This document shows, in pieces, positions 1 to 64,000 of a stretch of 64,000 nucleotides of DNA; positions within the stretch are counted from its first letter, which is position 1, and each line of letters begins with the position of its first letter. The position numbers were made by a program, and so were the translations under genes. Source of the stretch: Clostridia bacterium (lineage in GTDB: Bacteria; Bacillota; Clostridia; HGM11514); the NCBI GenBank assembly GCA_045586685.1, contig JAZNAU010000009.1, forward strand, positions 22,420 through 86,419, written 5' to 3'. The notes under the pieces are model-generated. The model saw nothing but the letters and a program-made list of their open reading frames with translations, ran no database searches and was not told where the DNA came from.

Positions 1-503
1 TTTGCGGTGTAAAAACTGCCATTTTCGTAATGAATTCTGCCTTTATGATGGGCAGTATGGGTACTGTTGTAGGAGAAAAGATTACCCGCCTCTTTGAACT
101 GGCAACCAAGGAAAAGCTTCCTGTTGTAGGCTTTACCACATCAGGCGGAGCCAGAATGCAAGAAGGAATCCTCTCTTTGATGCAGATGGCAAAAACCAGC
201 GGCGCAGTAAAACGACACAGCGATGCAGGTCTTCTTTATATCACCGTTCTTACCGACCCCACTACAGGAGGCGTTACTGCAAGCTTTGCCATGGAAGGAG
301 ATATTATTATTTCCGAACCCAAGGCACTGGTTGGTTTTGCAGGCGCCAGAGTGATTGAACAAACCATTGGACAGAAGCTTCCGGAAGGCTTCCAGAGAGC
401 AGAATTTTTGTTGGAGCATGGGTTTATAGACATGATTGAACCCAGGGAAACCTTAAAAGAGTGTCTGTCTCATATTCTGATCATGCATGAGGTGAAAAAA
501 TGA
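1..503 (+). CDS. accD: acetyl-CoA carboxylase carboxyltransferase beta subunit, 5'-truncated at window edge
   Basis: Frame is open from nt 3; translation ...[27 protein letters not shown]... matches the AccD carboxyltransferase core; stop overlaps accA start (ATGA). Confidence 0.85.
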
Positions 504-1276
504 AAGCATATACAAGAGTTCAAAACGCAAGAAAAGGGCAAAGACCCTCAGGTTATTTTTTCATCAACCAAATGATTGACCAATTTACCGAATTTCACGG
601 TGACCGCAGATTTGGTGACGACGGTGCGATTGTGGCAGGGATTGGAACTTTAAACGGAACACCTGTTACTGTCATTGCCATGGAACGGGGCACTACCATT
701 GAGGAGAGAATGAAGCGGAATTTCGGCTGTCCTTCTCCCGAAGGTTATAGAAAAGCCCTGAGGCTGATGAAACAAGCTGAAAAATTTCACCGCCCTGTGA
801 TTTGCCTCATCGGGAGCTCCGGAGCATATCCCGGAATCAGCGCAGAGGAACGTGGTCAGGGAGAAGCCATTGCAGAAAATCTGATGGAAATGATGACCTT
901 AAAAACACCCATTGTATCAGTGGTTGTAGGCGAAGGCGGCAGCGGCGGTGCGTTGGCACTGGGTGTTGCAGATACGGTCATCATGCTGGAAAACGCAGTA
1001 TATTCCGTCATTTCTCCTGAAGCCTGTGCAAGTATTCTTTGGAAGGATGCGGCTAAGGCGGATGAAGCGGCAGATGCTCTCAAGCTGACCGCATATGACC
1101 TAAAAGAATTTGGTGTGATTGAGACGGTCGTCCCCGAACCGGAAGACATCTCCCCCGAACAGCTTTGCGCAAGTCTGAAAGCTGTTTTAGTGCGGGAAAT
1201 CAATCAAAAAAGCAAGCTGTCTGTTGACAAACTGGTAGAACAGAGATATCAAAGATTCCGTAAAATCGGAAGCTAA
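500..1276 (+). CDS. accA: acetyl-CoA carboxylase carboxyltransferase alpha subunit
   Basis: 258 aa; GTxxxxIAMERG..[23 protein letters not shown] motifs typical of AccA; translationally coupled to accD. Confidence 0.9.
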
Positions 1277-1337
1277 TGCGAATTAACAAAAAGGAATCTC
1301 CTTTGGTAGCAGATACATTTCAACATACAAACAACAA

Positions 1338-1375
1338 ACTCCCCAATACCCTGATGGGTATTGGGGAGTTTTGGC
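1338..1375 (+). terminator. rho-independent terminator after accA
   Basis: hairpin ctccccaataccc-tga-tgggtattggggag followed by tttt. Confidence 0.6.
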
Positions 1376-1404
1376 TTTCAAGTACATAATAGATGCAGTT
1401 AATT

Positions 1405-1590
1405 TTAGCGATATACTCGCTATTGCTCGTGCGATATATTTGCTTCTCAAATTCGATATAACTCCACTTCGTTTTGTTGCGATATGATATAAATTCCTTT
1501 TTCTCGTTGCCGCAAGGCAACATATCGCATCAAAGATATATCGCGTACGAAGTACATATCGCAAATTCCGTCAGGAATTTATATCGATGA
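1405..1590. repeat. array of eight GCGATAT/ATATCGC heptamers (4 direct then 4 inverted) around central palindrome gttgccgcaaggcaac
   Basis: forward copies near 1408, 1431, 1453, 1479; reverse copies near 1522, 1538, 1556, 1581; spacing about 16-26 bp; central palindrome 1506-1521. Confidence 0.6.
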
Positions 1591-1622
1591 AAAAACGACA
1601 AGTCGAAACTTGTCGTTTTTTC
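1590..1622. terminator. bidirectional hairpin terminator abutting tRNA-Pro 3' end
   Basis: aaaaa-acgacaagtcgaaacttgtcgt-ttttt. Confidence 0.6.
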
Positions 1623-1699
1623 TGGTCGGAGTGACAGGATTCGAACCTGCGACATCCTGCTCCCAAAGCAGGCGCGCTACCAACTGCGCTACACCCCGA
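1623..1699 (-). tRNA. tRNA-Pro (anticodon UGG)
   Basis: reverse complement CGGGGTGTAGCGCAGTTGGTAGCGCGCCTGCTTTGGGAGCAGG...GGTTCGAATCC...CCGACCA folds as a cloverleaf; anticodon loop UUUGGGA. Confidence 0.9.
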
Positions 1700-1775
1700 T
1701 TTATTTATTATACCTTAAATAATAAACAAATGCAAGGCTTGAAATAAATAAAAAAAGGCTGTTTTTTCTGGTTTA

Positions 1776-2495
1776 CTATGATTTTCTTTTATTTTCTTCT
1801 ATTATCTGCTTTTTTAATAAAATTATCTTTTCTTTCTCTGTCAAATACCGCCATTGTCCCACAGGCAAATCTCCTAGCAGAACCCGTCCCACGGAAATCC
1901 GCTTTAATTCTACTACAGGATGACCGACTGTCTCCAGCATTTTTCGCACCTGTCTGTTTCTGCCTTCGTGAATGGTAAGTTGCACTCTTTCCTCCTTCCA
2001 TTCCGCTTTTGCAGGGGCGGTTTTTCTTCCATCTATCACAACTCCTTGGCGAAGTTTCTCCAACACAGCTTCATCAGGAACCCCTTGCACCTTTGCCACA
2101 TAACATTTATCCACCTGATTCTTAGGGTGGGTCATCTGATAGGCAAACTCCCCATCGTTGGTCAGCAAAAGAAGGCCTTCCGTATCATAATCCAGACGAC
2201 CAACAGGAAAAACCCGATAAGGAAGAGAAATCAAATCAATCACACTTTTTCTGCCAAATTGGTCGGAAACGGTAGTGACTACACCTCTTGGCTTATTTAG
2301 CATCAAATAAACCTTTTCTTGTTGCATGCCAATGACCAAGCCATCTACCTTAATCACATCAACACATGGTTCTATCTGAACACCTTGTGTCATAACAACA
2401 GTATCATTCACCATCACACGTCCTTGACTGATGATTTCTTCACATTTTCTGCGAGAGGCCACTCCGCACTCCGCCATATACTTTTGCAATCGCAT
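1776..2495 (-). CDS. rluB: rRNA pseudouridine synthase, RsuA/RluB family (S4 domain + catalytic domain)
   Basis: 239 aa; N-terminal S4 motif MRLQKYMAECGVASRRK; core PVGRLDYDTEGLLLLTNDG. Confidence 0.8.
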   Translation of the reverse strand: MRLQKYMAECGVASRRKCEEIISQGRVMVNDTVVMTQGVQIEPCVDVIKVDGLVIGMQQEKVYLMLNKPRGVVTTVSDQFGRKSVIDLISLPYRVFPVGRLDYDTEGLLLLTNDGEFAYQMTHPKNQVDKCYVAKVQGVPDEAVLEKLRQGVVIDGRKTAPAKAEWKEERVQLTIHEGRNRQVRKMLETVGHPVVELKRISVGRVLLGDLPVGQWRYLTEKEKIILLKKQIIEENKRKS

Positions 2496-2496
2496 A

Positions 2497-3621
2497 TCAA
2501 TCTCCCATTAACAAAACCTCTATTTCCTGTAATAGAAACAGAAAAAATTGTTTTCTTTTATCTTCCTGTACGCTAGCACCTACATATAAATCCCCTTGTG
2601 ACATCTGTTCATTTCCGATCAACACCCGTACTGTTCCCACCTTTTGTCCTTTTGTAAAAGGTGCCTTAAGTGATTTTGGCACCTCCACTTCCAAACGATA
2701 ATCAGGATGTTGATTTTGTTTACACACAAAGGATAATTTGTCTTCTGTATAAATTCCCACCGTTTCCTCTGTACCGCCTATGACGGGAAGCTCTTTTACA
2801 AAGCCCTTTTTTGGAATCACTTCCACTGTCTGGTATGAACCAAATGCATTGTCAAGCAGAAGTTTATGATCATTCCAGTCATCAGGTGCATTTAAGGTCA
2901 CTGCTACCACTTGCATTCCGTCCCGAGTGGCTGAAGATACCAAAGCACGACCGGTACTTTTGGTAAACCCTGTTTTGACACCGTCACAGCCCTCATACAT
3001 CCGCAGCATTTTGTTATGATTCACCAGTTTCTTATCATATTCCCTACCGGGCCAAGGAATGTTTCGTTCTCTTGTACTTACAATTTTGCAAAACCACTCA
3101 TTTTCCAATGCATAACAAGCAATCAGTCCCAAATCGTAAGCGGTAGTATAATGCCCTTCCTCCGGCAATCCGTTAGGATTGACAAAATGCGTCTGCGAAG
3201 CCCCAATCGCTTTCGCCTTCTCGTTCATCATACTGCAGAAATTTTCAACCGTTCCTCCCACATACTCAGCCAATGCCACTGCGGCATCGTTTCCGGAATT
3301 TAACATCAACCCGTAAAGGAGATTTTCCACAGTAATGGCCTCCCCTACCTCCAGCCACATGGAAGACCCTTCTACTCCTACCGCATTTTTACCAATTTTC
3401 ACAACTTCATGAAGCTCGGTGTTTTCTAACGTAACAATAGCAGTCATAATTTTTGTAGTACTTGCCATACCAAGTTGCTCATACGCGTTGGATTCAAACA
3501 ACACCTTCCGCGTACCTTGTTCCATTACCACTGCCGACTGCGCCGAATAACAAAATCCTTTTATGGGAATCAGAACTATCAACAGTAAAATCAATAAACT
3601 ATGTTTAAACAGAACAATCAC
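2497..3621 (-). CDS. D-alanyl-D-alanine carboxypeptidase (serine-type, PBP5/DacB-like) with signal peptide
   Basis: 374 aa; hydrophobic N-terminus; SxxK active site ASTTKIMT; SGN motif LNSGND. Confidence 0.8.
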   Translation of the reverse strand: MIVLFKHSLLILLLIVLIPIKGFCYSAQSAVVMEQGTRKVLFESNAYEQLGMASTTKIMTAIVTLENTELHEVVKIGKNAVGVEGSSMWLEVGEAITVENLLYGLMLNSGNDAAVALAEYVGGTVENFCSMMNEKAKAIGASQTHFVNPNGLPEEGHYTTAYDLGLIACYALENEWFCKIVSTRERNIPWPGREYDKKLVNHNKMLRMYEGCDGVKTGFTKSTGRALVSSATRDGMQVVAVTLNAPDDWNDHKLLLDNAFGSYQTVEVIPKKGFVKELPVIGGTEETVGIYTEDKLSFVCKQNQHPDYRLEVEVPKSLKAPFTKGQKVGTVRVLIGNEQMSQGDLYVGASVQEDKRKQFFLFLLQEIEVLLMGD

Positions 3622-3657
3622 CTGCCCTCATTTAAGAATATGAGCAGGTGATGGGGT

Positions 3658-4077
3658 TTATTCTTCTGACTGTTCTTTGTTTCCTTTTTTACTTGTAATA
3701 GCAGAGCTGATTTTCTCTACCGCATCCGGAATATAATCCACCAGCTTGTCAATAGGATTGTCCTGATTGACAGGCATCAGCTTAATCTGATTTTTTCCAA
3801 CAATCATAAATGCTACCGGTTGGATTGAAACTCCTGCACCGCTTCCTCCTCCAAAGAGATTGGTATTATCCGGTGCTTTCACTTTTTCCGGAGTATGAAA
3901 CTCGGATCCGCCTGCCGCAAAGCCAAAGCTTACCTTTGAAATCGGAATAATCACTGTACCATCTGCAGTTTCTACAGGGGAACCTACAATGGTATTCACA
4001 TCTACCATCTCTTTAATGCTTTGCATTGCAGTTGCCATCAAACCCTGAATTGGATGATCAGACATTGTTATAACCAC
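3658..4077 (-). CDS. ytfJ: sporulation protein YtfJ (GerW family)
   Basis: 139 aa; HPIQGLMATAM..VNTIVGSPVETADGTVIIPISKVSFGFAAGGSEF closely resembles B. subtilis YtfJ. Confidence 0.85.
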   Translation of the reverse strand: MVITMSDHPIQGLMATAMQSIKEMVDVNTIVGSPVETADGTVIIPISKVSFGFAAGGSEFHTPEKVKAPDNTNLFGGGSGAGVSIQPVAFMIVGKNQIKLMPVNQDNPIDKLVDYIPDAVEKISSAITSKKGNKEQSEE

Positions 4078-4251
4078 CTTTCTTATCTACAACTCATGTT
4101 TAATATGAGCCAAAATGATGTAATCTATACTTTTATTATACACCAAAAAAAACAAAAGCGCAAGTATATTCTTGAAAAAAATTCCAATCCATGAATAAAC
4201 TTATTTTCTTCTGTCCACAATACAATTATCAATCATAAAGGAGAGGTCGCC

Positions 4252-4521
4252 ATGATTTACGGAAAATCCAGAAATGTAGTAGTTATTCAGAATATTGATT
4301 CAACTTATGTAGAACAAGCCATTCTGATTTTAAAAAAAAATCCGGGAAACAAAGAATTTTACGCCTCTGAGGAGGGCATTGTAAAAGAAGCACAACGCAT
4401 TATTGAACAATATAATCAAAATCAAATGACTCCACCAAACAATAAATTACATCGTTTTTGGGGATATCTGTTAATCGGAGCAACCGCTGTTGTTTCCTGT
4501 ATCTTATATCTGGTTTCTTAA
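4252..4521 (+). CDS. hypothetical small protein with C-terminal transmembrane segment
   Basis: 89 aa ORF with aaggagag RBS 7 nt upstream; followed by hairpin terminator at 4532-4562. Confidence 0.5.
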   Translation: MIYGKSRNVVVIQNIDSTYVEQAILILKKNPGNKEFYASEEGIVKEAQRIIEQYNQNQMTPPNNKLHRFWGYLLIGATAVVSCILYLVS

Positions 4522-4564
4522 ATTATAAAAAAATGAGGTTGTCAAATGACAGCCTCATTTTTAT

Positions 4565-4771
4565 TTAGTGATGTCTGGCAGGCTCCTTTTCTCGGAACAA
4601 CAAGGTAATTGCCCAAAGTCCGGCAAGACCTACCAGAGAGAAGATAATTCTGCTGATTGCAGCTCCCTGACCACCAAACAGAGAACCTACCAAATCGAAT
4701 CCAAACAAACCGATAGATCCCCAGTTCAACGCACCAATAATGATCAACACCAAAGATAAATTATCAAGCAT
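4565..4771 (-). CDS. DUF378 family small membrane protein
   Basis: 68 aa; IGALNWG motif and two transmembrane helices typical of DUF378. Confidence 0.7.
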   Translation of the reverse strand: MLDNLSLVLIIIGALNWGSIGLFGFDLVGSLFGGQGAAISRIIFSLVGLAGLWAITLLFREKEPARHH

Positions 4772-4947
4772 TGCAATATCTCCTTTTCATTGAAACTCTT
4801 TGATTCATAAATCATTATGTGCAATTTTCTAATTTTTATTCAATTTCAGGTATCAAACTAAAAAAATAACAAAATGGTCAACAAAACCAAAGATTGACCG
4901 GCCACCAAATACATAACATCCAATGCTTTCCACATTTTTAAAAAATA

Positions 4948-5709
4948 TTATAATCGTACGGAAATTCCCCGTTCTTTTAAATAATTTTTTAAATCGGAAA
5001 TTGCAATTTCGTTATAGTGGAATAAGGATGCCGCTAATACCGCTTCTGCACCGCCGTCCACAAAGGCATCATAAAAATGCTCCAAGCTTCCCGCACCTCC
5101 CGATGCAATGACGGGAATATCCACCAAATCTGAAATTTTTCTGGTTAATGCAATATCATACCCGTTTTTGGTTCCGTCACAATCCATACTGGTAAGCAAT
5201 ATTTCTCCTGCTCCAAGACGATATGCTTCTTCTGCCCATGAGAGGGCATCAAGACCGGTGTTCACCCGACCGCCGTTCAAGTAAACCTCCCACTTATCCT
5301 GGTTGGGGTTTCTTTTTGCATCAATAGCGACCACAACACATTGACTTCCAAATTTATCTGCCGCCTCACGAATAAGAGTGGGATTTTTAATTGCCGCAGA
5401 ATTGACGGAAATTTTATCTGCCCCTTCTCTTAAAATCGCCTTAAAATCCTCAACTGTACGGATTCCGCCACCCACAGTAAAAGGTATAAACACGGTTTCT
5501 GCAACCTTTCTGACCAAATCTAAAATGATATTGCGGGAATCAGAGGAGGCGGTTATATCCAAAAACACAAGCTCGTCCGCTCCTGCCTTGTCGTATGCCG
5601 CACCAACCTGTACAGGGTCTCCTGCATCACGCAAATTGACAAAATTTACACCTTTTACAACACGGCCCTGATGAACATCCAAACAGGGAATAATTCGTTT
5701 CGCATGCAT
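4948..5709 (-). CDS. hisF: imidazole glycerol phosphate synthase cyclase subunit
   Basis: 253 aa; [27 protein letters not shown] typical HisF. Confidence 0.9.
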
Positions 5710-6324
5710 CTAATTCTCCCCCATTTCCACAAAATTCTTTAAAATTTGAAGTCCTACCGTTCCGCTTTTTTCGGGATGAAACTGCGCTGCCATCACATTT
5801 CCCTGTTCTACCGCAACAGGAAGTTCAATGCCGTAATCAGTAGTAGCAGCAACAATGGTTTTGTCAGAAGGCTCCATATAATATGAATGAACAAAATACA
5901 CAAAAGGATTGTCCCCAATTTTTTTCAGAAAGCCGTTTTTCTTTTCAATGTTCAACTGATTCCATCCCATATGGGGAATTTTTAACCCTTGTCCCGCAGG
6001 AATTTTTACAATTTTACCGGACAGAATACCAAGTCCTTTCACATCAGGACTTTCCTCGCTTTCTTCAAACAGAAGCTGGAGACCCAGACAAATTCCCAAA
6101 AAGGGTTTCCCTGATTGAACTGTCTTTTGAATGGTTTTATCCAATCCCCGCTTTTTTAATTGTTCCATTGCTTCTCCAAAAGCACCCACTCCGGGTAAAA
6201 TCACCCGTTTTGCGGATAAGATTTCGGATTCCTCTGAGGTAATCACCGCTTCATATCCCAAAAATTCCAGTGCTTTTTGAACACTTCGCAAATTTCCTGC
6301 ATCATAATCAATTATTGCAATCAT
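5710..6324 (-). CDS. hisH: imidazole glycerol phosphate synthase glutamine amidotransferase subunit
   Basis: MIAIIDYDAGNLRSV..GVGAFG..; start set at second ATG with AGGTGG RBS 6 nt upstream; the ORF-track start 6342 would overlap the tyrS stop. Confidence 0.85.
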   Translation of the reverse strand: MIAIIDYDAGNLRSVQKALEFLGYEAVITSEESEILSAKRVILPGVGAFGEAMEQLKKRGLDKTIQKTVQSGKPFLGICLGLQLLFEESEESPDVKGLGILSGKIVKIPAGQGLKIPHMGWNQLNIEKKNGFLKKIGDNPFVYFVHSYYMEPSDKTIVAATTDYGIELPVAVEQGNVMAAQFHPEKSGTVGLQILKNFVEMGEN

Positions 6325-6334
6325 AAAACGCCAC

Positions 6335-7552
6335 CTATGCAAGAATTACTTTAAAGTAATGTTTTTTGCCCTTTTTCACCATCAATCCGTCTTCGTCAAA
6401 GTCCCCTTTGGTAAATTCATGGTCAATAGAAGTAATCTTTTGGTCATTGACAGTCAGTCCGCCCTGAGTAATCAACCGTCTTCCTTCTCCGCGGGAAGGA
6501 ACAATCCCTGTATTGAAAATCAAATCCAAAGCAGTCATGGTTTCAAAATCACCTGCAATGGTTTTGGTGGGAACATCCCCTGTAGGACCGCCTGCTTCAA
6601 ACAAGGCTTGCGCTGCCGCCTGTGCTTTTTCTGCTTCTTCTTTCCCATGTACCAAAGCAGTTACTTCATATGCTAAAATCTTTTTGGCTGTATTGATTTC
6701 CTGACCTTCCAGTTTTTCCAGCTCTCTGATTTCGTCCATGGGCAGGAAGGTAAGCATTTTCAAGCAACGGATGACATCTTGGTCACCCACATTTCTCCAA
6801 TACTGATAAAAATCATAAGGAGAGGTTTTCTTAGGATCCAACCAAACAGCTCCCCCCTGAGTTTTCCCCATTTTCTTTCCTTCGGAGGTGGTAAGCAGAG
6901 TAAAGGTCATTCCGTACACTTCCTCACCTTCCACACGGCGAACCAATTCCAGACCACCCAGAATGTTAGACCACTGGTCGTCCCCTCCCAGTTCCATTTT
7001 ACAACCATAATTCTGATACAGCTTTAAAAAGTCGTAGCTTTGCATCAGCATATAGTTAAATTCGATAAAAGAAAGCCCCTTTTCCAAACGGCTTTTAAAA
7101 CATTCTGCTGTCAACATACGATTTACGGAAAAGTGAACACCGATATCCCGCAAGAACTGAATGTAATTTAAATCCATCAGCCAATCCGCATTATTTACCA
7201 TCAGTGCCTTTCCGTCTGAAAAATCAACCAAACGGGCAATCTGTTCCTTAAAACATTCGCAATGATAATTGATGGTTTCTACCGTCATCATGGTTCTCAT
7301 ATCCGTTCTTCCGGTCGGGTCCCCAACCATCCCTGTACCACCGCCAATCAAGGCAATGGGACGGTGACCGGCACGCTGCATATGTGCCATAACCATCAAC
7401 TGTAAAAAGTGACCTACATGAAGACTATCTGCGGTAGGATCAAAGCCGATATAAAATGTCACCTTTTCTTTTTCTAACAATTCTCTAATTTCTTTTTCGT
7501 GAGTCACCTGAGCAATTAACCCACGTTCCTCCAGTACATCATAAACACTCAC
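6335..7552 (-). CDS. tyrS: tyrosine--tRNA ligase
   Basis: 405 aa; HVGH class I motif (LHVGHFLQL), KMGKT (KMSKS-type) motif, C-terminal S4-like domain. Confidence 0.9.
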
Positions 7553-8858
7553 TGCAATATTCCTCCTTATAGCCTCTCAAGGCTTCCAATGCTCTTTGAG
7601 AAATGGCTTCGTTTTTTTCACGTTTCCCTCTGATTCGCACTCCCAATGGTGGGAGCAAACCAAAATTTATATTCATAGGCTGAAAATCCGTAACCGATTG
7701 GTTACTCACATACCTTGCCAATGCACCAAGTGCAGTTTCCTCCGGCAAGGAGGGTAATTCCTTCCCATGTACCCTTGCTCCGCAGAACAAGCCTGCAGTA
7801 AGACCGGAGGCAGCAGATTCCGCATATCCTTCCACCCCTGTCATCTGTCCTGCAAAATAAAGGTTGGGTTTCCGTTTCAGCCGATAAGAATCGTCCAACA
7901 ATTTGGGAGAATTTAAAAATGTATTCCGATGCATCACACCATAACGGATAAATTCTGCATTCTCCAAACCGGGGATGAGAGAAAATACCCGCTTTTGTTC
8001 TCCCCATTTCAGATTAGTCTGAAATCCTACTATGTTATAAAGGCTTCCCGCTCCGTCATCCTGCCGCAACTGCACCACCGCATAAGGGACTTCGTCGCTA
8101 TGAGGATTTCTAAGACCCACAGGCTTTAGCGGACCGAACAGCATGGTCGCCTCTCCCCGCTTTGCCATTGCTTCAATGGGCATACAACCTTCAAATACAC
8201 TGCCCTTTTCAAACTCCTTTAACACCGCCGTTTCAGCCTGAATCAGCTCATGATAAAAACGGTCATACTCTTCTTTTGTCATAGGACAGTTTAGGTAATC
8301 CGCATCCCCCTTATCGTAACGAGAGGCACGGAATACTTTCGTCATATCAATAGAATCAAATGCAACAATGGGTGCTGCTGCATCATAAAAGTGAAGATAA
8401 TCCTCCCCTGTCAATCGGCTAATTTCAGGAATTAAGCCATCTGAGGTCAAGGGCCCTGTTGCCACAATCACAGGAACATCCTCAGGTAGCTTGGTGACTT
8501 CCTCTGACACTACCTCAATTAAGGGGTGAGACCGGAGGGTATCCGTAATCTCCTGCGAAAATGCTTCTCTGTCCACCGCCAAGGCTCCCCCTGCCGGAAC
8601 ACGATGCTTGTCCGCACTCCTCATAATCAGGGAATTCATTTCTCTCATTTCTTGTTTTAACAAACCCACTGCATTGGATAGCAGATCCGCCCGAAGGGAG
8701 TTACTGCAAACAAGTTCCCCAAACTTTTCGCTTTTGTGAGCCGGCGAGTATTTTTGAGGTTTCATTTCGTAAATCCGAACGGGAATCCCCATGTTTACCA
8801 GTTGCCATGCAGCCTCGCATCCCGCAAGACCGGCACCGATGACATGAACCGTCATCAT
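7539..8858 (-). CDS. trmFO: methylenetetrahydrofolate--tRNA-(uracil54-C5)-methyltransferase TrmFO (Gid)
   Basis: 439 aa; [20 protein letters not shown]-binding N-terminus and TrmFO-typical core. Confidence 0.85.
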
Positions 8859-10939
8859 TCTCCGCCCCTCTCAAAATCACATTTACCACAGTATTGCTTT
8901 TTCTTTTTTCCTATTTTTTTATCAAACAAGCTACCGCCACACTTGGGGCAATGCTCCTTTGTTGGCTGATCCCATGTTACAAAATCACAGGTAGGATTGG
9001 ATTCACACCCAAAATATTTCTTTCCCTTTTGGCTCTTTTTCTCCAATACCCGCCCTCCGCATTTGGGACACAAAGCTCCTGTATCAATTACAATTGCTTT
9101 GGTATTACGGCACTCCGGGAAGCCGGGGCATGCAAGGAATTTTCCATACCGACCCATTTTATAAACCATGGTTCTGCCGCACTTATCGCAAATTACATCT
9201 GATTCTTCATCTGCAATAGTAATTTTTTCCATTTCCTTTTCTGCATTATTCAAATCCTTTTCAAACGGACCGTAAAACTCTTTCAGAATTTGAACCCAAT
9301 CGGTAGAACCCTCTTCCACCTGGTCAAGCTGGTGCTCCATGGTTGCGGTAAATTTTACATCAACAATATTTTTAAAATATTGCTTCATCAAATCAGTTAC
9401 CACCGTACCCAGTTCTGTGGGTTTTAACACTTTAGAATCACGCACCACATATCCTCTTTGTAAAATGGTAGAAATGGTAGGTGCATAGGTACTGGGTCGT
9501 CCAATTCCATTTTCTTCTAACGCTTTTAACAAAGCCGCTTCACTATATCGTTGGGGTGGCAAAGTAAAATGCTGTTTGGAATTCAGATTTTCTTTTACCA
9601 GCACATCTCCTTCAATCAGTTCAGGCAGCTTTACCTCCTTTTCCTGATCAGCATCCTCCTGTTTGGAAACGTCCGTTGCTTCCTGATACAGCACCATAAA
9701 ACCGGCAAATTTCTGTTTGGAACCGTTGGCACGGAACAGGTAGTCATTGGCTGTAATCTCTGCTGAAATCGTATCATACACAGCCGCCTCCATCTGACTT
9801 GCCACAAACCGTTCCCAAATCAGCTTGTATAACTTATACTGATCAGTCGGCAAAGTTTTCTTTAATCGGTCAGGCGTAATGGAAACCATACTGGGACGAA
9901 TGGCTTCATGGGCATCTTGTGCATTGTTCTTCGATTTATAAACTCTCGGTTTTTTGGGAAGATAGTCCTCCCCGTATTTGCTTTGAATATATGCTCTTGC
10001 TTCTGCCTGAGCTTCTTCTGAAATCCGCAAAGAGTCTGTTCTCATATAGGTAATCAGACCTACCAGACCAATCCCTTCAACCTCAACCCCTTCATAAAGC
10101 TGTTGTGCTGCGGACATGGTTTTTTTGGCAGTATAACCGTACTTTTTAGAAGCTTCCTGTTGGAGGGAACTTGTAATAAAGGGAGGCACGGGTGATTTTG
10201 TTTTCTTGGCTTTTTTTATAGAGGTTACCCGATAGTCAGCTCCCTCCAAGCCCCGTAAAACATTATTCACCTGCTGTTCATTTTCCAGTTCAATTTTCCC
10301 TTTTTTATTCCCGTAGAAACGAGCATCAAAGGATGCTTTTCCCTTTTTTAATTCCGCTGTCAAAGACCAATATTCTTCAGGTACAAATTGTTCAATTTCT
10401 GCTTCACGATCTACCACAAGACGGGTTGCAACAGATTGGACACGTCCTGCACTCAAACCCTTTTTCACCTTTTTCCAGAACAAAGGGCTGATTTGATAGC
10501 CAACCACTCTGTCCAGCACCCTTCTTGCCTGTTGTGCATTGACCAAATCTTCATTGATTTTACAAGGCTGTTTTACAGCCGCTTTTACTGCATTTTTGGT
10601 AATCTCATTAAAGGAAATCCGACATTCGGATTCCTGATCAATTTGCAATAAGTGTGCCAAATGCCATGAAATTGCCTCTCCTTCACGGTCAGGGTCAGTT
10701 GCCAGATATATTTTGTCCGCATTTTTTGCATCCCGTTTTAATTTACTGAGCAATTCTCCCTTTCCGCGAATGGTAATATATTTGGGTTCAAAATCATTCT
10801 CGATATCAACCCCCAACTGACTTTTGGGCAAATCACGCAAATGCCCCATGGAAGCTACAACTTTATAATTTTTTCCTAAATATTTTGTAATGGTTTTTGC
10901 TTTCGCCGGTGATTCCACAATCACCAAATATTTTGCCAT
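8855..10939 (-). CDS. topA: DNA topoisomerase I
   Basis: 694 aa; Toprim N-terminus [17 protein letters not shown]; C-terminal C4 zinc ribbons. Confidence 0.9.
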
Positions 10940-10963
10940 AGTTTCCTCCTATTTTTAAGGATG

Positions 10964-12070
10964 CTAAGAAATGAAACGGTAAACATCTCCGCCCAAATTC
11001 ATTACCAATCCTTTTATTTCCATCATCATAAGCGCAGACAAAACCTGTGGTCCTGGCAGATTCACATACTCGGTCAAGTCATCAATAAACAACTGACCGT
11101 GATACTGCAACACCTCTGCAATTTTCCGTTCTGCCGGAGGTAGTCCGTCCAAATCCATCTCTGTTTTTTCTTCTTTTGGAGCGTCAACAATCTCCCAATG
11201 AAACACTTCGTAAATATCCGTAGGACTCATCACAGGACGAGCACCGTCAAACAGTAACCGGTTACTTCCTACATGATTGTAAGAATAAATACTTCCCGGA
11301 ACTGCAAATACTTCTTTATTTTCCTCTAATGCCCGATTGGCAGTAATCAATGCACCGCTTGTTTTTGGTGCTTCCACCACTAAGGTTCCTTCTGAAATCC
11401 CCGCCATAATTCGGTTACGAATGGGAAAATGATGTGCATAGGGACGGGAACCGGGAGGATATTCACTGAGTATCAAGCCGGTCTGAATCAGTTTTTCCAT
11501 CAACCCGCTATTATAAGCTGGGTATACCACATCCACTCCGCAGCCTAATACTGCAATGGTTGGTGTGGGCCCTTCCGATGCACCTTTGTTCGCATAAGAA
11601 TCAATCCCTTCTGCCATACCACTGACCACCGTAATCCCATGTTGTGACATTTGTGCCGCAAACTCATAGGCCGTTTTATTTCCTTCTTTGGTGGATTTTC
11701 TCGTTCCTACAATGGTAAACAGGATACTTTTAGAAAAATCAGGAATCTTTCCTTTATAATAAAGCACTACGGGCGGACTGTAAATTTCTTTCAACTGCTT
11801 AGGAAAACGAGGATCTTCATAGGTTAAAATGCCAATTCGTCCTTCCTCACACTGTTTAATAATTTTTTCTGCTTTCTTCAGGCTTTTGTTACACAATGCA
11901 CGTGCTTCTTTTCTTCCTATCTGGCTCATTTCCTGTAATGTTTCTCGGTTTGCCAGTTCATAAACTTTGCGGGCAGAGCCAAACCATTCCAAAACAGGTT
12001 TTACATACCGATTCTCCGCACCCAAGCCTTCTGCTAACCATATCCAGTACAATTCATCCATTGTATTCAC
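10964..12070 (-). CDS. dprA: DNA processing protein DprA (Smf)
   Basis: 368 aa; Rossmann-like core ...TIVGTR..GIDS..; conserved position upstream of topA. Confidence 0.85.
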   Translation of the reverse strand: MNTMDELYWIWLAEGLGAENRYVKPVLEWFGSARKVYELANRETLQEMSQIGRKEARALCNKSLKKAEKIIKQCEEGRIGILTYEDPRFPKQLKEIYSPPVVLYYKGKIPDFSKSILFTIVGTRKSTKEGNKTAYEFAAQMSQHGITVVSGMAEGIDSYANKGASEGPTPTIAVLGCGVDVVYPAYNSGLMEKLIQTGLILSEYPPGSRPYAHHFPIRNRIMAGISEGTLVVEAPKTSGALITANRALEENKEVFAVPGSIYSYNHVGSNRLLFDGARPVMSPTDIYEVFHWEIVDAPKEEKTEMDLDGLPPAERKIAEVLQYHGQLFIDDLTEYVNLPGPQVLSALMMMEIKGLVMNLGGDVYRFIS

Positions 12071-12082
12071 CCAATCAAGAAT

Positions 12083-12838
12083 TTATTTCACATTCCTCTG
12101 ACGGAAGGCCTCATAAGCCGCCACACCAAAGGCAACAGCCGCATTTAAAGACTCGCTTTTGCCCACCATAGGAATTTTTATTTTCTCTTTTGCCATTGTT
12201 AAAACCGCCTGACTCACGCCATGAGCTTCATTTCCCACAACGAGAGCAAAGGCTTTGGTAAAATCAAAATCATAAAGGGAAACAGATTCCTGCAAATCAG
12301 CACAAACAAGATGAAAATCAGAAAGCTGTTCCACATCAGGGACTTTTACAATGGGCAAATCAAATAATGCACCCATAGTAGACCGCACCACTTTAGGACT
12401 GTACACATCCACACAGTCCCCCAACAAAATCACACCGCCAAAACCGGCCGCATCTGCCGTACGAATAATTGTGCCCAGATTTCCCGGGTCGCTCAACCCG
12501 TCACAAACTGCAATAGGCTTATTTTTATCAAGAGATTGCAAATCTGCTTCCGGCTTCTTTGCAACAGCAATAATTCCTTGAGAATGACAGGTATCGGACA
12601 AATCGGACAAAATTCTGTCATCCGCTTCATAACACTCTAAAGCGGTCAATCCCTGTTCGAAATACTCATGACGGGCAAACACCCATTGCAAGGGGATTCC
12701 CTTTTTCAAAGCATCAAATACCAGCCGTTCTCCTTCCAACAAAAACAAACCCGTTTTCTCGCGGTGGTTTTTTTTCAGAAGCTTTTTGGTTTCGGACACC
12801 TTTCGGTTATCCCGACTTGTAATCTTTTTCACCGTCAA
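12083..12838 (-). CDS. RNA 2'-O-methyltransferase, TrmH/SpoU family (RlmB-like)
   Basis: SPOUT motifs DPGNLGTIIRTADAAG and GNEAHGVS; start placed at TTG (LTVKK...) with AAGGAG RBS 8 nt upstream, whereas the ORF-track ATG at 12904 adds 22 aa. Confidence 0.7.
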   Translation of the reverse strand: MTVKKITSRDNRKVSETKKLLKKNHREKTGLFLLEGERLVFDALKKGIPLQWVFARHEYFEQGLTALECYEADDRILSDLSDTCHSQGIIAVAKKPEADLQSLDKNKPIAVCDGLSDPGNLGTIIRTADAAGFGGVILLGDCVDVYSPKVVRSTMGALFDLPIVKVPDVEQLSDFHLVCADLQESVSLYDFDFTKAFALVVGNEAHGVSQAVLTMAKEKIKIPMVGKSESLNAAVAFGVAAYEAFRQRNVK

Positions 12839-12952
12839 CCTTATCGCTCCTTTTGTTTTTACAGGATTAGCCCTCGGCGCACCTTTTGCACCGAAGGCTG
12901 TCAATAAAATTTTAGACCCGCTAATACAACGGATCTAAAAATTCGGTTCTTA

Positions 12953-13306
12953 TTACAGGCTTGCTTTTGCAGTTTCAACCAACTTAGCAAAACCTTCAGC
13001 ATCATGAATTGCCAGTTCGGAAAGCATTTTACGGTTCATCACGATACCTGCCTTCTTCAGACCGTTCATAAAAGTAGAGTAGTTCATGCCGTTCATTTTA
13101 GCGGCTGCACTGATACGTGCAATCCACAGCTTTCTGAATTCTCTCTTCTTTTGCTTTCTACCAACATATGCAAAAGCCAAAGATCTCATTACTGCTTGGT
13201 TCGCAATTCTGTATTGCTTTCCTTGAGCGCCTCTGAAACCTTTTGCAAGTTTCAATACTTTCTTATGTCTTTTTCTGGTGGCCATAGCACCTTTTACTCT
13301 TGCCAT
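12953..13306 (-). CDS. rplT: 50S ribosomal protein L20
   Basis: 117 aa [26 protein letters not shown]... Confidence 0.95.
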
Positions 13307-13327
13307 TTTGTTCTCCTCCTATTCGGC

Positions 13328-13525
13328 TTATTTGTAAGGAATCAATTTCTTTACGGTTGCTGCGTTTGCAACACTTGCATAGCCCGGCTTACGCAGACCT
13401 CTTTTTCTCTTGGTGGATTTCTTTGTCAGAATATGACTGCGAAATGCTTTTCCTCTTTTAACTTTACCGGTTTTTGTAAGTGAAAAGCGCTTTGCCGCAC
13501 CTCTGTGAGTTTTAATCTTAGGCAT
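13328..13525 (-). CDS. rpmI: 50S ribosomal protein L35
   Basis: 65 aa [14 protein letters not shown]... Confidence 0.95.
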
Positions 13526-13580
13526 TTTAATAACTCCTTCCCTTGCTTGAATTTTTAAATTTCAGCCCTCTGCAAGTAAT

Positions 13581-14096
13581 TTACTTTTGAGCAGTAGGCG
13601 CAATAAACATTACCATATTTCTGCCTTCCATTTTAGCAGGACGATCTACTGTGCCGAATCCTTCCACACCGTCTTTAAATCTGTCAAGCAACGTGGTTCC
13701 CAATGCAGTATGCTGCATTTCCCGACCGCGGAAACGAACCGCAACCTTTACCTTATCGCCGGATTTCAAAAACTTCAGCGCATTATTCAGCTTGGTTTCA
13801 AAATCGTGAGTATCAATGGAGGGAGACAGACGAACCTCTTTTACTTCTACAATCTTTTGATTCTTTCTGGCTTCCTTTTCCCGTTTGGCAAGCTCAAATT
13901 TATACTTACCATAGTCCATAATTTTGCAAACCGGAGGTTTTCCCTGAGGCGCAATCAACACCAGGTCCAAATCTTTTTCAACCGCCAGCTTTTTTGCTGC
14001 CGTACTGGTCATGATTCCTAGCTGATCCCCGTCAGGTCCAATCACTCTGACTTCTTTCTCACGGATTTCTTCGTTCATGATTATTTCCTTGCTAAT
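13581..14096 (-). CDS. infC: translation initiation factor IF-3, with non-canonical ATT start codon
   Basis: From the ATT codon the N-terminus ISKEIIMNEEIREKEVRVIGPDGDQLGI aligns with B. subtilis IF3 MSKDMLVNDEIRAREVRLIG; GGAGGTG RBS 7 nt upstream of ATT; the ORF-track ATG (14165) has no RBS. Confidence 0.8.
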   Translation of the reverse strand: MSKEIIMNEEIREKEVRVIGPDGDQLGIMTSTAAKKLAVEKDLDLVLIAPQGKPPVCKIMDYGKYKFELAKREKEARKNQKIVEVKEVRLSPSIDTHDFETKLNNALKFLKSGDKVKVAVRFRGREMQHTALGTTLLDRFKDGVEGFGTVDRPAKMEGRNMVMFIAPTAQK

Positions 14097-14099
14097 AAC

Positions 14100-14281
14100 A
14101 GTACACCTCCCAAAAAAATAAAACAGACAAGCCCTTCGCCTGTCCGTCCAACGATACAAAGACACATATCCCTATGTGTTCCTTGCTCTATTAACCCGGA
14201 CGAACAAAATCGCAAAGGTGAGAAACTAACGTTTCTTCTTGATTTCTCAATTATTCTACCACAGTTTCCCTCCTCTGTCAA
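14100..14281 (-). promoter_or_regulatory. infC-rpmI-rplT leader region (candidate ribosomal protein L20 leader) with promoter TTGACA-17-TAGAAT
   Basis: -35 TTGACA (14276-14281) and -10 TAGAAT (14253-14258) on the minus strand; about 150-nt leader with attenuator, as in the Firmicutes L20-regulated infC operon. Confidence 0.5.
14109..14146 (-). terminator. attenuator terminator inside infC leader (L20-type autoregulatory leader)
   Basis: minus-strand hairpin gacaggc-gaagg-gcttgtc followed by uguuuuauuuuuuu, located between the promoter and the infC RBS. Confidence 0.5.
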
Positions 14282-14382
14282 GGGTTTTTTAAAAAAAATA
14301 TGTAAAAATCATAAAAACATGTTTTCATCTTGACTATCTGAAAAAAAGGGGGTAAAATAAAATATTGTGGAGGTTGATACAA

Positions 14383-15291
14383 ATGAAAAATACGAAATTG
14401 AAGGGAAATTTAATTTTACTGCTGACGGCGTTGGTTTGGGGAATTTCTTTTATTTCCCAAAGCAAGGGTGTGGAATTGATTTCACCCGTTACCTTCAACG
14501 GTGTACGATGTATGTTGGGAGCCCTTGTGCTGGTTCCTGTTATCTTGTTTTTGGATAACAACAAAAAAAGAAAGGGAATGTCTGTACAGAGAATTGATAA
14601 AAACCTTCTGATTGGCGGAATTGTTTGCGGTACCTTTTTATGTCTGGCAAGCACTCTCCAAACCGCCGGTATGGTTTACACCAGCCCGGGAAAATCAGGG
14701 TTTATCACCGCTCTTTATATGATCATTATTCCCATCTTGGGTCTTTTTATGGGAAAACGTCCCTCCACTGCAATTCTGATATCTGTCTTGATTGCAACGG
14801 CGGGAATGTATCTGATGTGTATTGACTCTGCTTTCACCATCAATAAAGGAGATGTTTTGACCTTAGGGTGTGCCTTTTTGTTTTCCGGACATATTCTTGC
14901 CATTGACTACTTTTCTCCAAAAGTCGATGGTGTGAAGCTTGCCTGTCTGCAGTTTTTTGTATCGGGTCTCTTCAATCTTACTTATATGTTTTGTTTTGAA
15001 GAACCACAGCTTCTTCCTATTTTAAATTGTTGGGGTGCTATTGGCTATTCCGGAATTATGTCCTGCGGAGTTGCTTACACCCTCCAGATTGTAGGACAAA
15101 AATATACCGACCCCACCTCAGCATCCATTATTATGAGTTTAGAATCGGTATTTGCTACTCTGTCCACCGTCTTTTTGATTGCCTTGGGTTGGAATTTAAC
15201 AGGCGGTGCGCTAACAACAAGAGAAATCCTCGGTTGTATCCTCATGTTTATCGCAATTATCTTGGTTCAGCTTCCTGAAAAAAAGAGATAA
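14383..15291 (+). CDS. DMT superfamily (EamA-like) transporter
   Basis: 10 predicted transmembrane segments arranged as two EamA-like repeats; GGAGG RBS 8 nt before the ATG at 14383. Confidence 0.75.
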   Translation: MKNTKLKGNLILLLTALVWGISFISQSKGVELISPVTFNGVRCMLGALVLVPVILFLDNNKKRKGMSVQRIDKNLLIGGIVCGTFLCLASTLQTAGMVYTSPGKSGFITALYMIIIPILGLFMGKRPSTAILISVLIATAGMYLMCIDSAFTINKGDVLTLGCAFLFSGHILAIDYFSPKVDGVKLACLQFFVSGLFNLTYMFCFEEPQLLPILNCWGAIGYSGIMSCGVAYTLQIVGQKYTDPTSASIIMSLESVFATLSTVFLIALGWNLTGGALTTREILGCILMFIAIILVQLPEKKR

Positions 15292-15424
15292 TTTTGTCGA
15301 AAAAACAACTTGACTTTCTACCTTATGTATGCTACCATAATATTAACAAATTGTGAACACCTTCAAAAGAGGATGTTAATCTAGTTTTTGAAGGACGTTA
15401 CAAAAAATACAAAGGAGGTTTAAA

Positions 15425-17047
15425 ATGAAGATTTTAAACAAGAAAAAGCTGTTAACCCTCTTTGTCTCCATCCTGTGTTTGCTTGCGACTGCAACCGTTG
15501 TATTGGCAACAGGCGAAGGCGAAGAACCCGTAAGCAAGCTGTATGCTACCTTCTGGGCATTGGTTCCCCCGTTGGTTGCCATCGCACTTGCTCTCATTAC
15601 CAAGGAAGTATATTCCTCCCTGTTTATCGGAATTGTACTGGGCGGGCTTCTTTCTGCAAACTTTAACCCCATTGGTGCTCTGGATAATGTACTGAACGAA
15701 GGTATTATTGCTGCCGTTTCCGGTACAGCCGGTATTTTTGTTTTTCTGGTTATCTTAGGTGCTATGGTTGCTCTCATCAACAAAGCCGGTGGTTCTGCTG
15801 CTTTCGGCCGTTGGGCTGAAGTACACATCAAAACCCGTGTTGGTGCTATGTTTGCTACCTTTATCTTAGGTGTTTTGATTTTTATTGATGACTATTTTAA
15901 CTGTCTCACCGTCGGCGGCGTAATGCGTCCTGTTACTGACAGACACAAAATTTCCCGTGCAAAGCTTGCATTTTTAATTGACGCAACTGCGGCTCCTGTC
16001 TGCATGATTGCCCCTGTTTCCTCCTGGGCGGCTGCAGTTTCCAAATTCACAGAAGGCACAGGTTTTTCCGGAATTGAGTTGTTTGTTCGTGCCATTCCCT
16101 ATAACTTTTATTCTTTGCTGATGTTCGTGTTTATTATCGCCATCACATTGATGAAGTTTGATTACGGTCCCATGAAACTGCATGAATTTAATGCAATGAA
16201 CAAAGGTGATTTATTTACAAGCGGAAAAGAGGATATTGCCGCAGAAGTGGAAACAGAGGCAAATCCAAAGGGTCGTGTGATGGACCTGATTTTGCCGGTT
16301 ATCGTTTTGGTTATCATGTCTATCGTGGGTCTGATTTATGTGGGCGGTTTCTTTGCCGGAGATGACTTTATCACCGCCTTTGGTAACACTGATGCAACGG
16401 TAGGGTTGCCTTGGGGTTCCATTGTTGCATTGATTGTCACTATTATTTATCTGATGGCAAGAAGAGTCATTACCTTCAAAGAAGCTATGGAATGTATTCC
16501 CAAGGGTTTTAACGCCATGGTTCCCGCCATTCTCATTTTGACCTTTGCAACCGCTCTTAAGAACATGACAGGACTGTTAGGTGCTGCAGAATTTGTTGAA
16601 CTGCTAATGGATTCTGCCGCTGCAGGATTGGCAAACTTCTTGCCTGCTATTATCTTCCTGGTTGCTTGCGGACTGTCCTTCTCCACCGGTACTTCCTGGG
16701 GAACCTTCGGTATTCTGATTCCTATCGTTACCGCAATTTTCGACCCTACAAGCGAACTGCTGATTATCGGCGTATCAGCATGTCTGGCTGGTGCCGTATG
16801 CGGTGACCACTGCTCTCCTATTTCAGACACAACCATTATGTCCTCTGCAGGAAGCCAATCAAACCACATCAACCATGTTTCCACTCAGCTGCCTTATGCC
16901 ATTACAGTAGCATTGATTTCCTTTGTTGTTTACTTACTGGCAGCACTGGTACAAAATGCATTCGTACTGTTGCCTGTGGGTATTATTCTGACACTGGTTA
17001 CACTCTTTGTCATCAAACAGGTAAGCGGTAAAAAATCAGTCGAATAA
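15425..17047 (+). CDS. Na+/H+ antiporter, NhaC family
   Basis: 540 aa polytopic membrane protein with NhaC-like composition; AGGAGG RBS upstream. Confidence 0.7.
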   Translation: MKILNKKKLLTLFVSILCLLATATVVLATGEGEEPVSKLYATFWALVPPLVAIALALITKEVYSSLFIGIVLGGLLSANFNPIGALDNVLNEGIIAAVSGTAGIFVFLVILGAMVALINKAGGSAAFGRWAEVHIKTRVGAMFATFILGVLIFIDDYFNCLTVGGVMRPVTDRHKISRAKLAFLIDATAAPVCMIAPVSSWAAAVSKFTEGTGFSGIELFVRAIPYNFYSLLMFVFIIAITLMKFDYGPMKLHEFNAMNKGDLFTSGKEDIAAEVETEANPKGRVMDLILPVIVLVIMSIVGLIYVGGFFAGDDFITAFGNTDATVGLPWGSIVALIVTIIYLMARRVITFKEAMECIPKGFNAMVPAILILTFATALKNMTGLLGAAEFVELLMDSAAAGLANFLPAIIFLVACGLSFSTGTSWGTFGILIPIVTAIFDPTSELLIIGVSACLAGAVCGDHCSPISDTTIMSSAGSQSNHINHVSTQLPYAITVALISFVVYLLAALVQNAFVLLPVGIILTLVTLFVIKQVSGKKSVE

Positions 17048-17108
17048 TCTTTCATAAAAAACCACTCCGAAGAGTATCTTCGGAGTGATTTTTATATAAC
17101 CTATTGAT

Positions 17109-18455
17109 TTATGCAAGTCCCATTACTTTCAGCACGATATAGATAACAAACAATGCAACGGATACCCACATAACACCGCTGATTTCCTTAACCTTGCCAA
17201 TGATGAGCTTCAAGATAACCCATGCCAGCATACCAAACATAATACCATTTGCAATGGAATAGGTCAGAGGCATCATAACGATTGCCAGGAATGCACCGAT
17301 AGTATCAGCAGCATCACCGTTGAAGTCAACCTTCTTTACAGAAGAAAGCATCAAAAGACCAACATACAGCATTGCAGGAGTGGTAGCAAAACCGGGAATT
17401 GCTGTGAAAACAGGAGCCAGAACCAAGGATACAAAGAACAGCAAGCCTGTTACAACAGATGCAAGCCCTGTTTTACCGCCGGCTGCAACACCTGCGCTGG
17501 ATTCAACATAGCTTGTAACAGTAGAAGTACCTAAAACAGCACCAACAGTAGTACCTACAGCATCAGCCATCAAAGCACCGCCTGCATTAGGCAGTTTTCC
17601 TTCTTCATCCAATAAATCGCCTTTTTCTGCAACACCGATTAAGGTACCAACGGTATCAAAAATATCGGTGTATAAGAAAGTGAACATAATCAAAAGGAAA
17701 GCGGGCAGATTCTTTGCAATAAATCCAAAATCAAACTCACAGAACAAGGGAGCTTTAAAAGCGTCCAAGCTGAAGCTTGGGATAACAGAATAAACACCTG
17801 CTTCAATATCAACTACATACCAACCAACTAATTCTGCAACAATACCAAAAATCCAGGTAATGATGATACCCAGCAAAATACTTCCGGGAACCTTGAAATG
17901 ATCCAAAACACCGATAATCAGCAAACCAGCCAGTGCCAATACAACACCGGGAGATGCCAGATCTCCTAATGCAACAGTAGTTGCAGGGTCAGCCACCACA
18001 ATTTTGGCATTGATCAATGCAATAATGGTGATAAACAGTCCAATTCCGGCTGTGATACCAAATTTCAGGTTGTTAGGGATGGTGTTCACCAGAGCTTCAC
18101 GGAACTTGAACAGGGAAAGTATCATGAAAATAATACCTTCAAATAAAATTGCCGTTAACGCTACCTGATAAGAGTAGCCCATTGCACCGCATACGGTAAA
18201 AGCAAAAAACGCATTCAGACCCATACCGGAAGCCAAAGCTACAGGATAGTTGGCAAAGAATGCCATGCACAGTGTTGCGATCCCTGCGGAGATTGCAGTT
18301 GCAGAAAACGCAGCACCTCTATTGATGCCCGCAATTTCCATGTAATTGGGATTTACCGCTAAGATATACGCCATTGCAAGGAATGTGGTAATACCCGCGA
18401 TAATCTCCGTGCGAACGCTACTGCCGCGTTCTTTGATTTTAAAAAACTTTTCCAT
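17109..18455 (-). CDS. NCS2 family purine permease (PbuG/AzgA-like hypoxanthine/guanine permease)
   Basis: N-terminus MEKFFKIKERGSSVRTEIIAGITTFLAMAYILAVNP closely matches PbuG; start set at ATG 18455 with GAGGAG RBS. Confidence 0.8.
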   Translation of the reverse strand: MEKFFKIKERGSSVRTEIIAGITTFLAMAYILAVNPNYMEIAGINRGAAFSATAISAGIATLCMAFFANYPVALASGMGLNAFFAFTVCGAMGYSYQVALTAILFEGIIFMILSLFKFREALVNTIPNNLKFGITAGIGLFITIIALINAKIVVADPATTVALGDLASPGVVLALAGLLIIGVLDHFKVPGSILLGIIITWIFGIVAELVGWYVVDIEAGVYSVIPSFSLDAFKAPLFCEFDFGFIAKNLPAFLLIMFTFLYTDIFDTVGTLIGVAEKGDLLDEEGKLPNAGGALMADAVGTTVGAVLGTSTVTSYVESSAGVAAGGKTGLASVVTGLLFFVSLVLAPVFTAIPGFATTPAMLYVGLLMLSSVKKVDFNGDAADTIGAFLAIVMMPLTYSIANGIMFGMLAWVILKLIIGKVKEISGVMWVSVALFVIYIVLKVMGLA

Positions 18456-18493
18456 AGAGATTTCACTCCTCAATAAAATATTTTTACACTTTA

Positions 18494-18522
18494 ATTTTAC
18501 AATATTTTCCCTTCTTTTGCAA
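18494..18522 (-). promoter_or_regulatory. candidate sigma-A promoter of the permease gene (TTGCAA-17-TAAAAT)
   Basis: hexamers read on the minus strand about 40 nt upstream of the start codon. Confidence 0.4.
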
Positions 18523-18641
18523 GTTATTTCGAGAATTTTTGACATTTTGGCACTTTGAACAAGAAATGTATTTTTCATTTGTAAAATATGCCGTAAAAAA
18601 AGAGCCAAACGATTGGCTCCTTCAAGTTCTATGTTGTTCCG

Positions 18642-19292
18642 CTAAAGCACACTTTTTACGGTTGCAACTCCTTGCTCCACTGTAAATTTCACGGTGAATG
18701 TACCAAATGTAAAAGAATAAATTCTATGAGGATCGTCCTGATAAGAAGGCCTAGGGTCTTGCTCCAGTACCTTTGTCAGTGCCACTCTTTGCTCAGAAGT
18801 CAATTCTCCTGTCTCTTCAAAAACAACAGTCAGACGATACTCCCGTACGTCTTCTGCAAATCCGCCTTTGGCATTGGGATAGCTGTCTGCAAAGGACAGA
18901 TAAGGTTTGATGTCATAAATGGGTGTTCCGCTCATCAAATCCGCTCCCCGTACAGTAAGCACTCCCCTTTCAATTTTCTCCAACCGAACCGCTGATAGTC
19001 CCAATCCATTTGGACGGAAAGGAGAACGGGTGGCAAACACGCCCATCCGCTTGTTCCCGCCAAGTCTGGGGGGACGCACCGTGGGTGACCAGCCCTTTGA
19101 TTGGGAAAATCCCCAAATCAGCCAAACGTGAGAAAATTCCTCTAATCCCCGAAATGCCTCCTCTCTGTCAAATTCAGGCTCTATTATAATTCTGGAGGTT
19201 AGCTCGTCAATCAATCCGCTTTGTCTGGGCAAGCCGAACTTTTCCGGAAAATCATTTTCAATTTTTGCAATGACCTGTAATTTCATGTTCAT
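18642..19292 (-). CDS. trmO: tRNA (adenine37-N6)-methyltransferase TrmO (TsaA/YaeB family)
   Basis: YaeB-like core ...HVWLIWGF...RPNGLGLS...; start ATG overlaps xth stop as ATGA. Confidence 0.75.
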   Translation of the reverse strand: MNMKLQVIAKIENDFPEKFGLPRQSGLIDELTSRIIIEPEFDREEAFRGLEEFSHVWLIWGFSQSKGWSPTVRPPRLGGNKRMGVFATRSPFRPNGLGLSAVRLEKIERGVLTVRGADLMSGTPIYDIKPYLSFADSYPNAKGGFAEDVREYRLTVVFEETGELTSEQRVALTKVLEQDPRPSYQDDPHRIYSFTFGTFTVKFTVEQGVATVKSVL

Positions 19293-20050
19293 AACGTTCC
19301 TTTTATACTTAATTCCACCGGACAATGGTCCGACCCGAAAATTTCTGTATGAATGGATGCAGAAGATAATCTGTTTTCCAATGTTTCGGAAATGAGAAAA
19401 TAATCAATCCGCCATCCTGCATTTTTCTCTCTGGCTTTGAATCGGTAAGACCACCAGGAATACATTCCTTCCTTGTGGGGATAAAAATACCGATAGGTGT
19501 CAATAAAACCGCTGTTCAATAACCGACTCATTTTCTCCCGTTCCTGATCGGTAAAGCCCGGGTTGTTTCGATTTGTTTTTGGGTTTTTTAAATCAATTTC
19601 TTTATGTGCTACATTCAAATCTCCGCATAAAATCACGGGTTTTTTCTTCTCTAAGCCTTTCAGATAAAGAAAGAGGTCATCCTCCCACTTCATCCGATAA
19701 TCCAATCGTTTCAATTCATTTTGTGAATTGGGGGTATAGCAAGTTACCACAAAAAATTCCTCAAATTCTGCAGTAATGACCCGACCTTCCCCATCGTGTT
19801 CTTCAATTCCTATCCCATAACAAACAGAGATGGGTTTTGTTTTACAAAAAAGCGCTGTACCAGAATAGCCTTTTTTTTCTGCAAAATTCCAGTATATGTG
19901 ATATTGGGGTAAAAAAAGCTCCGCCTGTCCCTCCTGCATCTTTGTTTCCTGTACACAAAACACATCGGCATCCAAGAAATTTACAATATCCTCAAATCCT
20001 TTTCCCAAACAGGCACGCAACCCGTTTACATTCCAAGAAATCAATTTCAA
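19289..20050 (-). CDS. xth: exodeoxyribonuclease III
   Basis: MKLISWNVNGLRA...QETK... canonical ExoIII N-terminus when started at TTG 20050 with GAGGTGA RBS 5 nt upstream; the ORF-track ATG adds 13 aa. Confidence 0.8.
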   Translation of the reverse strand: MKLISWNVNGLRACLGKGFEDIVNFLDADVFCVQETKMQEGQAELFLPQYHIYWNFAEKKGYSGTALFCKTKPISVCYGIGIEEHDGEGRVITAEFEEFFVVTCYTPNSQNELKRLDYRMKWEDDLFLYLKGLEKKKPVILCGDLNVAHKEIDLKNPKTNRNNPGFTDQEREKMSRLLNSGFIDTYRYFYPHKEGMYSWWSYRFKAREKNAGWRIDYFLISETLENRLSSASIHTEIFGSDHCPVELSIKGTL

Positions 20051-20060
20051 CCATATCACC

Positions 20061-20375
20061 TCATTGCGCTTCTTCATCCAACGCTTCAATATAAAAGCTT
20101 ACAGGTCTGAATCCGTCATTACAGGAAATCATGGCAGATTTTCTGTCCTTCATCCAACCCTCATAAATGTTTTCCCCTCCATGAGAAAGGGTCATGACAA
20201 ATGCAGACATACTCTCCCACGCACTGTCACATAAACCCTCCGGTTTTTTCCAGCCGTTTGCAATAAAAACCTGTCCCTCTTTCAAATCACAAGCATGTGC
20301 AATGGGATTTTCGTATTTGTCAATTAAATCATCATACCGTGCCACTTTCATAACAGTGATTCTGCATTTTTTCAT
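20061..20375 (-). CDS. small conserved hypothetical protein (resembles TIGR04076-type proteins)
   Basis: 104 aa; Cys/Trp-containing pattern C..G..W.KPEGLCDSAW...SCNDGFRPV; overlaps start of the downstream gene by 4 nt. Confidence 0.4.
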   Translation of the reverse strand: MKKCRITVMKVARYDDLIDKYENPIAHACDLKEGQVFIANGWKKPEGLCDSAWESMSAFVMTLSHGGENIYEGWMKDRKSAMISCNDGFRPVSFYIEALDEEAQ

Positions 20376-20935
20376 CTTATCCTAATCTCCTTCAATTGAT
20401 TTCTGCACAGCTTCCAATCAGGACAAACCTTTTCCAATTCTTCGTAAAACTTACTTGAATGATTCCCGTGCAAAAAGTGGGTAAATTCATGCAACACCAC
20501 ATACTCTATACATTCTTTCGGTGCATACATCAAATTTATATTAAAAGTCAGAATCCCTTTTGCCGGATGACAACTCCCCCAACGAGACACCATTTTACGA
20601 AATTTTATCTGGGGATATTTGATGCCAAGACATTGGTAATAAGGATATGCTCTCTGGCAAAGTGCAAGAATAATATCTTGTATTTCCTCCTCTTCAAAAT
20701 ACTTCTTTTGGGGTTTCTCTGAATTATTCTCATTTCGTTCTAGTACTTTCAGAATAAATTCCGCCTTAGACAATACAAATGCATCAATGAACTGTTCAGA
20801 AACGCTTTGATTTGCTGATACATGAACTGTTCCGTCAGACTTAATGCGAAGATTGATATTTTTGACTTTTTTTATCTGAAAGTCATATTGAATGACTCGA
20901 TTTTGAAACACTACTGCTTTTTTCATAATTTCCAA
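20372..20935 (-). CDS. YgjP-like metal-dependent hydrolase (DUF45 / M48-like, HEXXH)
   Basis: 187 aa; HEFTHFLHGNHS zinc motif near the C-terminus. Confidence 0.7.
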   Translation of the reverse strand: MEIMKKAVVFQNRVIQYDFQIKKVKNINLRIKSDGTVHVSANQSVSEQFIDAFVLSKAEFILKVLERNENNSEKPQKKYFEEEEIQDIILALCQRAYPYYQCLGIKYPQIKFRKMVSRWGSCHPAKGILTFNINLMYAPKECIEYVVLHEFTHFLHGNHSSKFYEELEKVCPDWKLCRNQLKEIRIR

Positions 20936-21226
20936 AACCCTTATCTTGTCCCATCATATTTTAAAAGTCTCTGATGTTTATTATATCACAGGATGACGGA
21001 TAGGTCAATATTTTAAAGACTACGCTCGTATACTCCCCATAGCCTCTGCTTCTTTTTGATTTAAAAGAACCTATTTTTATGTTTCCATTTTCTTATCATC
21101 TTTCTTTCACGCTTTTCTTCATCGTATATCCAAGTCTTTCACACCTATCCAACGATAAAATAAAAAGAAATGAGTCCGGTACAATACCGAACTCATTTAC
21201 ATAAAAGACAATAAATTTAATAGTTC

Positions 21227-22657
21227 TTATTTTTGTGTTGCCTTCCACTCAGCATACTGACGTTCAATTTCGTCTTTTACGATCTGAGCACCAGCAAGCT
21301 CTCTCTTATCCCAATGTTTCTGGTAGGTTCCTTCGATATCCTCTACCACACCTCTTTTTAATCCGGTGGTATACTCTGTTACAGAATTCAAATTTGTAAT
21401 TTCTGTTTCTACAGGAGCAGTATCAAATACAAAACCAACATTTTCATCAACCGGTGCTTCTCTGTTCAGACGGTCTGTTTCTTCCCATACGCCTTCTTCA
21501 TAGCCGGGCATTAAGTAAGCAAGCAACTGATTTCCGATTCTGAATTCAGGAATATGATAACCATTTCCTTCGGTAGGTGTAATTCTGTTTCCGTCCTTGG
21601 TGTAGTTTACACCCTCAATTCCGTAAGCCAACAGGTTAAACAGATATTGGTCGGTGGTTACCAGTTCCAAAAGTTTTAATGCACGAACAGGATTTTTTGA
21701 TACACGGTTGATAGCAGTCAATGCACTTTGCATTTCATTTCTTCTTAAAATCATGTCACTGGTAGGTACTGCAATAACATCCCAATCATAGGAAATTGCG
21801 TGTTTTGCTTCTGCACCGGGCAAATGACGGTTATAACGAGAGAACAGTTTTCCTGCCTTCAAATAAGGATTTTCATCAAATACAACGTCCTGAGTAGTAA
21901 TTGCTTTTTCATACCAACGTCTTGCAACGTAATATTGAGGTAACAGTTCTTCCCGTCTGTCGGTTACTTCACCGTCTACAATACAGAAACCGCCCTTGAC
22001 AGGAGTCATGTTTACATCAAACTGGTTGAGTGTCATGCCGCTAATCATCTGCATACCAGGTTCGTTTGGTTTAACTACGTCATAGATTGCTTCCATATCT
22101 TCGTAAGAAGAAATTGATTTTACTTCATCTACCAGATCATATTTTTCAACTTCGTCCTTTTTAAACCATAAACCGCACTGGTGATACATAACCTGATACA
22201 TGGGAACTGCAAAAATCTGGTCATTTAATGTTAATGCATCCCAATACATTTCGTCAAAATAGTCATAAAGTTCGGGAGTTTCGGTTTTCAGAATTTCTGA
22301 CAAATCATAATAAGCACCCTTAAGAGCGTTGCCTTCATACGGATTCTGCCAGTTGGATGTGAACATCAAATCCCAAGAATCATCCTGAGCTGCCATCATC
22401 ATGCTTGTTTTTTGACCAAAATCACCAGGTTGGATAAACTGAATTTCCAAGGTTGCATTGATTTTTTCCAGCAAATACTTATTTACTTCTTCGATTACTT
22501 CATCGTATCCCGCCGGTTCGTCCAGAGCGATAGCCCATACCAGGTTTACCTGTTTGCTCATATCGTCCTGACTTGCTGTTTGCTTTGTTTCTCCGCAGGC
22601 ACAAACGGAAAGTGCCAGCAGTGCTGCCATTGCCATGGCTAACATTCTTTTTACCAT
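21227..22657 (-). CDS. ABC transporter extracellular solute-binding lipoprotein (orphan, no adjacent permease/ATPase)
   Basis: 476 aa; signal plus lipobox LALSVCAC; SBP family 1-like composition. Confidence 0.7.
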   Translation of the reverse strand: MVKRMLAMAMAALLALSVCACGETKQTASQDDMSKQVNLVWAIALDEPAGYDEVIEEVNKYLLEKINATLEIQFIQPGDFGQKTSMMMAAQDDSWDLMFTSNWQNPYEGNALKGAYYDLSEILKTETPELYDYFDEMYWDALTLNDQIFAVPMYQVMYHQCGLWFKKDEVEKYDLVDEVKSISSYEDMEAIYDVVKPNEPGMQMISGMTLNQFDVNMTPVKGGFCIVDGEVTDRREELLPQYYVARRWYEKAITTQDVVFDENPYLKAGKLFSRYNRHLPGAEAKHAISYDWDVIAVPTSDMILRRNEMQSALTAINRVSKNPVRALKLLELVTTDQYLFNLLAYGIEGVNYTKDGNRITPTEGNGYHIPEFRIGNQLLAYLMPGYEEGVWEETDRLNREAPVDENVGFVFDTAPVETEITNLNSVTEYTTGLKRGVVEDIEGTYQKHWDKRELAGAQIVKDEIERQYAEWKATQK

Positions 22658-23122
22658 TTTTTTCTTCCTCCTTAGATTTTTGGAATTTTACTTCCATGGT
22701 TTTATTTTGCTCATAAGCGCGGATGGTTGCATTGATGATATAAACAGGTGTTAAAAACCCCCATAAATTCTCAACGCCCTTCCCCGTTTGAGTCATGTGA
22801 TAAATCCCCTTAAGCCCGGCATATGATAAGCATTGCTTAAGGTAATGCTTTTGGAACTGCATTCATTGCTGTTTTTGTAAGCTGTTACACCAAAACCGCT
22901 TCCCCGAATGCAGTAACATTGTAATTCTCATAATGATATGTAATTTAAACTGTGTCTATGCCAATGTTATACATATAATCATTGGATGTTGCGTTCGTTT
23001 CTTCCTTGACAGATAAGGGCAATTTCCAACCATTCTGTATGGCAAAATCTCCCATTTTGTCAAGCTGTTTATTCTTTGTTACCACACATCGGATGATGTG
23101 TGGCAACAAAGAGAAAATACAA

Positions 23123-25630
23123 TTAGGAAATATCTGCAATCAATTCGCGAATCATAAATTCGTCATCTGCAGAAATCAGCTCGGTTTCTGCACTGATTAC
23201 GATCAAGCCTCTGTTATCCCAGAACACATTTTTACCAAGGGATTCTGCAATCGCACGCAGAGGAATCACCGTTCTGTCATTTAAGGTCTGAGCAGGAACA
23301 TCCAATTCGGTTACTGTTCCGTTCACATTCATTTCCTTGCTGTTAATCTTGAGAGTAATTGTGTTGCTTCCCATGGTAATGGTAACGGTTTCAGTTGCTC
23401 CGTCCCAACCTACATTTGCACCAAAGGATTCTGCGATGAAACGTACAGGAACTAAAGTTCTGTCATTTAATACCACAGGCTGAACTGCTTCGTTTGCAGG
23501 GTCAACCATGGTCTTATTTCCCATTGCAATCGCTTTGGGAGAACCAATCAACAGAGTCACCGCTTTTGATTCTACTGTTTCAACTACATCATCCAGCAAT
23601 CCAATCTTTTCAAAAGGAATAGGTTCAAAATCAGGCAACTTTGTGAAGATTTCACTGTCTTCTTTCAATGTAAAGTCTTTGTTTTTGTAATCAACAAAGC
23701 CCTTGGTATTAGAGATGTCAATATTATTTTTAAAGGTACCGTTATCCATTGCCACCTGATCAATTTTATAGCCTGGAGATTTATACTGTACATTGTTACG
23801 GATAATGTTACCCATGGGTTTTTCGGGGCTGTTTTCCAGAACGTTTGTTAACAAGGGATACTTTTCAGCCCAAATGCCTTCTTTATAAGGAACGTTCATT
23901 AAGTTCTGATAAATTTCGGAACCTTTTCCGGTATCCATCCAGCTCATACCACGGCTGTCCAGACGGAACGCCTGAGCACATTCCAGCATCAGGTTGTTTT
24001 CAAAAACATTGTCACGTCCGCCGCCCACCAGTGCAATCTGAGAGATCTTATACATAACGTTTCCATATACATGGGTGGAAGAATGCATATCATCCAAGTA
24101 CACCCCTGCTGCGGTCATACCGGTGTTGGTATCCATGAGAGTAACATCATGTAAATAGTTATAACGAATTACATTTCCTCTTTGAGTCCAGTCACGGCCG
24201 GTATAGATCATACCCTGGTCAGCAGTATTCTGACAAACAAAGCCGATATCGTTATATTCAATTATGTTGTCATTTCCTCTATAGAAAATAGCTTGTGCTG
24301 CACCGTATGCAATCTTGTTATGAGCAATTCTTGTACCAACGCTCTGGTTAATGTGGATTGCAGTATTAGCTCCATTAGAATCATACAACTGGAACCGTTC
24401 AATGGTGTTATTGATGATTTCGTTATTACCGGAGGTCAGTGTAATTCTGTCACCGCCCTGAAAATGAATGGCACCGCATCCCAGGTCATGGAAATAGTTA
24501 CTGCGGATTTCTGTGTTGGTACCTGTTCCGCGGACTGCAGTATCGGTAATCAAAGAAAATTCACAGTTATTGATACTTACATTGTCTACCTCATTTAATT
24601 CAATTCCGTAATTTAAGTTCTTGGTAAAGTGAATTCCGGAAATGGTAACATTCTTAGCCTTATCAACCTTAATAAAAGGTTTGTCGCTGGTTACCAGTGC
24701 AATCTGATTGGAAGAAGTAATTTCCTTTTCAGAGTACAAATACAGGATTCCATTTTCCCGATCCAAGTACCATTCACCGGGAGCATCCAATTCTTCAAGC
24801 AGGTTATAGAAATAAAAACGCTGATTTTGGGCTACACTGTAGTAAGCCGGAAATTCAGATTTAATAATGTTTTTGTTATCAAAGTCAATTTGAACGACAA
24901 AGCTCTGTCTGTGCCAGTCGTGCATCCAATAACCTTCAACGTAAAATTCGCTGTTAGCAGTCCACTTATTCAGACGGCTATCGGTTGTACGAATCTGAAA
25001 TCCTTCCAGATTTTTCAAAGGTGCTGTCATGTTTCGAGGATCAGAACCTTGTTTTATTACTTCATCAATATTCAGATAGCCCTCATTGGGATATCTTGCA
25101 ATCGTCTGCAATTTGCCATCTACATACAGCATTGCAGTGTTACTTTCCGCAACTGTCTTTTGAGAACCGTCTTCTAATGTTTCATAGGAAGTATATCCCA
25201 CTACACCGTAATCGGTAATGCCATTTGCCTTCAGGTCAGCAGCATAAATTTTATCTTTTGCATTTTTGGTTACAATTCTGTCCAAAATGGCAGTATCGGT
25301 TACTTTTTTAAACCAGCTGCTATCCAGCTCATTTGTACCTGTTACCGCTACTTTTTCGTCGCCATAAGCACGAATGGTAAGTCCGTTATGTTTTTGGGTT
25401 AAGGTGACAGTATCTTTAATCAGATAATTGCCTTCTCTTAAGTAAATAGTCGCTTGCTTTCCTTCTGCCAGTTCAACTGCTTTTGCCAAAGTTGCCAAGG
25501 GCGCATCAGCAGAGCCGACAGCAGAATCACTTCCCGTTGGTGCAACATAATACACTGCATCTGCAGCCAAAACAGGGGCACACAAGGAGGTGATCAATAA
25601 AACACATAGTAATAATGCTATTTTTTTCAT
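23123..25630 (-). CDS. secreted right-handed parallel beta-helix protein with two C-terminal copper-amine-oxidase N-terminal-like (stalk) domains
   Basis: 835 aa; signal peptide MKKIALLLCVLLITSLCAPVLA; YYVAPTGSDS..G N-terminal motif; repeated NN.I/NN beta-helix rungs; C-terminal repeats PVRFIAESFGANVGWD and PLRAIAESLGKNVFWD. Confidence 0.7.
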   Translation of the reverse strand: MKKIALLLCVLLITSLCAPVLAADAVYYVAPTGSDSAVGSADAPLATLAKAVELAEGKQATIYLREGNYLIKDTVTLTQKHNGLTIRAYGDEKVAVTGTNELDSSWFKKVTDTAILDRIVTKNAKDKIYAADLKANGITDYGVVGYTSYETLEDGSQKTVAESNTAMLYVDGKLQTIARYPNEGYLNIDEVIKQGSDPRNMTAPLKNLEGFQIRTTDSRLNKWTANSEFYVEGYWMHDWHRQSFVVQIDFDNKNIIKSEFPAYYSVAQNQRFYFYNLLEELDAPGEWYLDRENGILYLYSEKEITSSNQIALVTSDKPFIKVDKAKNVTISGIHFTKNLNYGIELNEVDNVSINNCEFSLITDTAVRGTGTNTEIRSNYFHDLGCGAIHFQGGDRITLTSGNNEIINNTIERFQLYDSNGANTAIHINQSVGTRIAHNKIAYGAAQAIFYRGNDNIIEYNDIGFVCQNTADQGMIYTGRDWTQRGNVIRYNYLHDVTLMDTNTGMTAAGVYLDDMHSSTHVYGNVMYKISQIALVGGGRDNVFENNLMLECAQAFRLDSRGMSWMDTGKGSEIYQNLMNVPYKEGIWAEKYPLLTNVLENSPEKPMGNIIRNNVQYKSPGYKIDQVAMDNGTFKNNIDISNTKGFVDYKNKDFTLKEDSEIFTKLPDFEPIPFEKIGLLDDVVETVESKAVTLLIGSPKAIAMGNKTMVDPANEAVQPVVLNDRTLVPVRFIAESFGANVGWDGATETVTITMGSNTITLKINSKEMNVNGTVTELDVPAQTLNDRTVIPLRAIAESLGKNVFWDNRGLIVISAETELISADDEFMIRELIADIS

Positions 25631-25903
25631 TTTATTTTTCCTCTCTTTCTTCTTTTCTTTCCTTATTTTTTCACCATTTTGAGTTGGAAACCTAAGTCAT
25701 TTTTTCTGTTGTTTTTTCGTTTTTTTGCCTTCCTTTCTTTGTAAAATTTATTGTAAAGAGAAAATATGTACCTACCTCTCCAACATACTTTTATTATAAT
25801 CTTTTTATGCAAAAAAGACAATACGAAAAATTGATTAAAAAATTATGTTTTTTTGTGATTTCCCTTCCGGAATATTTTTTCAAAAGAGACTTGATTTTTT
25901 CAT

Positions 25904-26821
25904 ATGAATCATGTAAAATATAATAAAAGGAAGTGCACAACAATGATTGTAAATAAACAGAATAATTATAGTTTATATAGTAATCCCGATACAAATCTAT
26001 TATCCAATCAAATTTGTTTCTCTCTGTTTGAGCATACTTACTTTGAATGTTCAAAAGAGGTTACCACCGTTCACAGCAACAAACGATTTAACAATACTAA
26101 TTTAATTTATTATATCATCGAAGGTGGCGGAACCATCCTATTGTCGGATCGAAAAATTCCTATTGTTCCCGGAAAAATTTATTTTTTCCCCTGTGTAAAA
26201 CCCGAAAATTACACCTCTGTAGTTCAACCGGATACAAAAAAAGTACAGATTCAATTTCAATGCAATCTGTACAGTAATCAGGATATTTTCGCTGATGTGC
26301 TTTATCCCCAATGTCTGGAGGATACTCACCATCTGATTCCTATTATAAAAGAAACGGTTCTTTCAAAAAACCCAGGAACACAAGTCCTGCTTTCTCCTTT
26401 GATTCAGTTAAGTATTGCTCCCTTATTTAAGCTAGTCGAGCAATCCTTAAGCGAGCAACTGATAAAAGGAAAAAAATACAGTACTCTCTTTGACTATATT
26501 AACCATAATTTATACATTGACCTGACCACAGAAAAATTGGCTAAGGAAACCGGTTTTTCTGTTTACTCCCTGACTCATACCATTCCAAAAGAAATGGGAT
26601 TTACCTTTAAAAAGTACATTACAAACAGAATTTTACGGTTGGTTTGCTTAGATTTAATTTATACAGAAACCTTAATCCGCAACATCGCTTTTAAGTACCA
26701 CTTCTCTACCGAAGGATATTTTTCAGATTGGTTTTTCAAATTAACCGAAAAGCGCCCCAAGGAATATCGTCAAAAATTCCGTTCTGCAGGGAATTACAGT
26801 TTTTATCAAAATCATATTTAA
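25904..26821 (+). CDS. AraC family transcriptional regulator (cupin + HTH)
   Basis: 305 aa; C-terminal AraC HTH (..LAKETGFSVYSLTHTIPKEMGFTFKKYITNRILRLVCLDL..); very AT-rich. Confidence 0.75.
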   Translation: MNHVKYNKRKCTTMIVNKQNNYSLYSNPDTNLLSNQICFSLFEHTYFECSKEVTTVHSNKRFNNTNLIYYIIEGGGTILLSDRKIPIVPGKIYFFPCVKPENYTSVVQPDTKKVQIQFQCNLYSNQDIFADVLYPQCLEDTHHLIPIIKETVLSKNPGTQVLLSPLIQLSIAPLFKLVEQSLSEQLIKGKKYSTLFDYINHNLYIDLTTEKLAKETGFSVYSLTHTIPKEMGFTFKKYITNRILRLVCLDLIYTETLIRNIAFKYHFSTEGYFSDWFFKLTEKRPKEYRQKFRSAGNYSFYQNHI

Positions 26822-26911
26822 CGATTGAACATTTAGATTTTTAAGGTAACCGATTTTTGAGAAGTTTTACTAATAAATTAAGCAGAACCATAGAGATATT
26901 TAATTTATAAT

Positions 26912-27106
26912 AATTTGACAACTTCGTTGTCATGAATTGGTTTTACCATGAATTGTTGCTGTCGCAACATGAATTGAATTGCCTTAATGCACCCTAAGGT
27001 GCAATTCATGAGCCGTAGGCTTAATTCATGAAATCGCAGATTTCAATTCGTGCCGTCAGGCAATTTATTGAAAAAGCGACTTGTCAAAACAAGCCGCTTT
27101 TTCTGG
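26912..27106. repeat. repeat R, copy 1 (about 195 bp), ending in hairpin terminator
   Basis: near-identical to 30548-30726 apart from one 15-bp indel and 4 substitutions; contains TGACAACttcgGTTGTCA palindrome and multiple ATGAATTG/CAATTCAT octamers. Confidence 0.9.
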
Positions 27107-27120
27107 AAGAACCCAATGGT

Positions 27121-28560
27121 TTAGATGCCACAATTTATTAAGTAATTATGTTTCATCGGTCCCGAGCCATTTCCCAAATCAAGACCTTCTAAAAGTGCAT
27201 ATGATATATATTCTTTCGCTCTTTTAACCGAGTCTTTGAGGTTAAGTCCTTTTGCAAGATTTGATGCTATTGCACTGGAAAGAGTGCATCCGGTTCCATG
27301 TGTGTTTGGGTTATCAATCCTTTTTCCATCGAACCATACAAACTTACCACTTTCATACAAAAGATCATTTGCATCATTTATACTATGCCCACCTTTCAAC
27401 AAAACGCAGCACCCATAGTTTTTCTCAATGAATTCTGCTGCTTTTATCATATCGTCATTACTCTTGATTTTCATATCTGATAAAATTTCCGCCTCAGGAA
27501 TATTGGGTGTCACAACAGTTGCAATGGGTAAGAGTTTTTGAGTTAATGTTTTTACGGCATCTGTCTTCATAAGAGTTGAGCCGCTTGTTGCAACCATAAC
27601 CGGATCTACAACAATATTCTTTGCATTATAAAATTTAAGTCTATCTACAATTACTTTAATAAGTTCGCTTGAGGATACCATCCCGATTTTTACACTATCG
27701 GGAAATATATCTTGAAATACTGCATCAATTTGTTCTTTTAAAAATTCGGGAGTAGTTTCCTCAATCGCTCTTACTCCAAGTGTATTTTGAGCTGTAAGTG
27801 CAGTAATGGCACTCATAGCATAAACACCATTCATTGTCATAGTTTTGATATCTGCCTGAATACCTGCACCACCACTTGAATCACTGCCGGCAATAGTTAA
27901 TACCGTTTTCATTTTGGTGGCAAAGCAGAAGCTTCCGAAATCCTTTATGTAATAATCTGAAATTTCTTTCATCTGCTCTTGACTTAGTTCGTGTTCATCA
28001 TAAACTGCCGCAACCTTAAATCCATCATCTTTAGCAGTTTTAAGTGCATGAACCACATCTTCAAAAACTACAGTTTCTGTTTTTTCTGTACCAAGATATT
28101 CAAGTGCTTTACGATAAATATGAGATGTGGTTTTGTCATAACCTACTTCTGCACAGGAGAATATTTCAGAAAAGTATTCCAGAACCCCCAATCGTTTTAA
28201 CACATCTTCTGCAATAGCTCTGTCCGTCACAGTTGCAACACACATTTTTACACCTTTATAATGTAACCTTTTTAGAAAATCTTTCACACCTGATTTCAAC
28301 GTTACCTTTGTCCGATAAATTTCAGCCACCATATTATTTATATCGTTAACAATTTCTTGGGCAGAAAGATTAACACCATAATGCTCGCGATAATATTCTG
28401 CGGCTTGCTGGAGTGTAAATGTTTTAAATGCTTCTGCAAGGTTTTCTTTGGGTTCTTTCCCAAGTGTTCTTAAATAATCCTCGCCAAACGTGTCCCATAT
28501 CCACATAGAATCTATAATTGTTCCGTCTAAATCAAATATTGCACCCTTAAACACCTTCAA
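27121..28560 (-). CDS. thiD: fusion protein: N-terminal HAD-superfamily hydrolase + C-terminal hydroxymethylpyrimidine/phosphomethylpyrimidine kinase (ThiD)
   Basis: residues 1-200 FDLDGTIIDS... (HAD motif I); residues about 205-479 VLTIAGSDSSGGAGIQADIKT...GTGCTLSSAIA (ThiD ribokinase-fold signature). Confidence 0.8.
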   Translation of the reverse strand: MKVFKGAIFDLDGTIIDSMWIWDTFGEDYLRTLGKEPKENLAEAFKTFTLQQAAEYYREHYGVNLSAQEIVNDINNMVAEIYRTKVTLKSGVKDFLKRLHYKGVKMCVATVTDRAIAEDVLKRLGVLEYFSEIFSCAEVGYDKTTSHIYRKALEYLGTEKTETVVFEDVVHALKTAKDDGFKVAAVYDEHELSQEQMKEISDYYIKDFGSFCFATKMKTVLTIAGSDSSGGAGIQADIKTMTMNGVYAMSAITALTAQNTLGVRAIEETTPEFLKEQIDAVFQDIFPDSVKIGMVSSSELIKVIVDRLKFYNAKNIVVDPVMVATSGSTLMKTDAVKTLTQKLLPIATVVTPNIPEAEILSDMKIKSNDDMIKAAEFIEKNYGCCVLLKGGHSINDANDLLYESGKFVWFDGKRIDNPNTHGTGCTLSSAIASNLAKGLNLKDSVKRAKEYISYALLEGLDLGNGSGPMKHNYLINCGI

Positions 28561-29191
28561 CCACCTGCTTTGTTAATTCTTTTAATTCCGATGTAGCTTT
28601 TTGAATATTGTCTGCAGCAAAAATTGCACTGATAACTGCAACTCCATCTATTCCGCTTCCACTGAGTTGCAAAACATTGCCTGCTCCAATGCCACCAATG
28701 GCAACCACAGGAATGCTTACAGCCTCGCATATTGCTTTAAGTGTTTCATAGCTTACATCATCGGCATCTGCTTTTGAGGCTGTACTAAACACAGCCCCTA
28801 CACCTAAATAATCAGCGCCCATTTTTTCAGCAAGCAAAGCTTGTTCTACCGTTTGTGCGGATACGCCAAGAATTTTATTATCTCCAATGCTATCTCTGAC
28901 CAATCCTGCTTCCATATCCTTTTGCCCTACATGAATCCCATCTGCATTTGCCTTGACAGCAATATCTACATTGTCATTGATAACAAAAGGAACATTATAC
29001 TTTCTACAAAGTTCTTTTATTTCAAAAGCCTCTTTGAGAAATGCTTCATCATCTAATTCCTTTTCTCGAAGTTGAATAAAAGTTGCTCCGCCCCTAAGTG
29101 CTTCTTCTACTTGCTGATAAAGAGTTCTGTTTCCAATCCATGTACAGTCGGTAACAGCATATAAAAGTAAATCTTTTTTATCTAACTTCAT
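28547..29191 (-). CDS. thiE: thiamine-phosphate synthase
   Basis: 214 aa; LLLYAVTD..IQLREK..GADYLGVGAVFST... typical ThiE. Confidence 0.85.
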   Translation of the reverse strand: MKLDKKDLLLYAVTDCTWIGNRTLYQQVEEALRGGATFIQLREKELDDEAFLKEAFEIKELCRKYNVPFVINDNVDIAVKANADGIHVGQKDMEAGLVRDSIGDNKILGVSAQTVEQALLAEKMGADYLGVGAVFSTASKADADDVSYETLKAICEAVSIPVVAIGGIGAGNVLQLSGSGIDGVAVISAIFAADNIQKATSELKELTKQVVEGV

Positions 29192-29999
29192 ATTTCGCTC
29201 CTTTGTTTAACATATCTGCATCCATATTATAAATTGCATCAATTATGCGATTTCTCAAAGTGGAGTTTCCTTCTCCTGTCTTTAAATCTGTATAACCAAT
29301 TTCACCTGCAAGTCCCATCATACAAACTGCTGCTGCAACTGCTTTTGTTTTGTCATTGGGATTGGCTACAGCGAAAGCTGTTGCCAGTGCTGAAAGCTGA
29401 CAACCTGTACCTGTAATTTTACTCATTTCAGGTCTGCCGTTACGGATAACATAGCATTTTTCACTATCTGCCACAAGGTCAATTGCACCTGTAATTGCTA
29501 TAACAGCATTTGCTTTTTGAGAAAAATTTTTCGCAAAAGCTACCATGTCATCAAGATTATCTTCTGTTACTGTGTCAGCTGTATCTGCATCAACACCCTT
29601 TGTCGTTCCGCATCCAAGTGCTAAAGTTTTAATCTCTGAAATATTCCCACGAATAACATCAAACTTAATTGTATTCATAAGTTTAATTGCTGTATCTGTG
29701 CGAAGTTTACTTGCACCGGCTCCTACAGGATCAAGTAAAACTATATGGCCGACTTCATTCGCTTTTACACCTGCAATAAACATTCCCTCAATACTTCTTT
29801 GGTTCAAAGTACCGATGTTGATATTAAGCCCTCCACAAATCGATGTAATATCGGCTACATCCTCCGGTTCGTCCGACATAATCGGGCTACTTCCACAAGC
29901 AAGCAAGACATTTGCTACATCATTTACCGTAACATAGTTTGTGATGTTATGCACAAGCGGTGCTTTTCTCCTTACATTTTCCATACAGTTTCCTAACAT
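29178..29999 (-). CDS. thiM: hydroxyethylthiazole kinase
   Basis: 273 aa; PLVHNITNYV..GSSP.M N-terminus typical of ThiM; AGAGGT RBS. Confidence 0.85.
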   Translation of the reverse strand: MLGNCMENVRRKAPLVHNITNYVTVNDVANVLLACGSSPIMSDEPEDVADITSICGGLNINIGTLNQRSIEGMFIAGVKANEVGHIVLLDPVGAGASKLRTDTAIKLMNTIKFDVIRGNISEIKTLALGCGTTKGVDADTADTVTEDNLDDMVAFAKNFSQKANAVIAITGAIDLVADSEKCYVIRNGRPEMSKITGTGCQLSALATAFAVANPNDKTKAVAAAVCMMGLAGEIGYTDLKTGEGNSTLRNRIIDAIYNMDADMLNKGAKYEVR

Positions 30000-30065
30000 T
30001 TTTTACCTCTTTCTGCCGCAATTTATCGGCTGTTTATTAACTTAATAACAAACCTTGCCAAACAA

Positions 30066-30098
30066 AAAAGGAAGCTACCGATTTGGTAACTTCCTAAA
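30066..30098 (-). terminator. TPP riboswitch expression-platform terminator (attenuator)
   Basis: minus-strand hairpin ggaaguuacc-aaauc-gguagcuucc followed by uuuuuuguuu, between the aptamer and the thiM RBS. Confidence 0.7.
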
Positions 30099-30117
30099 AA
30101 GTTCTTTGTTCCTCCTA

Positions 30118-30215
30118 ACACTATGTATCAGGCATCCCTACGTTGGCATTATCCAAATCAGGTTCTCGGTCGAAGGTCATACCTTCCTCTCAGCCTGTAA
30201 TACAAGCTCCCGTTT
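30118..30215 (-). promoter_or_regulatory. TPP (THI-box) riboswitch
   Basis: minus strand reads ...GGCUGAGAGG...AACCUGAUUUGGAUAAUGCCAACGUAGGGAUG..., matching the THI-element consensus CUGAGA / ACCUGAUCUGGAUAAUGCCAGCGUAGGGA. Confidence 0.9.
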
Positions 30216-30230
30216 ATTAAGTTTAAACAT

Positions 30231-30259
30231 ATTATATCACTTTTCAAAGTATATTTCAA
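30231..30259 (-). promoter_or_regulatory. promoter of the thi operon (TTGAAA-17-TATAAT)
   Basis: hexamers on the minus strand immediately upstream of the riboswitch. Confidence 0.6.
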
Positions 30260-30329
30260 TAGATTTTGATAAATTATTTTAAAGAATATAAAAACTGAAT
30301 AATTAGATGTGTCATCTAAATCATTCGGT

Positions 30330-30530
30330 TTCTATGGTTCCCCCTGTTGGACTCAAACCAGACACGTTTGCAACCTCAATTCAATTTCTCCAACCCGGCG
30401 GCTCATTTCATCGTGTTGTGGCACAGCCCTACGCCGTCGTTGGTTCTTCCGCCGGCAGCACTCCGGCTCGGTCCTCTTTGGTTAACGCCGCATATGCGGC
30501 TGTTTACCCTTAATAATAGTTGGCTTTTGG
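30330..30530. other. GC-rich about 200-nt non-coding segment with several stable hairpins; candidate structured RNA of unknown identity
   Basis: markedly GC-rich relative to flanks; hairpins gccggcagcactccggc and gccgcatatgcggc; only short spurious ORFs. Confidence 0.4.
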
Positions 30531-30547
30531 CTACATAATATTTTAAT

Positions 30548-30726
30548 GATTTGACAACTTCGTTGTCATGAATTGTTGCTGTCTCAACATGAATTGAATT
30601 GCCTTAATGCACCCTAAGGTGCAATTCATGAGCCGTAGGCTTAATTCATGAAATGGCAGATTTCAATTCGTGCCGTCAGGCAATTCATTGAAAAAGCGAC
30701 TTGTCAAAACAAGTCGCTTTTTCTGG
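30548..30726. repeat. repeat R, copy 2 (about 179 bp), its terminator hairpin abuts the 3' end of the CAU tRNA
   Basis: see copy 1; ends ...gcgacttgtcaaaacaagtcgctttttctgg immediately followed by the tRNA CCA end. Confidence 0.9.
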
Positions 30727-30800
30727 TGGGCCTTCAGGGATTCGAACCCGGGACCAACCGGTTATGAGCCGGTTGCTCTGACCAACTGAGCTAAAGGCCC
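30724..30800 (-). tRNA. tRNA with CAU anticodon; the body resembles tRNA-Ile2 (lysidine-modified), elongator tRNA-Met not excluded
   Basis: reverse complement GGGCCTTTAGCTCAGTTGGTCAGAGCAACCGGCTCATAACCGGTTGGTCCCGGGTTCGAATCCCTGAAGGCCCACCA; similarity to B. subtilis tRNA-Ile(CAU) is recalled from memory. Confidence 0.8.
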
Positions 30801-30914
30801 GTTTCACAAATAACATTATAATTATACACGATTTTTCCTTATTTGTCAATAGCTAAATTATACGAAAAAGGCAATTTCCAAGACGATTTTTAAGCCCCGT
30901 CTTTTCCCTAAGAA

Positions 30915-30953
30915 TATAAAAAAGACACTAACCAATGGTTGATGTCTTTTTTC
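30915..30953. terminator. hairpin terminator abutting tRNA-Leu 3' end
   Basis: aaagaca-ctaaccaatggttga-tgtcttt plus T-run. Confidence 0.5.
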
Positions 30954-31040
30954 TGGTGCAGAAGACGGGACTTGAACCCGTACGACCAAACGGTCACTAC
31001 CCCCTCAAAGTAGCGTGTCTGCCAATTCCACCACTCCTGC
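30954..31040 (-). tRNA. tRNA-Leu (anticodon GAG), class II with long variable arm
   Basis: reverse complement GCAGGAGTGGTGGAATTGGCAGACACGCTACTTTGAGGGGGTAGTGACCGTTTGGTCGTACGGGTTCAAGTCCCGTCTTCTGCACCA; anticodon loop UUGAGGG. Confidence 0.85.
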
Positions 31041-31149
31041 ATACAACAGAAATAGTATATCAGCATTTTATCCATTTGTCAAGTCCCTTTTTTAATTTTC
31101 ATCAATTTTTTATGCCTGTCTTTTCCGTTATGTAACCTTGATTGCATCT

Positions 31150-34100
31150 TTATTCCCCATCACTAAACTGCAATTCAAAAATTCGTTGCAATACAACCTT
31201 GATGTTGGAAAGAATTCTATCCGCATCCTGTACCGCTGCTTTTCTAAAGGTAAGACAAGGCTTATTCCCAGCTGAGAACAGTAATTTATATTCTGCAATC
31301 ACCTGACTAAGTGATTTCATAAGATCGGGGGAAATTTCTTGCCAGTAAAAATTCAAATTTTCTCCAACCTGACGAATTTCCGTTATCCCCACCTTACCCG
31401 CAGTATTTTTCACCAGTGCAACCTCCAGCAAATTCAAGACACATGCAGGGGTATCCCCAAAACGGTCACACAGTTCATCTGCTACCTCATTATATTCTTC
31501 ACGGGTTGCAATTTTTGCAATTCTGCGATACAAATCCATTCTTGTCTGTTCACCGGAAACATAGGTTTTGGGAAGATATGCATCAATCTGCAAATCAATC
31601 TGCACCTCGGTTATTTCGTTCTCAATCATTTCGCCGTTTCTGCGACGGACTTCTTCTTCCAGCATATCACAGTACAGCTCATAACCTACCTGATCCATAT
31701 GCCCATGTTGCTCCGCACCCAACACGTTCCCCGCTCCTCTAATTTCCAAATCACGCAAAGCAATTTTAAAGCCGGACCCGAACTCTGTAAAATCACGCAA
31801 TGCAATCAGCCGTTTCTGAGCCGCATCATCCAGCACCTTATCCTTTTGATACATTAGATAAGCATACGCCATTTTATCCGACCGCCCTACCCGTCCTCTT
31901 AGCTGATATAGCTGAGAAAGACCAAGACAATCCGCATTTTCAATTAAAATGGTGTTCACATTGGGAATATCAAGACCTGTTTCAATAATGGTAGTACAAA
32001 CCAGTACATCAATCTCCCCTTCCGATACCGCCAGCATAATTTTTTCCAACTGTCCTTCCTTCATTTTTCCGTGAGCGAATTCCACACGGGCAGAAGGAAC
32101 CATTTTGCTGATTTTATGGGCAAGCGAAGAAATCCCCTCCACACGATTATACAAATAATACACCTGTCCGCCGCGGGACAATTCGCGAACAATGGCATCC
32201 TGTATCACCGAATCATTATGCTCCATCACATATGTCCGTACAGGATAGCGGTCTCTTGGGGGTGTGGAAATGACACTGATATCCCGAATTCCAATCATAG
32301 ACATATGTAGAGTTCTGGGAATGGGGGTTGCGGTCATGGTAAGCACATCTACATCCTGTTTCATTTCCTTTAGCCGTTCCTTGTGGGCAACTCCAAACCG
32401 TTGCTCCTCATCCACAATCAAAAGTCCTAAAGAGGGAAATTTCAAATCCTTCTGCAAAATCCGATGTGTGCCAATAATAATATCAATCTGTCCTCGTTCC
32501 AGCCGTTCTAAAATCTCCCGTTGTTCTTTTGCAGTACGGAATCTTGACAGCATTTCTACGCGAATCGCAAAGGGTTCCATCCGCTTTTTAAAATTCTGAT
32601 AATGCTGTAATGCCAAAATGGTAGTAGGTGCCAGATATGCCACCTGCTTATTATCCATAACACATTTGAAAGCAGCACGAATGGCAACCTCTGTTTTGCC
32701 GTAACCCACATCACCGCACAAAAGACGATCCATAGGAATAGGCCGTTCCATATCTTTTTTCACATCATCAATACACTTGATCTGATCCTCCGTTTCCGTA
32801 TAGGGAAAGGCTTCCTCAAATTCTTGTTGCCAAGAAGTGTCCTCAGAAAAGGAATATCCTTCTATATTCTGTCGGGCGGCATAAAGGCGAATGAGTCCGT
32901 CCGCCAGATCCGCACAACTTGCACGGACACGGCTTTTTGTATTATTCCATTCTTTTCCGCCCAGCTTATTCACCTTAAGAGAGGTTTTGGCTCCTACATA
33001 TTTATGGAGCAAATCCAGTTGGGTTGCAGGAACATACAGCATATCCGTTCCGCCATAGCGAATTTTAAGATAATCCTTTGTCACACCGCCTGCCGTCACA
33101 AGTTCCTGACCTAAATACTGACCGATTCCGTGATTGACATGAACCACATAATCTCCTGCATTTAAATCGGTAGCAACATTGAGAATCTTTTGCTGGTCTT
33201 TGGACTTTCGTCTCTTTTTTTCTTGCTTTTTCTTGTTGATATCGCGGTCACTGATGACCGCCAGCCCAATGGAAGGATACTCAAATCCACCGCTCAGGCT
33301 TCCCGTTGTGACAGAAAGAGAAACTGGCTCGCTCTGTGGATTTTCGTCAAAAACAGCAGGCAACCCGTCTTGTTGAAGATGATCAGACAAAATCATTCCG
33401 CGGCTTCTGCTTCCTGCCAATATTATAACACGATACCCCTGTTCCTGGTACAGTTGTAAATCTGCCGTCAACAGCGTCATGTTCCCATTGTATGTACTTT
33501 GATTTTTACATTCCAGCGTTACTAACTTTTTATAAGAAATTCCTGTGTTACTCTGCAGTAAGGGGCAAAAGCTCATGACCGTATTCCCCTTTAACCGATG
33601 AATCAATCCCTCGTATTCCAATGAATAATCTCCATCAACACCGCCCAAACTTCCTTGCTCCATCATAACAGAAACCGTTTGATGAACCTCCCACGACGCA
33701 TTTTCCGCTTTTTCCCGCAATAATGCAGGGTCATCAAGAAGAACAAGAGCATCACGGTCAAAATAATCCGTCAGCAAGGGTAACTTATCATAAAACAAGG
33801 GTAGATATTTATCATCAGATGGAAAATAACCAATTTCTCGCAGTCGTTCTGCATCCTTGGGACAAAACGGTTCTATTTTCGTTGCTACCTGTGCCCCCCG
33901 TTCCTTTGTATACAGCACCTCACGGGCAGGAGGAATGGTCACAGAAGAAATCCGTTCTACAGAAAGCTGAGTAAATACATCAAAGGTCCGCACTGTATCC
34001 ACTTCATCACCAAACAGTTCAATCCGCACAGGTTGTTCCAAATGAATCGGAAAAACATCCAAAATACCGCCTCTTAAGGCAAACTGGCCCTGTCCCTCTA

Positions 34101-34596
34101 CTGTTTCGAAACGGCTATAGCCTGCACTGACCAGTTTTGCAAGAACATGGTCAATGTCCACTTCATCCGCCTCAGAAATCGTCAGGGTATATTCTTTTAA
34201 ATGAGCAGGTGACAGCACCGGTTCACATACTGCCGAAACGGGAGCGACTACAATTCCGCCCTCACGAGAGATTCGTTCCAAAACAGAGATTCTTGCAGCA
34301 GTTGTTTCACGGCTGACTGTATCCATATCATAAAACACAAATTCCCGACCTGAAAACAAAAACACTCTCCGGTCCAGAAAAAAGCTCAAATCACGATACC
34401 ACATTCTGGCTGATTCTTCATTGGGTGCAATCACCAGACAGTTTTTCTGATTGGTATCCTGCAACAAAGAAAACAGAACATGGGCACGGCCCGTACCGGA
34501 TAAGCCGCTGACACAGACACATTCCTTATTTTCCAAACTATTTCGGATTTCCTTGTATCCTTCTAAGCAATCCAGCAATCCATCAAACCGTGGCAT
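31150..34596 (-). CDS. mfd: transcription-repair coupling factor
   Basis: 1148 aa; UvrB-homology N-terminus, DEAD/DEAH helicase motifs (GDVGYGKTEVA, DEEQRFG), TRG motif. Confidence 0.9.
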   Translation of the reverse strand: MPRFDGLLDCLEGYKEIRNSLENKECVCVSGLSGTGRAHVLFSLLQDTNQKNCLVIAPNEESARMWYRDLSFFLDRRVFLFSGREFVFYDMDTVSRETTAARISVLERISREGGIVVAPVSAVCEPVLSPAHLKEYTLTISEADEVDIDHVLAKLVSAGYSRFETVEGQGQFALRGGILDVFPIHLEQPVRIELFGDEVDTVRTFDVFTQLSVERISSVTIPPAREVLYTKERGAQVATKIEPFCPKDAERLREIGYFPSDDKYLPLFYDKLPLLTDYFDRDALVLLDDPALLREKAENASWEVHQTVSVMMEQGSLGGVDGDYSLEYEGLIHRLKGNTVMSFCPLLQSNTGISYKKLVTLECKNQSTYNGNMTLLTADLQLYQEQGYRVIILAGSRSRGMILSDHLQQDGLPAVFDENPQSEPVSLSVTTGSLSGGFEYPSIGLAVISDRDINKKKQEKKRRKSKDQQKILNVATDLNAGDYVVHVNHGIGQYLGQELVTAGGVTKDYLKIRYGGTDMLYVPATQLDLLHKYVGAKTSLKVNKLGGKEWNNTKSRVRASCADLADGLIRLYAARQNIEGYSFSEDTSWQQEFEEAFPYTETEDQIKCIDDVKKDMERPIPMDRLLCGDVGYGKTEVAIRAAFKCVMDNKQVAYLAPTTILALQHYQNFKKRMEPFAIRVEMLSRFRTAKEQREILERLERGQIDIIIGTHRILQKDLKFPSLGLLIVDEEQRFGVAHKERLKEMKQDVDVLTMTATPIPRTLHMSMIGIRDISVISTPPRDRYPVRTYVMEHNDSVIQDAIVRELSRGGQVYYLYNRVEGISSLAHKISKMVPSARVEFAHGKMKEGQLEKIMLAVSEGEIDVLVCTTIIETGLDIPNVNTILIENADCLGLSQLYQLRGRVGRSDKMAYAYLMYQKDKVLDDAAQKRLIALRDFTEFGSGFKIALRDLEIRGAGNVLGAEQHGHMDQVGYELYCDMLEEEVRRRNGEMIENEITEVQIDLQIDAYLPKTYVSGEQTRMDLYRRIAKIATREEYNEVADELCDRFGDTPACVLNLLEVALVKNTAGKVGITEIRQVGENLNFYWQEISPDLMKSLSQVIAEYKLLFSAGNKPCLTFRKAAVQDADRILSNIKVVLQRIFELQFSDGE

Positions 34597-34614
34597 ATTC
34601 TGCTCTCCCTTCCG

Positions 34615-35172
34615 TTAATTATACCGATTCATTGCCCTTTCTACATCCTTCAGCATCATTTCCACCGCATCACACACTGTAGGAACGAGGGAAATCATAA
34701 TTTTCAATTCTTCTTTCGAGAAAGTTCCCAAGACATGGTCAGCTAAATCCATTTCTTTATGCTCCGGTGCTCCTACACCGATTTTCAGGCGCGGAAATTC
34801 ATCTGATTGAAGCTGATAGATAATGGATTTAATACCATTATGCCCTCCTGCACTGCCTTTCTGTCGTATTCGCAATTTCCCCAGTTCCAGAGATATATCG
34901 TCAAACAAAATAATGATATCTGACGGAGAACAATCATACTTTTTACAAAGCGAAAGTACACTTTCACCGCTCAAATTCATAAACGTCTGAGGTTTTGCCA
35001 GCAAAACCTCTTGACCGGAAATTCTGCCAACACCGGTCAGCGCACGACATTCCAATTTCTTTATTTTAATATGATGCTTTTTTGCCAGACAATCCACATA
35101 AGAAAATCCTACATTGTGTCTGGTATCATCATATTTACTGCCCGGATTTCCCAGACCTACAATAATTTTCAT
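34615..35172 (-). CDS. pth: peptidyl-tRNA hydrolase
   Basis: 185 aa; MKIIVGLGNPGSKYDDTRHNVGF. Confidence 0.9.
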   Translation of the reverse strand: MKIIVGLGNPGSKYDDTRHNVGFSYVDCLAKKHHIKIKKLECRALTGVGRISGQEVLLAKPQTFMNLSGESVLSLCKKYDCSPSDIIILFDDISLELGKLRIRQKGSAGGHNGIKSIIYQLQSDEFPRLKIGVGAPEHKEMDLADHVLGTFSKEELKIMISLVPTVCDAVEMMLKDVERAMNRYN

Positions 35173-35265
35173 CCAAAACCCTCCTTTTTCGACAAATGTC
35201 TTTACGACACCATACCCCGTCTGATATTCAGACGGGGTATCGACAATTTATCAAAATAACAATGT

Positions 35266-36222
35266 TTAACTGAATAATGTGCTGACTGACAAATCCTCGT
35301 AAATTCTTTCGATTGCTTCTGCAAAAATAGGTGCAACGGAAAGAATTTTAATTTTGTCAATACACTTTTCTTTCGGCAGACAAATGGTATCCAGACAAAC
35401 CAACTCCTCAATGGGAGATTCGGAAATCCGCTCAATAGCAGGTCCGGACAATACACCGTGAGTACAGCAAGCATATATATTAGAAGCGCCTCTTTCCTTC
35501 AACGCATGAGCTGCATTGCAAATGGTTCCTGCAGTATCAATCATATCGTCAACCAGAATGGCTTTCTTTCCTTTTACATCGCCGATGATATTCATAATTT
35601 CACTTACATTTATCTTTGTTCTTCTCTTATCAATAATTGCCATAGGAAGCTCAAGACGTTCTGCAAAGCCTCTTGCTCTGGTTACACTTCCTAAATCAGG
35701 GGAAACAATAATACAGTTTTCCTTATCATCAACAAATTTTTTGTTATAATAAGGTGCCAGAATCGGCATTCCCAGCAAATGATCCACAGGAACATTGAAG
35801 AATCCCTGAATCTGGCTGGCATGCAAATCCATCGTCAGCACGCGGTCAGCGCCTGCAGTTGCAATCAGATCAGCAACCAGTTTTGCAGAAATCGGGTCTC
35901 TTGCCTTTGCTTTTCTGTCCTGACGGGCATATCCGAAATAAGGAATCACCGCAGTAATTCTACCGGCTGATGCTCTTCTGAAAGCGTCAATCATGATTAA
36001 GAGTTCCATCAAATTATCATTCACCGGTTCACAGGTGGATTGAACAACAAATACATCTGCACCGCGGACGGTTTCACCAATGTTTACATAAACTTCGCCA
36101 TCGCTGAATCTTCCTACCTTGGCAGTTCCCAGAGGAACTCCTACAATATTGGCAATGGATTTTGCCAAAGAAGGATTGGAATTTGCTGAAAAAACCTTGA
36201 TTGATCTGCTGTGTGGTATCAT
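35266..36222 (-). CDS. prs: ribose-phosphate pyrophosphokinase
   Basis: 318 aa; [16 protein letters not shown]..; PRPP-binding DDMIDTAGT. Confidence 0.9.
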
Positions 36223-36473
36223 TTCGAATTTTCTCCTTTCGGTTGGATGACCAACCTTATATATTTGTTTGTCTTTCGTCTTCGTTTGACACAGTTTCCT
36301 TATAATATCACCATATATGTATTCTTATATATCTATTATATCAAAAATTTTCCGAAATGCCAAGTAGGAAAATACAACAACAATCCGATTATTTTTTTCA
36401 TTCTATCGTTGATACTGCATAAAGTGAAAAAGACACGGGAATGGTTTCCGGTGTCTTTTCGATTCAGATTCAT

Positions 36474-36758
36474 TTATTCCTCGGCTGCGATATCCGCAGA
36501 TTCAGCCAAAGTTGCTTCATACTTTTCTAAGATAACGCCCTGCAGCATATCACGCATCTGCGCATTGATAGGATGAGCAATGTCTTTAAATTCTCCATCC
36601 GGCGTTTTACGGCTTGGCATAGCAATAAACAGCTTATCCTGTCCTTCTATTACCTTAATGTCATGAACAACAAAAGCGTCATCAAAGGTAACAGATACTA
36701 CAGCCTTCATCTTGCCCTCAGTATTCAGCTTACGAATTCTGATGTCTGTAATTTGCAT
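36474..36758 (-). CDS. spoVG: septation/sporulation regulator SpoVG
   Basis: 94 aa; [10 protein letters not shown]...[34 protein letters not shown]. Confidence 0.9.
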
Positions 36759-37024
36759 AACGGTTCCTCCTCTGTAGGATTTTCTATCTTGGACAAAAAA
36801 TCACGTCCGGATGCCGCATCTTTGTAGTCAAAATTAACCCCTATATACTATTATACACAAAATTTTGAAAAAGTAAATGGTTTTTTTGGTTTTTTTTCAT
36901 AGCTAAATGTGAAAAAAATACTTGCTATTTTTGGTTAAATTGTATAAAATAATATGTATGAACTATTTTTTCTCTAAATTTTCATGAATATTTTTTATTT
37001 TTATACATAGAAAGGATGATTGGT

Positions 37025-38356
37025 ATGAATTTTATGCAAAAAGGATGTCATGTTCATTTTGTGGGTATTGGCGGAATCAGCATGAGTGCATTGGCAAATA
37101 TTTTAAAAAGCAATCAAGTAAAGGTAACGGGCTCTGACATTTCCGAGTCTGATATGGTCAAGAAGTTAAAGAAAAGCGGAATCAGTGTAGACGTCCCCCA
37201 TCAGATAAACGAAATAAAAAATGCGGATTTGGTTGTCTATACCGCAGCCATCGCAAAAGACAACTGCGAACTTCTCTATGCAAAAGAACAAAAGATTCCC
37301 TGCTGGGAACGACCTGTCATGCTTGGTAAAATCATGGCACATTATCCGATTTCTATGGGTGTGTCCGGTACTCACGGCAAAACCACTGTGACCAGTATGC
37401 TGTCCCACATTCTGTTACGGGCTGAACTTGACCCTACCTTGCTGGTGGGCGGAGAGTTGCCGGACATCGATGGCAATCTAAAGATAGGACAAAGTGATTA
37501 TTTTGTCACGGAAGCCTGTGAATATGTAGATAGCTTTCTGAATTTTTATCCCACAATCTCCTTTATTTTAAATATTGAAGAGGATCATCTGGATTATTTC
37601 TCCGGTCTTGAACAGATTAAACAATCTTTTCGTCAGTATGCAAAGCAAACCACCGGTACGGTCATTGCTTGCGGAGAGGATGAAAATATTCAATCTGCCC
37701 TTGAAGGAATCCCCTTTGTCTCCTTTGGTGCCGGATGTGATTATGAAGCCAGAAATATTAAAACCGGAGACAAAACTGACTATACACTCTATCGCAAAGG
37801 AAATCCGGTATGTCCTGTTTCCCTGTCTGTTCCAGGAATACACAATGTAAATAATTCTTTAGCGGCATTGGCGGGAGCTGATGTGTTAGGAATCCCCTTA
37901 GAGGAAGCTGCATCCTATTTAGAAGATTTTACCGGCGCAAAACGTCGCTTTGAATACAAGGGTAGCAAAAACGGAATTGATGTGTACGACGATTATGCTC
38001 ATCATCCCACAGAAATTGAGGCAACCTTAAAAGCACTCAAACAAAAAAACTATAATACGATATGGTGTATCTTTCAACCTCACACCTATACCAGAACAAA
38101 AGCATTGTTTCAAGAGTTCATCACGGCTCTTTCTAAAGCAGAAAAATTGATTCTTACGGATATTTACGCTGCAAGAGAGCCGGATACAGGTCTGGTCCAT
38201 TCTGCCCAGTTGGCAGAACAAATTCCCGGTGCAGTTTACCTTTCTACATTTTCGGAAGTAAAGGAATATCTGGAACAAAATGCAAAGCCGGGGGATATGA
38301 TTATGACCATTGGCGCAGGTACCGTCTATCAGGCGGGGGAATTGTTTTTAAAATAG
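37025..38356 (+). CDS. murC: UDP-N-acetylmuramate--L-alanine ligase
   Basis: HVHFVGIGGISMSALA..GTHGKTTVTSM Mur ligase motifs; start at second ATG (37025) about 8 nt after AAAGGA; the ORF-track start is 37016. Confidence 0.85.
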   Translation: MNFMQKGCHVHFVGIGGISMSALANILKSNQVKVTGSDISESDMVKKLKKSGISVDVPHQINEIKNADLVVYTAAIAKDNCELLYAKEQKIPCWERPVMLGKIMAHYPISMGVSGTHGKTTVTSMLSHILLRAELDPTLLVGGELPDIDGNLKIGQSDYFVTEACEYVDSFLNFYPTISFILNIEEDHLDYFSGLEQIKQSFRQYAKQTTGTVIACGEDENIQSALEGIPFVSFGAGCDYEARNIKTGDKTDYTLYRKGNPVCPVSLSVPGIHNVNNSLAALAGADVLGIPLEEAASYLEDFTGAKRRFEYKGSKNGIDVYDDYAHHPTEIEATLKALKQKNYNTIWCIFQPHTYTRTKALFQEFITALSKAEKLILTDIYAAREPDTGLVHSAQLAEQIPGAVYLSTFSEVKEYLEQNAKPGDMIMTIGAGTVYQAGELFLK

Positions 38357-38433
38357 TCACCTTTTCCAACTCTGTTCATATTATAATAGTGAACATCCTT
38401 TTGATGTATCACTATTACAAAGGAGAATCTGTT

Positions 38434-38586
38434 ATGTGTTGCCGCAGAAGAAACCATCTCACTTTTGACTGTGAACAGTGGAAGCAAAGCCGAAGAACAA
38501 CGCCCCCTATGGACGTTTTTAACGGACAAAATCAAAACAATCATTGCGGTTGCAATAACAACTGCAGATGCGGTTGTTGTTGTTAA
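38434..38586 (+). CDS. 50-aa cysteine-rich, N/Q-rich small peptide (MCCRRRNHLTFDCEQWKQSRRTTPPMDVFNGQNQNNHCGCNNNCRCGCCC), function unknown
   Basis: AGGAGA RBS 7 nt upstream of ATG 38434; perfect hairpin terminator 38592-38626 immediately downstream; 10 Cys, 7 of them in the last 13 residues. Confidence 0.5.
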   Translation: MCCRRRNHLTFDCEQWKQSRRTTPPMDVFNGQNQNNHCGCNNNCRCGCCC

Positions 38587-38591
38587 TTGCA

Positions 38592-38626
38592 AAAAATCCC
38601 TCGAAGTTTTTTCGAGGGATTTTTTA
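38592..38626 (+). terminator. rho-independent terminator after the Cys-rich peptide gene
   Basis: aaatccctcgaa-gtttt-ttcgagggattt + ttt. Confidence 0.7.
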
Positions 38627-38707
38627 GGTAAAATCAACATCTGTCAAAGCCCGTTTCGTTGCTGACACACATCCGCTTTTTTGGACGAAAAGCCATAAGA
38701 AAACGCA

Positions 38708-39139
38708 TCAATCTCTGTTTGTTCGCTCTGTTGTAAGTGTGTTGTTCTTTCTAAAAATAATTTTACTTGCAATATAATTTAATAATATTACCAGGATATT
38801 CACCAGCAGCTTCATCATTCTCGCTTCGTAATGCAACAAATCCACTGTAATATACATAACCAGCAGATCCATTAACCCCGTAGCACCCCGGCATCCGGTA
38901 AAGGATACAAATTCTCTGACTGTTAATTTTAAATTCCAATCCTTGCTTTCAAACACATACCTTTTATTGGTCGCAAAAGCAAACAGAACGGCACCCGCCC
39001 AGGCAAGCACATTACTGATAATAGTTCCTGCCTCTAACTTATAATAAAGCCATTCAAACAAAATGAGATTTACCATGGTTGTGCCTACGCCAAACAGCAT
39101 GTATAAAAGCAGCATTTTTATTTTTTTACGATTCATCAT
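38708..39139 (-). CDS. GtrA family membrane protein
   Basis: 143 aa; 4 transmembrane segments, GtrA-like pattern (FxxVGxxxxxxNxxxF...). Confidence 0.6.
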   Translation of the reverse strand: MMNRKKIKMLLLYMLFGVGTTMVNLILFEWLYYKLEAGTIISNVLAWAGAVLFAFATNKRYVFESKDWNLKLTVREFVSFTGCRGATGLMDLLVMYITVDLLHYEARMMKLLVNILVILLNYIASKIIFRKNNTLTTERTNRD

Positions 39140-39140
39140 A

Positions 39141-40157
39141 TCACAAATCCAATTTTAAATCATTTTGTCTGATCCATTTTACCTTACGCAAAGGATAAGC
39201 AATAATGGGAGTGAGTACAGCGGGAAGAACAAAACAAATTAACACCATACCAATCATACTGAACAAGTCGGTATGACCTGCCGCCAGAACACCGATGGGT
39301 CCCACCAGACCGCAGGTTCCCATACCGGAGGCAACTGCAATTCCGTTTTCCATTTTAAATAGGCAAGTTGCCATAGGTCCTGTAATGGCAGAAACCAAAA
39401 TGGGCGGAATCCAGATACGGGGATTCCTCATAATATTCCCCATTTGAAGCATAGACGTACCCAACCCTTGGGCAATAATGCCGCCAAATCCATTTTCTTT
39501 AAAGCTCATTACCGCAAAGCCCACCATCTGTGCACAACAGCCCGCCGTCGCCGCACCGCCTGCTAAGCCCACTAATCCCAGAGAGGCACAAATGGCTGCA
39601 GAGCTTATGGGAAGAGTTAATGCAATACCCACCAGCACAGAAACCAAAATTCCCATTAACAACGGCTGTAATTCTGTACAGGTCATAATTAAATTTCCTG
39701 CAGCAGTCATAATTTTGGCAATCCAAGGACCTGTCAGCAGACTCATTGCCGTACCGGATGCAATCACCACAGTAGGAGTAACAATAATATCAATCTTCGT
39801 TGTTTTATAAAACAGTTTTCCAAGTTCCGTTGCAACAACTACTGCACAAAACACCCCAAGGGGGCCTCCTAAAGAATTGGCTCCGTACCCTACCGCGCAC
39901 ATGGAAAGAAGAACCAACGGAGGTGCTTCCAAAGCAGAGGCAACCGCGATTGCCATTGCAGGGCCCTGTGCTGCAACTGCATATTCCTTCATGGTTGCAA
40001 AAAACTCGATTCCTGTTTTGTCATAAATGGTTCCGAATATGGTACCTATCAACAACGAGGCAAATAACCCCATTGCCATTGCACCCAATGCATCAATAAA
40101 ATAACGTTTAAAAGAAATTTCGATTTTCTTTTGTTTTAAAAATCCTGCCATATTCAT
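39141..40157 (-). CDS. PTS EIIC-like polytopic membrane protein (PfoR / COG3641-type)
   Basis: 338 aa; about 10 transmembrane segments, Gly/Ala-rich EIIC-like segments; no EIIA/EIIB nearby. Confidence 0.45.
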   Translation of the reverse strand: MNMAGFLKQKKIEISFKRYFIDALGAMAMGLFASLLIGTIFGTIYDKTGIEFFATMKEYAVAAQGPAMAIAVASALEAPPLVLLSMCAVGYGANSLGGPLGVFCAVVVATELGKLFYKTTKIDIIVTPTVVIASGTAMSLLTGPWIAKIMTAAGNLIMTCTELQPLLMGILVSVLVGIALTLPISSAAICASLGLVGLAGGAATAGCCAQMVGFAVMSFKENGFGGIIAQGLGTSMLQMGNIMRNPRIWIPPILVSAITGPMATCLFKMENGIAVASGMGTCGLVGPIGVLAAGHTDLFSMIGMVLICFVLPAVLTPIIAYPLRKVKWIRQNDLKLDL

Positions 40158-40272
40158 TCAATCCTTTCATGTAAAATTTCTTTTTACTTATTATATTACA
40201 TCTTACATAAAATTTCAAGTATTTCCTTTATTTTTTATAAAAAATAAAGATCTTTTTGCCTTTCTTAAAACA

Positions 40273-40301
40273 TTGACATTGATTTTGGAATGTGATATAC
40301 T
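40273..40301 (+). promoter_or_regulatory. promoter of nth (TTGACA-17-TATACT)
   Basis: consensus -35 at 40273-40278 and -10 at 40296-40301. Confidence 0.55.
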
Positions 40302-40335
40302 AATATGTAAGAATCCAAGAAAGGACACCTTTCTT

Positions 40336-40977
40336 ATGAACAAAAAACAAAAATTTATTGCGGAGATTCGTCCTATTCTGGAGCAAGCCTATCCGGATTC
40401 TTGCTGTTCTCTGAATTTTGAGACAGCCCACGAGCTTTTGATTGCCACTCAGTTAGCAGCTCAATGTACCGATGCACGGGTCAATCTTGTTACCCCCGCC
40501 CTGTTCGAACGATATCCTACCATAGATGCTTTTGCAGAAGCAGACCAAAGCGAACTGGAAGGATACATTCATTCTACAGGATTTTTTCGGAACAAAGCAA
40601 AAAACATTATCGGATGCTGTCAAATGCTTCGTGATGAATTTGGCGGTACTGTTCCCGACTCCATGGAAGAACTGACCAGACTTCCCGGCGTAGGCCGAAA
40701 AACTGCCAATATCATTTTGGGTGATGTGTACGGTTTGCCCTCGGTTGTGGTGGATACTCACTGCATCCGTCTTTCCAACAGAATGGGTCTTACCAAACAA
40801 AAAGATCCGGTTAAAATTGAAATGGAACTGAGACAGATTATTCCGCAAGACTATCAAACAAATTTTTGCCATACTCTGGTTTTTCATGGCCGTGCTTTTT
40901 GTAAAGCACAGCGCCCTGATTGCGAGCATTGCCCTATCAATGCTCTTTGTCCCAAGATTATAGCAAAAAAGAAATAA
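40336..40977 (+). CDS. nth: endonuclease III (DNA glycosylase/AP lyase) with 4Fe-4S cluster
   Basis: HhH-GPD motif LPGVGRKTANIIL; C-terminal C-x6-C-x2-C-x5-C; start at MNKKQKF. Confidence 0.85.
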   Translation: MNKKQKFIAEIRPILEQAYPDSCCSLNFETAHELLIATQLAAQCTDARVNLVTPALFERYPTIDAFAEADQSELEGYIHSTGFFRNKAKNIIGCCQMLRDEFGGTVPDSMEELTRLPGVGRKTANIILGDVYGLPSVVVDTHCIRLSNRMGLTKQKDPVKIEMELRQIIPQDYQTNFCHTLVFHGRAFCKAQRPDCEHCPINALCPKIIAKKK

Positions 40978-41011
40978 TTGACAATCCAATGAAGAAAGGA
41001 AATAATGAAGA

Positions 41012-42730
41012 ATGAAACAGATTTTATTGGGAAACCAAGCTGTGGCAAGAGGATTTTACGAAGCCGGTGCAACGGTGGTTTCATCCTATCCCGGAACCCC
41101 TAGCACGGAAGTAACGGAATTTGCCGCATTGTATGATGAAATTTATGCAGAATGGGCACCAAACGAAAAGGTTGCAGTTGAAACCGCCATTGGTGCGTCG
41201 GTAGCAGGAGCGAGAGCTGCTGCCTGTATGAAGCACGTTGGCTTAAATGTTGCGGCTGACCCTGTGTTTACGGCATCCTATACAGGAACCAACGGCGGAT
41301 TAGTCCTTGTTGTGGCAGATGACCCGGGAATGCATTCCAGCCAGAACGAACAGGATACCAGACGAATATGCATAGCAGCCAAACTTCCCGTGCTGGAGCC
41401 CTCTGACAGTACAGAATGTAAAGAATTTACCAAATTAGCATTTAAACTTTCCGAAGAATACGACACTCCTGTTATATTACGATTATGTACAAGAGTGGCA
41501 CACTCACAAAGCTTGGTAGAGCTTTGTGAGCCGGAAGCGTTTGACAAAAAAGAATATGTAAAAAATGCGGGGAAATATGTGATGATGCCGGCTATGGCAA
41601 AGGTTCGTCATCCTTTGGTAGAAAAGCGGATGAAGGATTTGGCAATCTTGGCAGAAACCGCAGATTTTAATCGAGAAGAAAAGGGAAACGGAAAAATCGG
41701 TGTCATTACCTCTTGTACCTCTTATCAGTATGTGAAAGAAGCCTTGCCCGATGCAGGTGTTTTGAAACTTGGCATGACCTACCCGCTGCCTGAGGAAAAA
41801 ATTAAAAATTTCTGCAAGCAATATGAAACAGTCTATGTGATTGAAGAATTAGAGCCTGTGACGGAAGAATTTTGCCGTCAGTTAGGGTTAAAAGTGATCG
41901 GGAAAGACAAATTCCCCATGGAAGGAGAATACAATACCGAGCTGATTCGCTCCGTAGTAGCAGGAGAACAGGCAACCACCTTTACCATTGATGAAGCTTT
42001 GCCCGTTCGTCCTCCCGTTTTGTGTGCGGGATGCCCTCACAGAGGAGTCCACTACACCCTGAAAAAATTGGGCGTTCGTGTAACGGGTGATATCGGATGT
42101 TACACCTTAGGTGCTCTTGCTCCCATGCAAAGTCTTGATACTTGCGTCTGTATGGGTGCCAGCATTGGTATGATGCACGGAATGGAAAAGGCGGACACCG
42201 CCTCTGCAGAAAAAACCGTAGCTATTTTGGGAGACTCTACCTTTGTTCACAGCGGTATTACCGGTCTTGTAAATCTGGTTTACAATCAGTCTACCGGAAC
42301 AGTCATCATTTTGGATAACTCCATTACCGGCATGACAGGTCATCAGCAAAATCCCACCACCGGTCAGACGTTAAAGGGCGACCAGACCACTGCAATCAAT
42401 TTAGAAGCTCTTTGTAAGTCCTTAGGCATCAATCGTGTAAGAGTGGAAGATCCCTTTGATTTAAAAGGATTGGAGCAGGCAATCAAGGAAGAACTGAATG
42501 CCCGTGAACCTTCTGTAATTATTACAAGAAGACCTTGTGCACTGCTGAAAAACGTCACATTCCCCGGTCCTGTTTCCATTCACGAAACAAAATGCGTAAA
42601 CTGCAAGATGTGTATGAAAATCGGCTGTCCTGCCATTTCTTTAAAGAACGGCAGACCCGTCATAGACCAGACAGTATGTAACGGTTGCGGACTGTGTAAG
42701 CAGGTTTGCAAACCCGGTGCCATTGGATAA
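41012..42730 (+). CDS. iorA: indolepyruvate:ferredoxin oxidoreductase alpha subunit (TPP-dependent aromatic 2-oxoacid oxidoreductase)
   Basis: 572 aa; N-terminal MKQILLGNQAVARG..; TPP-binding GDSTF; C-terminal ferredoxin CxxCxxCxxxC pair. Confidence 0.85.
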   Translation: MKQILLGNQAVARGFYEAGATVVSSYPGTPSTEVTEFAALYDEIYAEWAPNEKVAVETAIGASVAGARAAACMKHVGLNVAADPVFTASYTGTNGGLVLVVADDPGMHSSQNEQDTRRICIAAKLPVLEPSDSTECKEFTKLAFKLSEEYDTPVILRLCTRVAHSQSLVELCEPEAFDKKEYVKNAGKYVMMPAMAKVRHPLVEKRMKDLAILAETADFNREEKGNGKIGVITSCTSYQYVKEALPDAGVLKLGMTYPLPEEKIKNFCKQYETVYVIEELEPVTEEFCRQLGLKVIGKDKFPMEGEYNTELIRSVVAGEQATTFTIDEALPVRPPVLCAGCPHRGVHYTLKKLGVRVTGDIGCYTLGALAPMQSLDTCVCMGASIGMMHGMEKADTASAEKTVAILGDSTFVHSGITGLVNLVYNQSTGTVIILDNSITGMTGHQQNPTTGQTLKGDQTTAINLEALCKSLGINRVRVEDPFDLKGLEQAIKEELNAREPSVIITRRPCALLKNVTFPGPVSIHETKCVNCKMCMKIGCPAISLKNGRPVIDQTVCNGCGLCKQVCKPGAIG

Positions 42731-42748
42731 GAAAGGATTGAAGCAACT

Positions 42749-43315
42749 ATGAATATAATGATTGTTGGTGTTGGCGGTCAGGGAACCCTGCTTGCCAGCA
42801 GAATATTAGGACAGACAGCGGTTTCGGCAGGATATGATGTGAAGGTGTCTGAGGTACACGGTATGTCTCAAAGAGGTGGCAGTGTTGTGACCTTTGTCCG
42901 TTACGGAAACAAAGTTCACTCTCCCATTGTGGAAAAAGGGTCAGCTGATGTGATTCTTGCCTTTGAAGAGCTGGAAGCATACCGCTGGATTAAATATTTA
43001 AAGCCGGAGGGAACGCTGATTGTCAATACACAGCAAAAAGACCCCATGCCCGTTATCACGGGAGCAATGGAATATCCCAAAAATATTTTGGATACATTAC
43101 AACAAAAAGGAATAAAAACCGTTACGGTAAATGCCTTGGAAAAAGCAATGGAAGCAGGAACCGCTAAAGCTACCAACGTGGTGCTGATGGGTGTATTTGC
43201 AGCACACAGCCCTATCAAACGGGAGCAGTTTGAAGAAGCATTAAAAACAACTGTACCACCTAAATTTTTAGAAGTAAACCAAAAGGCATTTGCCTTAGGA
43301 TATGACTTAAACTAA
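42749..43315 (+). CDS. iorB: indolepyruvate:ferredoxin oxidoreductase beta subunit
   Basis: 188 aa; MNIMIVGVGGQGTLLASRILG. Confidence 0.85.
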   Translation: MNIMIVGVGGQGTLLASRILGQTAVSAGYDVKVSEVHGMSQRGGSVVTFVRYGNKVHSPIVEKGSADVILAFEELEAYRWIKYLKPEGTLIVNTQQKDPMPVITGAMEYPKNILDTLQQKGIKTVTVNALEKAMEAGTAKATNVVLMGVFAAHSPIKREQFEEALKTTVPPKFLEVNQKAFALGYDLN

Positions 43316-43331
43316 GAAAGAAGGAAAAAAT

Positions 43332-44639
43332 ATGGCAAATTATTATCAACCGGAGATTGAATGTGCCTCTCCGGAGAAAATTAAGGCACTGCAGGATGAA
43401 CGCTTGGTAAAACAAGTAAAACATGTCTACGAAAATGTTCCTTATTATAAAAAACTTATGGACGAAAAGGGATTGACCCCAAACGACATTAAATCCACTG
43501 CTGACTTACATAAACTTCCCTTTCTGACCAAAAACGATTTAAGAGAAGCGTATCCCTACGGATTGCTGGCAAAACCTCTTTCCGAGTGTGTCAGAATCCA
43601 GTCCACAAGCGGTACTACTGGAAAACGTGTTGTTGCTTTTTATACCCAGCACGATATTGACCTCTGGGAAGACTGCTGTGCCCGTGCGATTATGGCTGTT
43701 GGCGGTACAAAGGACGATGTATGTCATGTCAGCTACGGATACGGTTTGTTTACAGGTGGTCCCGGCTTAAACGGTGGTTCTCATAAGGTAGGATGTCTGA
43801 CTCTGCCCATGTCTTCCGGTAACACAGAACGGCAGATTCAATTTATGAGAGATTTAGGTTCCACCATTCTTTGCTGTACCCCTTCTTATGCAGCCTATAT
43901 CGGTGAAACATTGCATGATATGGGTCTGACCCCGAATGACATAAAATTAAAAGCAGGAATTTTTGGTGCAGAACCATGGACGGAAGAAATGCGCCGTGAT
44001 ATTGAACGTTCTTTAGGGATCAAGGCTTACGATATTTATGGTCTTACCGAAACAAGCGGTCCAGGTGTTTCTTTTGAATGTGAAGAACAAACAGGAATGC
44101 ACATTAACGAAGACCACTTTATAGCAGAAATCATTGATCCTGACACAGGTGAGGTTCTCCCTGAAGGGGAAAAGGGTGAACTGGTATTCACCAGCATTAC
44201 CAAAGAAGCATTTCCTTTGCTTCGTTACCGTACCCGTGACATCTGCGTACTGTCCCGCAAAAAATGTTCCTGTGGCAGAACCTTTGTTAAAATGGCCAAG
44301 CCCATGGGCAGAAGTGACGATATGCTGATTATTCGCGGGGTTAATGTATTTCCATCCCAGATTGAAACGGTTCTTTTGGAACAGGGATATTCCCCCAATT
44401 ACCGCATTGAGGTTGACCGTGTGAACAATACTGATACCTTAGACGTATTTGTAGAGCTGACCTCTGACCAGTTCTCCGATACCGTAAAGGATTTGGCGAA
44501 GAAAGAAAAACAACTGGCAGATGCCGTCAAGACCATGCTGGGCATCAATCCGAAAATGCATCTGGTACCGCCCAAAAGCATTGTAAGAAGTGAAGGAAAA
44601 GCAGTTCGCGTCATTGACAAACGCAAACTTCATGATTGA
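43332..44639 (+). CDS. paaK: phenylacetate--CoA ligase family (aryl-acetate CoA ligase)
   Basis: 435 aa; N-terminus like PaaK (..ALQDERL..Y..LMDEKGL.P.DI.S..DL.KLPF..K.DLR..YP); AMP-binding SSGTTGK motif. Confidence 0.8.
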   Translation: MANYYQPEIECASPEKIKALQDERLVKQVKHVYENVPYYKKLMDEKGLTPNDIKSTADLHKLPFLTKNDLREAYPYGLLAKPLSECVRIQSTSGTTGKRVVAFYTQHDIDLWEDCCARAIMAVGGTKDDVCHVSYGYGLFTGGPGLNGGSHKVGCLTLPMSSGNTERQIQFMRDLGSTILCCTPSYAAYIGETLHDMGLTPNDIKLKAGIFGAEPWTEEMRRDIERSLGIKAYDIYGLTETSGPGVSFECEEQTGMHINEDHFIAEIIDPDTGEVLPEGEKGELVFTSITKEAFPLLRYRTRDICVLSRKKCSCGRTFVKMAKPMGRSDDMLIIRGVNVFPSQIETVLLEQGYSPNYRIEVDRVNNTDTLDVFVELTSDQFSDTVKDLAKKEKQLADAVKTMLGINPKMHLVPPKSIVRSEGKAVRVIDKRKLHD

Positions 44640-44663
44640 TTAAGAGGGAAAGGTGGAACGAAG

Positions 44664-45089
44664 ATGACAGTTACACAAATTTCAATTTTTTTGGAAAATA
44701 AAATGGGCCAGTTGGCAGAAGCAACCACATGGCTGGCAGAAAAAAAGGTAAACTTACGGGCAGTATCCATTGCTGATTCTCAGGACTTTGGTATTTTAAG
44801 AATTATTGCTGAGCATCCGGACAATTTGTTGTCTGACCTAAACGAGGAAGGGTATACTGCGATTGCAACCCAAGTGCTTGCCGTTGCCATTCCCGATCAT
44901 CCCGGTGCAATGGCAAAAATTCTTTCTGTTCTGTCTAATGAAACGGTGGATGTGGAATACACTTACGCATTCCTGTCCAGAAAGGAACAGGAAGCAACCA
45001 TGATTTTCCGTGTGAATGATAACGAGCTTGCAAAAAATGCCCTTCTCAAAGCGGGAATTAAGGTGTTGCAACAAAAAGAACTATTTTAA
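44664..45089 (+). CDS. ACT domain protein (two ACT repeats) often paired with PaaK-like ligases
   Basis: 141 aa; ISIFLENKMGQLAEAT..RAVSIADSQDFGILRI tandem ACT pattern. Confidence 0.7.
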   Translation: MTVTQISIFLENKMGQLAEATTWLAEKKVNLRAVSIADSQDFGILRIIAEHPDNLLSDLNEEGYTAIATQVLAVAIPDHPGAMAKILSVLSNETVDVEYTYAFLSRKEQEATMIFRVNDNELAKNALLKAGIKVLQQKELF

Positions 45090-45102
45090 ACCATTAGTAA
45101 TG

Positions 45103-45135
45103 ATCCCCCCGTACAACGGGGGGTATTTCATTTTC
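45103..45135 (+). terminator. terminator after the ACT gene
   Basis: gatcccccc-gtacaac-ggggggtat + T-rich. Confidence 0.65.
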
Positions 45136-45493
45136 GGGCATAGCCCTATCCTCTACTGGCTACGCACAAGTGTGTTTTTTTGTTGGCTTGCCCAACCATG
45201 GAATTGCTACTTGTTCCCCATAAATGGGCTGTACGGCTCTATCAAGGGGTCCAGGGGCGAAGCCCCTGTGTCGTTTTAAGGGGTGCGGGGGAAATCGAAA
45301 TCCCCCGCGTTTTTGCTACTTTTGTCGCACAAAAGTAGGCCCGCCCGGCAGGGCATACAAAACAAAAAGTCTGAACAACACCTCCCTGTTTTGTACACTG
45401 AAAAACAAAAGTAAATTTCTCGTTTTGATGAATTACTTATATTCTTTACATCTATTCTGTTTCATTTTTGTTTATGGAAACAGGCTGATTCCG

Positions 45494-45904
45494 CTACGGA
45501 ATCAGCCTGTCGCTTTCAATCAATAAAATTCTCTCAATAGGAATCTCTGTTTCATCCTCCATCACAATCAACCCTTCAAATTGCAAGAGCTTCTTTACGT
45601 TTCCCGAAAAAGTCTGGTATGCACCACCCGGCTTTTTTTCATCGGGTACAAAATAGGTGATGGTCACCTGCGGTTTTTCATCAAGGTGCTCCTGCAAATA
45701 AAGAAGCTTTCTGTTAAGCTCTTCCAGTTCATAGTCGTCTAACTCCACATACCCCTCTGTCAGTCTGGCAGTTTCTTTTACCGCCTCATCATGACCGGTC
45801 AGAGCGGCAAATGGAGCAAATTGAGCCGCACGGTCCGATACAGACATCCTTTTTCTGGTTTTAGATTGATGATGGGGTAAATGAATAATATCATCGTATT
45901 CCAT
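45494..45904 (-). CDS. YolD-like protein (accessory partner of Y-family polymerase)
   Basis: 136 aa; directly downstream of the Y-family polymerase gene; conserved-looking motif ..RAAQFAPFAAL.G. Confidence 0.6.
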   Translation of the reverse strand: MEYDDIIHLPHHQSKTRKRMSVSDRAAQFAPFAALTGHDEAVKETARLTEGYVELDDYELEELNRKLLYLQEHLDEKPQVTITYFVPDEKKPGGAYQTFSGNVKKLLQFEGLIVMEDETEIPIERILLIESDRLIP

Positions 45905-45913
45905 AGCGTCCTC

Positions 45914-47416
45914 CTATGCCTTATGCCCACCAATTTGTTTGTTTCGATCTACGGTAGTTGCACCCTCCTGAAGATTGGTCCCCTTCAGAACAGCATTTTT
46001 CCCAAACCTTTTCTTCAGTTCTATGGTGGTTTCCTGTATCTTCCGTTCTTTCAAAAGTTGTATTTCCTGCTGTTTTCGTTGTTTTTCCAATTCATCATAA
46101 TCAGTAAATAAATCAAACTGTTCTACCGCCCTTTGAACGGTCAGCTCCTCGGATACAACGTGATTTGCTACCAAATTGACCCGTCTTACCAGCAATTTTG
46201 AATCCACAATACGATCAAACAGTTCCATGACCGCCTCCATAATCAGCATGGTAGAAGAGGTCTGTTTTTCAAGATTCACACTTCCGTGAGCATGCTTTGG
46301 AATTTTTCTCCCATAATGGTCGGTCACCACTTCTCCCTGATAATATTGGCTGATTTCTGGATTGGTCAGATTTTCAATATCGTAGCCTACCGTCAGAACC
46401 ATCTGATCGGTTACCACTCTTTTTTCTACCAAATCCAAAACGAGCAGTTCGGTCATTTCCCGAACAATCAGCTTTGCTTTTTCGAACTCATAGGGACAAT
46501 GAAGCACCTGCCCTGCCCCTATGCTTTTATTTTCCGGCCGATAGGACTTTACATCCGCAATGGTGCAAGGCTCCCAGCCCCAAGCATGATCAATCAAAAG
46601 CTCTGCATTGATACCAAACAGCTTATAAAGCTTATTTTCTCCATAAGAGGAAAGAGAACATCTTGCAATATCGCCCATGGTAGTAAGCCGATTTGCTTCA
46701 AGCTTTTTGGCATAGCCCTTCCCTATTCGCCAAAAATCCGTCAAAGGACGATGATTCCAGAGTTGTTTGCGATAAGACATTTCATCCAGCTCTGCAATTC
46801 TTACGCCGTCGCTATCCGCCTCAATCCGTTTAGCCATAATATCCATGGCAATTTTTGCAAGATACATATTTGTTCCAATGCCTGCCGTGGCAGTAATTCC
46901 CGTGGTTTTCAGCACGTCGCAAATGATTGTCATTGCCAGTTCGCGAGCCGTCATCTTATACGCACTCAAATAATTGGTAATATCCATAAACACTTCATCA
47001 ATAGAATACACATGAATATCCTCAGGAGCAATGTATTTAAGATAAATATGATAAATGCGGGTGCTCCACTCCATATAAAGTGCCATTCTTGGCGGTGCGA
47101 TATGATAAGACATTTTCCAATCGGGATGCTCTGTTAACTCTTTAAAATCAGCAGATTCTCCTGAAAAGTGTTTTTTCGGTATTTTTCTTCTTCGTTCTTC
47201 ATTGATGTTCTTTACTGTTTGCACCACCTCAAACAATCTTGCTCTCCCTGATATCCCAAAGGATTTTAACGAAGGAGTGACTGCAAGGCAAATGGTTTTC
47301 TCGGTTCTGGAAATATCCGCAACCACCAGATTGGTGGTCATGGGATCAAGCCCCCGTTCCATACATTCCACAGAGGCATAAAAACTTTTTAAATCAATAC
47401 ATAAATAATGACTCAT
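45914..47416 (-). CDS. Y-family DNA polymerase (UmuC/DinB/UvrX-like translesion polymerase)
   Basis: 500 aa; N-terminus MSHYLCIDLKSFYASVE (Y-family active site with D..FYAS(V)E) and palm/fingers/little-finger-length architecture. Confidence 0.85.
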   Translation of the reverse strand: MSHYLCIDLKSFYASVECMERGLDPMTTNLVVADISRTEKTICLAVTPSLKSFGISGRARLFEVVQTVKNINEERRRKIPKKHFSGESADFKELTEHPDWKMSYHIAPPRMALYMEWSTRIYHIYLKYIAPEDIHVYSIDEVFMDITNYLSAYKMTARELAMTIICDVLKTTGITATAGIGTNMYLAKIAMDIMAKRIEADSDGVRIAELDEMSYRKQLWNHRPLTDFWRIGKGYAKKLEANRLTTMGDIARCSLSSYGENKLYKLFGINAELLIDHAWGWEPCTIADVKSYRPENKSIGAGQVLHCPYEFEKAKLIVREMTELLVLDLVEKRVVTDQMVLTVGYDIENLTNPEISQYYQGEVVTDHYGRKIPKHAHGSVNLEKQTSSTMLIMEAVMELFDRIVDSKLLVRRVNLVANHVVSEELTVQRAVEQFDLFTDYDELEKQRKQQEIQLLKERKIQETTIELKKRFGKNAVLKGTNLQEGATTVDRNKQIGGHKA

Positions 47417-47551
47417 TCCTTCTCCTAAATAAAGTTGGTAGAAATTCTCGGTTTCTTTTTCATGAAAGAAAGTTCAATTATATCAGACACAAGAAAAAAT
47501 GTCAACGAATCATCAAACGTCCCGGAAGTACCATCCGATTCCACTCAAACA

Positions 47552-48895
47552 TCACAGTTTTTTGGTCCCTTTTGCCAAGGTTTGCTTTAAAGCAGACTCC
47601 TTTGGAATTCCCGCCAGCCTCAGTTTATGAGCATAGCGTAATAGTTCTGAAAAACTCTCTCCCGGTGTCAAACCGTTCTGTATCAAATCCTGTCCTGTTA
47701 CATAAGGTCTTTTCATATATTCTTCAAAAACTCTCAGCCGTTCCCACAAAAAAGCTTCTGTATTCTCACAGTCTGCACGGGGAATTTTCCCCAAGCTGTC
47801 ACAAACAGCAAGATGAATCAAGTCAATCGGCTCCTTGGCGCTGTCAAACAGTTTATTGGTTGCCTTTACCGAAGATGAAGCACCTGCCATAACATTAGGC
47901 TTCATATGAAGCTCAGACATATTCAGCACATATTGAATCAATGCCCTTTCCTTTGTCAGTCTTTTCATAAAAGCATGAATCATCGGCAATCCAGCCCTTT
48001 CATGCTGATAGGCATGAAATTCACCATTTTTCAATTCTGTGCAAATCACTTTTCCAAAATCGTGAACCAAGGCAGTCAGCATAAAGCCCAAAGGATCGTT
48101 TACCCTTGACCTTCGTTTTGCCGCCTCATCCAGGACCATCATGCTGTGAGTCCACACATCTCCTTCTGCATGATGCTTTCTGTTTTGCTCGATTCCGACT
48201 AATTGTTCCGCCTCAGGAAACCAGTCTTTTACCTGATTCATTTTCCTTAAGGTTTCAAAAAACAAAGAAGGTTTTTCCGCCTTCAAAAGTGCTTTCTCCA
48301 TTTCTCCAAACACCCGTTCAGCGGAAAGCGGTTTGACATCAATATGACGACACAACTCAATCGTTTCATCCGCAACAGTAAATTGAAACCGAGCTGCAAA
48401 TTGAGCACAACGAAATACACGGAGGGGGTCCTCGCTGAAGGCATGGTCATTTACATGGCGGATGATTCCGTGTTCTAAATCCTCTATCCCGTTAAAATGA
48501 TCCAGTATTTCTCCTGTCATCACATCCATCATTAACGAATTGATTGTAAAATCCCTTCGGCATGCTGCCTTCTTTGTCCCAATAAACGGGTCAACATAAA
48601 TCGTAAAATCACGGTGTCCCATCCCTGTTGCCCGTTCCTGACGGGGCATGGCAATATCAAGAGAACATCCCTTTAAATGGTAAATTCCAAAGCTTTTTCC
48701 TATTTCAATGGAATTGCCAACCGATTCCAGAATTTCCTCCAACTCCTGGCTAGTAATACCATGAATCTCAATATCTACATCTTTATTTTCAATATTCAGC
48801 AGCCGATCCCGTACATACCCGCCTACATAATAAGCATTTCCTCCCTTAAGGGAAACAGCTTTTGCAATCTGTTTGGCATATTCGATTGTTGTCAT
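47552..48895 (-). CDS. cca: CCA tRNA nucleotidyltransferase (pol-beta head + HD domain)
   Basis: 447 aa; GGxVRD (YYVGGYVRDRLL), DVDIE, RRDFTIN motifs; HD motif HD..K. Confidence 0.85.
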   Translation of the reverse strand: MTTIEYAKQIAKAVSLKGGNAYYVGGYVRDRLLNIENKDVDIEIHGITSQELEEILESVGNSIEIGKSFGIYHLKGCSLDIAMPRQERATGMGHRDFTIYVDPFIGTKKAACRRDFTINSLMMDVMTGEILDHFNGIEDLEHGIIRHVNDHAFSEDPLRVFRCAQFAARFQFTVADETIELCRHIDVKPLSAERVFGEMEKALLKAEKPSLFFETLRKMNQVKDWFPEAEQLVGIEQNRKHHAEGDVWTHSMMVLDEAAKRRSRVNDPLGFMLTALVHDFGKVICTELKNGEFHAYQHERAGLPMIHAFMKRLTKERALIQYVLNMSELHMKPNVMAGASSSVKATNKLFDSAKEPIDLIHLAVCDSLGKIPRADCENTEAFLWERLRVFEEYMKRPYVTGQDLIQNGLTPGESFSELLRYAHKLRLAGIPKESALKQTLAKGTKKL

Positions 48896-49020
48896 CCTTT
48901 TGTATCACCTACTCAAAAACACATTTTTTGTTTCGGCTTTTTCCCATTTTATTTTCCCCAATAAAAAATAAGGAATACCAAAGCTTGAAAAAAATTGCCT
49001 GAAAACTTGGATGTTTCAGG

Positions 49021-49680
49021 CTAAAATAATTGCAGTAATTCAGAAGGATGAGAAATAATCAGGTCAGCACCGTTTTCAATCAATTCCTCCCGTTTTCGAA
49101 AGCCCCACAAAACGCCCACTGTGTAAGCACCCAAGGCTTTTCCTGTTTTCATATCAACTCCCGTATCCCCTACATATACCGTTTCCTCAGGTAAAATACC
49201 AAATTCCTTTAGTACATTTAAAGCTCCTGTGGGATCGGGTTTGATAGGAAGCCCCTCCTGTTGACCGCAACAACTGTCAAATAATTGATTCCCAAACAGT
49301 TTTTCCGTACAAAGTAATGCAGTAGTGTGAGGCTTGTTGGTAACAATCCCCAGCTTAATGCCCTGTTCTTTAAGTTGCGTTAAAAGTGGCATCATACCGT
49401 CGTAAACCTTTGACAAGTAGACAGGATTTTCATTATAAAATTTACGAAATACCGTAATTGCTTTTTGAAAGGTTTCATCATCATCACGATGATGAAGCGC
49501 CAAAAGACGATGAACCAGAATGTCTGCTCCGTTCCCTACCAAATATTTATATTCATTTTCATCCTCCGGTGCCTTTAAACCCACTGTATCCAATGCATTT
49601 TTGGAGCAATAGGAAAGATCCGCAAGGGTATCCACCAAGGTTCCGTCAAAATCAAATAATGTTGCTTTATACATTTTCAC
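49021..49680 (-). CDS. HAD-IA family hydrolase (phosphoglycolate phosphatase-like)
   Basis: 219 aa; FDFDGTLVDT motif I; C-terminal GD.G.D. Confidence 0.75.
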   Translation of the reverse strand: MKMYKATLFDFDGTLVDTLADLSYCSKNALDTVGLKAPEDENEYKYLVGNGADILVHRLLALHHRDDDETFQKAITVFRKFYNENPVYLSKVYDGMMPLLTQLKEQGIKLGIVTNKPHTTALLCTEKLFGNQLFDSCCGQQEGLPIKPDPTGALNVLKEFGILPEETVYVGDTGVDMKTGKALGAYTVGVLWGFRKREELIENGADLIISHPSELLQLF

Positions 49681-49829
49681 TCATCCTTTTTCATAATGAT
49701 TAACGATAGTATTATATCAGAAACAGAATAGAAAGTCAATAAAAGGACATTTGATACAATATTTTTCTTGTATTCTGTCGAAATTTGTGATACAATTTAC
49801 ATAACAAGAAAAAAGTGAGGGTATTTATA

Positions 49830-50678
49830 ATGAGAGAAGGAAGAAGAATCAAAAGCAGTATTCCAATGGATATGGTTTCGCCCTTCATCATGCCAACCCG
49901 TGTTGGGGCATCCAACATTTTTTCCGGAACAATAGAGATAGAAAACTGTGAAAAACTGATTCGTCAAAAAAGAGCCGAGGGCATGACCGGATTGGGAATG
50001 ATTCATTTGTTTATGACCGCATATGTACGGGTTGTTTCACAACATCCGGGGATCAATCGTTTTATTCGGGGGCAGAGATTATATGCAAGAAACGGAATTG
50101 AAATTTGCATGGCAATAAAAAAAGAAATGAAATTAAATGCACCGGAAACGGTCATCAAGCTGTATGCTTCCCCTGAAGATTCATTAACTTCTATCTATCA
50201 GCAATTAACGCAGGAAATTGCAGAAAACAAGCAATCCGGTGATCGAAATAACATGGATACTGTTGCAAGAATCCTTGTCAGTCTCCCTGGTATCTTTTTA
50301 AAATTTACTGTTTGGTTTTTAAAGCTTTTGGATTATTTTGGATTACTGCCCCGTTTTCTTACAAAGCTTAGTCCTTTTCATGGATCATTATTTATTACCA
50401 ATATAGGTTCTTTAGGGATGCAACCCATTTTTCATCATCTTTATAATTTTGGTAATTTACCTCTGTTTATTTCCATGGGAAAAAAACGGACAGAATACGT
50501 GCTAAACAAAGATGGAATTGCTGAAAAACGCCGTGTATTGGATTTCACATTTGTCTGCGATGAACGGATTTGTGACGGGCATTATTACGCCACTGCCTTC
50601 AAACAATTAAAAAGAATTTTAGAACATCCCGAGCAACTTCTCCTTTCTCCCGAATCTGTGGTTGAAGATATTCAATAA
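49830..50678 (+). CDS. 2-oxoacid dehydrogenase E2-like acyltransferase catalytic-domain protein (no lipoyl domain); catalytic His replaced by Glu
   Basis: 282 aa; C-terminal FVCDERICDGHYYATAFKQLKRILE aligns to the E2 active-site motif DHRxxDG..A..F; GAGGG RBS before ATG 49830. Confidence 0.6.
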   Translation: MREGRRIKSSIPMDMVSPFIMPTRVGASNIFSGTIEIENCEKLIRQKRAEGMTGLGMIHLFMTAYVRVVSQHPGINRFIRGQRLYARNGIEICMAIKKEMKLNAPETVIKLYASPEDSLTSIYQQLTQEIAENKQSGDRNNMDTVARILVSLPGIFLKFTVWFLKLLDYFGLLPRFLTKLSPFHGSLFITNIGSLGMQPIFHHLYNFGNLPLFISMGKKRTEYVLNKDGIAEKRRVLDFTFVCDERICDGHYYATAFKQLKRILEHPEQLLLSPESVVEDIQ

Positions 50679-50727
50679 ACTATCATGAACATCTCAAAAA
50701 AATAAGTGTTACGTATGAAAAGACACG

Positions 50728-50990
50728 AAACTTCTTCCTTATTCACAATTACTTATTACTTTTCAAAAATCCACAAGTCTTTTTAGGGAAACGTGAATAG
50801 CTCATAAAAAAAGAACACCTGACAGTGTTCTTTTTAGTTTTTCAAAGCAGAACAATATAGATACATAAAAAAACAAACTCGCAAAAGCAAGTTTGCACCT
50901 AACTTCTTCCTTATTCGCTATTACCTATTACTTTCCAAAAATAGACAAGGACGATTTTTAGGGAATAGTGAATAGTGAAGAGTGAATAGG
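50728..50990. repeat. two diverged tandem copies (period about 173 bp) of an about 75-90 bp element, each followed by a hairpin terminator
   Basis: copy A 50728-50800 and copy B 50901-50990 share aacttcttccttattc.c.attac.tattactttt/ccaaaaat..acaag...tttttagggaa..gtgaatag; the GTGAATAG motif is iterated 4 times in copy B. Confidence 0.7.
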
Positions 50991-50999
50991 TAAAAAGTA

Positions 51000-51034
51000 A
51001 AATCGACAAGACTCTGGCGAATCTTGTCGATTTT

Positions 51035-51035
<1 letters not shown>
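51000..51035. terminator. hairpin terminator abutting tRNA-fMet 3' end
   Basis: atcgacaaga-ctctggcga-atcttgtcgat + ttttt. Confidence 0.6.
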
Positions 51036-51111
<76 letters not shown>

Positions 51112-51191
51112 ATATTCAGTTGCTATTTTTCTGACAGCTATATTATTATAACACAAAAAAAGATGTTTGTAAACCCCTTTTTTAAAAAAAT

Positions 51192-51764
51192 TCAATTTAT
51201 TTTTTTTGATGCTTTGTCTGCATAAAGCATTTCATCCGCTTTTAAAAAAGCTTCTTGAAAGCCTTCTCTATTGTCAATCATAGAATATCCCTTTGAAAAC
51301 CGCAATTTTCCCTGTTCATTTTCACATTGACGAACCTCCAAAAGCTTATCGATAATTTCCTGTTCTGAAATATTTTCTGTAATTACAGCAAACTCATCTC
51401 CTCCGATTCGATACAAACTGTATCCTTTTCCAGAAAATATGTCTTCGAACATAAAAGCAATCATCTGCAATACTCTATCTCCCGTCATATGTCCATACGC
51501 ATCATTTATTTTTTTCAAATTATCAACATCAAACAAAATCAAACCATAATTTCCTTTTGCCTTCGTTTTCTCAATTTCTTTGATATGCAGGGTATAAGCG
51601 GTATAATTTTTTATTTTGGTCAAATTGTCAGTCATTGCCATATGATACCACTTCTTCACCTCCAATAATTGTATGTTTTCTTTACGCAATCTTTTTTCTC
51701 TATGTACCATAACAGACAAAGTTGCGATTGCAATCAGTGCCATTATAAATAACAAATCCTTCAT
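51192..51764 (-). CDS. membrane-anchored GGDEF domain protein (putative diguanylate cyclase)
   Basis: 190 aa; N-terminal transmembrane segment; RIGGDEF motif. Confidence 0.8.
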   Translation of the reverse strand: MKDLLFIMALIAIATLSVMVHREKRLRKENIQLLEVKKWYHMAMTDNLTKIKNYTAYTLHIKEIEKTKAKGNYGLILFDVDNLKKINDAYGHMTGDRVLQMIAFMFEDIFSGKGYSLYRIGGDEFAVITENISEQEIIDKLLEVRQCENEQGKLRFSKGYSMIDNREGFQEAFLKADEMLYADKASKKIN

Positions 51765-51880
51765 GTCGTTCCTCCTAATGTATAAATAAAAGTCTTCTTG
51801 TGTATATTATAGACGTTTTCTATCTAAAAGTCAATAGAAAGTTTGTGTCTATGGTAAATTAGATAGGGGTGATGGATCAT

Positions 51881-52102
51881 ATGAACTTAACAGTTGGTGA
51901 AAAAATTCGAAATTTGCGGGAAGAAAAGAATTTAACACAAGCCATGTTAGGAAAAGAACTGAATATGACACAAAGGAAAATTTCTTATATTGAGTTGGGA
52001 AAATACGAACCCGGCATAGACGATATCAAAGCAATTTGTGTCTTTTTCCAAATATCAGCTGATTATCTTTTAAGTTTACCAAGTAATCTTATTTATCCAT
52101 AA
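51881..52102 (+). CDS. XRE family HTH transcriptional regulator
   Basis: [41 protein letters not shown]; start could be 51869/51872 instead. Confidence 0.7.
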
Positions 52103-52245
52103 TCATGTTGTTATTTCGGACACTGAACTCCTTCACAATGATTTTTAACAAGCTGAATCTCCAATTTTGCGGGGGTTCTTTTTTGGAATTTATTTCATTG
52201 ACAAAAACTTGTTTTTATTGTACAATAAAAACAGGAGTGAGAGCC

Positions 52246-52845
52246 ATGAATTTTTTTGCGGCACCTGTTGCCAGATTGATTGAAGAATTTGAAAAATTAC
52301 CCGGCATTGGCAGTAAAACTGCCCAACGGCTGGCTTATTATATGCTGAACATTCCCAAGGAATCTGCCCTGTCTTTTGCAGACGCCATTCAGGAGGCACG
52401 AGAGAAGGTGCATACCTGTGCTGTTTGCCAGGATTTGACCGAGCATGAAAAGTGTCGGATATGCCAAAACCCAAAACGGGACCAAGGTACAATTTGTGTG
52501 GTGGAATCTCCAAAAGATGTGATTGCAATGGAGAGAACGAGAGAATATACAGGGGTTTATCATGTGCTACATGGTGCACTGTCCCCTATGGACGGCATCG
52601 GTCCTTCTGACATTCGAATAAAAGAACTGGTCACCCGCCTCGGCACAACGGATGTGACAGAAATCATTCTTGCCACCAACTCCACCGTTGAAGGAGAGGC
52701 TACTGCCATGTATCTGGCAAAATTATTAAAGCCCTTTCAGGTGAAAATTACACGGATTGCCCACGGGATTCCCATGGGCGGTGATTTGGAATATACAGAT
52801 GAAATTACGTTGGCAAAAGCCCTGGAAGGACGGCGTGAATTATGA
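52246..52845 (+). CDS. recR: recombination protein RecR
   Basis: 199 aa from ATG 52246 (AGGAG RBS); [13 protein letters not shown] HhH, C4 zinc finger CxxCxxxxxxxxCxxC, Toprim domain; the ORF-track N-terminal extension lacks similarity. Confidence 0.9.
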
Positions 52846-54377
52846 TTGTAACATTAAGTTCCTGCGGTTTGATGGGAATTGACGGATATGAAGTGATTGT
52901 AGAAGTGGATATTTCACGGGGTATCCCTTCCTTTGATGTAGTGGGACTGCCGGATGCGGCAGTAAAAGAGTCCCGCGAGCGTGTTCGTGCTGCCATTAAA
53001 AACGCTGGGTTAGAGCTTCCTTCCAGACGAATTACCGTCAACCTTGCTCCGGCAGATATAAAAAAAGAAGGGGCGGCATACGACCTGCCCATTGCCCTTG
53101 GAATCCTCCTTGCCAGCCAACAATTAACGGCTGAGCATCTGGAGGATTATGCTTTTGCGGGAGAACTATCCTTAAATGGCGATTTACGAGGAATTCACGG
53201 AGTCCTGTCTATGACAGACTGTGCAAGACGGCACGGAAAAAAATATATGGTCGTCCCCAAAGAAAATGCCTTTGAGGCAGCAGTAACAGAAGGAATTACA
53301 GTATTTGCACCGGACAATCTTGCCCAGCTCATGCTTCACTTGAACGGCACAAAGCCCTTGGAGCCTATGCTCTGCAACAATACAGAATATTTTCGTTCGG
53401 CACAGGAATCAGCATTGGACTTTGCTGATGTAAAGGGGCAAAAAATTGCCAAGTACGCATTAGAGGTTGCAGCAGCAGGCGGTCACAACTGTCTGATGAT
53501 CGGCCCTCCGGGATCGGGGAAAACCATGCTTGCCCAACGACTCCCTTCCATTTTACCCGATTTGACCTTGGAAGAAGCCCTGGAGGTAACCAAAATTCAT
53601 TCTGTGGCAGGGGAACTTCCCTACCACACCCCATTGATTACCGCCCGACCTTTTCGTCATCCCCACCATACATCCTCTGCTATTCGACTGGTAGGAGGAG
53701 GAACGGTGCCAAAACCGGGAGAAATCAGTCTGGCACATCATGGTGTTCTGTTCTTAGACGAATTTCCCGAATTTGAACATCGGGCAATCGAGGTGATGCG
53801 CCAACCCTTGGAGGACGGCTCGGTCACCATTTCAAGAGTGAACCAGTCGGTGACCTTTCCTTGTAACGCCATGCTCATTGCTTCCATGAATCCGTGCAAA
53901 TGCGGTCACTTTCAGGACCCCAGACAGGAGTGTACCTGCACGAGTGCACAGGTAAAAAAATACATGTCAAAAATCAGCGGTCCTATGCTGGACAGAATTG
54001 ATTTACATATTCGTGTTGCGGCAGTGCAATACGACGAGCTGCAGGAAAAGGAACAAGGAGAATCCTCAGCATCAATTCGGGAACGTGTGAATAAAGCACG
54101 TAGGATTCAGTTAGAGCGATATAAAAGCGACGGCATTTTCTCCAACTCTCAGCTGACTGCACCCATGATTACAAAATACTGTCCATTAGACCAACAGGGC
54201 TCTGTCCTTTTAAGCCAAGCATTTGATGCTTTGGGAATGAGTGCCAGAGGATACAGCAGAATTTTAAAGGTTGCCAGAACAGTTGCGGACTTACAGGGTT
54301 CTGAGCAAATCACTGCGGCTCATTTAAGTCAAGCGATTTCTTTTCGTTCCCTTGACCGTGAAATGACTCAATTTTAA
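52842..54377 (+). CDS. comM: YifB/ComM family Mg-chelatase-like AAA+ ATPase
   Basis: 511 aa; N-terminal Lon-like domain, Walker [10 protein letters not shown]-terminal ChlI-like domain. Confidence 0.85.
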
Positions 54378-54435
54378 AAACAAAACTTGTAATTCAAAAA
54401 GTTTGGAGTATACTAAAAAACAGAGGTGAACACTT

Positions 54436-56325
54436 ATGTTTCAATGGATCAGAATCGGCGCGTCAGTTCCTTCCATTGCTCTGGGAAATCCTGAGCAAAA
54501 CGCCGAAATCATCTGTCATCAGATAAAAACTACAAAAGACCTTGCTTTATTGGTGTTTCCTCAGCTTACGCTGACAGGGAACACCTGCAGTGACTTGTTT
54601 TTTCAAAGCACACTGCAATCCGAAACCCTACAGGCAATCAAGACCATTGCAAAAGCAACCAAAGGGTATGAAGGAATTGCTGTCATCGGTGCTCCTCTTG
54701 TGATGGATAACCGTCTGTTTAACTGCGGTATTGTCATAGCAAAAGGCAGGGTTTGGGGAATTGTTCCAAAAACCTATTTATCTCAAGCAGAATTCCGTTG
54801 GTTTGGTTCGGCTATGGAATTATCGAAAAGAGAGCTGTCCCCTAAGGAATTGGGACTTAGTCAGGACGAACCTGTTCCTGTGGGAAACGACCTGATATTT
54901 GATGCCCAAGCCTTTCGTTTTGGCGTGGAGATGGGCGAAGATTCCGTATCTCCCCTGTCGCCCGGAACCTTTCTTGCGTTAGAGGGAGCCGATGTGATTG
55001 TCAATCCCACTGCGATTCAATCAACGGTGGGAATGAAGCTGACGGCAAAAGAACTATCGGCAAAAAATTTGTGTGCATACGTGCAGGTATCCGCAGGAGC
55101 AGGAGAATCAACCACAGATTTCGTACTGTCCGGTTCCGGAGTAATTGCAGAACTGGGCAAAGCTCTGGCACAATCAGAAACGGCAGAGTTTCTTCTTTCG
55201 GATATTGACATTGAAAAAATTCGTTCCCAACGGCAGAAAAATGCCATTTTCCGTCAAGCGAAGGAAGGCAAAAAGCCATGTCGGATAATTGCTGTCCCTT
55301 GGGTAAACACCAGCGACGGCACCCTTTATCCTTTGAAAAAAACACCCTTTATTCCTGAAAATACCGAGATGAGACGAAACCGCTGTCTGGATATTTTTCA
55401 CATTCAAACAAAAGGACTGTGCAGACGGCTTCAAGTAACAGGAGGAAATATGGTCATCGGGGTTTCGGGAGGATTGGATTCCACCCTTGCCCTGCTTGTC
55501 TGTGCTTATTCTGCAAAACAGATGGGACAGTCTGCTAAAAGCGTCTGTGGAATTACCATGCCATGTTTCGGTACAACAGACCGCACTTATCAAAACGCCT
55601 TAACCTTGATGAACGCTTTAGGAGTCACTTCTATGGAAATTTCCATCAGTGACTCTGTGACACAACATTTTAAAGACATTGGCCATGACAGCGGGAGAAA
55701 AGACACCACCTATGAAAATTCTCAGGCACGGGAACGGACACAAGTACTTATGGATGTGTCCAACCGCCAAAACGCAATCGTTGTGGGAACGGGAGATTTA
55801 AGCGAGCTTGCCTTGGGATGGTGCACCTATAACGGGGATCACATGAGCATGTACGGCGTCAATGCCGACATTCCAAAAACCTTGATTTACTGGGTCATTG
55901 AAAGTATTATAAAAGCGAACATTTTCCCTGAGGCAAACGAAGTTCTTGCAGATATCTTAGACACTCCCATCAGTCCCGAACTCCTTCCTCCTCACGAGGA
56001 CGGAACCATTGCCCAGAAAACGGAAGATTTAGTAGGTCCCTATGAATTGCATGATTTTTACTTGTATTACATTCTGCGGTACGGCTTTTCCCCCAAGAAG
56101 ATTTACACCCTTGCCTGCCGTGCCTTTGGTGAGGAATACGATAAGGAAATGGTGCTTAAATGGCTGAAAACCTTCTACCGTCGGTTCTTTACTCAGCAGT
56201 TCAAACGAAGCTGTATGCCTGACGGTGTGAAGATTGGTTCTATCGGCCTTTCCCCCAGAGGGGACTGGCAAATGCCCAGCGACGCAAGTTTTGTTGCCTG
56301 GAGTAAGGAATTAAACGAACTTTAA
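54436..56325 (+). CDS. nadE: glutamine-dependent NAD+ synthetase (nitrilase-like domain + NAD synthetase domain)
   Basis: 629 aa; N-terminal CN-hydrolase domain; PP-loop SGGLDS. Confidence 0.85.
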   Translation: MFQWIRIGASVPSIALGNPEQNAEIICHQIKTTKDLALLVFPQLTLTGNTCSDLFFQSTLQSETLQAIKTIAKATKGYEGIAVIGAPLVMDNRLFNCGIVIAKGRVWGIVPKTYLSQAEFRWFGSAMELSKRELSPKELGLSQDEPVPVGNDLIFDAQAFRFGVEMGEDSVSPLSPGTFLALEGADVIVNPTAIQSTVGMKLTAKELSAKNLCAYVQVSAGAGESTTDFVLSGSGVIAELGKALAQSETAEFLLSDIDIEKIRSQRQKNAIFRQAKEGKKPCRIIAVPWVNTSDGTLYPLKKTPFIPENTEMRRNRCLDIFHIQTKGLCRRLQVTGGNMVIGVSGGLDSTLALLVCAYSAKQMGQSAKSVCGITMPCFGTTDRTYQNALTLMNALGVTSMEISISDSVTQHFKDIGHDSGRKDTTYENSQARERTQVLMDVSNRQNAIVVGTGDLSELALGWCTYNGDHMSMYGVNADIPKTLIYWVIESIIKANIFPEANEVLADILDTPISPELLPPHEDGTIAQKTEDLVGPYELHDFYLYYILRYGFSPKKIYTLACRAFGEEYDKEMVLKWLKTFYRRFFTQQFKRSCMPDGVKIGSIGLSPRGDWQMPSDASFVAWSKELNEL

Positions 56326-56469
56326 TCCTCCATACTTTTATTATATCATAAAAATATTGCCATGACTTGCAATGGAAAGAAAATGAGAAAGTGAAGGTTA
56401 TTGCACCTTTTCTTTCTCTCTTTTTTTGTTTTATTTTATATATTATATTTTTATTTTTATATAACCCAC

Positions 56470-56505
56470 ACTCTTACTCACACTTTTACTCATACTTTTA
56501 CTCAC
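56470..56505. repeat. three tandem 12-mers ACTnTTACTCAy, with an inverted copy GTGAGTAT about 30 bp downstream
   Basis: actcttactcac/acttttactcat/acttttactcac at 56470-56505; gtgagtat at 56536-56543. Confidence 0.7.
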
Positions 56506-56692
56506 AGTATCATTAACAAAAAAAGAAATTATTTTGTGAGTATGCCCTTTTTCTTCCTCACCTTTCTTAAAATTGCACAAGAAATGTCAATGAATTGAAT
56601 GAGCAACTGAAGTTATCCGTACTTTTTTAAATTTCCGGTTGAATTATGACAAAAATTGTGCTATACTATAAGGAAAGGAGAGAGACTATTTT

Positions 56693-58342
56693 ATGAAAAA
56701 GTGGCACTATCGGCAGTATAACAATAATCGGGCGAAAGAATTTGCCCGAGAAGAAGAGATTGATGAAGTTTTTGCCGCATTGCTGACCCAACGAGGGTTG
56801 GACGAACATAATAGGGTAAAGGAATTTGTCCGTCCTAATATGACTCATTTGCACGACCCCTTTTTGTTACCTGACATGAAAGAGGCAGTAAACAGAATAC
56901 TGCTGGCAAAAAAGCGTGGTGAACAGGTTACAGTATTTGGAGATTACGATGCAGATGGGCTGACTTCTACGGCGGTGGTGTACACTTGTTTACAATCCCT
57001 TGGAATGAAGGCAGACTGCTATATCCCCGACCGAATGAACGAAGGATACGGCTTGAATCGGGAGGCGTTGGAGGACATAAGGAACCGTGGAACAACCCTT
57101 GTCATAACAGTGGATTTAGGCGTTACCGCACTGGAGGAAACCCAAATTGAGGGGTTGGATTTTGTCATTACCGACCATCATCAGCCCTTGGAGGAGCTTC
57201 CCCATGTTTGCGCGGTGGTTGACCCGAAACGGGACGATTGCAAGTCCCCCTTTCGGGAATTAGCGGGAGTGGGAGTTGCTTTTAAGCTTGTGTGGGCGCT
57301 TCAATACGAAAGGCCGTTAGAAGAAATATTACGAGAAACCATTGATTTGGTGTGTCTTGGCACCATTGCAGATATTGTTCCCTTACGGGGAGAAAATAGA
57401 TTTTTTGCCAAATGCGGGTTGAAATATATTGAGCAGACCAAACGCCCGGGACTTCGTTCCCTTGTAACAAAAAGCGGTTATAAAACCGTGGATTCCACAG
57501 CGGTAGGTTTTGGGTTAGCCCCCAGAATTAACTCGGCAGGACGAATGGGAAATGCCCGCCTTGCATTAGAGCTTTTGTTAACCCGTGACGAGCAAAAAGG
57601 AGAGCAACTGGCAGAAGAACTTTGCAGACTCAATCTTCTCCGTCAAAAGACCGAGCAGGAAATTTTTGAACAGGCAGAAAAAAAGATTCAAGCCTCTGTT
57701 TTAAACTGCCCTGTTCTGGTGGTTTCGGGAGAAGGCTGGCATCAGGGCGTGATTGGCATTGTAGCATCTAAGCTGATGAATCAATATGATAAGCCTGTGG
57801 TACTACTAAGCATTGAGAACGGAATTGCTCACGGCTCCGCAAGAAGTGTGGAAGGATTTCCTATTTTTGACGCACTGTACGAATGTGAACATTATCTGTT
57901 GCGATTCGGCGGTCATGACAAGGCAGCGGGAATGACCTTAAAAGCAGAAGACATTTCTGGCTTTGCAGAAGAACTCAATCAAGTGGCAGAAGCGGTAACA
58001 ATGGGCGAAATCGGGGAAGGTCTGACGATAGATTTATGTTTGCCTCCCTCTAAAGTCACCTTGGAGCTTGCCCAAAAAATGTCCTTTTTTGAACCCTTTG
58101 GGGAGGGAAACCCCCAGCCTGTTTTTGTCATGGAAGATGTGGAGATAAAAAACTGTGTCCCCACCCGTGACGGCAAGCATCTTCGCCTGACCGCACAAAA
58201 GGACGGGCAAAGCTTTTCCTGTATCGGATTTGGAATGGGCAATTATTTGCCGGAGGAAAGAGCAGACATTGCTTTTTGTGTTACAGTGAATACATTCAGA
58301 GGGCAAACCTCATTGAATTTAATGATAAAGGATATTCATTAG
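56693..58342 (+). CDS. recJ: single-stranded-DNA-specific exonuclease RecJ
   Basis: 549 aa; DHH motifs (GDYDADG, DHH) and DHHA1 domain. Confidence 0.85.
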   Translation: MKKWHYRQYNNNRAKEFAREEEIDEVFAALLTQRGLDEHNRVKEFVRPNMTHLHDPFLLPDMKEAVNRILLAKKRGEQVTVFGDYDADGLTSTAVVYTCLQSLGMKADCYIPDRMNEGYGLNREALEDIRNRGTTLVITVDLGVTALEETQIEGLDFVITDHHQPLEELPHVCAVVDPKRDDCKSPFRELAGVGVAFKLVWALQYERPLEEILRETIDLVCLGTIADIVPLRGENRFFAKCGLKYIEQTKRPGLRSLVTKSGYKTVDSTAVGFGLAPRINSAGRMGNARLALELLLTRDEQKGEQLAEELCRLNLLRQKTEQEIFEQAEKKIQASVLNCPVLVVSGEGWHQGVIGIVASKLMNQYDKPVVLLSIENGIAHGSARSVEGFPIFDALYECEHYLLRFGGHDKAAGMTLKAEDISGFAEELNQVAEAVTMGEIGEGLTIDLCLPPSKVTLELAQKMSFFEPFGEGNPQPVFVMEDVEIKNCVPTRDGKHLRLTAQKDGQSFSCIGFGMGNYLPEERADIAFCVTVNTFRGQTSLNLMIKDIH

Positions 58343-58356
58343 GAAGTGGTAGACAG

Positions 58357-60540
58357 ATGGAACAAATGTATCAAAAATTAGAAAACATCATTATGGGCTA
58401 TAACCAGTCGGCGAACCTTTCAAGAGTGCAGAAAGCTTACAAGCTTGCGGAACAGCTGCACCATAATCAGGTGCGTCTTTCCGGCGAGCCTTATATTTTT
58501 CACCCTCTGTCAGTTGCCATGATTCTTGCCCAAATGGAAATGGATACAGATACCATTATTGCGGCACTCCTTCACGACACGGTGGAAGATACGGACTGCA
58601 CCTCTCAGGATTTGATACAGGAGTTCGGAGAACAGGTGGCAGAGTTGGTAGACGGAGTGACAAAGCTTAGTCGGATTCCCTATTCCTCTCAGGAGGAACA
58701 GCAGGTAGAAAACTTGCGTAAAATGTTTATGGCAATGGCAAGGGATATCCGCGTTATTCTTATTAAGCTTGCAGACCGACTTCACAACATGCGCACCTTA
58801 AAAAGCATGTCTGAGGAAAAACAAAGGCAGAAGGCTTTAGAAACCATGGAGGTGTTTGCCCCCCTGGCACATCGTCTTGGAATTTCTAAAATCAAATGGG
58901 AACTGGAAGATTTGTCTTTGCGTTACCTTGACCCCATTGCCTATCAGGAAATTATTCAGTCTATCAATCAAAAACGGCAAGAACGGGAAGAATACTTAGA
59001 TGAAATTAAAAATACCATTGGCAAAACTCTGTCCGAATCAGGGGTAAAATTTCATATAGAGGGCAGAGTGAAGCATTTTTACAGCATTTATAAAAAAATG
59101 TATTCTCAAAACAAAACCATTGATCAGATTTACGACTTATTTGCAGTGCGCGTCATTGTAGATTCGGTGGGAGATTGCTACAACGTTCTGGGCATGGTAC
59201 ATGAATTATACAAGCCCATGCCTGGGAGATTCAAAGATTATATTGCCATGCCAAAGCCCAATCTGTACCAGTCGTTGCATTCTACCGTAATCGGAACAAA
59301 GGGAACTCCTTTTGAAGTGCAGATTCGCACCTGGGAAATGCACCGCACCTCCGAATACGGGGTTGCCGCCCATTGGAAATATAAAGAGGGCAGAACGGCA
59401 ATGAACAATTTTGACGAAAAAATGAGTTGGATTCGTCAGTTGATGGAAATGCAGAAGGAAACGCCGGATGCAGAAGAATTTATGCGTTCCTTAAAAATTG
59501 ATTTATTTTCAGACGAGGTGTTTGTCTTTACGCCCAAGGGAGATGTGTTTAATCTTCCCTTAGGCTCAACCCCCATCGACTTTGCTTTTGCCATTCACTC
59601 TGCAGTCGGCAGTAAAATGTTGGGAGCCAAGGTCAGCGGAAAGATTGTGCCTTTGGATTATAAGCTTCAAAACGGAGATATTGTAGAGATCATTACCTCC
59701 TCGGGAGTCCATGGTCCCAGTCGGGATTGGTTAAAAATTGTAAAGACCTCACAGGCAAAATCAAAAATTAACCAGTGGTTTAAAAAGCAAAACCGTGACG
59801 AAGACATTGCCAAAGGGAAAGAGGCGGTGGAAAAAGAGCTGCGTCGTTTGGAGCTTTCCGAGGAAAAGGTGTTTGTAGAAGAAATTATCAGTTCCGTTTT
59901 ACGGAAATTCAGCTATAAAACGATGGATGATATTTATGCAAGCATTGGTTACGGGGGCATTCCTCTTTCCCGTGTCATCAACAGAATCCGTGATGAATAC
60001 GGAAAACGATACAGAGAAGAAACCCCTATTCCCGTGATTTCGGAAAAAACAGGGGCACAGAAAAAACCCGTTCCTTCCGGGGGCGTTTTGGTAAAAGGAA
60101 TTGACAACTGTCTGATTCGGTTTGCCCAGTGCTGTAATCCCATTCCCGGAGACGATATTATGGGATATATTACCCGTGGTCGTGGATTGTCCATCCACCG
60201 TAAGGACTGCGTGAATATTCAAAATGCTTTACTCAATCCAAATGAGGCAGGAAGGTTGCTGGATGCAACCTGGGCAGAGGTTCAAGAGGATTCTTACTGT
60301 GCAGGAATTGTATACACCTCTTATGACAGGGACGGAATTTTGTTAGAAATTGCCTCTATGATGACTCAGATGAAGGTGTCTGTCAAGGCATTAAATGCCA
60401 AGAGTAATGTGGATGATACCGCAACCATAGAGATGACGGTAGAGGTAGGCACCCGCTCCGAATTAGACTCCATTATGAAAAAACTGCGTAGTATGCCGGG
60501 AACCATTGATGTAAAACGGGCACTGGTGAAAAAGAAATAG
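58357..60540 (+). CDS. relA: bifunctional (p)ppGpp synthetase/hydrolase Rel (RelA/SpoT family)
   Basis: HD hydrolase domain (HD..ED), synthetase domain, TGS and ACT/RRM C-terminal domains; start chosen at MEQMYQ (58357) rather than the ORF-track 58276, which overlaps recJ. Confidence 0.85.
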   Translation: MEQMYQKLENIIMGYNQSANLSRVQKAYKLAEQLHHNQVRLSGEPYIFHPLSVAMILAQMEMDTDTIIAALLHDTVEDTDCTSQDLIQEFGEQVAELVDGVTKLSRIPYSSQEEQQVENLRKMFMAMARDIRVILIKLADRLHNMRTLKSMSEEKQRQKALETMEVFAPLAHRLGISKIKWELEDLSLRYLDPIAYQEIIQSINQKRQEREEYLDEIKNTIGKTLSESGVKFHIEGRVKHFYSIYKKMYSQNKTIDQIYDLFAVRVIVDSVGDCYNVLGMVHELYKPMPGRFKDYIAMPKPNLYQSLHSTVIGTKGTPFEVQIRTWEMHRTSEYGVAAHWKYKEGRTAMNNFDEKMSWIRQLMEMQKETPDAEEFMRSLKIDLFSDEVFVFTPKGDVFNLPLGSTPIDFAFAIHSAVGSKMLGAKVSGKIVPLDYKLQNGDIVEIITSSGVHGPSRDWLKIVKTSQAKSKINQWFKKQNRDEDIAKGKEAVEKELRRLELSEEKVFVEEIISSVLRKFSYKTMDDIYASIGYGGIPLSRVINRIRDEYGKRYREETPIPVISEKTGAQKKPVPSGGVLVKGIDNCLIRFAQCCNPIPGDDIMGYITRGRGLSIHRKDCVNIQNALLNPNEAGRLLDATWAEVQEDSYCAGIVYTSYDRDGILLEIASMMTQMKVSVKALNAKSNVDDTATIEMTVEVGTRSELDSIMKKLRSMPGTIDVKRALVKKK

Positions 60541-60556
60541 GATTTGGAGTGATACC

Positions 60557-61168
60557 ATGTTGTTAAAACAGTTGACAGTAGGAGATTTTAGCACCAATTG
60601 TTATCTGGTGTGGGATGAAGAAAGTCTGGAAGGATATGTGATCGATCCCGGAGCCGAAGGGGACAGAATCGTAAGTGAAATCAAAAGGTTCTCTATAAAT
60701 GTAAAAGGAATTTTACTCACTCATGGTCATCTGGACCATTTTGAGGCGGTGGACGTAGTTGCCTCAAAGACAGGTGCACCAGTGCTGATGCACCGTGCCG
60801 ACCATGACCAATATACTCAGATTCCTTCTTTTTTCGGTACTGTAAAGCCACCAGAAACAAAAATTTCAGAATTTCTGGTTCATGGTATGGAACTGAAAAC
60901 GAAACATTTAGTGTTAACAATATTGGAAACACCGGGACATACGCCGGGCGGAATCAGTATTTACGATGGAAAGAGTGCGGTATTTTGCGGTGACTCCCTC
61001 TTTTGGAGAAGTGTGGGAAGATGCGATTTGCCGGGAGGCAACTGGGAAACCCTGTCTCAATCCATTCAAACTGTTCTGTACACATTACCGGAGGATACCC
61101 AAATTTACTGCGGTCACGGTCCGGCTACTACAATCGGCGAAGAAAGGAAGAATAACCCTTACGTATGA
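60557..61168 (+). CDS. MBL-fold metallo-hydrolase
   Basis: 203 aa; THGHLDH motif. Confidence 0.8.
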   Translation: MLLKQLTVGDFSTNCYLVWDEESLEGYVIDPGAEGDRIVSEIKRFSINVKGILLTHGHLDHFEAVDVVASKTGAPVLMHRADHDQYTQIPSFFGTVKPPETKISEFLVHGMELKTKHLVLTILETPGHTPGGISIYDGKSAVFCGDSLFWRSVGRCDLPGGNWETLSQSIQTVLYTLPEDTQIYCGHGPATTIGEERKNNPYV

Positions 61169-62349
61169 TACAGGAAAAAGAAGCAAAACTGCCTTGGGGC
61201 AGATTAACGGGGATTCGTCCCGTAAAACGGGCAAATGTGTTTTTATCTCAAGGCTATAGCCCCCAAGAGGCAGAAGAACTGTTTCACCGTGAGTTTGGAG
61301 CAGACAAAGCCCGTTCCAAACGAGCAGTCGAAATTGCCATGCGTGAAAACAAACTGCTTGAACAAGCATATTCTGACGGAATTGGGCTTTATATCGGGAT
61401 TCCCTTTTGTCCATCCCGCTGTGTCTATTGCTCTTTCATCTCCTTTTCGGTGGAAAAATCGGCTCAGCTTATGGAACCCTACTTAACTGCACTGGAGCAG
61501 GAAATAAAAGCAGGAGCAGAAATTGTGAAAAATCTGGGGAAACGGATTGAAACGGTGTATATAGGAGGAGGCACCCCTACTACCCTGTCAGCAGACCAAT
61601 TAAACCGTTTGCTGGAGGTTTTGCACCAAGAATTTGATTTATCTGATATCAAAGAATTTACTGTTGAAGCAGGAAGACCCGACACGATTTCGGCAGACAA
61701 GCTTTGGGTGATGAAACAATGGGGCGTAACCCGTATCAGCTTAAATCCCCAAAGTATGAATCAGAAAATACTGGATAAAATAGGAAGAAAGCACAGTCCG
61801 GAAGAATTGATTTCCGCCTTTCAACTGGCACGGGAGCGAGGCTTTACGCATATAAATATGGATGTGATTGCAGGATTACCGGACGAGACCTATCCCGAAT
61901 TTTGTCATACGATGGAAGAGCTTTTCAAACTCGACCCTGAGGGGATTACGGTGCACACCATGTCGCTAAAGCGTGCGGCGGTGCTGACACAAAATGCAGA
62001 ACAATACGATTTAACCGCACAGGAAACTGTGGGAAACATGTTGGATTTTGCTTGGGAGCAGTTAGCAATTCGAGGATATCATCCCTATTATCTGTATCGT
62101 CAGAAAAACATTCTGGGAGGGTTTGAAAACACCGGTTTTTCAAAGTCAGGGAAGGAATGTCTTTATAATATTTACATCATGGAGGAAACCCAATCTATTC
62201 TGTCCTTGGGAGCAGGTGGCTCTACCAAAATTGTTGATGGGGACAGGATTGAACGGATTTTCAATGTGAAAGAACCAACAGAATACATCAATCGGATTGA
62301 CGAAATGATAGAAAGAAAGCAAGAAATTTATACGATTTTAGGAGGTTGA
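61165..62349 (+). CDS. radical SAM protein of the HemN/HemW/HemZ (oxygen-independent coproporphyrinogen oxidase-like) family
   Basis: 394 aa; CxxxCxxC (CPSRCVYCSF) after an about 80-aa N-terminal extension; HemN-C-like tail. Confidence 0.7.
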   Translation: MIQEKEAKLPWGRLTGIRPVKRANVFLSQGYSPQEAEELFHREFGADKARSKRAVEIAMRENKLLEQAYSDGIGLYIGIPFCPSRCVYCSFISFSVEKSAQLMEPYLTALEQEIKAGAEIVKNLGKRIETVYIGGGTPTTLSADQLNRLLEVLHQEFDLSDIKEFTVEAGRPDTISADKLWVMKQWGVTRISLNPQSMNQKILDKIGRKHSPEELISAFQLARERGFTHINMDVIAGLPDETYPEFCHTMEELFKLDPEGITVHTMSLKRAAVLTQNAEQYDLTAQETVGNMLDFAWEQLAIRGYHPYYLYRQKNILGGFENTGFSKSGKECLYNIYIMEETQSILSLGAGGSTKIVDGDRIERIFNVKEPTEYINRIDEMIERKQEIYTILGG

Positions 62350-62352
62350 AAA

Positions 62353-62721
62353 ATGGCAAACTTGGAATTTTTGAATGTACTGAAAGAAAAACTGAGTGAT
62401 ACAGGGGAAAAGATTGTGAAAAAGTCCGGTCAGTTGGTGGATACCACCAAGCTAAGCTATCACATCAGTACAGAAGAATCAGAATTAAAAAAGAAGTATG
62501 AGTTAATCGGAAAAATGGTGTATGAGGCAAAATGCGGGGATAGTGAACTGTCTGACGAAATTAACACAATTTGCGATGACATCCAGCTTACTTTGGAAAA
62601 AATTGAAGAAATGAAAAAACAACTGCAAGCTTTGAAGAATAAAACAAGTTGTCCTCATTGCGGTAAGGAAATTTCCAAAGATGCGCCGTTTTGTTCTTCA
62701 TGCGGTTGTAAAAATGAGTGA
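62353..62721 (+). CDS. zinc-ribbon domain protein (coiled-coil + C-terminal CxxC-x9-CxxC)
   Basis: 122 aa; ..CPHCGKEISKDAPFCSSCG. Confidence 0.6.
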   Translation: MANLEFLNVLKEKLSDTGEKIVKKSGQLVDTTKLSYHISTEESELKKKYELIGKMVYEAKCGDSELSDEINTICDDIQLTLEKIEEMKKQLQALKNKTSCPHCGKEISKDAPFCSSCGCKNE

Positions 62722-62737
62722 AAAGGAATGAAATCGG

Positions 62738-63082
62738 ATGAACAGGGTTCTTTTGTGCGGAGTGTGTGTGGGTGCGGTGTTGAGCTTACTTGGGGAGGAG
62801 TGTGCCTCCGTTACTCTCCTGACCGCCTCTGACGGTTCTGTCAAACAAAAAGTAACCCTTGATTGTTGCGAAAATGCACAGTCTATTTTGAAACGGGACG
62901 GACTCTGCTATCAGGCACAGGCATCCTTTACGGCGGAATCGGGTGTTACCCTTTCTGGCTGTGCTCATTTATTGGAGCAATCGCCTGCATTGGTCACTTT
63001 TCTGATGCAAAACATAGCCCGCCATCTGACAGACGAAGGGGTATCGGTATCTTTTTCTGTTACGGAATCGGATTTTGGTTGA
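62738..63082 (+). CDS. hypothetical protein
   Basis: 114 aa ORF in operon position after the zinc-ribbon gene; no recognisable motif. Confidence 0.4.
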   Translation: MNRVLLCGVCVGAVLSLLGEECASVTLLTASDGSVKQKVTLDCCENAQSILKRDGLCYQAQASFTAESGVTLSGCAHLLEQSPALVTFLMQNIARHLTDEGVSVSFSVTESDFG

Positions 63083-63087
63083 TTTCA

Positions 63088-63132
63088 TAAAACAAAAAGA
63101 CCATCTAAAAGCATCTGCTTTCGGATGGCTTT
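63088..63132. terminator. bidirectional terminator between convergent genes
   Basis: ccatc-taaaagcatctgctttc-ggatgg flanked by A-run and T-run. Confidence 0.6.
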
Positions 63133-63136
63133 TTTA

Positions 63137-63319
63137 TTACTGTTTTTCATCAGAAGGAGGCACTGTAACCGTATCAAGAGTCGCCCGCAAATTTCGGCGC
63201 ACATCTGCCACATACTGCTCCCGCAATACCTTTTGTTCCGCTTTTTCTGCCTCTGTCAAACCTTCTGTCCGTGCTTTTTTTGCCAGTTCATTGATTCTAT
63301 CAATTTGTTTTTGTTCCAT
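63137..63319 (-). CDS. DUF896 (UPF0291, YnzC-like) small protein
   Basis: 60 aa; ..RINELAKKARTEGLTEAEKAEQ..LR.EY resembles B. subtilis YnzC. Confidence 0.7.
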   Translation of the reverse strand: MEQKQIDRINELAKKARTEGLTEAEKAEQKVLREQYVADVRRNLRATLDTVTVPPSDEKQ

Positions 63320-63330
63320 ATTTCTTCTCC

Positions 63331-64000
63331 TTATCGTAATTCACAAATGGTAACGCCCGACTCCCCTTCTCCGTACCGTCCCAGACGAAAGGAGGCAACC
63401 CGCTTATCCGTTTTTAAGGCTTGGGAAATGCCTGCTCTCAATGCACCTGTCCCTTTTCCGTGAATGATAGTAACCTGACTCAAAGACGCCAACACCGCCT
63501 GATCCAAAAATCGCTCTACCTCCAACAAGGCATCTTCAAGCAACATTCCTCTTACATCCACCTCGGTTGCTGCTGAAACATTGGACCGTTTCACCCCTGC
63601 AGTGGCACGGGTTTTTACACCGTCTCGGGTCACGGTGGTCTGCCCTTCCTTCAAGCTTAAGCCTGACAGTTCCACGTGCATCTTCATCAGTCCTACCTGC
63701 ACCTGTACCCGACCGTCAGAAGAGGGCAATGCTAAAACGGTGCCTGTTTGCCCAAGCTCCGCAACCTCCACCGTCGTTCCGATTTTCAAATCCGAGGCTT
63801 TCACGCCCTTTGCTTTTACAAGAGAGGATACGGCTTGTGTCTTTTTTACCGATTCATTCAGCTTGGTTTTCACCTCAACCATTTTCTTTTGGAGACCTAT
63901 CTTTCCTACCTGAGCATGAAGTGCCTTGACTTCCTCTAACAAAGCATCGCTTTCCCGTTTTGCCTCCAGCACAATTTCCCGTGCTTGTTGTCTTGCTTTT
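63331..64000 (-). CDS. mutS2: endonuclease MutS2, C-terminal part (gene continues beyond window end)
   Basis: C-terminal Smr domain (VDVRGM..IIHGKGTGALR) preceded by a coiled-coil; ORF is open to the window edge. Confidence 0.8.
   Translation of the reverse strand, partial: KARQQAREIVLEAKRESDALLEEVKALHAQVGKIGLQKKMVEVKTKLNESVKKTQAVSSLVKAKGVKASDLKIGTTVEVAELGQTGTVLALPSSDGRVQVQVGLMKMHVELSGLSLKEGQTTVTRDGVKTRATAGVKRSNVSAATEVDVRGMLLEDALLEVERFLDQAVLASLSQVTIIHGKGTGALRAGISQALKTDKRVASFRLGRYGEGESGVTICELR

Follow-up and report, generated by a model that had tools for sequence, protein, structure and literature searches.

A symmetric heptamer array between accA and tRNA-Pro as a copy of a dispersed, Gut-1-like repeat element of gut Clostridia

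The heptamer array located between accA and the tRNA-Pro gene is one copy of a dispersed and sharply bounded repeat element of gut Clostridia, and its first half is a diverged form of the Rfam Gut-1 RNA. We give about even chances to the explanation that it derives from a dispersed cassette and has no gene left, and that in this cassette a Gut-1-type RNA leader carries heptamers that would bind a homo-oligomeric protein of the PF05635 family. This explanation starts from what was directly observed across the copies, i.e., their architecture, the covariation of their hairpins, the concerted switch of heptamer class in both halves, the homology boundaries at the first and the last heptamer (H1 and H8), the dispersal, the linkage to PF05635 genes and the variation at the orthologous tRNA-Pro site.

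The window, i.e., the whole 64-kb stretch of DNA that was analysed, contains exact GCGATAT heptamers starting at positions 1408, 1431 and 1479 on the plus strand and at 1522, 1538 and 1556 on the minus strand, and the heptamer TCGATAT, with one mismatch at the first base, at 1453–1459 (plus) and 1581–1587 (minus). The array accordingly consists of six exact GCGATAT and two TCGATAT copies within 180 bp, four forward and four inverted around a central hairpin, with start-to-start spacings of 23, 22 and 26 bp in one half and of 16, 18 and 25 bp in the other. The original prediction had placed the heptamers within 1405–1590 at matching spacings and a central palindrome at 1506–1521, where gttgccgcaaggcaac was found; it had counted eight GCGATAT copies, of which six are exact and two are the mismatched form. 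On both strands of the window GCGATAT occurs 12 times compared to 4.49 expected copies, a number of 12 or more was reached in 0 of 100 shuffles, and by this comparison, which had been proposed as a check, the heptamer is enriched. Half of the copies (6/12) fall within 155 bp, and the array is the sole CGATAT cluster of the 64-kb window. The heptamer array is far beyond chance, and the shuffles together with its recurrence in many genomes rule out a chance origin. Each spacer between the heptamers is a short hairpin, making the array a chain of eight short hairpins. Single-strand folding of the region resulted in z = -6.3 and -5.8, both strands folding well; the proposal of a long imperfect hairpin RNA was right in the strong single-strand structure, which is however built from eight short hairpins instead. 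A coding role was rejected, since only short ORFs that overlap one another span the array, in line with the earlier view that the ORF at 1283–1564 (minus) is spurious, and apart from Gut-1 no other RNA family in Rfam gave a credible match for the array. The earlier reading had overlooked the spacer hairpins, the contact of the "bidirectional terminator" at 1589–1622 with the first heptamer, where it takes the place of P0, and the complementary segment at 1486–1497.

Table 1. Features of the window element and its flanks (positions in the window).
Feature	Position	Strand	Basis or remark
tRNA-Pro(UGG)	1623..1698	-	ARAGORN; Rfam tRNA 70.6 bits; co-oriented upstream gene
P0, 15-bp hairpin, U tracts on both strands, tRNA-Pro terminator	1589..1622	-	inverted repeat I3, 100% complementary
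Module A, Gut-1-like, H1–H4 and P1–P3	1522..1587	-	heptamer search; Rfam Gut-1 alignment
H1 (UCGAUAU)	1581–1587	-	
P1	1563–1580	-	module A hairpin
H2 (GCGAUAU)	1556–1562	-	
P2	1545–1555	-	module A hairpin
H3 (GCGAUAU)	1538–1544	-	
P3	1529–1537	-	module A hairpin
H4 (GCGAUAU)	1522–1528	-	
P4, central G+C-rich hairpin guugcc-uugc-ggcaac	1506..1521	-	directly after H4
Linker	1498–1505	-	
Distal segment ggaauuuauauc	1486–1497	-	inverted repeat I7, 100%
Module B, H5–H8 and P5–P7	1408..1485	-	heptamer search
H5 (AUAUCGC)	1479–1485	-	
P5	1460–1478	-	module B hairpin
H6 (AUAUCGA)	1453–1459	-	
P6	1438–1452	-	module B hairpin
H7 (AUAUCGC)	1431–1437	-	
P7	1415–1430	-	module B hairpin
H8 (AUAUCGC)	1408–1414	-	
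Tail after H8, possible PF05635 3'-end relic (aaaauuaacugcaucuauua)	1372..1407	-	short match
accA terminator hairpin, flank outside the element	1336..1371	+	inverted repeat I2; terminator scan

Read on the minus strand, the element starts directly past the 3' end of tRNA-Pro and is composed of a terminator-like hairpin (P0), four repeats of GCGAUAU plus hairpin, a central hairpin and four repeats of AUAUCGC plus hairpin (Table 1). It is placed between the convergent tRNA-Pro and accA, with rluB as a further neighbour. P0 of the window stops 1 nt short of heptamer 1, at the same place at which a non-homologous hairpin precedes H1 elsewhere; across the copies, 47 of the 53 modules have a P0 of at least 5 pairs that ends 0–3 nt ahead of H1, and a homologous P0 is present 3' of tRNA-Pro in the relative L351. 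A G+C-rich hairpin combined with a U tract, as in an intrinsic terminator, was found at P0 only, with tracts of A/U read from the sequence and P0 not listed by the terminator scan, and the inner hairpins are without U tracts. In 49 of the 53 modules, the central hairpin P4 has a stem of at least four contiguous pairs. Over 12–13 nt (I7) the distal segment is complementary to GAUAU of H1 and the 5' arm of P1, a long-range pairing that would be an alternative to P1 and for which compensatory changes are present in L016 (ggatcc), L065 (gaattc) and L081 (GAGAT/ATCTC). The central TATAAA/TATGAT motifs were considered as a promoter and rejected: the promoter scan returned no promoter-like site in the window element, and due to its compensatory pairing with H1 and P1 this segment is probably transcribed rather than a -10 box. 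Beyond the element, a homologue of the accA terminator hairpin directly follows tRNA-Pro in the relative L350.

The comparison of 50–52 modules shows, at the level of sequence, that the hairpins covary within this architecture. Their arms are paired at 95–97% of positions compared to 47–59% with arms swapped between elements, and the observed pairing was reached in 0 of 1000 swaps. With 17–22 distinct arm pairs per hairpin position the stem sequence is not conserved, the heptamers are invariant inside a class, and both modules switch class in concert (GUGAUAU, GUGAAAU, GUGAAGC). The hairpin statistics were computed on regex-parsed segments, as MAFFT misaligns H3 in the full elements. RNAalifold prefers a structure in which the heptamers of module A pair with those of module B; these pairs never vary and thus give no covariation signal. 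The stems of module A contain 3 G.U and 4 A.C pairs versus 732 Watson-Crick pairs, which are too few wobble pairs to derive the strand. Moreover, a strand assignment by the loops, with a bias on the same strand for UNC in module A and for GNA in module B, was dropped, as this mirror-symmetric pattern carries no orientation. The hairpins of module B show 42 G.A/A.G cells compared to 4 U.C-type cells in module A, and P7 of the window has the tandem G.A form acGAgc...gcGAgu. The wobble pairs of module B (4 G.U versus 1 A.C) together with the tandem G.A pairs would weakly favour the minus strand. The scarcity of wobble pairs and the mirrored loop bias are what would be expected of a DNA-level palindromic unit as well as of an RNA.

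To our knowledge, no organism, function or partner has been assigned to Gut-1, an RNA motif that has stayed an orphan since 2010. The Rfam Gut-1 model (RF01706) aligns over its full length to 1517–1589 (minus) with 28.9 bits (E 6e-4 to 1.4e-3), below the gathering score of 50 bits because the heptamer of the window is GCGAUAU and not the GUGAAAU or GUGAUAU of Gut-1. Relatives of the element exceed 50 bits, i.e., L112 (57.2), L321 (72.9 and 69.4) and L322 (62.6). Module A of the window reads CA-UCGAUAU-P1-GCGAUAU-P2-GCGAUAU-P3-GCGAUAU-P4 and shares with Gut-1 a leading CA and, behind it, three to four repeats of a hairpin followed by a conserved heptamer; the Gut-1 form G-Y-G-A-W-A-U with leading CA is present, its heptamer being off the consensus at positions 2 and 5. 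Two intermediates connect the window element to Gut-1: in L112 a GCGAUAU element and a threshold-passing GUGAUAU Gut-1 lie 265 nt apart in the same two-module layout, and the Gut-1-like element of L351 at the orthologous tRNA-Pro site scores 46.8 bits. Furthermore, the flanks of the original Gut-1 alignment contain a tRNA, P0, 4 × GUGAUAU and 4 × AUAUCAC, taxa and habitat are the same, namely gut Clostridia, and heptamers of the intermediate form GUGAUAU join the two. By these data module A is a diverged Gut-1 RNA. Gut-1 was classified as a likely ncRNA and described as "human gut only" (Weinberg et al., 2010; PMC2864571). The Rfam model comprises 77 nt, and the published description does not extend to P0, the long-range helix, module B, the dispersal or the linkage to PF05635.

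A pattern scan identified the exact 4+4 layout at at least 10 loci in Oscillospirales MAGs and near-exact forms at at least about 9 more, besides many single four-heptamer modules; carriers are many Oscillospirales genomes from gut and rumen. In blastn comparisons the homology between copies begins 2–3 nt before H1 and stops at H8, and the flanks are unrelated. The window copy is 88.1% identical to L074 over 185 nt (-2 to +180), 80% to L114 and 77% to L012, and the copies L014 and L118, two loci of one genome, are 98.9% identical. By this whole-unit homology from CA and H1 to H8 between unrelated flanks, the window copy belongs to the GCGAUAU class of two-module elements. The heptamer spacing ranges from 13 to 27 bp in other copies and from 16 to 26 bp in the window, and metagenome contigs break where the element starts. 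Copies occur behind unrelated genes in many genomes, some directly after stop codons; in 18 of 21 full elements the gene upstream runs in the same direction as the element, as a rule ending 0–40 nt from P0, and the downstream genes are split 8 to 8 in orientation. Sigma-A promoters are located just 5' of P0 in L039, L004, L052 and L364. The terminal heptamers form inverted repeats, the window copy and most others are without a flanking duplication, and in one case (L323) an 18-nt P0 sequence is repeated on both sides of an element-plus-gene unit. The flanks that were sampled contain no transposase, and plasmid and phage collections gave no match to the element. Among viral pattern matches 2/120 were real elements, and a viral scan for a second heptamer class (ATGAATT) returned noise only. 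Single modules can be positioned antisense just upstream of housekeeping genes (L055), and separate REP-like GTAGGG hairpins adjoin some modules.

At the orthologous tRNA-Pro site, the relative L351, whose RluB is 84% identical, carries the same P0 with a GUUAUAU/GUGAUAU element behind it, and the relative L350 (RluB 83% identical) has no element. An RluB (P0121) encoded on a 102,634-bp contig is 100% identical to that of the window. Look-ups of the exact AccA, RluB and a third protein of the window returned no record. This presence, absence and class swap argues for a mobile or replaceable element and not for a conserved site. The original prediction had named absence from syntenic close relatives as a result that would speak against it, and the outcome is mixed, one relative being without an element and the other carrying a different heptamer class. 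Next to relatives of accA (57–74% identity) the array is absent at 80 metagenome loci, which show no tRNA-Pro synteny either, ruling out a conserved element of the accA/tRNA-Pro spacer. These comparisons show that accA and tRNA-Pro do not have a local regulatory site in this array.

At least 7 different gene neighbourhoods have a PF05635 gene whose start codon lies 14–27 nt past the end of the second half of the element; its four-helix-bundle product is assigned with a Pfam E = 5e-21. The start codon lies 14–17 nt past H8 in L012, L039, L052, L074, L323, L343, L360 and L364, and variant layouts are found in L080, L086, L102 and L333. Three heptamer classes are seen with three protein clades, which are 48–57% identical to the main clade: GUGAAAU/AUUUCAC with a protein of 51–52% identity, GUGAAGC/CCUUCAC with one of 56–57%, and five contiguous heptamers in inverted arrays on both sides of a 48%-identical ORF; such inverted arrays bracket the ORF in L359 and L333. 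This co-variation of heptamer class and protein clade could also be plain co-divergence. Decayed or truncated PF05635 genes adjoin elements in L086 and L355, suggesting that orphans arise by gene loss, and about three quarters of the sampled full elements as well as many single modules have no PF05635 gene nearby. The 64-kb window contains no PF05635 match and no such ORF within about 30 nt past H8. The tail after H8 matches nt 302–322 of the PF05635 ORF of L323 and L343 (17/20, score 25; shuffle means 15.3–16.7) and, more weakly, the same ORF position of L012 (15/18, score 21), a short and no more than suggestive match to what may remain of the 3' end of a PF05635 gene since deleted. Element and protein are linked solely by genomic adjacency. 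PF05635, the "23S rRNA intervening sequence protein" ("S23p") or Avd family, is very large, with 4349 close relatives in the linked subfamily alone, and the literature searched contained no description of its function outside diversity-generating retroelements. Its PDB homologue 2RLD contains five chains in one entry, a count for the asymmetric unit that is no proof of the oligomeric state. The legend of a published figure on proteins associated with CRISPR arrays includes PF05635, which the link to the element, if functional, may account for; we suspect that heptamer arrays like the present one had been counted as CRISPR-like.

A full unit comprises P0, in many cases the terminator of the gene before it, then module A, the central hairpin, module B and, in intact copies, a ribosome-binding site and a PF05635 gene of ~115 aa. 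In the explanation we favour, transcription of this unit would start at the gene upstream or at a promoter of its own, and the unit would form the leader of the PF05635 mRNA. The hairpins may hold the identical heptamers single-stranded in between, presenting four full and one degenerate site per module to a homo-oligomeric, probably pentameric PF05635 protein. Occupancy of H8 beside the ribosome-binding site would then result in autoregulation, and the complementary module might act as an intramolecular competitor; this role is conjectural since a reader of single-stranded GCGAUAU would not read AUAUCGC. The original prediction had also offered a protein-binding array, and recognition sites for a multimeric factor are indeed the simplest account of identical heptamers, but partitioning or centromere sites, nucleoid protein sites and a locus-specific regulator did not stand. 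The window copy would have lost its PF05635 gene by deletion. Due to the strong tRNA-Pro terminator and the lack of a promoter-like site it is most likely a relic with weak expression, or else a decoy site, and no regulator of accA or tRNA-Pro. An extension of this explanation, which we regard as tentative and on balance somewhat doubtful, is that Gut-1-type arrays and PF05635 form a selfish cassette system, akin to the intervening sequences (IVS) of 23S rRNA, that lands at the feet of terminators, in which a pentamer reads five 7-nt repeats and heptamers and proteins form co-evolving classes; gene-less arrays like that of the window would be its miniature derivatives. Its landing place would be the 3' foot of terminator hairpins, particularly of tRNA terminators. 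The analysis adds the tie to PF05635, P0, module B and the dispersal to the orphan Gut-1 motif. If the link is functional, it would provide a candidate ligand for a protein family of unassigned function, and it would explain by a mechanism the repeat family of dominant gut Clostridia. The parts at hand are heptamer classes, protein clades, a ribosome-binding site beside the last heptamer and filled, swapped and empty orthologous sites. For the annotation of the window the practical message is modest, i.e., the array is a repeat-element copy and probably a relic.

Of the competing explanations, fairly unlikely in our view is a MITE-like mobile DNA, in which the inverted heptamer sets would be subterminal sites of a recombinase or transposase-like enzyme, the hairpins would form in single-stranded or cruciform DNA, insertion would occur at the 3' foot of terminators and RNA would be incidental. 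The sharp edges of homology at H1 and H8 between unrelated flanks, the near-identical L014 and L118 at different loci of one genome, the assembly breaks, the other classes or the empty site that relatives have at this tRNA-Pro terminator and the P0 repeat around the L323 unit all fit such an element, and stems almost free of G.U together with mirrored loops make the heptamer-hairpin units equivalent as double-stranded objects. However, the sole linked gene encodes a 115-aa helical bundle and no known recombinase, transposase or integrase, most copies are without a target-site duplication, the co-orientation bias, the fixed position of H8 to the ribosome-binding site and promoters directed into P0 point to a transcribed function, and the tandem G.A pairs of module B are strand-specific. 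Distinctly less probable is a free-standing ncRNA, as first proposed for Gut-1, acting in trans alone or via another protein with PF05635 as a mere neighbour. The classification of Weinberg et al. (2010), the many full elements that have no PF05635 gene nearby and the promoters of some copies agree with it, whereas the fixed distance of PF05635 past H8 in at least 7 neighbourhoods and three heptamer classes, the decayed genes in L086 and L355 and the position of the window copy behind a terminator without promoter-like site argue against it.

It is very unlikely that the element is a bidirectional insulator or terminator, or a REP/BIME-like stabiliser of mRNA 3' ends, with heptamers as spacers kept by descent. 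Such a function would suit the placement of the window copy between convergent genes, the starts right after stop codons and the Watson-Crick-only stems that fold well on both strands, but U tracts are confined to P0, the inner hairpins are short (3–7 bp), a pure hairpin function would predict the reverse of invariant heptamers with drifting stems, and half of the downstream genes are co-directional, some starting 14–46 nt past H8. Hardly tenable is the main reading of the original prediction, a locus-specific DNA-binding array for partitioning, a nucleoid protein or a regulator of accA or tRNA-Pro: eight near-identical short sites in symmetric orientation would suggest it, but the same element is found behind unrelated genes of many genomes, it is missing at the 80 accA-relative loci, its spacing is irregular and its spacers are covarying hairpins. 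Partition centromeres and iterons are regular repeats by par or rep genes, while here the spacing varies over 16–26 bp, the neighbours are accA, tRNA-Pro and rluB, no par or rep genes are nearby and plasmids and phages gave no match. A replication terminus or fork trap with opposed polar sites was considered as well and is unlikely; skew and gene orientation switch again at ~40–52 kb, only 1.4 kb of the window lies to the left of the array for an assessment of the GC skew there, and the multicopy element is dispersed to many loci per genome, which disfavours this reading.

As a working analogy for the favoured leader cassette, the trp leader with TRAP and the CsrB/RsmZ RNAs also present repeated short motifs to a homo-oligomeric protein, with one site overlapping the ribosome-binding site; the likeness is one of logic alone, without relation in sequence or structure, and binding by the element is putative. 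REP/BIME sequences resemble the element in being dispersed, multicopy and located directly after genes as alternating hairpin clusters with a short linear motif per hairpin. The palindrome sequence of REP is conserved, whereas in the family of the window element the stems vary and only the heptamers are fixed; with its non-conserved stems and without a GTAG head the element does not belong to REP/BIME, and the gene linked to it is no RAYT. Avd is a nucleic-acid-binding pentameric helper that acts on structured RNA, and it forms one fold family with the element-linked protein. Avd of diversity-generating retroelements is a member of PF05635, a family listed in PMC10053308. Unlike in Avd systems, no reverse transcriptase, template repeat or variable repeat was found near the loci examined. 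The intervening sequences of 23S rRNA can carry a PF05635 ("S23p") ORF. As in the cassette, this ORF is located in or next to an inserted, strongly self-complementary non-coding segment of sporadic distribution. The window element differs in lying outside rRNA and after a tRNA terminator, and in the cassette both arrays are usually upstream of the ORF; L359 and L333 have inverted heptamer arrays on either side of it, just as the stems of the 23S rRNA intervening sequences are placed.

The eight heptamers of the GCGATAT type predicted between accA and tRNA-Pro were found at the expected positions. The motif occurs 12 times in the 64-kb window compared to 4.49 expected copies, a number reached in none of 100 shuffles, and six of the 12 copies are packed into 155 bp, with no further CGATAT cluster in the window besides the array. 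The copies are not all identical: six are exact (1408, 1431 and 1479 on the plus strand; 1522, 1538 and 1556 on the minus strand), but two carry a first-base change to TCGATAT (1453-1459, plus; 1581-1587, minus). The central palindrome at 1506-1521 is as originally described, the array is crossed only by short, overlapping ORFs, in line with the dismissal of the one at 1283-1564 as spurious, and both strands fold far better than shuffled sequences (z = -6.3 and -5.8). Read on the minus strand, the region forms a chain of hairpins (P0-P7) with the heptamers (H1-H8) serving as linkers, and the distal segment complements GAUAU of H1 and the 5' arm of P1. A promoter scan of window positions 1200-1900 returned no promoter-like sites.

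Features of the heptamer-hairpin array and its neighbors in the window
Feature	Position	Strand	Sequence or remark
accA	500-1276	+	left neighbor of the array
tRNA-Pro(UGG)	1623-1698	-	gene upstream of the array; 3' end at 1623
P0	1622-1589	-	15-bp stem with U tracts
H1	1581-1587	-	UCGAUAU
P1	1563-1580	-	aaauucc-ugac-ggaauuu
H2	1556-1562	-	GCGAUAU
P2	1545-1555	-	guac-uuc-guac
H3	1538-1544	-	GCGAUAU
P3	1529-1537	-	auc-uuu-gau
H4	1522-1528	-	GCGAUAU
P4	1506-1521	-	guugcc-uugc-ggcaac
Linker	1498-1505	-	between P4 and distal segment
Distal segment	1486-1497	-	ggaauuuauauc
H5-P5-H6-P6-H7-P7-H8	1479 down to 1408	-	AUAUCGC-type heptamers

The sole noteworthy non-tRNA Rfam match of the region is the Gut-1 RNA motif (RF01706), which was reported from human gut sequences with no further information (PMC2864571) and for which our searches retrieved no later literature. 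Gut-1 aligns over its full length to 1517-1589 on the minus strand with 28.9 bits (E 6e-4 to 1.4e-3), below the gathering score of 50 bits, and the linker between the hairpins reads GUGAAAU in the Gut-1 consensus versus GCGAUAU in the window. Intermediates with the same layout connect the two. The comparison locus L112 carries a GCGAUAU element and, 265 nt away, a threshold-passing Gut-1 copy (57.2 bits) with GUGAUAU in module A (H1-H4) and AUAUCAC in module B (H5-H8). In the flanks of the original Gut-1 alignment a tRNA 3' end is followed by a terminator-like P0, four GUGAUAU and four AUAUCAC heptamers, with the same tandem-G.A hairpins in module B as in GCGAUAU elements; in a second case of this alignment the element follows a stop codon. 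The window array is thus a diverged two-module variant of this already known motif class, of which the Rfam model spans the first module only.

A scan of one genome per species (GTDB) for three GCGATAT copies with gaps of 6-26 nt returned at least 120 loci. Among the matches listed, many non-Clostridia ones are periodic or coding repeats; the Oscillospirales matches come from gut and rumen MAGs (Ruminococcaceae, Acutalibacteraceae, Oscillospiraceae and 'Clostridia bacterium' labels). The exact layout of four forward and four inverted heptamers was seen, among the matches listed, in L007, L016, L031, L033, L037, L052, L053, L087, L112 and L114, a near-exact one in about nine further loci, next to many single four-heptamer modules. 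In all full copies, H1 is preceded at 0-1 nt by the end of a hairpin, usually with 'CA' in front. P1 reads aaauYcc...ggRauuu, P2 and P3 are short, P4 is rich in G+C, the distal segment is ggRauuuauauc, and the hairpins of module B often contain tandem G.A pairs (cGAgc...gcGAg). In all-vs-all blastn comparisons including flanks of 300-400 nt, homology extends from 2-3 nt ahead of H1 as far as H8: the window and L074 are 88% identical over 185 nt with unrelated flanks, and two loci of one genome (L014, L118) share a single module at 98.9% with different P0 hairpins and flanks. Moreover, L237 contains three copies inside 5 kb, L055 four single modules inside 8 kb, and the element start is the exact end of several metagenome contigs. 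The element is a discrete, dispersed unit. From translations inspected by eye, we take the upstream genes to encode TrmD, serine dehydratase, a RumA-type methyltransferase, fucose isomerase, LivF, PrmA, HydF and TatD; they appear to be unrelated housekeeping genes, with Pfam families given only where look-ups list them.

Several observations concern the immediate surroundings and the integrity of single copies. REP-like hairpins with a GTAGGG head (e.g., tgtaggggcgaccattggtcgcccc) lie 20-60 nt from several single modules (L014, L017, L019, L055, L083), which suggests an accumulation of more than one repeat type at these intergenic positions. P4 and the distal segment are separated by about 130 nt of inserted sequence (gagcgatgggagcgctgccggtggcag...) in the otherwise normal elements of L072 (1209-1340) and L101, and in L072 the whole unit including P0 is duplicated in tandem. 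L361 lacks H3-P3-H4 compared to L360, the same locus from a different sample; this part seems to have been deleted between two identical atccctgcgggat hairpins, which shows that the arrays shrink by recombination among their own repeats.

The hairpins are preserved by compensatory change. P1, P2 and P3 are 95-97% paired at their outer three positions in 50-52 modules, compared to 51-59% if arms are exchanged between elements (observed value reached in 0 of 1000 permutations; 47-55% on arm exchange in a four-position test), with 17-22 distinct arm pairs per hairpin position. The long-range helix of H1/P1 with the distal segment likewise shows compensatory changes in L016, L065 and L081. Unlike the drifting stems, the heptamers are invariant inside each class, i.e., among elements sharing one heptamer sequence. 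For 18 full elements, RNAalifold predicts a rod with four-way junctions in which H1 pairs with H8, H2 with H7 and H4 with H5, these pairs being invariant. Each module contains four full sites and one degenerate site (cGAGAaua after P4; AUAUC before H5). Module A stems contain 732 Watson-Crick pairs versus three G.U and four A.C, and module B, in the minus-strand reading, 42 G.A/A.G cells. On this strand the loops are biased to UNC/UNNC in module A and to GNA/GNRA in module B; as this bias is mirror-symmetric, it gives no orientation of the element. The direction P0-module A-module B is supported as direction of transcription by the co-orientation of the nearest upstream gene in 18 of 21 full elements and by good sigma-A promoters just upstream of P0 in L039 (TTGATA-17-TATAAT), L004 (TTGAAA-17-TATAAT), L052 (TGATATAAT) and L364 (TTGATT-17-TATAAT). 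The upstream gene usually ends 0-40 nt from P0, and downstream genes are oriented 8 versus 8. Exceptions are the four single modules of L055, which have an antisense orientation and immediately precede pyrF, rph and yhbY.

The intact form of the element precedes a gene. In L012, L039, L052 and L074 an ORF beginning M(N/A/E)(D/N)KTIKEL starts 14-17 nt past H8 behind a ribosome-binding site and encodes a protein of the four-helix-bundle family PF05635 (23S_rRNA_IVP; E = 5e-21). A protein search returned 4349 relatives at E ≤ 1e-10, many of about 80% identity, and in five of five relatives looked up the element lies directly upstream in differing neighborhoods: after a phosphodiesterase-like gene (L323), between prs and pth in the order module B, PF05635 ORF, module A (L333), after RumA-type methyltransferases (L343, L360) and with its own promoter beside a divergent AsnC-type gene (L364). 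Decayed arrays are accompanied by truncated PF05635 ORFs (L086, L355). The linkage extends to other classes on viral contigs: with GUGAAAU/AUUUCAC elements, whose module A copies score 62.6-72.9 bits, above the Gut-1 threshold, the protein is 51-52% identical (order tRNA, P0, A, B, ORF in L322), and with GUGAAGC/CCUUCAC elements 56-57% (after tRNA and terminator in L358). In L359 (IMGVR_UViG_3300014039_000485, viral, ~600-1100) five contiguous CAATTGA/CAATGGA heptamers lie upstream of an ORF 48% identical and their reverse complement downstream; as RNA, these arrays would pair to a stem of about 35 bp around the ORF, in the manner of an rRNA intervening sequence. The nearest solved structure is 2RLD (E = 4e-22), an uncharacterised protein with five chains in a single entry, and literature searches for the function of stand-alone PF05635 proteins found no paper. 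A figure legend of a 2023 survey names '23S rRNA IVP' among CRISPR-array-associated proteins (PMC10910872); PF05635-adjacent repeat arrays of the Gut-1 type might have been scored as CRISPR-like there.

Two PF05635 loci show further repeats. In L356 (IMGVR_UViG_3300029310_000377, upstream of 701) a PF05635 gene 49% identical follows two tRNA genes and a terminator and is preceded by a long A/T-rich inverted repeat (acttattacc...ggtaatagtgaataagt) instead of a heptamer-hairpin array. In L323 the 18-nt P0 sequence (t)gttttgtcttcgacaaa stands before H1 and again right after the PF05635 stop codon (2300-2320 and 2843-2862), the second repeat being followed by a partial module with ACATCAC heptamers; it could be an insertion junction repeat or a product of inter-element recombination.

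The spacer comparison with related species, proposed along with the original prediction, gave a divided answer. Starting from RluB homologues, two relatives were found in which the synteny hisF ... ytfJ, dacB, rluB, tRNA-Pro is conserved. In L351 (RluB 84% identical) the P0 behind tRNA-Pro is homologous, with few base differences, and precedes an element of another class (GUUAUAU/GUGAUAU, then AUAUCAC; 46.8 bits to Gut-1), whose hairpins are unrelated. L350 (RluB 83% identical) has no element after tRNA-Pro. There, a hairpin homologous to the accA terminator of the window directly follows the intact tRNA gene, whose 3' 35 nt are duplicated about 300 nt downstream (3799-4290), resembling a scar left at the tRNA by an element that integrated or decayed. 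None of 80 metagenome loci with accA relatives (57-74% identity) contains the array. Because of the class swap, the absence in L350 and these accA loci, the array is not a conserved feature of the accA-tRNA-Pro locus; within a short evolutionary time it has been acquired, lost or exchanged, each time at the terminator foot. The 36 nt past H8 of the window contain aaaattaactgcatctatta, which agrees in 17 of 20 positions with the PF05635 ORFs of L323 and L343 (nt 302-322) and in 15 of 18 with the same ORF position of L012, all three at the KLIASI codons (scores 21-25 versus shuffle means of 15.3-16.7, sd 2.1-2.8). This match is short and only suggestive of a PF05635 gene relic, which would have lost its ribosome-binding site together with about 100 codons by an internal deletion.

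The array is a real, structured and dispersed repeat of the Gut-1 kind. The unit may work as an RNA leader. The identical heptamers per element, their concerted switch in both modules and the five contiguous copies in some relatives are better explained by a homo-oligomer that recognizes them than by mere base pairing inside the molecule. For this role the neighboring PF05635 protein is the obvious candidate, the position of H8 beside the ribosome-binding site suggests translational autoregulation, and the complementary module may vie with the protein for the heptamers. The main rival explanation is a DNA-level mobile element with the heptamers as recombinase sites, which the Watson-Crick-only stems, the mirror-symmetric heptamer-hairpin units and the sharp boundaries support and which is compatible with the RNA-leader reading. 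The window copy, which has neither a gene nor a promoter-like site and is preceded by a strong terminator, is probably a relic and could at most serve as a decoy site. In the searched literature we found no description of the PF05635 link, of the terminator-foot position, of several heptamer classes or of a two-module architecture that includes P0; with these, two orphan entities become testable together.

In the window itself, gene orientation and GC skew are plus up to about 1.5 kb, then minus, and plus again from around 40-52 kb; the 1.4 kb left of the array are too little to judge a replication terminus. A second element with the same architecture and another heptamer lies at 26,915-27,105 between convergent ORFs (25904-26821, plus; 27121-28560, minus), with TATAAT at 26,905-26,910. 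It consists of the hairpin tgacaac-ttc-gttgtca, three ATGAATT with hairpins, the central hairpin cacc-ctaa-ggtg, then AATTCAT, AATTCAT, AATTCGT and AATTTAT with hairpins and a terminator (27,068-27,100), and scores 19.2 bits against Gut-1 on the minus strand.

Follow-up and report, generated by a model that had tools for sequence, protein, structure and literature searches.

A thiamine salvage (thi) operon in a Clostridia bacterium lies beside tRNA genes between two direct repeats, R1 and R2, which raises the question of whether the repeats mark a mobile cassette or are elements in their own right. Coordinates refer to the 64,000-nt window analyzed (GCA_045586685.1, contig JAZNAU010000009.1, forward strand 22,420 to 86,419), and labels of the type L0xx denote comparison loci retrieved from other genomes and metagenomes. 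The initial annotation had proposed that a circular cassette, possibly of a previously undescribed type, recombined into a chromosomal R site. This interpretation was supported in part.

The layout on which it was based was largely borne out. The two copies indeed bracket the thi unit: blastn aligned positions 26947 to 27106 with 30567 to 30726 (97.5% identity across 160 nt, with 4 substitutions and an E value of 3e-76), and a second shared block of 35 nt (26905 to 26939 and 30541 to 30575) was 94% identical. One extra unit in R1, CATGAATTGGTTTTAC, sits between its two matching blocks; the four substitutions described earlier stand, and the length of the indel is corrected from 15 to 16 bp. 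Comparison with other family members extended the conserved sequence of R1 leftward to about 26879. From its distal end (GCAGAACCATAGAG...), R1 runs through array 1 (hairpins and CATGAATTG), array 2 (hairpins and AATTCATGA), and a palindromic terminator (27070 to 27103) to ctgg. R2, with its terminator at 30690 to 30723, is missing a 16-bp unit as well as the canonical distal end. Both copies finish in ...tttttctgg; as noted previously, the tgg of R2 is the CCA end of tRNA-CAU (ARAGORN and Rfam), and R1 is followed by other sequence, in which we found the 3' flank of thiD. Pfam, Rfam, and a promoter scan agreed with the reported minus-strand order of promoter, TPP riboswitch, thiM, thiE, and HAD::thiD between the repeats.

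Table 1. Features of the locus and of a sister element in the same window
Feature	Position	Strand	Evidence
Sister element R', trailing tRNA-Pro(TGG), motif GCGATAT / ATATCGC	1400..1622	+	Same architecture as R
Lineage-specific 4,067-bp block (R1, thi operon, T2, X, R2, tRNA-CAU and promoter)	26822..30888	.	blastn against L053 and L019
R1, full-length tRNA-trailer-type element	26879..27106	+	Repeat search, blastn, family comparison, covariance model
CCA-ending end module, GGCATCTAAACCATTGGGTTCTTCCA	27104..27129	-	Comparison with L009, L019, L001, L015, L014
HAD phosphatase::ThiD (HMP / HMP-P kinase) fusion	27121..28560	-	Pfam PF13419 (1e-24), PF08543 (2e-95)
thiE, thiamine-phosphate synthase	28547..29191	-	Pfam PF02581 (3e-67)
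thiM, hydroxyethylthiazole kinase	29178..29999	-	Pfam PF02110 (2e-68)
Intrinsic terminator between aptamer and thiM	30069..30095	-	Terminator scan: 11-bp stem, then TTTTTGTTTG
TPP riboswitch aptamer	30118..30223	-	Rfam RF00059, 61.2 bits (gathering score, 54.3)
thi promoter-like site (TTGAAA, 17-nt spacer, TATAAT, with TG)	30231..30259	-	11/12 matches
T2, terminator hairpin, arms with ATTTAGATG / CATCTAAT	30290..30334	-	Starts right after a CCA
X, GC-rich stretch of ~200 nt, tRNA-like 3' end (GGTTTGAGTCCAACAGGGGGAACCA)	30335..30540	-	Composition
R2, trailer of tRNA-CAU	30541..30726	+	Repeat search, blastn, family comparison, covariance model
tRNA, CAU anticodon (elongator Met or Ile2), inside block	30724..30800	-	ARAGORN; Rfam tRNA, 69.1 bits
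Consensus promoter of tRNA-CAU (TTGACA, 17-nt spacer, TATAAT)	30821..30849	-	12/12 matches
tRNA-Leu(GAG), conserved flank	30954..31040	-	ARAGORN; 90 to 91% identity to L019, L053

R1 and R2 are copies of a widespread, hairpin-rich noncoding element that normally trails tRNA genes, and not the scars of a mobile cassette. A 20-mer scan of species-representative genomes recovered R-like copies with 83 to 91% identity in 9 different Clostridia MAGs, an independent pattern search found about 26 further copies in metagenome contigs (22 from one assembly), and a single IMG/VR viral contig holds two. The family occupies about 35 unrelated loci, spread over MAGs of Clostridia, metagenomes, and a single phage contig, with thi genes at none of them. 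Such a spread over many unrelated loci with no cargo association is what the initial annotation itself had named as contradicting its reading, and the proposal that a circular cassette recombined at R is not upheld. Copies occur in unrelated contexts: some lie upstream of genes that we take, from N-terminal translations judged by eye, to encode enolase, DnaA, and a small alarmone synthetase, while others lie on the 3' side of genes or are arranged in tandem. They were found in both orientations relative to adjacent genes, most are not near tRNAs, and no integrase adjoined any copy examined.

The family, its structure, and its association with tRNA genes are matters of direct observation. The basic unit of about 90 nt comprises four small hairpins (stems of 3 to 6 bp, loops of 3 to 4 nt), each followed by (C)AATTCATGA. 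Short and long forms exist; the long form, to which R belongs, is an inverted pair of units, with ATGAATTG arrays followed by CAATTCAT arrays, and the mini-hairpins of each element are spaced by one or the other motif. Fold z-scores of R were -7.2 and -8.2 for the two strands. Across 34 copies the four hairpins were 95.8% paired, versus 16 to 40% in slid controls, and compensatory changes (8 pairs, 29 cells) were matched by 0 of 500 shuffles. These changes support the hairpins. A covariance model of the second half scored 96.8 bits at 26981 to 27070 (+) in R1 and 92.3 bits at 30601 to 30690 (+) in R2; on the other strand it also matched the first half, with 43.7 bits at 26897 to 26976 (-) in R1 and 37.2 bits at 30536 to 30655 (-) in R2.

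In general form, R is about 100 to 200 bp long, symmetric by inverted repetition, nonautonomous, and intergenic, with several copies per contig or assembly. Its symmetry resides in the 9-mer arrays and not in the termini; a search of R for terminal inverted repeats and target-site duplications revealed none that were clear, and neither a partner transposase nor a presence/absence polymorphism affecting R by itself was found. Among Firmicutes, close precedents are BOX, RUP, and SPRITE, which are structured repeats of modular build in Streptococcus pneumoniae (Croucher et al. 2011, PMC3049150). Like R, these are small, noncoding, multicopy, and intergenic, contain no transposase, vary in the number of subunits (R1 and R2 differ in this way by a single 16-bp unit), and fold into extensive secondary structures likely to influence cotranscribed genes. 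They share no sequence similarity with R and hardly occur outside one species group, whereas R is 83 to 91% conserved across different Clostridia families and is also present in a phage contig. To our knowledge, neither the array of motifs and mini-hairpins nor the exact abutment to a tRNA CCA is a feature of BOX. The repeat class to which R belongs is under-described.

The arrays may act as RNA. Their nearest match among Rfam families is the orphan Gut-1 motif (RF01706), judged a noncoding RNA by its describers (Weinberg et al. 2010, PMC2864571). Both are noncoding elements with no known function from anaerobe or gut-type metagenomes, and in both a recurring single-stranded motif, (G)UGAAAU in Gut-1 and AUGAAUU in R, lies between small hairpins whose loops are UUCG-like. 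R differs in having four hairpins per unit, another motif, usually an inverted pair of units, in some cases a terminator and tRNA-CCA junction, and sister families with quite different motifs. One alternative, which we consider unlikely, is that R and its relatives are Gut-1-like small RNA genes, trans-acting or sequestering a protein through the 9-nt motifs, in which case R1 and R2 would be two paralogous genes and the bracketing of thi incidental. The Gut-1 matches recur, at 19 to 30 bits (gathering score, 50), and the cmscan alignment spans the whole model (positions 1 to 77). The compensatory changes also agree with this alternative, as do the conservation of R across species (83 to 91% nucleotide identity, versus 79% for thi coding DNA), a plus-strand terminator at the 3' end, a TATAAT box 6 to 7 nt ahead of the first hairpin in trailer-type copies, and a 10/12 promoter with TG immediately preceding an L019 sister array. 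However, a recognizable promoter is missing from most R copies, and the motif varies among sister families, which speaks against one common protein partner. Moreover, the element is symmetric, both strands fold equally well, G-T and A-C mismatches (8 versus 17, a single pair accounting for 10 of the latter) point to no clear strand, and copies take either orientation relative to adjacent genes.

The link to tRNA genes is carried by a tRNA-trailer subfamily, in which the R arrays are followed by a palindromic intrinsic terminator, flanked by A and T tracts, that abuts the CCA of tRNA-Met (L004), Lys (L009), Pro (L010), or Thr-GGT and Thr-CGT (L037). The L037 contig reads tRNA / R / gene / tRNA / R, and two copies occur on such contigs because each trails its own tRNA. 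Judged by its form, the trailer end would be a bidirectional terminator with a terminator or insulator role. R2 would then serve as trailer and terminator of tRNA-CAU, and R1, from its position, would terminate both thi transcription and that of the convergent AraC-type gene. Among trailer-type copies seen, R1 is the sole one not adjoining a tRNA; it may be the next trailer unit of a chain, and it follows a CCA-ending end module fused with the thiD 3' end. This module provides the final two codons and the stop of thiD. It also closes hairpin arrays elsewhere, at L009 3905 to 3930 (GGCATCTAAACCATTCAGCTCACCA and terminator) and L019 23420 to 23444, with further copies at L001 296 to 321 and 3531 to 3557 and in L015 and L014. 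Sister families with the architecture of R and other motifs were found at L019 14375 to 14520 and 23257 to 23403, at L009 3735 to 3930, and in the window itself as R', which has a fold z-score of -6.6 and a terminator 97% identical to that of the L004 R copy.

Genomic islands can insert at the 3' ends of tRNA genes, and derivatives of them that keep att sites on both sides but have no integrase are known as CIME-type elements. Like these, the thi block is foreign, lies beside tRNA genes with direct repeats flanking its cargo, and contains CCA-ending pseudo 3' ends, and the locus 3' of tRNA-Leu varies among relatives. The R arrays could be attachment-site arms or scars of tRNA-targeting integrative elements, with the 9-mers as arm-type integrase sites and the CCA-ending modules as tRNA 3' ends displaced by successive integrations. 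Trailer-type copies begin exactly at the tRNA CCA, units finish in pseudo 3' ends with a terminal CCA, an insert of about 190 nt in L019 and L053 is flanked by 18- to 22-nt direct repeats of the 3' end of tRNA-Leu, copies occur in a viral contig, and motifs differ by family as different integrases would require. We nevertheless hold this to be very improbable. R is 86 to 91% identical behind four tRNA species with no tRNA segment in common, most copies lie away from tRNAs, two share one viral contig, none of those examined has an integrase beside it, and hairpin covariation is not expected of double-stranded protein-binding sites. Unlike a CIME-type element, moreover, the block brings its own tRNA and encodes no integrase, and its direct repeat lies outside the tRNA, shares only CCA with it, and belongs to a dispersed family instead of being a locus-specific att sequence.

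The thi operon came from elsewhere, within a larger 4-kb block that includes a tRNA gene and both repeats. In blastn of the window, L053 and L019, the two closest relatives retrieved, were collinear on both sides and lacked the whole block: homology stops at 26821 on the AraC side and restarts at 30889 on the tRNA-Leu side, and the relatives diverge from the window 3' of tRNA-Leu(GAG). L053 has 227 bp in its place, and L019 (Mfd 95% identical) is in the same state. The thi unit is compositionally foreign; its third codon positions are AT-richer, as stated earlier, with GC3 values of 0.27, 0.24, and 0.25 for the three genes versus 0.395 +/- 0.036 across 40 other window genes, the lowest of which reached 0.33. 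ThiD clusters at 77 to 86% identity numbered more than 120, versus only 5 Mfd clusters at 78% or more. By parsimony over the two relatives together with composition, gain would be preferred to loss. Of the acquisition proposed initially, foreign composition, absence from the two relatives, and varied neighborhoods stand, and the role of R as recombination site does not.

The conserved ends of the thi unit, 27096 and 30337, are common to L001, L014, and L015 in other contexts and do not coincide with R; L001, L002, L014, and L015 have the unit without R. The claim of a new cassette type is unsupported. At the upstream end of the thi unit is T2, with exact 25-mer matches in L001, L002, and L015, which lies directly behind tRNA-Arg(ACG) in L002 and tRNA-Met(CAT) in L015. 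The operon appears to be enclosed by two pieces akin to a different family of such trailers, T2 upstream and the GGCATCTAAACC...CCA end module downstream.

R1 and R2 are each other's nearest relatives (97.5% versus at most 91% identity to any other copy), and so some duplication or homogenization involving R did occur. This fits a Campbell-type event, in which a circular R-X-T2-thi molecule joined a chromosomal R beside the tRNA and R acted as a portable, integrase-less recombination site. A single crossover inside R would also give the observed ends, R1 having the canonical distal end but no tRNA and R2 the tRNA junction but a noncanonical distal end, and the thi unit is foreign. Against it, the tRNA-R junction without thi that had been suggested as a check is not seen in L053 and L019; in these, tRNA-CAU and the two R copies are missing too, which leaves no resident tRNA-R site as a target. 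The thi units without R, the cargo-free R loci, and the layout of L037, which implies nothing mobile, argue in the same direction, and neither the thi unit, as reported, nor positions 1 to 35 kb of the window contain an integrase or transposase. We regard this model as quite unlikely; an R x R crossover may instead have taken place in an unsampled donor.

The thi block is an ordinary gene acquisition. Next to tRNA-Leu(GAG), whose 3' flank is variable, the lineage would have taken up the whole 4.07-kb block as a single piece, most likely by recombination of foreign DNA aided by trailer repeats common to many related genomes. That R is a structured, dispersed noncoding family and no attachment scar, and that the foreign block was acquired in one piece, is in combination the reading we find probable.

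Within the block, X had no Rfam match at E values up to 5, no credible open reading frame, and no homologue in any fetched locus or in viral contigs; its fold z-score was only -1.15. The terminator between aptamer and thiM is the putative expression platform of the riboswitch, and the thi promoter-like site is kept in L001, L002, and L015. A public copy of HAD::ThiD (P0001) is 100% identical over 477 amino acids, with its start annotated 2 codons shorter.

The two copies of the repeat R that flank the thiamine salvage genes, designated R1 and R2, were confirmed by repeat finding and blastn, much as the initial annotation had described them. They are 97.5% identical over 160 nt (26947-27106 versus 30567-30726; E, 3e-76), and a second block of 35 nt (26905-26939 versus 30541-30575) is 94% identical. 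In R1, an extra 16-bp unit, CATGAATTGGTTTTAC, stands between the two blocks. The claimed ends of the copies were also borne out. R2 ends at the CCA of a tRNA with a CAU anticodon, and R1 has the same ...tttttctgg end, located 14 nt past the thiD stop codon. R1 and R2 cease to be identical at the CCA, and R and the tRNA have just 3 to 4 nt, CCA(G), in common. Comparison with all other copies, which are at most 91% identical to R1 or R2, shows that this pair has a recent common origin or was homogenized.

Coordinates of features in the window and their main characteristics
Feature	Position	Strand	Remarks
R', sister element of R	1400-1622	+	Motif GCGATAT then ATATCGC; fold z-score -6.6; trails tRNA-Pro(TGG)
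tRNA-Pro(TGG)	1623-1698	-	
Segment collinear with L053	21223-26821		Binding protein, beta-helix protein, AraC-type gene
Lineage-specific block	26822-30888		4,067 bp
GATTTTTAAG, 10-bp direct repeat	26836-26845 and 30877-30886		Just inside both block ends
R1	26905-27106		
thiM, thiE, HAD::ThiD fusion gene	Between R1 and R2	-	
Intrinsic terminator	30095-30069	-	
TPP aptamer (RF00059)	30223-30118	-	61.2 bits versus gathering score of 54.3; directly upstream of thiM
Promoter-like site	30259-30231	-	
T2, terminator at upstream end of thi unit	30290-30334		Starts directly after CCA
X, GC-rich stretch	30335-30540	-	GC ~0.5; ~200 nt
R2	30541-30726		
tRNA-CAU	30724-30800	-	Own consensus promoter
Segment collinear with L053	30889-33270		tRNA-Leu and mfd
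Trailer beside tRNA-Met	50729-51034		Internal 75-nt duplication
tRNA-Met	51035-51111	-	Read by eye as initiator

R also occurs elsewhere. A 20-mer scan of species-representative genomes yielded R-like copies, 83 to 91% identical, in nine Clostridia MAGs, and an independent pattern, taken from a different part of the element, retrieved about 26 further copies in metagenome contigs. Of the latter, 22 came from contigs of a single assembly. Several contigs hold two copies, as does one viral contig from IMG/VR. None of these copies lies beside thi genes and their contexts are unrelated, so the proposed tie between R and a thiamine cargo did not hold. Likewise, a covariance model of R found no match in other thi loci or in the syntenic loci of relatives. 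Some copies are positioned upstream of genes which we read by eye, from N-terminal translations, as those for enolase, DnaA, and a small alarmone synthetase; the rest are found on the 3' side of assorted genes, as tandem copies, or beside further small repeats. R is thus dispersed and conserved in structure, an element which, being multicopy, intergenic, and variable in module number, corresponds to a BOX-like modular repeat. Many copies were found 100 to 200 nt or less from contig ends, as expected because repeats break assemblies, and the class therefore contributes to the fragmentation of MAGs. Full-text literature searches on the motif strings, and on repeats linked to tRNAs in Clostridia, brought up no relevant paper. 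In five metagenome loci (L021, L035, L036, L041, and L050), other small repeats adjoin R, for example, GGGCGGAGYAGAACCCCGCCCCTAC hairpins and TGTCATTCTC...GAGAATC inverted repeats. Their genomes seem to be rich in several intergenic repeat families.

According to the initial annotation, the thi genes may form a cassette of an undescribed type, and their arrangement is what recombination of a circle into a chromosomal R site would leave. When every ORF between 500 and 35172 was scanned with Pfam, no integrase, recombinase, or transposase was detected, and the 35 kb around the thi unit contain housekeeping genes as neighbors. Compared with an integrative element at a tRNA gene, the locus has no recombinase, no direct repeats derived from the 3' part of the tRNA, and no empty site with the tRNA and one repeat in L053 or L019. 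A MITE was considered as well; the two halves of R are inverted copies of one unit, neither defined termini nor a duplication were seen, and the flanks of 37 copies revealed no common duplication. No gene is present between the R halves among the fetched loci, of which L013 contains a 180-nt noncoding central insert. An integron attC site was rejected, as no GTTRRRY core was apparent when the ends of R were read, the thi genes have a promoter of their own, and there is no integrase. A composite transposon and a pdif-type module were rejected for want of IS elements, Xer-like sites, and core sites. Terminal inverted repeats or a circle junction of the thi unit were dropped as well: the upstream piece is the terminator T2, which follows a tRNA in L002 and L015, two loci from other genomes, and the downstream piece corresponds to an array end module by comparison with L009.

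The closest relative, represented by locus L019, has an Mfd that is 95% identical, at about 90% nucleotide identity. Its collinearity with the window reaches from mfd to tRNA-Leu(GAG) and is then lost, whereas a second relative, L053, is collinear on both sides. Where the window has the 4,067-bp block, L053 has 227 bp, made up of a terminator, 22 nt copied from the 3' end of tRNA-Leu, and a GC-rich piece; the same piece is found in L019 (91% identity over 421 nt). The block comprises tRNA-CAU with its promoter, the two copies of R, X, and the thi unit. Neither L053 nor L019 has tRNA-CAU or either R copy, and an empty site keeping the tRNA and one R was thus not seen in them. Since the relatives differ across the whole block, there is no sign of a tRNA-R target for a cassette. 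Parsimony over two relatives and the base composition both indicate that the block was gained in the lineage of the window, at a spot already scarred by earlier events. With no recombinase, no empty R site, and R present at unrelated loci, the R-bracketed mobile cassette is unsupported. A crossover of R with R in some unsampled donor might lie behind the closeness of R1 and R2 (97.5% versus at most 91% to other copies) but is not needed. What was taken for a new cassette type is an acquired thiamine salvage operon among common repeats, devoid of dedicated mobility machinery. We suggest that recombination brought the block in with no dedicated recombinase at work, perhaps aided by trailer repeats common to related genomes.

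Three further observations concern this locus. The GATTTTTAAG repeat at the block ends may be junction microhomology or, the sequence being AT-rich, chance. Behind tRNA-Leu(GAG), L019 (14134-14345) and L053 (5486-5709) carry a GC-rich insert of about 190 nt without a gene, on either side of which 18 to 22 nt of the tRNA 3' end, with the CCA, are directly repeated; by its form, it is a miniature integration scar. Between mfd and tRNA-Leu, a small zinc-ribbon/TM2 (DZR) gene is present in L019 (13453-13974) and L053 (5851-6394) and missing in the window (31113-31166), which makes this a second indel of the locus.

The thi unit is foreign and part of this larger lineage-specific block. Its genes have a GC3 of 0.24 to 0.27 versus 0.395 ± 0.036 across 40 further genes in the window, as the AT-rich third codon positions noted at the outset had indicated. 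Together with their absence from the loci of the relatives, this supports acquisition from elsewhere. ThiD yielded more than 120 clusters at 77 to 86% identity, whereas the core protein Mfd yielded only five clusters at 78% or more before identities fell to 50%. From these cluster counts and the GC3 values, we infer that the thi unit has spread horizontally. In L001, L014, and L015, the thi loci are each homologous over window positions 27096 to 30337 (78 to 87% overall), with 95% identity in the leader for L015. The thi operon itself is ordinary. Its TPP aptamer scores above the Rfam gathering score and precedes thiamine genes, as in a TPP riboswitch, which would control the operon via premature termination at 30095-30069.

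The surroundings of the homologous thi units vary. The CCA before T2 belongs to tRNA-Arg(ACG) in L002, to a tRNA-Met that follows a tRNA-Leu in L015, to a 26-nt copy of the thiD end module in L001, and to X in the window. Downstream of the thiD end module, four different terminators are found in four genomes. With such ends, the operon lies nested in what remains of a trailer unit, that is, an element starting at a CCA end, and moves among tRNA-linked contexts. X stands out by its GC content in a genome of 41% GC and ends in GGTTTGAGTCCAACAGGGGGAACCA, which resembles a tRNA T-arm and acceptor with CCA (a decayed tRNA 3' end). As a structured RNA it gave a fold z-score of -1.15 and no Rfam match, and as coding DNA only three low-complexity ORFs, none credible; no repeat of it turned up in the fetched loci or in viral contigs.

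Trailer-type R copies, with an A-tract terminator and a final CTGG, abut tRNA CCA ends. Six such cases were found, behind tRNA-Met (L004), tRNA-Lys (L009), tRNA-Pro (L010), tRNA-Thr-GGT and tRNA-Thr-CGT (both L037), and tRNA-CAU of the window. Among these six tRNAs, no similarity extends past the CCA. We rejected pairing of the 9-mers with the anticodon loop of the adjacent tRNA, as one R trails Met, Lys, Pro, and Thr tRNAs. The order in L037 is tRNA-Thr, R, protein gene, tRNA-Thr, R, the same picture as in the window, and it arises because each tRNA has its own trailer. R1 is the sole trailer-type copy without a tRNA ahead. It is preceded by GGCATCTAAACCATTGGGTTCTTCCA, which provides thiD with its stop codon and the two codons before it. 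This end module also closes hairpin arrays in L009 (GGCATCTAAACCATTCAGCTCACCA plus terminator) and L019, and R itself is closed by a similar CCA-ending end, TATGGTTCTGCTTTCCCA plus terminator, in L037 and L009. Trailer units thus form chains of terminator, arrays, CCA-ending end, and next terminator, in which R1 comes after the unit that holds the thi operon. The palindromic hairpin of R2 would terminate tRNA-CAU, and R1 would do so for the thi operon as well as for the AraC-type gene convergent to it, insulating the acquired operon. A more far-reaching view, in which Gut-1-like arrays, R and its sister families alike, are a superfamily of CCA-anchored trailer modules that chain behind tRNAs, each regenerating a CCA-ending pseudo 3' end, and act as an integrase-less carrier of whole operons (here the riboswitch-controlled thi operon) between tRNA loci and species, strikes us as improbable. 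Either way, the class marks variable spots beside tRNA genes, which matters for reading gene gain in gut and anaerobe Clostridia. In the MAG of L001, the thi unit lies between two perfect 26-nt copies of GGCATCTAAACCATTCGGCTCTTCCA in direct orientation (296-321 and 3531-3557). Both copies are read as probable end modules of chained trailer units; the alternative is a site-specific origin.

On the plus strand, R consists of a first array of small hairpins with (C)ATGAATTG after each, a short center, a second array of four small hairpins with (C)AATTCATGA after each, and a 15-bp palindromic hairpin between an A-run and a T-run, by form a putative bidirectional intrinsic terminator. R is much more stably folded than shuffled sequence, with z-scores of -7.2 and -8.2 on its two strands. 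Across 34 aligned copies, the four second-array hairpins are 95.8% paired, versus 16 to 40% for slid controls. Both-side changes occur at eight pairs (29 cells), a level reached by 0 of 500 shuffles. A covariance model of the second array matched the first array of the window copies on the opposite strand (43.7 and 37.2 bits), and the long form of R is therefore an inverted pair of one unit of about 90 nt; short forms elsewhere are one such unit. Mismatches (8 G-T versus 17 A-C, ten of the latter at one pair) do not indicate either strand as RNA. The arrays may act as a Gut-1-like small RNA or as folded single-stranded DNA, or may simply be selfish.

No Rfam family matched R above threshold. 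Its halves repeatedly matched Gut-1 (RF01706) at 19 to 30 bits, below the gathering score of 50 (19.2 bits in the window, 28.4 in L009, 30.3 in L013, and 26.3 in L042). Gut-1, which derives from human gut metagenomes only, was judged to be a noncoding RNA and has no known function (PMC2864571). Its plan of three hairpins parted by GUGAAAU is mirrored in R, in which alignment over the full model (positions 1 to 77) revealed three hairpins parted by AUGAAUU. By the Rfam score R stays outside Gut-1, yet judging from this alignment it is clearly the same kind of object. R thereby links an orphan motif, of unknown function since 2010, to a much larger class with genomic context, namely, terminator-bearing tRNA trailers, phage contigs, long forms made of an inverted pair, and sister families with other motifs, and this context opens the function of the class to test. 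The repeat class is an underdescribed relative of Gut-1 and more interesting than the thi operon.

Sister elements share the architecture of R with different 9-mers, and within each family the motifs of the two orientations complement each other. Apart from R' in the window, they were found in L019, in L009 (directly beside an R copy), and by k-mer scan. The terminator of R' is 97% identical to that of the R copy behind tRNA-Met in L004, and a portion of R' recurs at L013 7638-7672. Directly upstream of an ATATCGA-type array in L019, a promoter-like sequence (23206-23234) combines TTGTAA, a 17-nt spacer, and TATAAT with TG (10 of 12 matches), which hints that some arrays may be transcribed on their own. 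The start of this array, TATAATGATTT plus a hairpin, resembles that of trailer-type R. The trailer beside the tRNA-Met of the window contains GTGAATAG/CTATTCAC-type repeats, and its two duplicated parts (50729-50800 and 50901-50975) are 84% identical. Its heptamer repeats recur in a viral contig locus (L018) at 3440-3500.

Follow-up and report, generated by a model that had tools for sequence, protein, structure and literature searches.

A HAD phosphatase fused to ThiD in a Clostridia thiamine operon, probably a thiamine monophosphate phosphatase joined to its pathway kinase

A 64,000-nucleotide stretch of Clostridia DNA (the window) encodes a protein in which an N-terminal HAD-IA phosphatase domain is fused to the kinase ThiD, and this HAD::thiD gene is the last of a TPP riboswitch-controlled thiM-thiE-HAD::thiD operon. 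The protein is most probably a bifunctional salvage enzyme, ThiD kinase and thiamine monophosphate (ThMP) phosphatase in one chain, with a thiamine pyrophosphokinase (TPK) encoded outside the window and ThiL bypassed. The HAD domain's fusion partners and genomic neighbourhood, together with published work on the family, suggest ThMP as its substrate; TPK is presumably encoded elsewhere in the genome, and ThiL is presumably absent from it.

Results

Features of the operon and its surroundings are collected in Table 1. The open reading frame extends from 27121 to 28560 on the reverse strand without an internal stop codon, giving 479 aa when counted from TTG. The true start is likely the GTG at 28554, because an AGGTGG lies 6 nt 5' of that codon and because P0001, a database protein of 477 aa that is 100% identical to the fusion, begins at the same residue (N-terminus MFKGAIFDLDG). 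An earlier note on this DNA had read the frame as an N-terminal HAD domain followed by a complete ThiD and had proposed domain assignment as a check; Pfam and NCBIfam bear that reading out.

Table 1. The thiamine operon, its domains and its flanks (positions in the window)
Feature	Position	Strand	Remarks
Direct repeat copy A	26903..27106		flanks cassette downstream of thiD
Intrinsic terminator-like hairpin, operon end	27070..27103	-	15-nt arms, 93% complementary, 4-nt loop, then T-run
HAD::thiD fusion gene	27121..28554	-	477 aa from GTG 28554; mechanical ORF extends to TTG 28560
ThiD domain (predicted HMP/HMP-P kinase) and stop codon	27121..27912	-	residues 215-477
Junction FGSFCFATK	27913..27936	-	from comparison with L001-L008 and L016
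HAD-IA phosphatase domain	27937..28554	-	residues 1-206; Pfam and NCBIfam
HAD catalytic motifs	28525-28533 (D8/D10)	-	also T108, K141, E165-D166; 477-aa numbering
thiE (thiamine-phosphate synthase)	28547..29191	-	PF02581 E 3.4e-67; TIGR00693 219 bits vs 145
thiM (hydroxyethylthiazole kinase)	29178..29999	-	PF02110 E 2.3e-68; NF006830 288.9 bits vs 180
Terminator-like hairpin and U-run	30069..30095	-	11-bp stem, then TTTTTTGTTTG; between aptamer and thiM start
TPP riboswitch aptamer	30118..30223	-	Rfam RF00059
Sigma-70-like promoter	30231..30259	-	TTGAAA, 17 nt, TG-TATAAT; pattern match only
Direct repeat copy B	30541..30726		abuts 3' end of tRNA-Met (30724-30800, -)

Pfam model HAD_2 (PF13419) matches residues 8-186 at E 1.2e-24, its 87.8 bits exceeding the 23.8 cutoff, and NCBIfam model TIGR01509 (HAD-SF-IA-v3) scores 38.6 bits against a cutoff of 29.4. 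The catalytic motifs are intact. Residues D8 (the nucleophile position), D10 (the general acid/base position) and G11 of motif I, F-D8-L-D10-G-T, are invariant both in an alignment of 31 sequences of the HAD family (A1) and in one of 32 fusion proteins (A3); for motifs II (T108), III (K141) and IV (the acidic pair E165-D166), D166 is invariant in A1 while T108, K141 and E165 are each at least 90% conserved there, and all four are invariant in A3. AlphaFold predicts a helical C1 cap at about residues 17-82 (helices 17-30, 39-43, 48-59 and 65-82), inserted between motifs I and II (strand 4-8 and strand 103-108) on the Rossmann-like core of a domain whose pLDDT is mostly 70-94, and Foldseek matches the domain to HAD-IA structures, e.g. 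3kbb, with a TM score of 0.79. By its motifs I-IV, its cap and its scores above curated profile thresholds, the N-terminal domain belongs to subfamily IA of the HAD superfamily. No NCBIfam equivalog model claims it. A second HAD gene in the window, at 49021-49680, was considered as a paralogue of interest and set aside, being unrelated to the thiamine HAD at E<1e-3.

For the C-terminal domain, Pfam Phos_pyr_kin covers residues 227-469 (E 2e-95), and TIGR00097 (HMP-P kinase) scores 346.4 bits against a trusted cutoff of 204.95, matched over profile positions 1-253 of 254. The ThiD structure 4jjp in PDB matches at E 1.4e-75, and the top Foldseek matches are ThiD structures (8g1h, 1ub0, 1jxi and 4jjp); the domain shows a ribokinase-like fold, part of it modelled at low confidence. 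The GTGC anion-hole motif, H419-G-T-G-C-T-L-S-S, is invariant in A3. From its sequence, the domain is predicted to be the bifunctional HMP/HMP-P kinase ThiD. The ThiD family also includes pyridoxal kinases, those of B. subtilis and S. aureus are among the Foldseek matches, and PRK12412 (pyridoxine/pyridoxal kinase) matches at 197 bits, all of which would suit a vitamin B6 pair made of a PdxK-type pyridoxal kinase and a HAD PLP phosphatase. That score, however, is far under the PRK12412 cutoff of 385 whereas TIGR00097 passes its own, and the gene forms one transcription unit with thiM and thiE, headed by a TPP riboswitch, which makes the B6 assignment extremely unlikely. The AlphaFold model of the full-length protein (mean pLDDT 71, pTM 0.48, with residues 207-267, including the start of the ThiD domain, below 50) is too weak to place the two domains relative to each other or to judge substrate channelling.

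The fusion is genuine and conserved. The HAD::ThiD architecture occurs in at least 120 independent protein clusters at 90% identity, these being the best 120 database matches (76-100% identical; NCBI, ENA, JGI and Logan assemblies), all of them 473-483 aa long with both domains present, and a sequencing artefact is therefore rejected. Separate HAD and thiD genes do occur in sister genomes (L004-L007), as might be expected if the frame were an assembly or sequencing error joining two genes, a possibility that the earlier note had raised against itself. Yet the in-frame junction is identical in species-representative genomes L001-L003 and L008 and recurs, as FGSFCF..K-MKT, in independent assemblies from several sources, and the 60-110-nt HAD-thiD spacer of the unfused genomes is wholly missing in the window rather than merely frameshifted; an artefact of this kind is virtually impossible. 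In alignment with the sister genomes, residue M215 (MKT...) falls on the start codon of their stand-alone thiD, and the thiD N-terminus of L004-L007, M-K-(M-K)-T-A-L-T-I-A-G-S-D, is the sequence found after the window's junction. Prevalence is taken here from the 120-cluster protein search, not from the representative search with the HAD domain, which did not return the 477-aa fusion family, a result we read as a clustering quirk. In a scan of genome contigs the best match, among the matches listed, is 77% identical to the fusion protein. Relatives that bear the fusion include JAZRPY01 and JAZNIV01. The architecture had been called uncommon; that holds for its taxonomic spread, confined to a few Clostridia lineages, but not for its abundance in gut metagenomes, and it is already in the literature.

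The operon genes are tightly packed: thiE shares 14 nt with thiM and 8-14 nt with HAD::thiD. The candidate promoter has 11 of 12 consensus matches plus an extended -10 TG. The aptamer, 5' of the thiamine genes, matches RF00059 over its full length (1-105) at 61.2 bits, above the gathering score (54.3), and the hairpin between it and thiM is likely the expression platform of the riboswitch. A TPK profile search of all window ORFs with 50 aa or more gave no match at E<=10, and no ThiL was recognised by eye among the translations of window ORFs of at least 140-150 aa; the earlier statement that the cassette holds neither gene is correct, for TPK by profile search and for ThiL by eye only. Direct repeats of about 200 nt bracket the 3.6-kb cassette; copy A and 30567-30726 share 98% identity across 160 nt, with an indel of 16 nt. 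A GC-rich segment at about 30340-30500 was considered as a known RNA and gave no Rfam match at E<=5 and no additional tRNA or tmRNA.

Relatives of the HAD domain are found in thiamine loci, the more consistently the closer they are. In species-representative genomes, binned by bit score, thiamine genes occur within 3 kb on the same strand at 16 of 16 HAD loci scoring at least 200 bits, at 21 of 30 scoring 160-199 and at 8 of 34 below 160. The usual gene order is thiM-thiE-HAD-thiD, and the closest relatives (16/16 genome loci at or above 200 bits) hold a fixed slot between thiE and thiD; many Clostridia have a member of the family at this place in their thiamine operons. Other relatives, which share 42-50% identity, are fused to ThiE (P0132, P0133, P0167, P0185, P0200 and P0206) or to TPK in either order (P0141, HAD-TPK; P0193, TPK-HAD), and locus L035 is a further HAD-TPK fusion. 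A TPK gene adjoins the HAD gene in L034, L042 and L046; in L007, L016 and L020 it belongs to the cluster without being the direct neighbour; some HAD-containing operons (L007, L016) end with it. Because ThiE makes ThMP and TPK uses thiamine, conversion of ThMP to thiamine is the step these partners share.

The best named NCBIfam and PDB matches of the HAD domain are sugar-phosphate phosphatases (the beta-PGM family, hexitol phosphatase and the MtlD phosphatase domain), and a generic sugar-phosphate phosphatase or beta-phosphoglucomutase-like enzyme, devoid of any thiamine role and fused to thiD by chance, would account for them. Those matches all fall below their family cutoffs, though, and such an enzyme sits badly both with nearest relatives that are overwhelmingly thiamine-linked and with independent fusions of the HAD to three different thiamine enzymes; we consider chance fusion very unlikely.

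In sister lineages where HAD and thiD are separate genes, a covarying RNA hairpin lies in the spacer 5' of thiD, for example at 2696-2775 of L004. Its stem of 8 bp covaries, its GGGGGCACCAC loop region is invariant and its AUAnAAAA...UGC tail conserved, and it is directly 5' of thiD in 109 of 120 testable cases. Searches against Rfam 15 returned no family at gathering, E<=1 or E<=10, apart from one weak resemblance to DUF805-RNA (19.8 bits against a gathering score of 51), and a literature search found no "thiD motif". An HMP-PP (thiS-motif) riboswitch was considered and rejected: the hairpin has no U-tract terminator and no Rfam match, and thiS motifs go with HET-P genes, not thiD. This leader RNA might be a riboswitch or other regulator of thiD, responding to HMP, HMP-P or a related pyrimidine, which the HAD::ThiD clade gave up, so that the fusion would amount to regulatory rewiring; we offer this only tentatively and think it doubtful. 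If true, the leader would be a new regulatory RNA of the thiamine pathway, abandoned by the HAD::ThiD clade in welding thiD to its upstream gene.

Discussion

In the proposed scheme, the C-terminal ThiD domain would convert HMP and HMP-P to HMP-PP, ThiM would phosphorylate the thiazole alcohol, and ThiE would join the two products into ThMP. The N-terminal HAD-IA domain would then release free thiamine from ThMP, and ThiN/TPK, encoded outside the window, would convert it to TPP, an ending of the plant and yeast type that bypasses ThiL. TPP would shut off the three-gene operon through the 5' riboswitch with its terminator. The fusion itself probably arose by loss of a stop codon and spacer between neighbours in an ancestral order thiE-HAD-thiD.

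Much of this scheme has a precedent. TMP dephosphorylation by HAD-IA enzymes was shown by Hasnain et al. 2016 (Biochem J 473:157), according to the account in PMC5627462, which describes the bacterial genes as fused to thiD or thiE or placed in the same operon; the Hasnain paper is also what PMC4861732 refers to for the plant ThMPase. In the PMC5627462 account those enzymes resemble the window protein in being HAD-IA proteins, thiD- or thiE-fused or in thiamine operons, and the step proposed for both is ThMP to thiamine, ahead of the pyrophosphokinase. An uncultured Clostridia lineage of the gut is the source of the window protein, which is likened to the Hasnain enzymes by description and has a predicted activity. 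Because Hasnain et al. 2016 (via PMC5627462) reported both the activity and the fusions, the ThMP-phosphatase interpretation of HAD::ThiD is supported but not new. The novelty implied by the earlier note falls away, arrangement and role having been published in 2016, while its concern that the N-terminal domain might have a known, unrelated role is answered: the published role is the hypothesised one. The nearest named proxy for Hasnain-type enzymes is the thiM-thiE-HAD-thiD locus of a Syntrophomonas MAG (L028), whose HAD is 45% identical to that of the window. The enzymes assayed by Hasnain and colleagues reportedly came from Anaerotruncus colihominis, Dorea longicatena and Syntrophomonas wolfei.

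Linkage of ThiD to another thiamine enzyme is also seen in yeast THI20 (ThiD-TenA, 3rm5), in ThiE/ThiD proteins (NF007070) and in plant TH1; the ThiD part of the window protein aligns with 3rm5 at E 3e-50 and is also matched by NF007070. Unlike these, it has as its partner an N-terminal phosphatase, proposed to act two steps downstream rather than in the adjacent reaction. The closest solved HAD by sequence is MtlD of Acinetobacter baumannii (7ocn; E 4.7e-15, residues 4-206), which likewise has an N-terminal HAD-IA-v3 phosphatase fused to a biosynthetic enzyme of the same pathway, mannitol-1-phosphate dehydrogenase, but works in an unrelated pathway and on an unrelated substrate; with the full-length NCBIfam model of MtlD, whose cutoff is 800, the window protein reaches 77 bits. 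In plant TH2/PALE GREEN1 a HAD-type phosphatase domain is fused to a TenA-family domain, where the window protein has ThiD. TH2/PALE GREEN1 is described as a ThMP phosphatase (Mimura et al. 2016, as cited in PMC9544542) and would act at the same pathway step as proposed for the window's HAD, but it is eukaryotic and recruited independently, and the likeness is one of description, not of sequence. YZGD of Paenibacillus thiaminolyticus has its HAD, as here, in a TPP riboswitch-controlled thiM-thiD-thiE operon; it differs in its Nudix partner, its thiaminase I operon and its HAD, a PLP phosphatase reported to lack TMP activity, and in operons of its type the ThMPase role is proposed for a separate HAD-IA gene (all as given in PMC5627462).

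The HAD domain might act on a thiamine-related substrate other than ThMP, such as HMP-P, HMP-PP or HET-P (in flux control or precursor export) or, in a housecleaning role, the phosphates of damaged or antivitamin analogues. In the window's lineage it is joined to the pyrimidine kinase and not to ThiE, and HAD-IA enzymes are often promiscuous; the different HAD domain of YZGD, from a thiaminase operon, is a PLP phosphatase that does not act on TMP (PMC5627462). Such a substrate would leave the repeated ThiE and TPK fusions of the same HAD family, and the operons ending in TPK, unexplained, while for the ThiD fusion it is explanation enough that HAD and thiD are neighbours in the order thiE-HAD-thiD. 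An enzyme that hydrolysed HMP-P or HMP-PP would reverse the work of the attached kinase. When a phosphatase shares a chain with a kinase of its own pathway, there is a danger that HMP-P, HMP-PP or HET-P is hydrolysed futilely if the phosphatase lacks specificity. The published family, moreover, is described in PMC5627462 as dephosphorylating TMP, and we regard the alternative substrates as unlikely. Scavenging of phosphorylated pyrimidine precursors, the other role the earlier note had entertained, likewise fits poorly with the ThiE and TPK fusions and would pit the HAD domain against the attached kinase in a futile cycle. The reading best supported by fusions, gene context and published work remains the one that note had put first, a ThMP phosphatase in a route from ThMP through thiamine to TPP.

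Annotation pipelines know the fusion only as [quoted passage not shown], a name that ignores the phosphatase half, and metabolic reconstructions of gut anaerobes often leave the step from ThMP to thiamine unfilled. The importance of the window protein is modest, as it enlarges by one more uncharacterised protein a family known since 2016. Recognition that HAD::ThiD, ThiE::HAD and HAD::TPK proteins form a single family of ThMP phosphatases would supply the missing step and would flag organisms that finish TPP synthesis by way of free thiamine, a route that bears on the cross-feeding of vitamin B1 in gut communities.

Domain architecture of the HAD::ThiD protein

The minus-strand reading frame at 27121..28560 is uninterrupted and encodes 479 residues from a mechanical start at TTG 28560. 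AGGTGG lies 6 nt upstream of GTG 28554, where the identical database protein P0001 (477 aa, the length of the database homologs) begins; on this sequence evidence GTG 28554 is the likely start, and the gene is taken as 27121..28554. The GTG falls inside the last thiE codons, which suggests translational coupling of thiE and HAD::thiD.

Pfam places HAD_2 at residues 8-186 (E 1.2e-24) and Phos_pyr_kin at residues 227-469 (E 2e-95). Among NCBIfam models, TIGR00097 (HMP-P kinase) scores 346 bits vs a cutoff of 205 and the HAD-IA variant 3 subfamily model 38.6 vs 29.4, with no equivalog model reaching cutoff against the HAD part. These assignments bear out the two-domain architecture described in the earlier note. 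The HAD part has the complete set of four catalytic motifs (D8, D10, T108, K141, E165, D166). Across 31 relatives at 41-62% identity these residues are either invariant or at least 90% conserved, and they are likewise conserved across 32 fusion proteins. Predicted secondary structure places a helical C1 cap, as is typical for subfamily IA, between motifs I and II. The full-length structure model, with mean pLDDT 71, is too uncertain for any functional domain interface, and PDB comparisons confirm only the two folds, one by matches to ThiD structures and the other by matches to HAD-IA phosphatases, the MtlD N-domain among them. No two-domain HAD-ThiD chain occurs in the PDB among sequence matches at E<=1e-5, or among the 50 Foldseek matches listed.

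The window encodes a second, stand-alone HAD-type protein (219 aa, MKMYKATLFDFDGTLVDT...). At E<1e-3 it shows no relationship to the HAD of the thiamine operon and so probably represents an unrelated phosphatase; its type, assigned by eye only, would be that of phosphoglycolate phosphatases.

A clean fusion of neighboring genes

The best 120 database clusters (90%-identity, from NCBI, ENA, JGI or Logan assemblies) all contain both Pfam domains, at 473-483 aa in length and 76-100% identity to the protein. The in-frame fusion also occurs in four species-representative genomes (loci L001-L003 and L008); HAD and thiD are separate in sister genomes (L004-L007, L016). In unfused genomes, the HAD stop codon is followed by a 60-110-nt spacer and the thiD start MK(MK)TALTIAGSD; the HAD frame of the window continues from ...FGSFCFATK straight into MKTVLTIAGSD. 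Together with the clusters, this junction comparison supports a genuine single gene, answering the earlier concern that sequencing error might have joined two, and the sequence reads as a clean fusion of neighboring genes, not a frameshift. In a rough neighbor-joining tree of HAD domains, built without support values, the window groups with L001-L003, the nearest sequences are the unfused L005, L004 and L006, and the fused L008 falls outside these, a placement that suggests that the fusion arose repeatedly, or was reversed.

A TPP-repressed salvage cassette

Three overlapping genes make up the operon, with HAD::thiD in last place. [quoted passage not shown]

Coordinates of features in the window and in related loci
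Feature	Location	Strand	Remarks
thiM	29178..29999	-	first gene of operon
thiE	28547..29191	-	second gene of operon
Promoter	30259..30231	-	strong, sigma-70-like; upstream of thiM
TPP riboswitch aptamer	30118..30223	-	RF00059, 61.2 bits vs 54.3
Terminator-like hairpin + U-run	30095..30069	-	between aptamer and thiM
Second terminator-like hairpin	27103..27070	-	after HAD::thiD stop codon
Direct repeat copies, ~200 nt	26903-27106 and 30541-30726		bracket the cassette
GC-rich intergenic segment	~30290-30530; core 30340-30500 (~160 nt)	-	between second repeat copy and thi promoter
Stand-alone HAD-type gene	49021-49680	-	
Extra thiamine module	L002:1-5530		
HAD-TPK fusion	L035:9986-11266		
thiD-leader RNA	L004:2696-2775, L005:2100-2177, L006:10659-10736	+	example loci
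thiD-leader RNA	L007:10670-10745, L016:10669-10747, L031:14041-14129	+	example loci
thiD-leader RNA	L037:2464-2541	-	example locus

The earlier note had found neither thiL nor a thiamine pyrophosphokinase (TPK, ThiN) gene in the cassette, and this stands for the whole window: a profile of seven TPK sequences plus two TPK domains from relatives matched no ORF of 50 aa or longer at E<=10, and no ThiL-like protein was seen when translations of ORFs of at least 140-150 aa were read by eye. Presumably thiN lies elsewhere in the source genome and thiL is missing from it.

The repeats bracketing the cassette, spaced 3620 nt apart, share 98% identity across 160 nt and differ by one 16-nt indel; both contain a terminator hairpin together with arrayed CATGAATTG/CAATTCATG 9-mers. 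The copy at 30541-30726 starts right at the tRNA-Met 3' end, and a search of the 80 related genome loci listed found no copy. Recombination between the repeats could excise the cassette. The L002 locus, whose HAD domain is ~76% identical to that of the window, carries an extra module at the same tRNA-adjacent site, in the order TPP riboswitch, thiC, a 165-aa small membrane protein, a second TPP riboswitch and thiM-thiE-HAD::thiD, with both riboswitches held in a 295-nt repeat of 93% identity. The window lacks thiC at the corresponding position. The locus looks recombination-prone.

Directly upstream of the thi promoter, the GC-rich segment (58% GC vs 38% locally) is predicted to form a long-range helix, GGACCGAGCCGGA / UCUGGUUUGAGUCC, and has a terminator-like 3' hairpin with a U-run and a folding z-score of -2.3. 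It is neither a tRNA nor a tmRNA and has no Rfam match at E<=5; the segment could represent a small RNA gene or else a remnant.

The HAD family and thiamine monophosphate

With the HAD domain alone as query, 879 of 1.84 billion representative proteins matched at E<=1e-30, the top matches being mostly stand-alone proteins of ~215 aa, with several longer ones. Among the longer proteins Pfam identifies ThiE-HAD fusions (P0132, P0133, P0167, P0185, P0200, P0206), a HAD-TPK fusion (P0141) and a TPK-HAD fusion (P0193). A search with the HAD family alignment listed 80 species-representative genome loci, which we graded by bits to the window HAD domain and scored for same-strand thiamine genes lying no more than 3 kb away. 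Such genes were nearby at 16 of 16 loci scoring at least 200 bits, 21 of 30 at 160-199 bits and 8 of 34 below 160 bits. Among the loci listed, thiM-thiE-HAD-thiD is by far the commonest order, and a TPK gene lies inside or adjoining the operon in L007, L016, L020, L034, L042 and L046. The HAD gene sits beside TPK with no other thiamine genes nearby in L034, L042 and L046. L035 encodes a HAD-TPK fusion.

ThiE makes thiamine monophosphate (ThMP) and TPK uses thiamine; a HAD phosphatase would link the two steps. Fused to TPK in either order, or adjoining it, the HAD would form a two-step module from ThMP through thiamine to TPP. Repeated fusion to ThiE or TPK, and a gene slot between thiE and thiD, are best explained if the HAD of thiamine operons is a ThMP phosphatase, as the earlier note had proposed; its alternative, scavenging of phosphorylated pyrimidines, is disfavored, as it leaves the ThiE and TPK fusions unexplained and would counteract the attached ThiD kinase. 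For the window protein, too, ThMP would be the preferred substrate. The enzymes that Hasnain and colleagues assayed reportedly came from Anaerotruncus colihominis, Dorea longicatena and Syntrophomonas wolfei.

The ThMP-phosphatase reading is thus both supported and already published (Hasnain et al. 2016, on bacterial HAD-IA ThMP phosphatases, as cited in PMC5627462 and also in PMC4861732 and PMC9544542), and the window protein probably belongs to a described class in which a bacterial ThMP phosphatase is fused to a thiamine enzyme. PMC5627462 summarizes the 2016 work as demonstrating ThMP dephosphorylation by HAD-IA enzymes, with the bacterial genes joined to thiD or thiE or placed in a shared operon. 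HAD::ThiD is a real, conserved gene fusion, rightly read and interpreted at the outset. The main practical value of the finding is annotation. P0010, P0036 and other 477-aa fusion proteins in the database are publicly named only [quoted passage not shown], which leaves out the phosphatase domain.

A candidate thiD-leader RNA in unfused relatives

The HAD/thiD spacer of unfused genomes contains GCGGYRNAYYGGGGGCACCAC...CGC, AUAnAAAA and (A/G)UGC, followed by the thiD ribosome-binding site; the loop region GGGGGCACCAC is invariant, and AUAnAAAA and UGC are conserved downstream of it. A pattern scan found this leader in at least 120 stretches of metagenome contigs, and among the matches listed 120 extend far enough downstream to be judged, 109 of which are followed by ThiD. 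Across 61 distinct sequences, with the 3' strand outside the search pattern, the 8-bp outer stem shows 95% pairing and compensatory changes at four of its pairs (53 cells); sliding the partners 1-3 columns as a control lowers pairing to 47-66%. The RNA matches no Rfam 15 family, and its architecture and gene association rule out an HMP-PP riboswitch. The window, where the spacer was removed by the fusion, lacks it. With its conservation and covariation, the leader is a candidate for a new RNA regulating thiD in cis, and in these related genomes it is the most promising lead of the analysis.

Follow-up and report, generated by a model that had tools for sequence, protein, structure and literature searches.

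The G+C-rich intergenic block at positions 30330-30530 of the window (the whole 64-kb stretch of DNA analysed here) is best explained, with a confidence somewhat above even, as a 5′-truncated and decayed copy of a tRNA-Asn gene that was split by a small, non-autonomous, structure-dependent insertion element, which we call element E. The E family is unannotated, absent from Rfam and multi-copy, and its members lie beside tRNA and 5S rRNA genes. The window copy is recognised by a covariance model of this family, whose members covary in their base pairs, have sharp boundaries and are nested in tRNA and 5S sequences, and E is absent from this locus in the closest relatives of the window. In the proposed history, a tRNA-Asn gene copy would have lost its 5′ part and E would have inserted into the region of the variable loop, after AGGG; an inverted duplicate of the 5′ end of this tRNA-Asn remnant would stand before it, and after it would come the terminator that stands behind a tRNA gene in relatives.

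The block is sharply G+C-rich, as the sequence-only reading had claimed, with a G+C content of 0.52-0.61 in 100-nt windows (30350-30499) versus 0.19-0.31 on both flanks. The whole 64-kb window is 41.6% G+C; the block is among its top four 150-nt G+C stretches and, by comparison of coordinates with the ORF list, is the only intergenic one of the four. The minus strand of the block is purine-rich, and the order along that strand is mfd, tRNA-Leu, tRNA-Met, repeat R, the G+C-rich block, a terminator, the thi promoter, the TPP riboswitch, thiM, thiE and a HAD-ThiD fusion. The features of the locus are as follows.

31150-34596, minus strand: mfd (Pfam TRCF, UvrB_inter and DEAD)
30544-30727, no strand assigned: repeat R, copy B, holding the bidirectional terminator of tRNA-Met (30690-30723)
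30540-30569, minus strand: sigma-70-like, promoter-like site ATGACA-18-TAAAAT at the inner edge of repeat R (consensus scan, 10/12 matches)
30519-30531, minus strand: decayed remnant GCCAAAAGCCAAC, an inverted copy of the 5′ half of the tRNA-Asn T-arm, assigned by positional homology with L079, L043 and L007
30480-30509, minus strand: hairpin GGU-A-AAC-A-GCCGC-AUAU-GCGGC-GUU-A-ACC, present in the minimum free energy (MFE) and centroid folds
30364-30476, minus strand: element E, a full-length copy of 113 nt (covariance-model match)
30469-30433, minus strand: hairpin P1 of E, with GCCG/CGGC, tandem G.A, two covarying base pairs and CUGCC-GGC-GGAAG
30419-30370, minus strand: hairpin P2 of E, with an interior of the L009/L046/L064 subtype and followed by the 3′ tail of E, AAACGU
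30335-30363, minus strand: 3′ half of tRNA-Asn, with T-arm UCUGG-UUUGAGU-CCAAC (stem weakened), acceptor AGGGGGA, discriminator A and CCA
30284-30331, minus strand: intrinsic terminator, a long A+U-rich hairpin (CCGAAUGAUUUAGAUG-ACA-CAUCUAAUUAUUCAG) followed by UUUUUAU (MFE -18.2 kcal/mol)
30259-30231, minus strand: thi promoter-like site TTGAAA-17-TATAAT (consensus scan)
30118-30223, minus strand: TPP riboswitch (Rfam)

The positions of the TPP riboswitch and of the thi promoter-like site confirm that the block lies outside the thi leader. Repeat R, which has a second copy at 26908-27106 with ~98% identity, so that the two copies bracket the block and the thi operon, is also a set of small hairpins beside a bidirectional terminator; no Rfam family matches it, and its reading as Gut-1 RNA was rejected at 16.7 bits versus a gathering score of 50. 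This neighbouring repeat also supplies the one candidate signal from which a transcript could start and run through the block, the site at 30540-30569, which may function as a promoter, as judged from its sequence. The terminator at 30284-30331 was skipped by the consensus terminator scan owing to a G+C criterion, but its hairpin is far more stable than expected (z = -4.9; 0/200 shuffles as stable), and its homologues stand after tRNA-Ser in L001 and after E units in L043 and L007.

The sequence-only reading saw no likeness to a tRNA. The minus-strand end of the block (30363-30335, 29 nt), however, consists of the T-arm, 3′ acceptor strand and CCA of tRNA-Asn, and this segment (GUCUGGUUUGAGUCCAACAGGGGGAACCA) aligns to positions 52-73 of the tRNA-Asn of L008 (GGTTCAAGTCCAACAGGGGGA). 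Neither folding nor ARAGORN found a 5′ acceptor strand complementary to it, no cloverleaf with a paired acceptor stem was returned for the block by ARAGORN or RF00005 at default or relaxed settings, and ARAGORN found no tRNA-Asn gene within the 64-kb window. Runs of ARAGORN with intron, tmRNA and lowered thresholds gave implausible calls only, at the 70% threshold. The hairpin at 30480-30509 is also derived from tRNA-Asn: its 3′ arm corresponds to positions ~25-39 (AUGCGGC[U]GUUAACC; 14/15 direct match) and its 5′ arm is an inverted copy thereof (11-nt reverse-complement match). When the block is assessed as a tRNA gene, positions ~25-39 and 52-76 are the only recognisable ones; in our account of the remnant, the tRNA-Asn parts cover positions ~25-46 and 47-76, and E sits between them after AGGG of the variable loop. 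The remnant GCCAAAAGCCAAC is the counterpart of CACGAACCAAC in L079 and L007; in L079, the inverted T-arm segment pairs with the 5′ half of the T-arm in a 9-bp closing helix, a complementarity that is gone in the window.

The family was found through the plus strand. The sequence-only reading had described the block as holding only short ORFs; it is indeed non-coding, but the plus strand has three overlapping ORFs of 58-68 aa, with all three frames open. A search of 5.8 billion proteins returned no homologue for the 68-aa frame, and in a full HMMER scan the 63-aa frame matches four proteins only, all of them spurious ORFs that cross antisense tRNA genes. A small protein-coding gene was rejected, as it would have no protein-level homologues save spurious ORFs over the same DNA element. 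These spurious ORFs led to contigs L007, L008 and L009, where the opposite strand carries a tRNA gene, then a terminator, and then a core homologous to the window. The tRNA before the core is tRNA-Asn in L008, tRNA-Met in L009, and a 5′-damaged tRNA-Asn, uncalled by ARAGORN, in L007. The core is followed by a copy of the 3′ end of the neighbouring tRNA (T-arm and 3′ acceptor strand) in L007 and L009, and L008 keeps only the start of the T-arm.

A 20-base pattern common to four copies (CGAGCCNGANNGCTGCCGGNGGNAG) was then searched in species-representative genomes, where it occurs in 69 loci. The whole core is shared by 67 of these, and the two others, on contigs of Bryobacterales and Microthrixaceae, are chance matches. 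The carriers are nearly all metagenome-assembled genomes (MAGs) of Clostridia from gut, faeces and rumen (Oscillospiraceae, Faecousia, Candidatus Aphodoplasma), several of which have three or four E-bearing contigs each (maximum 4). All genome copies of E come from MAG contigs, and this distribution is biased to one motif by the pattern search.

E is ~110-113 nt long and, in an alignment of 47 sequences, has two conserved hairpins, P1 and P2, and a short helix, P0, formed by the three bases before CGAGCC paired with the linker. In the family, P1 consists of an outer helix GCCY/RGGC, tandem G.A, two covarying pairs, an asymmetric loop and CUGCC-GGU-GGCAG, while the closing helix of P2 switches among three subtypes by fully compensatory changes and is followed by a conserved AAACGG tail. 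When 72 copies are placed on the model, 93.7% of the cells are standard pairs, compared to 29-57% with the partners slid; compensatory changes, on both sides, are seen at 15/19 base pairs of E, and 0/500 shuffles reach the observed values. The same covariation test was run on the 47-copy alignment as well as on the 72-copy version. Unpaired nucleotides of E are conserved too. In the paired columns, G.U (25) is in modest excess over A.C (10), which mildly favours the minus-strand reading of E as the structured strand.

Several observations mark E as a discrete cassette. Copies within one MAG are ~97-100% identical over ~104-111 nt in unrelated flanks, and the identity stops within ~6 nt 5′ of CGAGCC and at CAAACGG; pairs with such sharp boundaries are L023 (tRNA-Met context) with L035 (tRNA-Pro context), and L014 with L036. 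The ends of E (GGAACCGAG... and ...CAAACGG) are not inverted repeats. In L072, L058 and L031, tandem 5S rRNA genes lie on the strand opposite E. In L072, an intact 5S gene (GGGATGG|GAACAGG) adjoins a 5S copy with E at that exact point, and comparison of the empty and filled sites reveals a clean insertion within 1 nt and no duplication; the filled copy carries a diverged E-like element at a second point, and both are antisense to the 5S RNA. The trinucleotide (G/T)GG precedes E in 58 or 59 of 59 distinct flanks.

The second type of context is the tRNA gene. At ~30 loci, E follows a tRNA gene encoded on its own strand, most commonly with a gap of 70-120 nt between the two, and in tRNA-linked loci E is always oriented as the upstream tRNA. 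The flanks of E copy the neighbouring tRNA: the inverted copy has the same T-loop variants as the neighbour, whose 3′ end recurs in the 3′ flank. In L037, L059, L019 and L067, an intact tRNA-Asn stands beside a second copy whose 5′ half is largely or fully kept, whose anticodon/variable-loop region holds E and whose 3′ part has decayed. At T-loop sites, the three target bases (TTC) are replaced, not merely separated, and L070 holds a perfect 18-nt complement of the 3′ end of tRNA-Ser, including CCA. Simple insertion does not explain the inverted, locus-specific tRNA copy. Most family members lack the space to carry a promoter themselves.

All-against-all clustering of the ORFs within +-4 kb of the 69 loci, with Pfam run on the representatives, gave no linked gene: the recurring clusters are only spurious ORFs over E and unrelated genes, whose representatives are AraC-type regulators, an ABC transporter, an HtrA-like protease, a galactokinase and one protein that matches no Pfam family. 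On these fragmentary MAG contigs, no transposase, integrase, reverse transcriptase, TnpA, TnpB or RAYT was found within +-4 kb of the copies. Taken as a pattern in the sequences, the copies point to an E that would be mobile and would multiply as a cassette within genomes of gut Clostridia while encoding nothing, presumably with no function for the host. The cassette would land after (G/T)GG at loop-coding positions, i.e. the tRNA T-loop, the variable loop and 5S rRNA loop C, and its fold would most likely be what a trans-acting enzyme recognises; this enzyme may act on single-stranded DNA or RNA.

The window copy is a member of this family. The covariance model built from 72 copies with the window excluded (R2) matches 30364-30476 on the minus strand over model positions 1-116 with 64.7 bits (E = 1.1e-11), which is the only match in the 64 kb; the model that includes the window (R1) gives 76.6 bits (E = 3.6e-15). 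For comparison, typical copies of E score 95-115 bits, and copies of the P2 subtype of the window score 71-98. P1 of the window copy forms GCCG/CGGC and also GU/AC, whose two pairs, G-C and U-A, are both compensatory relative to the consensus. P2 has 4/5 closing pairs, with A.C outermost, directly followed by AAACGU, and the nesting AAAGAGG|AC-CGAGCC is in place, followed by the 3′ half of tRNA-Asn. The inner stem, in contrast, is damaged: CUGCC/GGAAG has a G.A at the third pair, which is G-C in 72/72 other copies, where this stem is 100% paired.

The sequence-only reading had also pointed to several strong hairpins. The GCCGCAUAUGCGGC hairpin (30500-30487) is kept in relatives, but the MFE of neither strand of the block beats shuffled sequences (z = -0.24 for the minus strand and +0.38 for the plus strand; +0.71 for E alone, compared to -3.4 for the L079 unit), and the gccggcagcactccggc stem named earlier does not belong to the fold supported by covariation. 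With its weak T-stem, lost closing helix, unique mismatch and no thermodynamic signal, the window copy looks decayed. It is probably inert, neutral baggage between tRNA-Met/repeat R and the thi promoter, and at most it may yield an RNA of ~240 nt ending at the conserved terminator, as the sequence signals would predict. The description of the block as candidate small-RNA territory therefore needs qualification: the structure is conserved, covarying and of RNA type, but it is one copy of a multi-copy repeat and no unique sRNA gene.

We also compared the thi loci of relatives. The best homologues of ThiM are from gut Clostridia and are 90-91% identical; the exact ThiM of the window is not on record. 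In the closest relatives, L001, L002 and L006 (87-90% ThiM identity), the thi leader, promoter and upstream terminator are conserved and E is absent upstream of thiM. Homology to the window ends at ~30337 in L001 and L006, immediately 3′ of ACCA, and at ~30299 in L002. In place of the block, L001 has one tRNA-Ser gene, L002 two tRNA genes, L003 and L004 a phage integrase with a partial tRNA 3′ end, and L006 a 5S rRNA, tRNA-Glu and tRNA-Met followed by ~230 nt of A+T-rich sequence. As the homology ends at CCA and the relatives differ there, the block is a variable insert at a tRNA hotspot and not a conserved part of the thi region.

A more distant genome (L043, Candidatus Aphodoplasma) carries an intact, syntenic E upstream of its thi operon. 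Between the window and L043, identity is 90% in the hairpin, 86% in the terminator and 96% in the TPP riboswitch, compared to 74% in P0-P1, 59% in P2, which is of a different subtype, and 74% in thiM DNA. The order of parts in the chimera, from the inverted tRNA segment through the hairpin, E and the tRNA 3′ half to the terminator, recurs at loci of different genera (L043, L079, L007/L080 and L008) that carry diverged E variants. A layout kept across genera and a hairpin 90% identical over a distance at which thiM DNA is 74% identical resemble selection for an RNA gene, and this speaks against the insertion reading.

A related possibility, which we hold only tentatively, is that E is the RNA or single-stranded DNA core of an undescribed kind of mobile element, or of a tRNA-mimicking RNA, of gut Clostridia that homes to the loop-coding positions of tRNA and 5S genes and whose insertion chemistry itself makes the inverted tRNA duplication. 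The inverted tRNA copy, the replacement of TTC and the persistent layout leave room for such a reading with snap-back or tRNA-primed synthesis. The 18-nt complement in L070 resembles a primer-binding site and would suggest that insertion proceeds in one of these ways, possibly by reverse transcription; we know of no bacterial counterpart to such a mechanism.

The same misfits keep alive a functional alternative, which we regard as rather unlikely: the block would be a gene for a chimeric tRNA-like non-coding RNA, transcribed from ~30533 to ~30290, with E as its functional core and no parasite. Its RNA would fold into a closing helix and three arms (the anticodon-derived hairpin, P1 and P2 of E) with a single-stranded, tRNA-Asn-like CCA tail, and would act as a tRNA mimic, or would pair with the cognate tRNA or with the enzymes that process it. 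The layout shared across genera by loci with diverged E variants is consistent with such a gene, as are the strong covariation with conserved unpaired nucleotides, the conserved dedicated terminator, the constant orientation of E relative to the upstream tRNA and the conservation of the hairpin between the window and L043. Furthermore, the MFE fold of the L079 unit (z = -3.4) is a cloverleaf-like arrangement around the three hairpins, and in each genome the 3′ half still matches the resident tRNA-Asn exactly (over 31 nt in L079). A gene of this kind is, however, difficult to reconcile with its absence from this locus in the closest relatives, with many copies per genome that have sharp cassette boundaries in unrelated flanks, and with copies lying antisense inside 5S rRNA genes. 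Most copies also leave too little space for a promoter, several (the window, L007, L008 and L037) have decaying tRNA parts, and in the window copy stems are broken and no thermodynamic signal is seen.

It is quite improbable that the block is an attachment-site scar, in which the tRNA 3′ half would be the attR of a tyrosine-integrase island in tRNA-Asn and the core a retained arm of the island. In favour of a scar, tRNA genes and integration events concentrate upstream of thiM, where L003 and L004 have the phage integrase beside a partial tRNA 3′ end, and L007, L009 and L079 show a tRNA gene, then a terminator, the core and a direct repeat of the tRNA 3′ end. Yet no integrase lies within +-4 kb of any of the 69 loci, the distance from tRNA to core is mostly 70-120 nt with no recombinase cluster, and the window has no tRNA-Asn gene in 64 kb. 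The sequence adjoining the tRNA fragment is no core-type integrase site, and the core keeps its sharp boundaries whether it sits in a T-loop, a variable loop or a 5S gene, and whichever way it faces relative to the host RNA gene. RNA-type covariation is not expected of att arms. Finally, blastn against phage records gave no match to the block, and two patterns had no exact match in 2.9 million viral contigs; a phage- or plasmid-borne element was likewise rejected.

That the block descends from a known RNA (tmRNA, SRP, 6S, RNase P or an rRNA fragment) or from a coding gene by degeneration is effectively refuted. In favour of such a remnant are the three open plus-strand frames and a weak permuted-tmRNA match (30483-30648, minus strand), the sole Rfam entry touching the block, which reaches 15.9 bits versus a gathering score of 47 and lies mostly over repeat R. 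Against it, the 68-aa frame has no homologue and the 63-aa frame matches only the four spurious ORFs. Otherwise the block matches no Rfam family at gathering scores or at E<=10, a check that the sequence-only reading had proposed. That reading had found no match to SRP, 6S, RNase P or tmRNA by eye, and none of these families accounts for the block at E<=10. SRP RNA, 6S RNA and RNase P RNA have no match at this threshold in 30200-30760, and the resemblance to SRP domain IV noted earlier is not supported. No tmRNA was called in the block by RF00023, RF04321 or the tmRNA mode of ARAGORN, and Rfam has no family over the core in 18 + 5 related loci. Readings of P1 by eye as a k-turn, a hammerhead, group II domain V or an integron attC were rejected for misfits of spacing or consensus and found no match in Rfam. 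As segments matching the tRNA flank the core, an IS110 bridge RNA and a TnpB/IscB guide RNA were also considered; these segments are 12-18 nt long and sequestered in hairpins, with no nuclease or recombinase gene nearby, and both were rejected. No description of E was found in the literature by core sequence string or by topic, and the core string is absent from the 200 of 408 supplementary files of a human-microbiome structured-RNA catalogue that were searched; E may still figure among unnamed candidates elsewhere.

Returning to E as an insertion element, its nearest analogues in behaviour would be PATE/REP elements of the IS200/IS605 type and rRNA intervening sequences, which we cite as analogues and not as families to which E is assigned. 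Like PATE, REP and REPIN elements, which are moved by HUH Y1 enzymes, E is short, non-coding, multi-copy and presumably mobilised in trans; it likewise has no terminal inverted repeats or target-site duplication, inserts in a specific orientation beside a short target and carries conserved hairpins near both ends. In contrast to them, the two hairpins of E do not resemble each other and are long and irregular, their internal loops being conserved; the target comprises only (G/T)GG and lies in hairpin loops of tRNA and 5S genes; a gene for TnpA, TnpB or RAYT is absent within +-4 kb of any copy; and nothing in these elements corresponds to the inverted host-tRNA duplicate beside E. Neither IS605-orfB-I nor IS605-orfB-II, which we take to be the relevant Rfam families, is among the Rfam matches.

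Intervening sequences of rRNA genes are, like E, non-coding stem-loop insertions of ~100-150 nt in loops of stable RNAs, and both vary sporadically from gene copy to gene copy and from strain to strain. They lie in 23S and 16S helices and are co-oriented with the rRNA, whereas E lies in tRNA-derived fragments (sense) and 5S genes (antisense), and E is one conserved family with sharp cassette ends at many unrelated sites. Integration scars at tRNA genes (attL/attR) share with E the position directly downstream of a tRNA gene, the duplicated tRNA 3′ end and the hotspot; unlike them, E has neither integrase nor cargo, has an inverted as well as a direct tRNA copy, occurs also in 5S genes and shows RNA-type covariation. 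Group IIC introns, which home to terminator or attC stem-loops, resemble E in an apparent preference for hairpin targets, in orientation specificity and in a structured RNA core, but E is ~110 nt long, has no group II match in Rfam and no reverse transcriptase nearby, and is also found antisense to the host RNA.

If our reading is correct, uncultured Clostridia of gut and rumen carry an abundant, structurally constrained 110-nt element, missing from Rfam, that colonises tRNA and 5S gene copies. E would then explain a class of G+C-rich orphan intergenic blocks beside tRNA genes, would generate spurious ORF calls in metagenome protein catalogues, and would create tRNA and 5S pseudogenes able to mislead annotation. 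To our knowledge, no well-described bacterial transposition pathway fits a cassette that has neither inverted repeats, target duplication nor a linked enzyme and is accompanied by inverted tRNA copies. The family is therefore a testable entry to a possibly new mechanism of mobilisation or to a tRNA-like RNA, and it merits dedicated study.

All three forward frames are open over the GC-rich block upstream of the thi operon (window 30307-30538, plus strand), with ORFs of 58, 63 and 68 aa, and public protein catalogues contain equivalent spurious ORFs spanning the two-hairpin repeat element E and antisense tRNA genes (P0122-P0124). E also lies in rRNA genes: three loci (L072, L031 and L058) carry tandem 5S rRNA genes, each with a separate terminator and distant from any 23S gene in the sequence examined, and in some of these 5S copies E has inserted once or twice in antisense orientation, interrupting the gene. 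In another E-bearing locus, L070, the spacer between tRNA-Ser and E contains TGGCGGAGAAGGAGAGAC directly 3′ of the tRNA terminator. This is a perfect 18-nt complement of the 3′ end of the upstream tRNA-Ser, CCA included, and resembles the primer-binding site of a retroelement.

Two conserved blocks accompany E at other loci, and two known RNAs lie on contigs that also carry E:

L047, L023, L054, L035 and L069, ~40-150 nt 3′ of E: module 2
L040, L051 and L061, ~150 nt 5′ of E, and in reverse orientation in L036 and L014: two-hairpin GGAAAC/GUUUCC motif
L047 1341-1412, minus strand: Gut-1 RNA (RF01706), 66 bits
L064 7831-7906, minus strand: Gut-1 RNA (RF01706), 69 bits
L054 4258-4377, plus strand: drum RNA (RF02958), 54 bits

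Module 2 is a second conserved GC-rich block, GGUGAUGCGCAGUCGGGUACCGAAAGACG...GGGUCGACAAGCAGG, that separates E from the tRNA 3′ fragment; units that include it reach ~330 nt, and an Rfam search with it gave no match. The unannotated motif forms two covarying hairpins, GACUACCGAGAAAUUGCGAGC...GCUCGCAAUUUCAGCCG...GGAAAC...GUUUCC...GGCGGCGGUAC, and goes with one E subtype, in both orientations. In L047, a tRNA-Leu 3′ fragment closes the E unit and Gut-1 begins immediately after it.

In the window, the block, probably a decayed tRNA-Asn copy split by E, is flanked together with the entire thi operon by two direct copies of repeat R, which share ~98% identity:

26908-27106: repeat R
30544-30727: repeat R

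Each copy contains a bidirectional terminator hairpin and four or five small hairpins, with AATTCATGA after each small hairpin; repeat R has no match in Rfam, with only 16.7 bits for Gut-1. Because the copies bracket both the tRNA-Asn::E unit and the operon, their arrangement suggests that the two were moved or duplicated as one unit.

Conservation is much higher in the thi leader than in the gene under its control. Between the window (30000-30223) and the syntenic locus of Candidatus Aphodoplasma (L043 1594-1815), identity is 96% for the riboswitch and 94% for the post-aptamer leader, compared to 74% for thiM DNA and 78% for ThiM protein. The relatives retrieved via ThiM homologues (L001, L002, L003/L004 and L006) differ in what lies upstream of the thi promoter: either various tRNA genes, or a prophage integrase accompanied by a partial tRNA. 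The locus upstream of thiM is a hotspot of recombination and integration.
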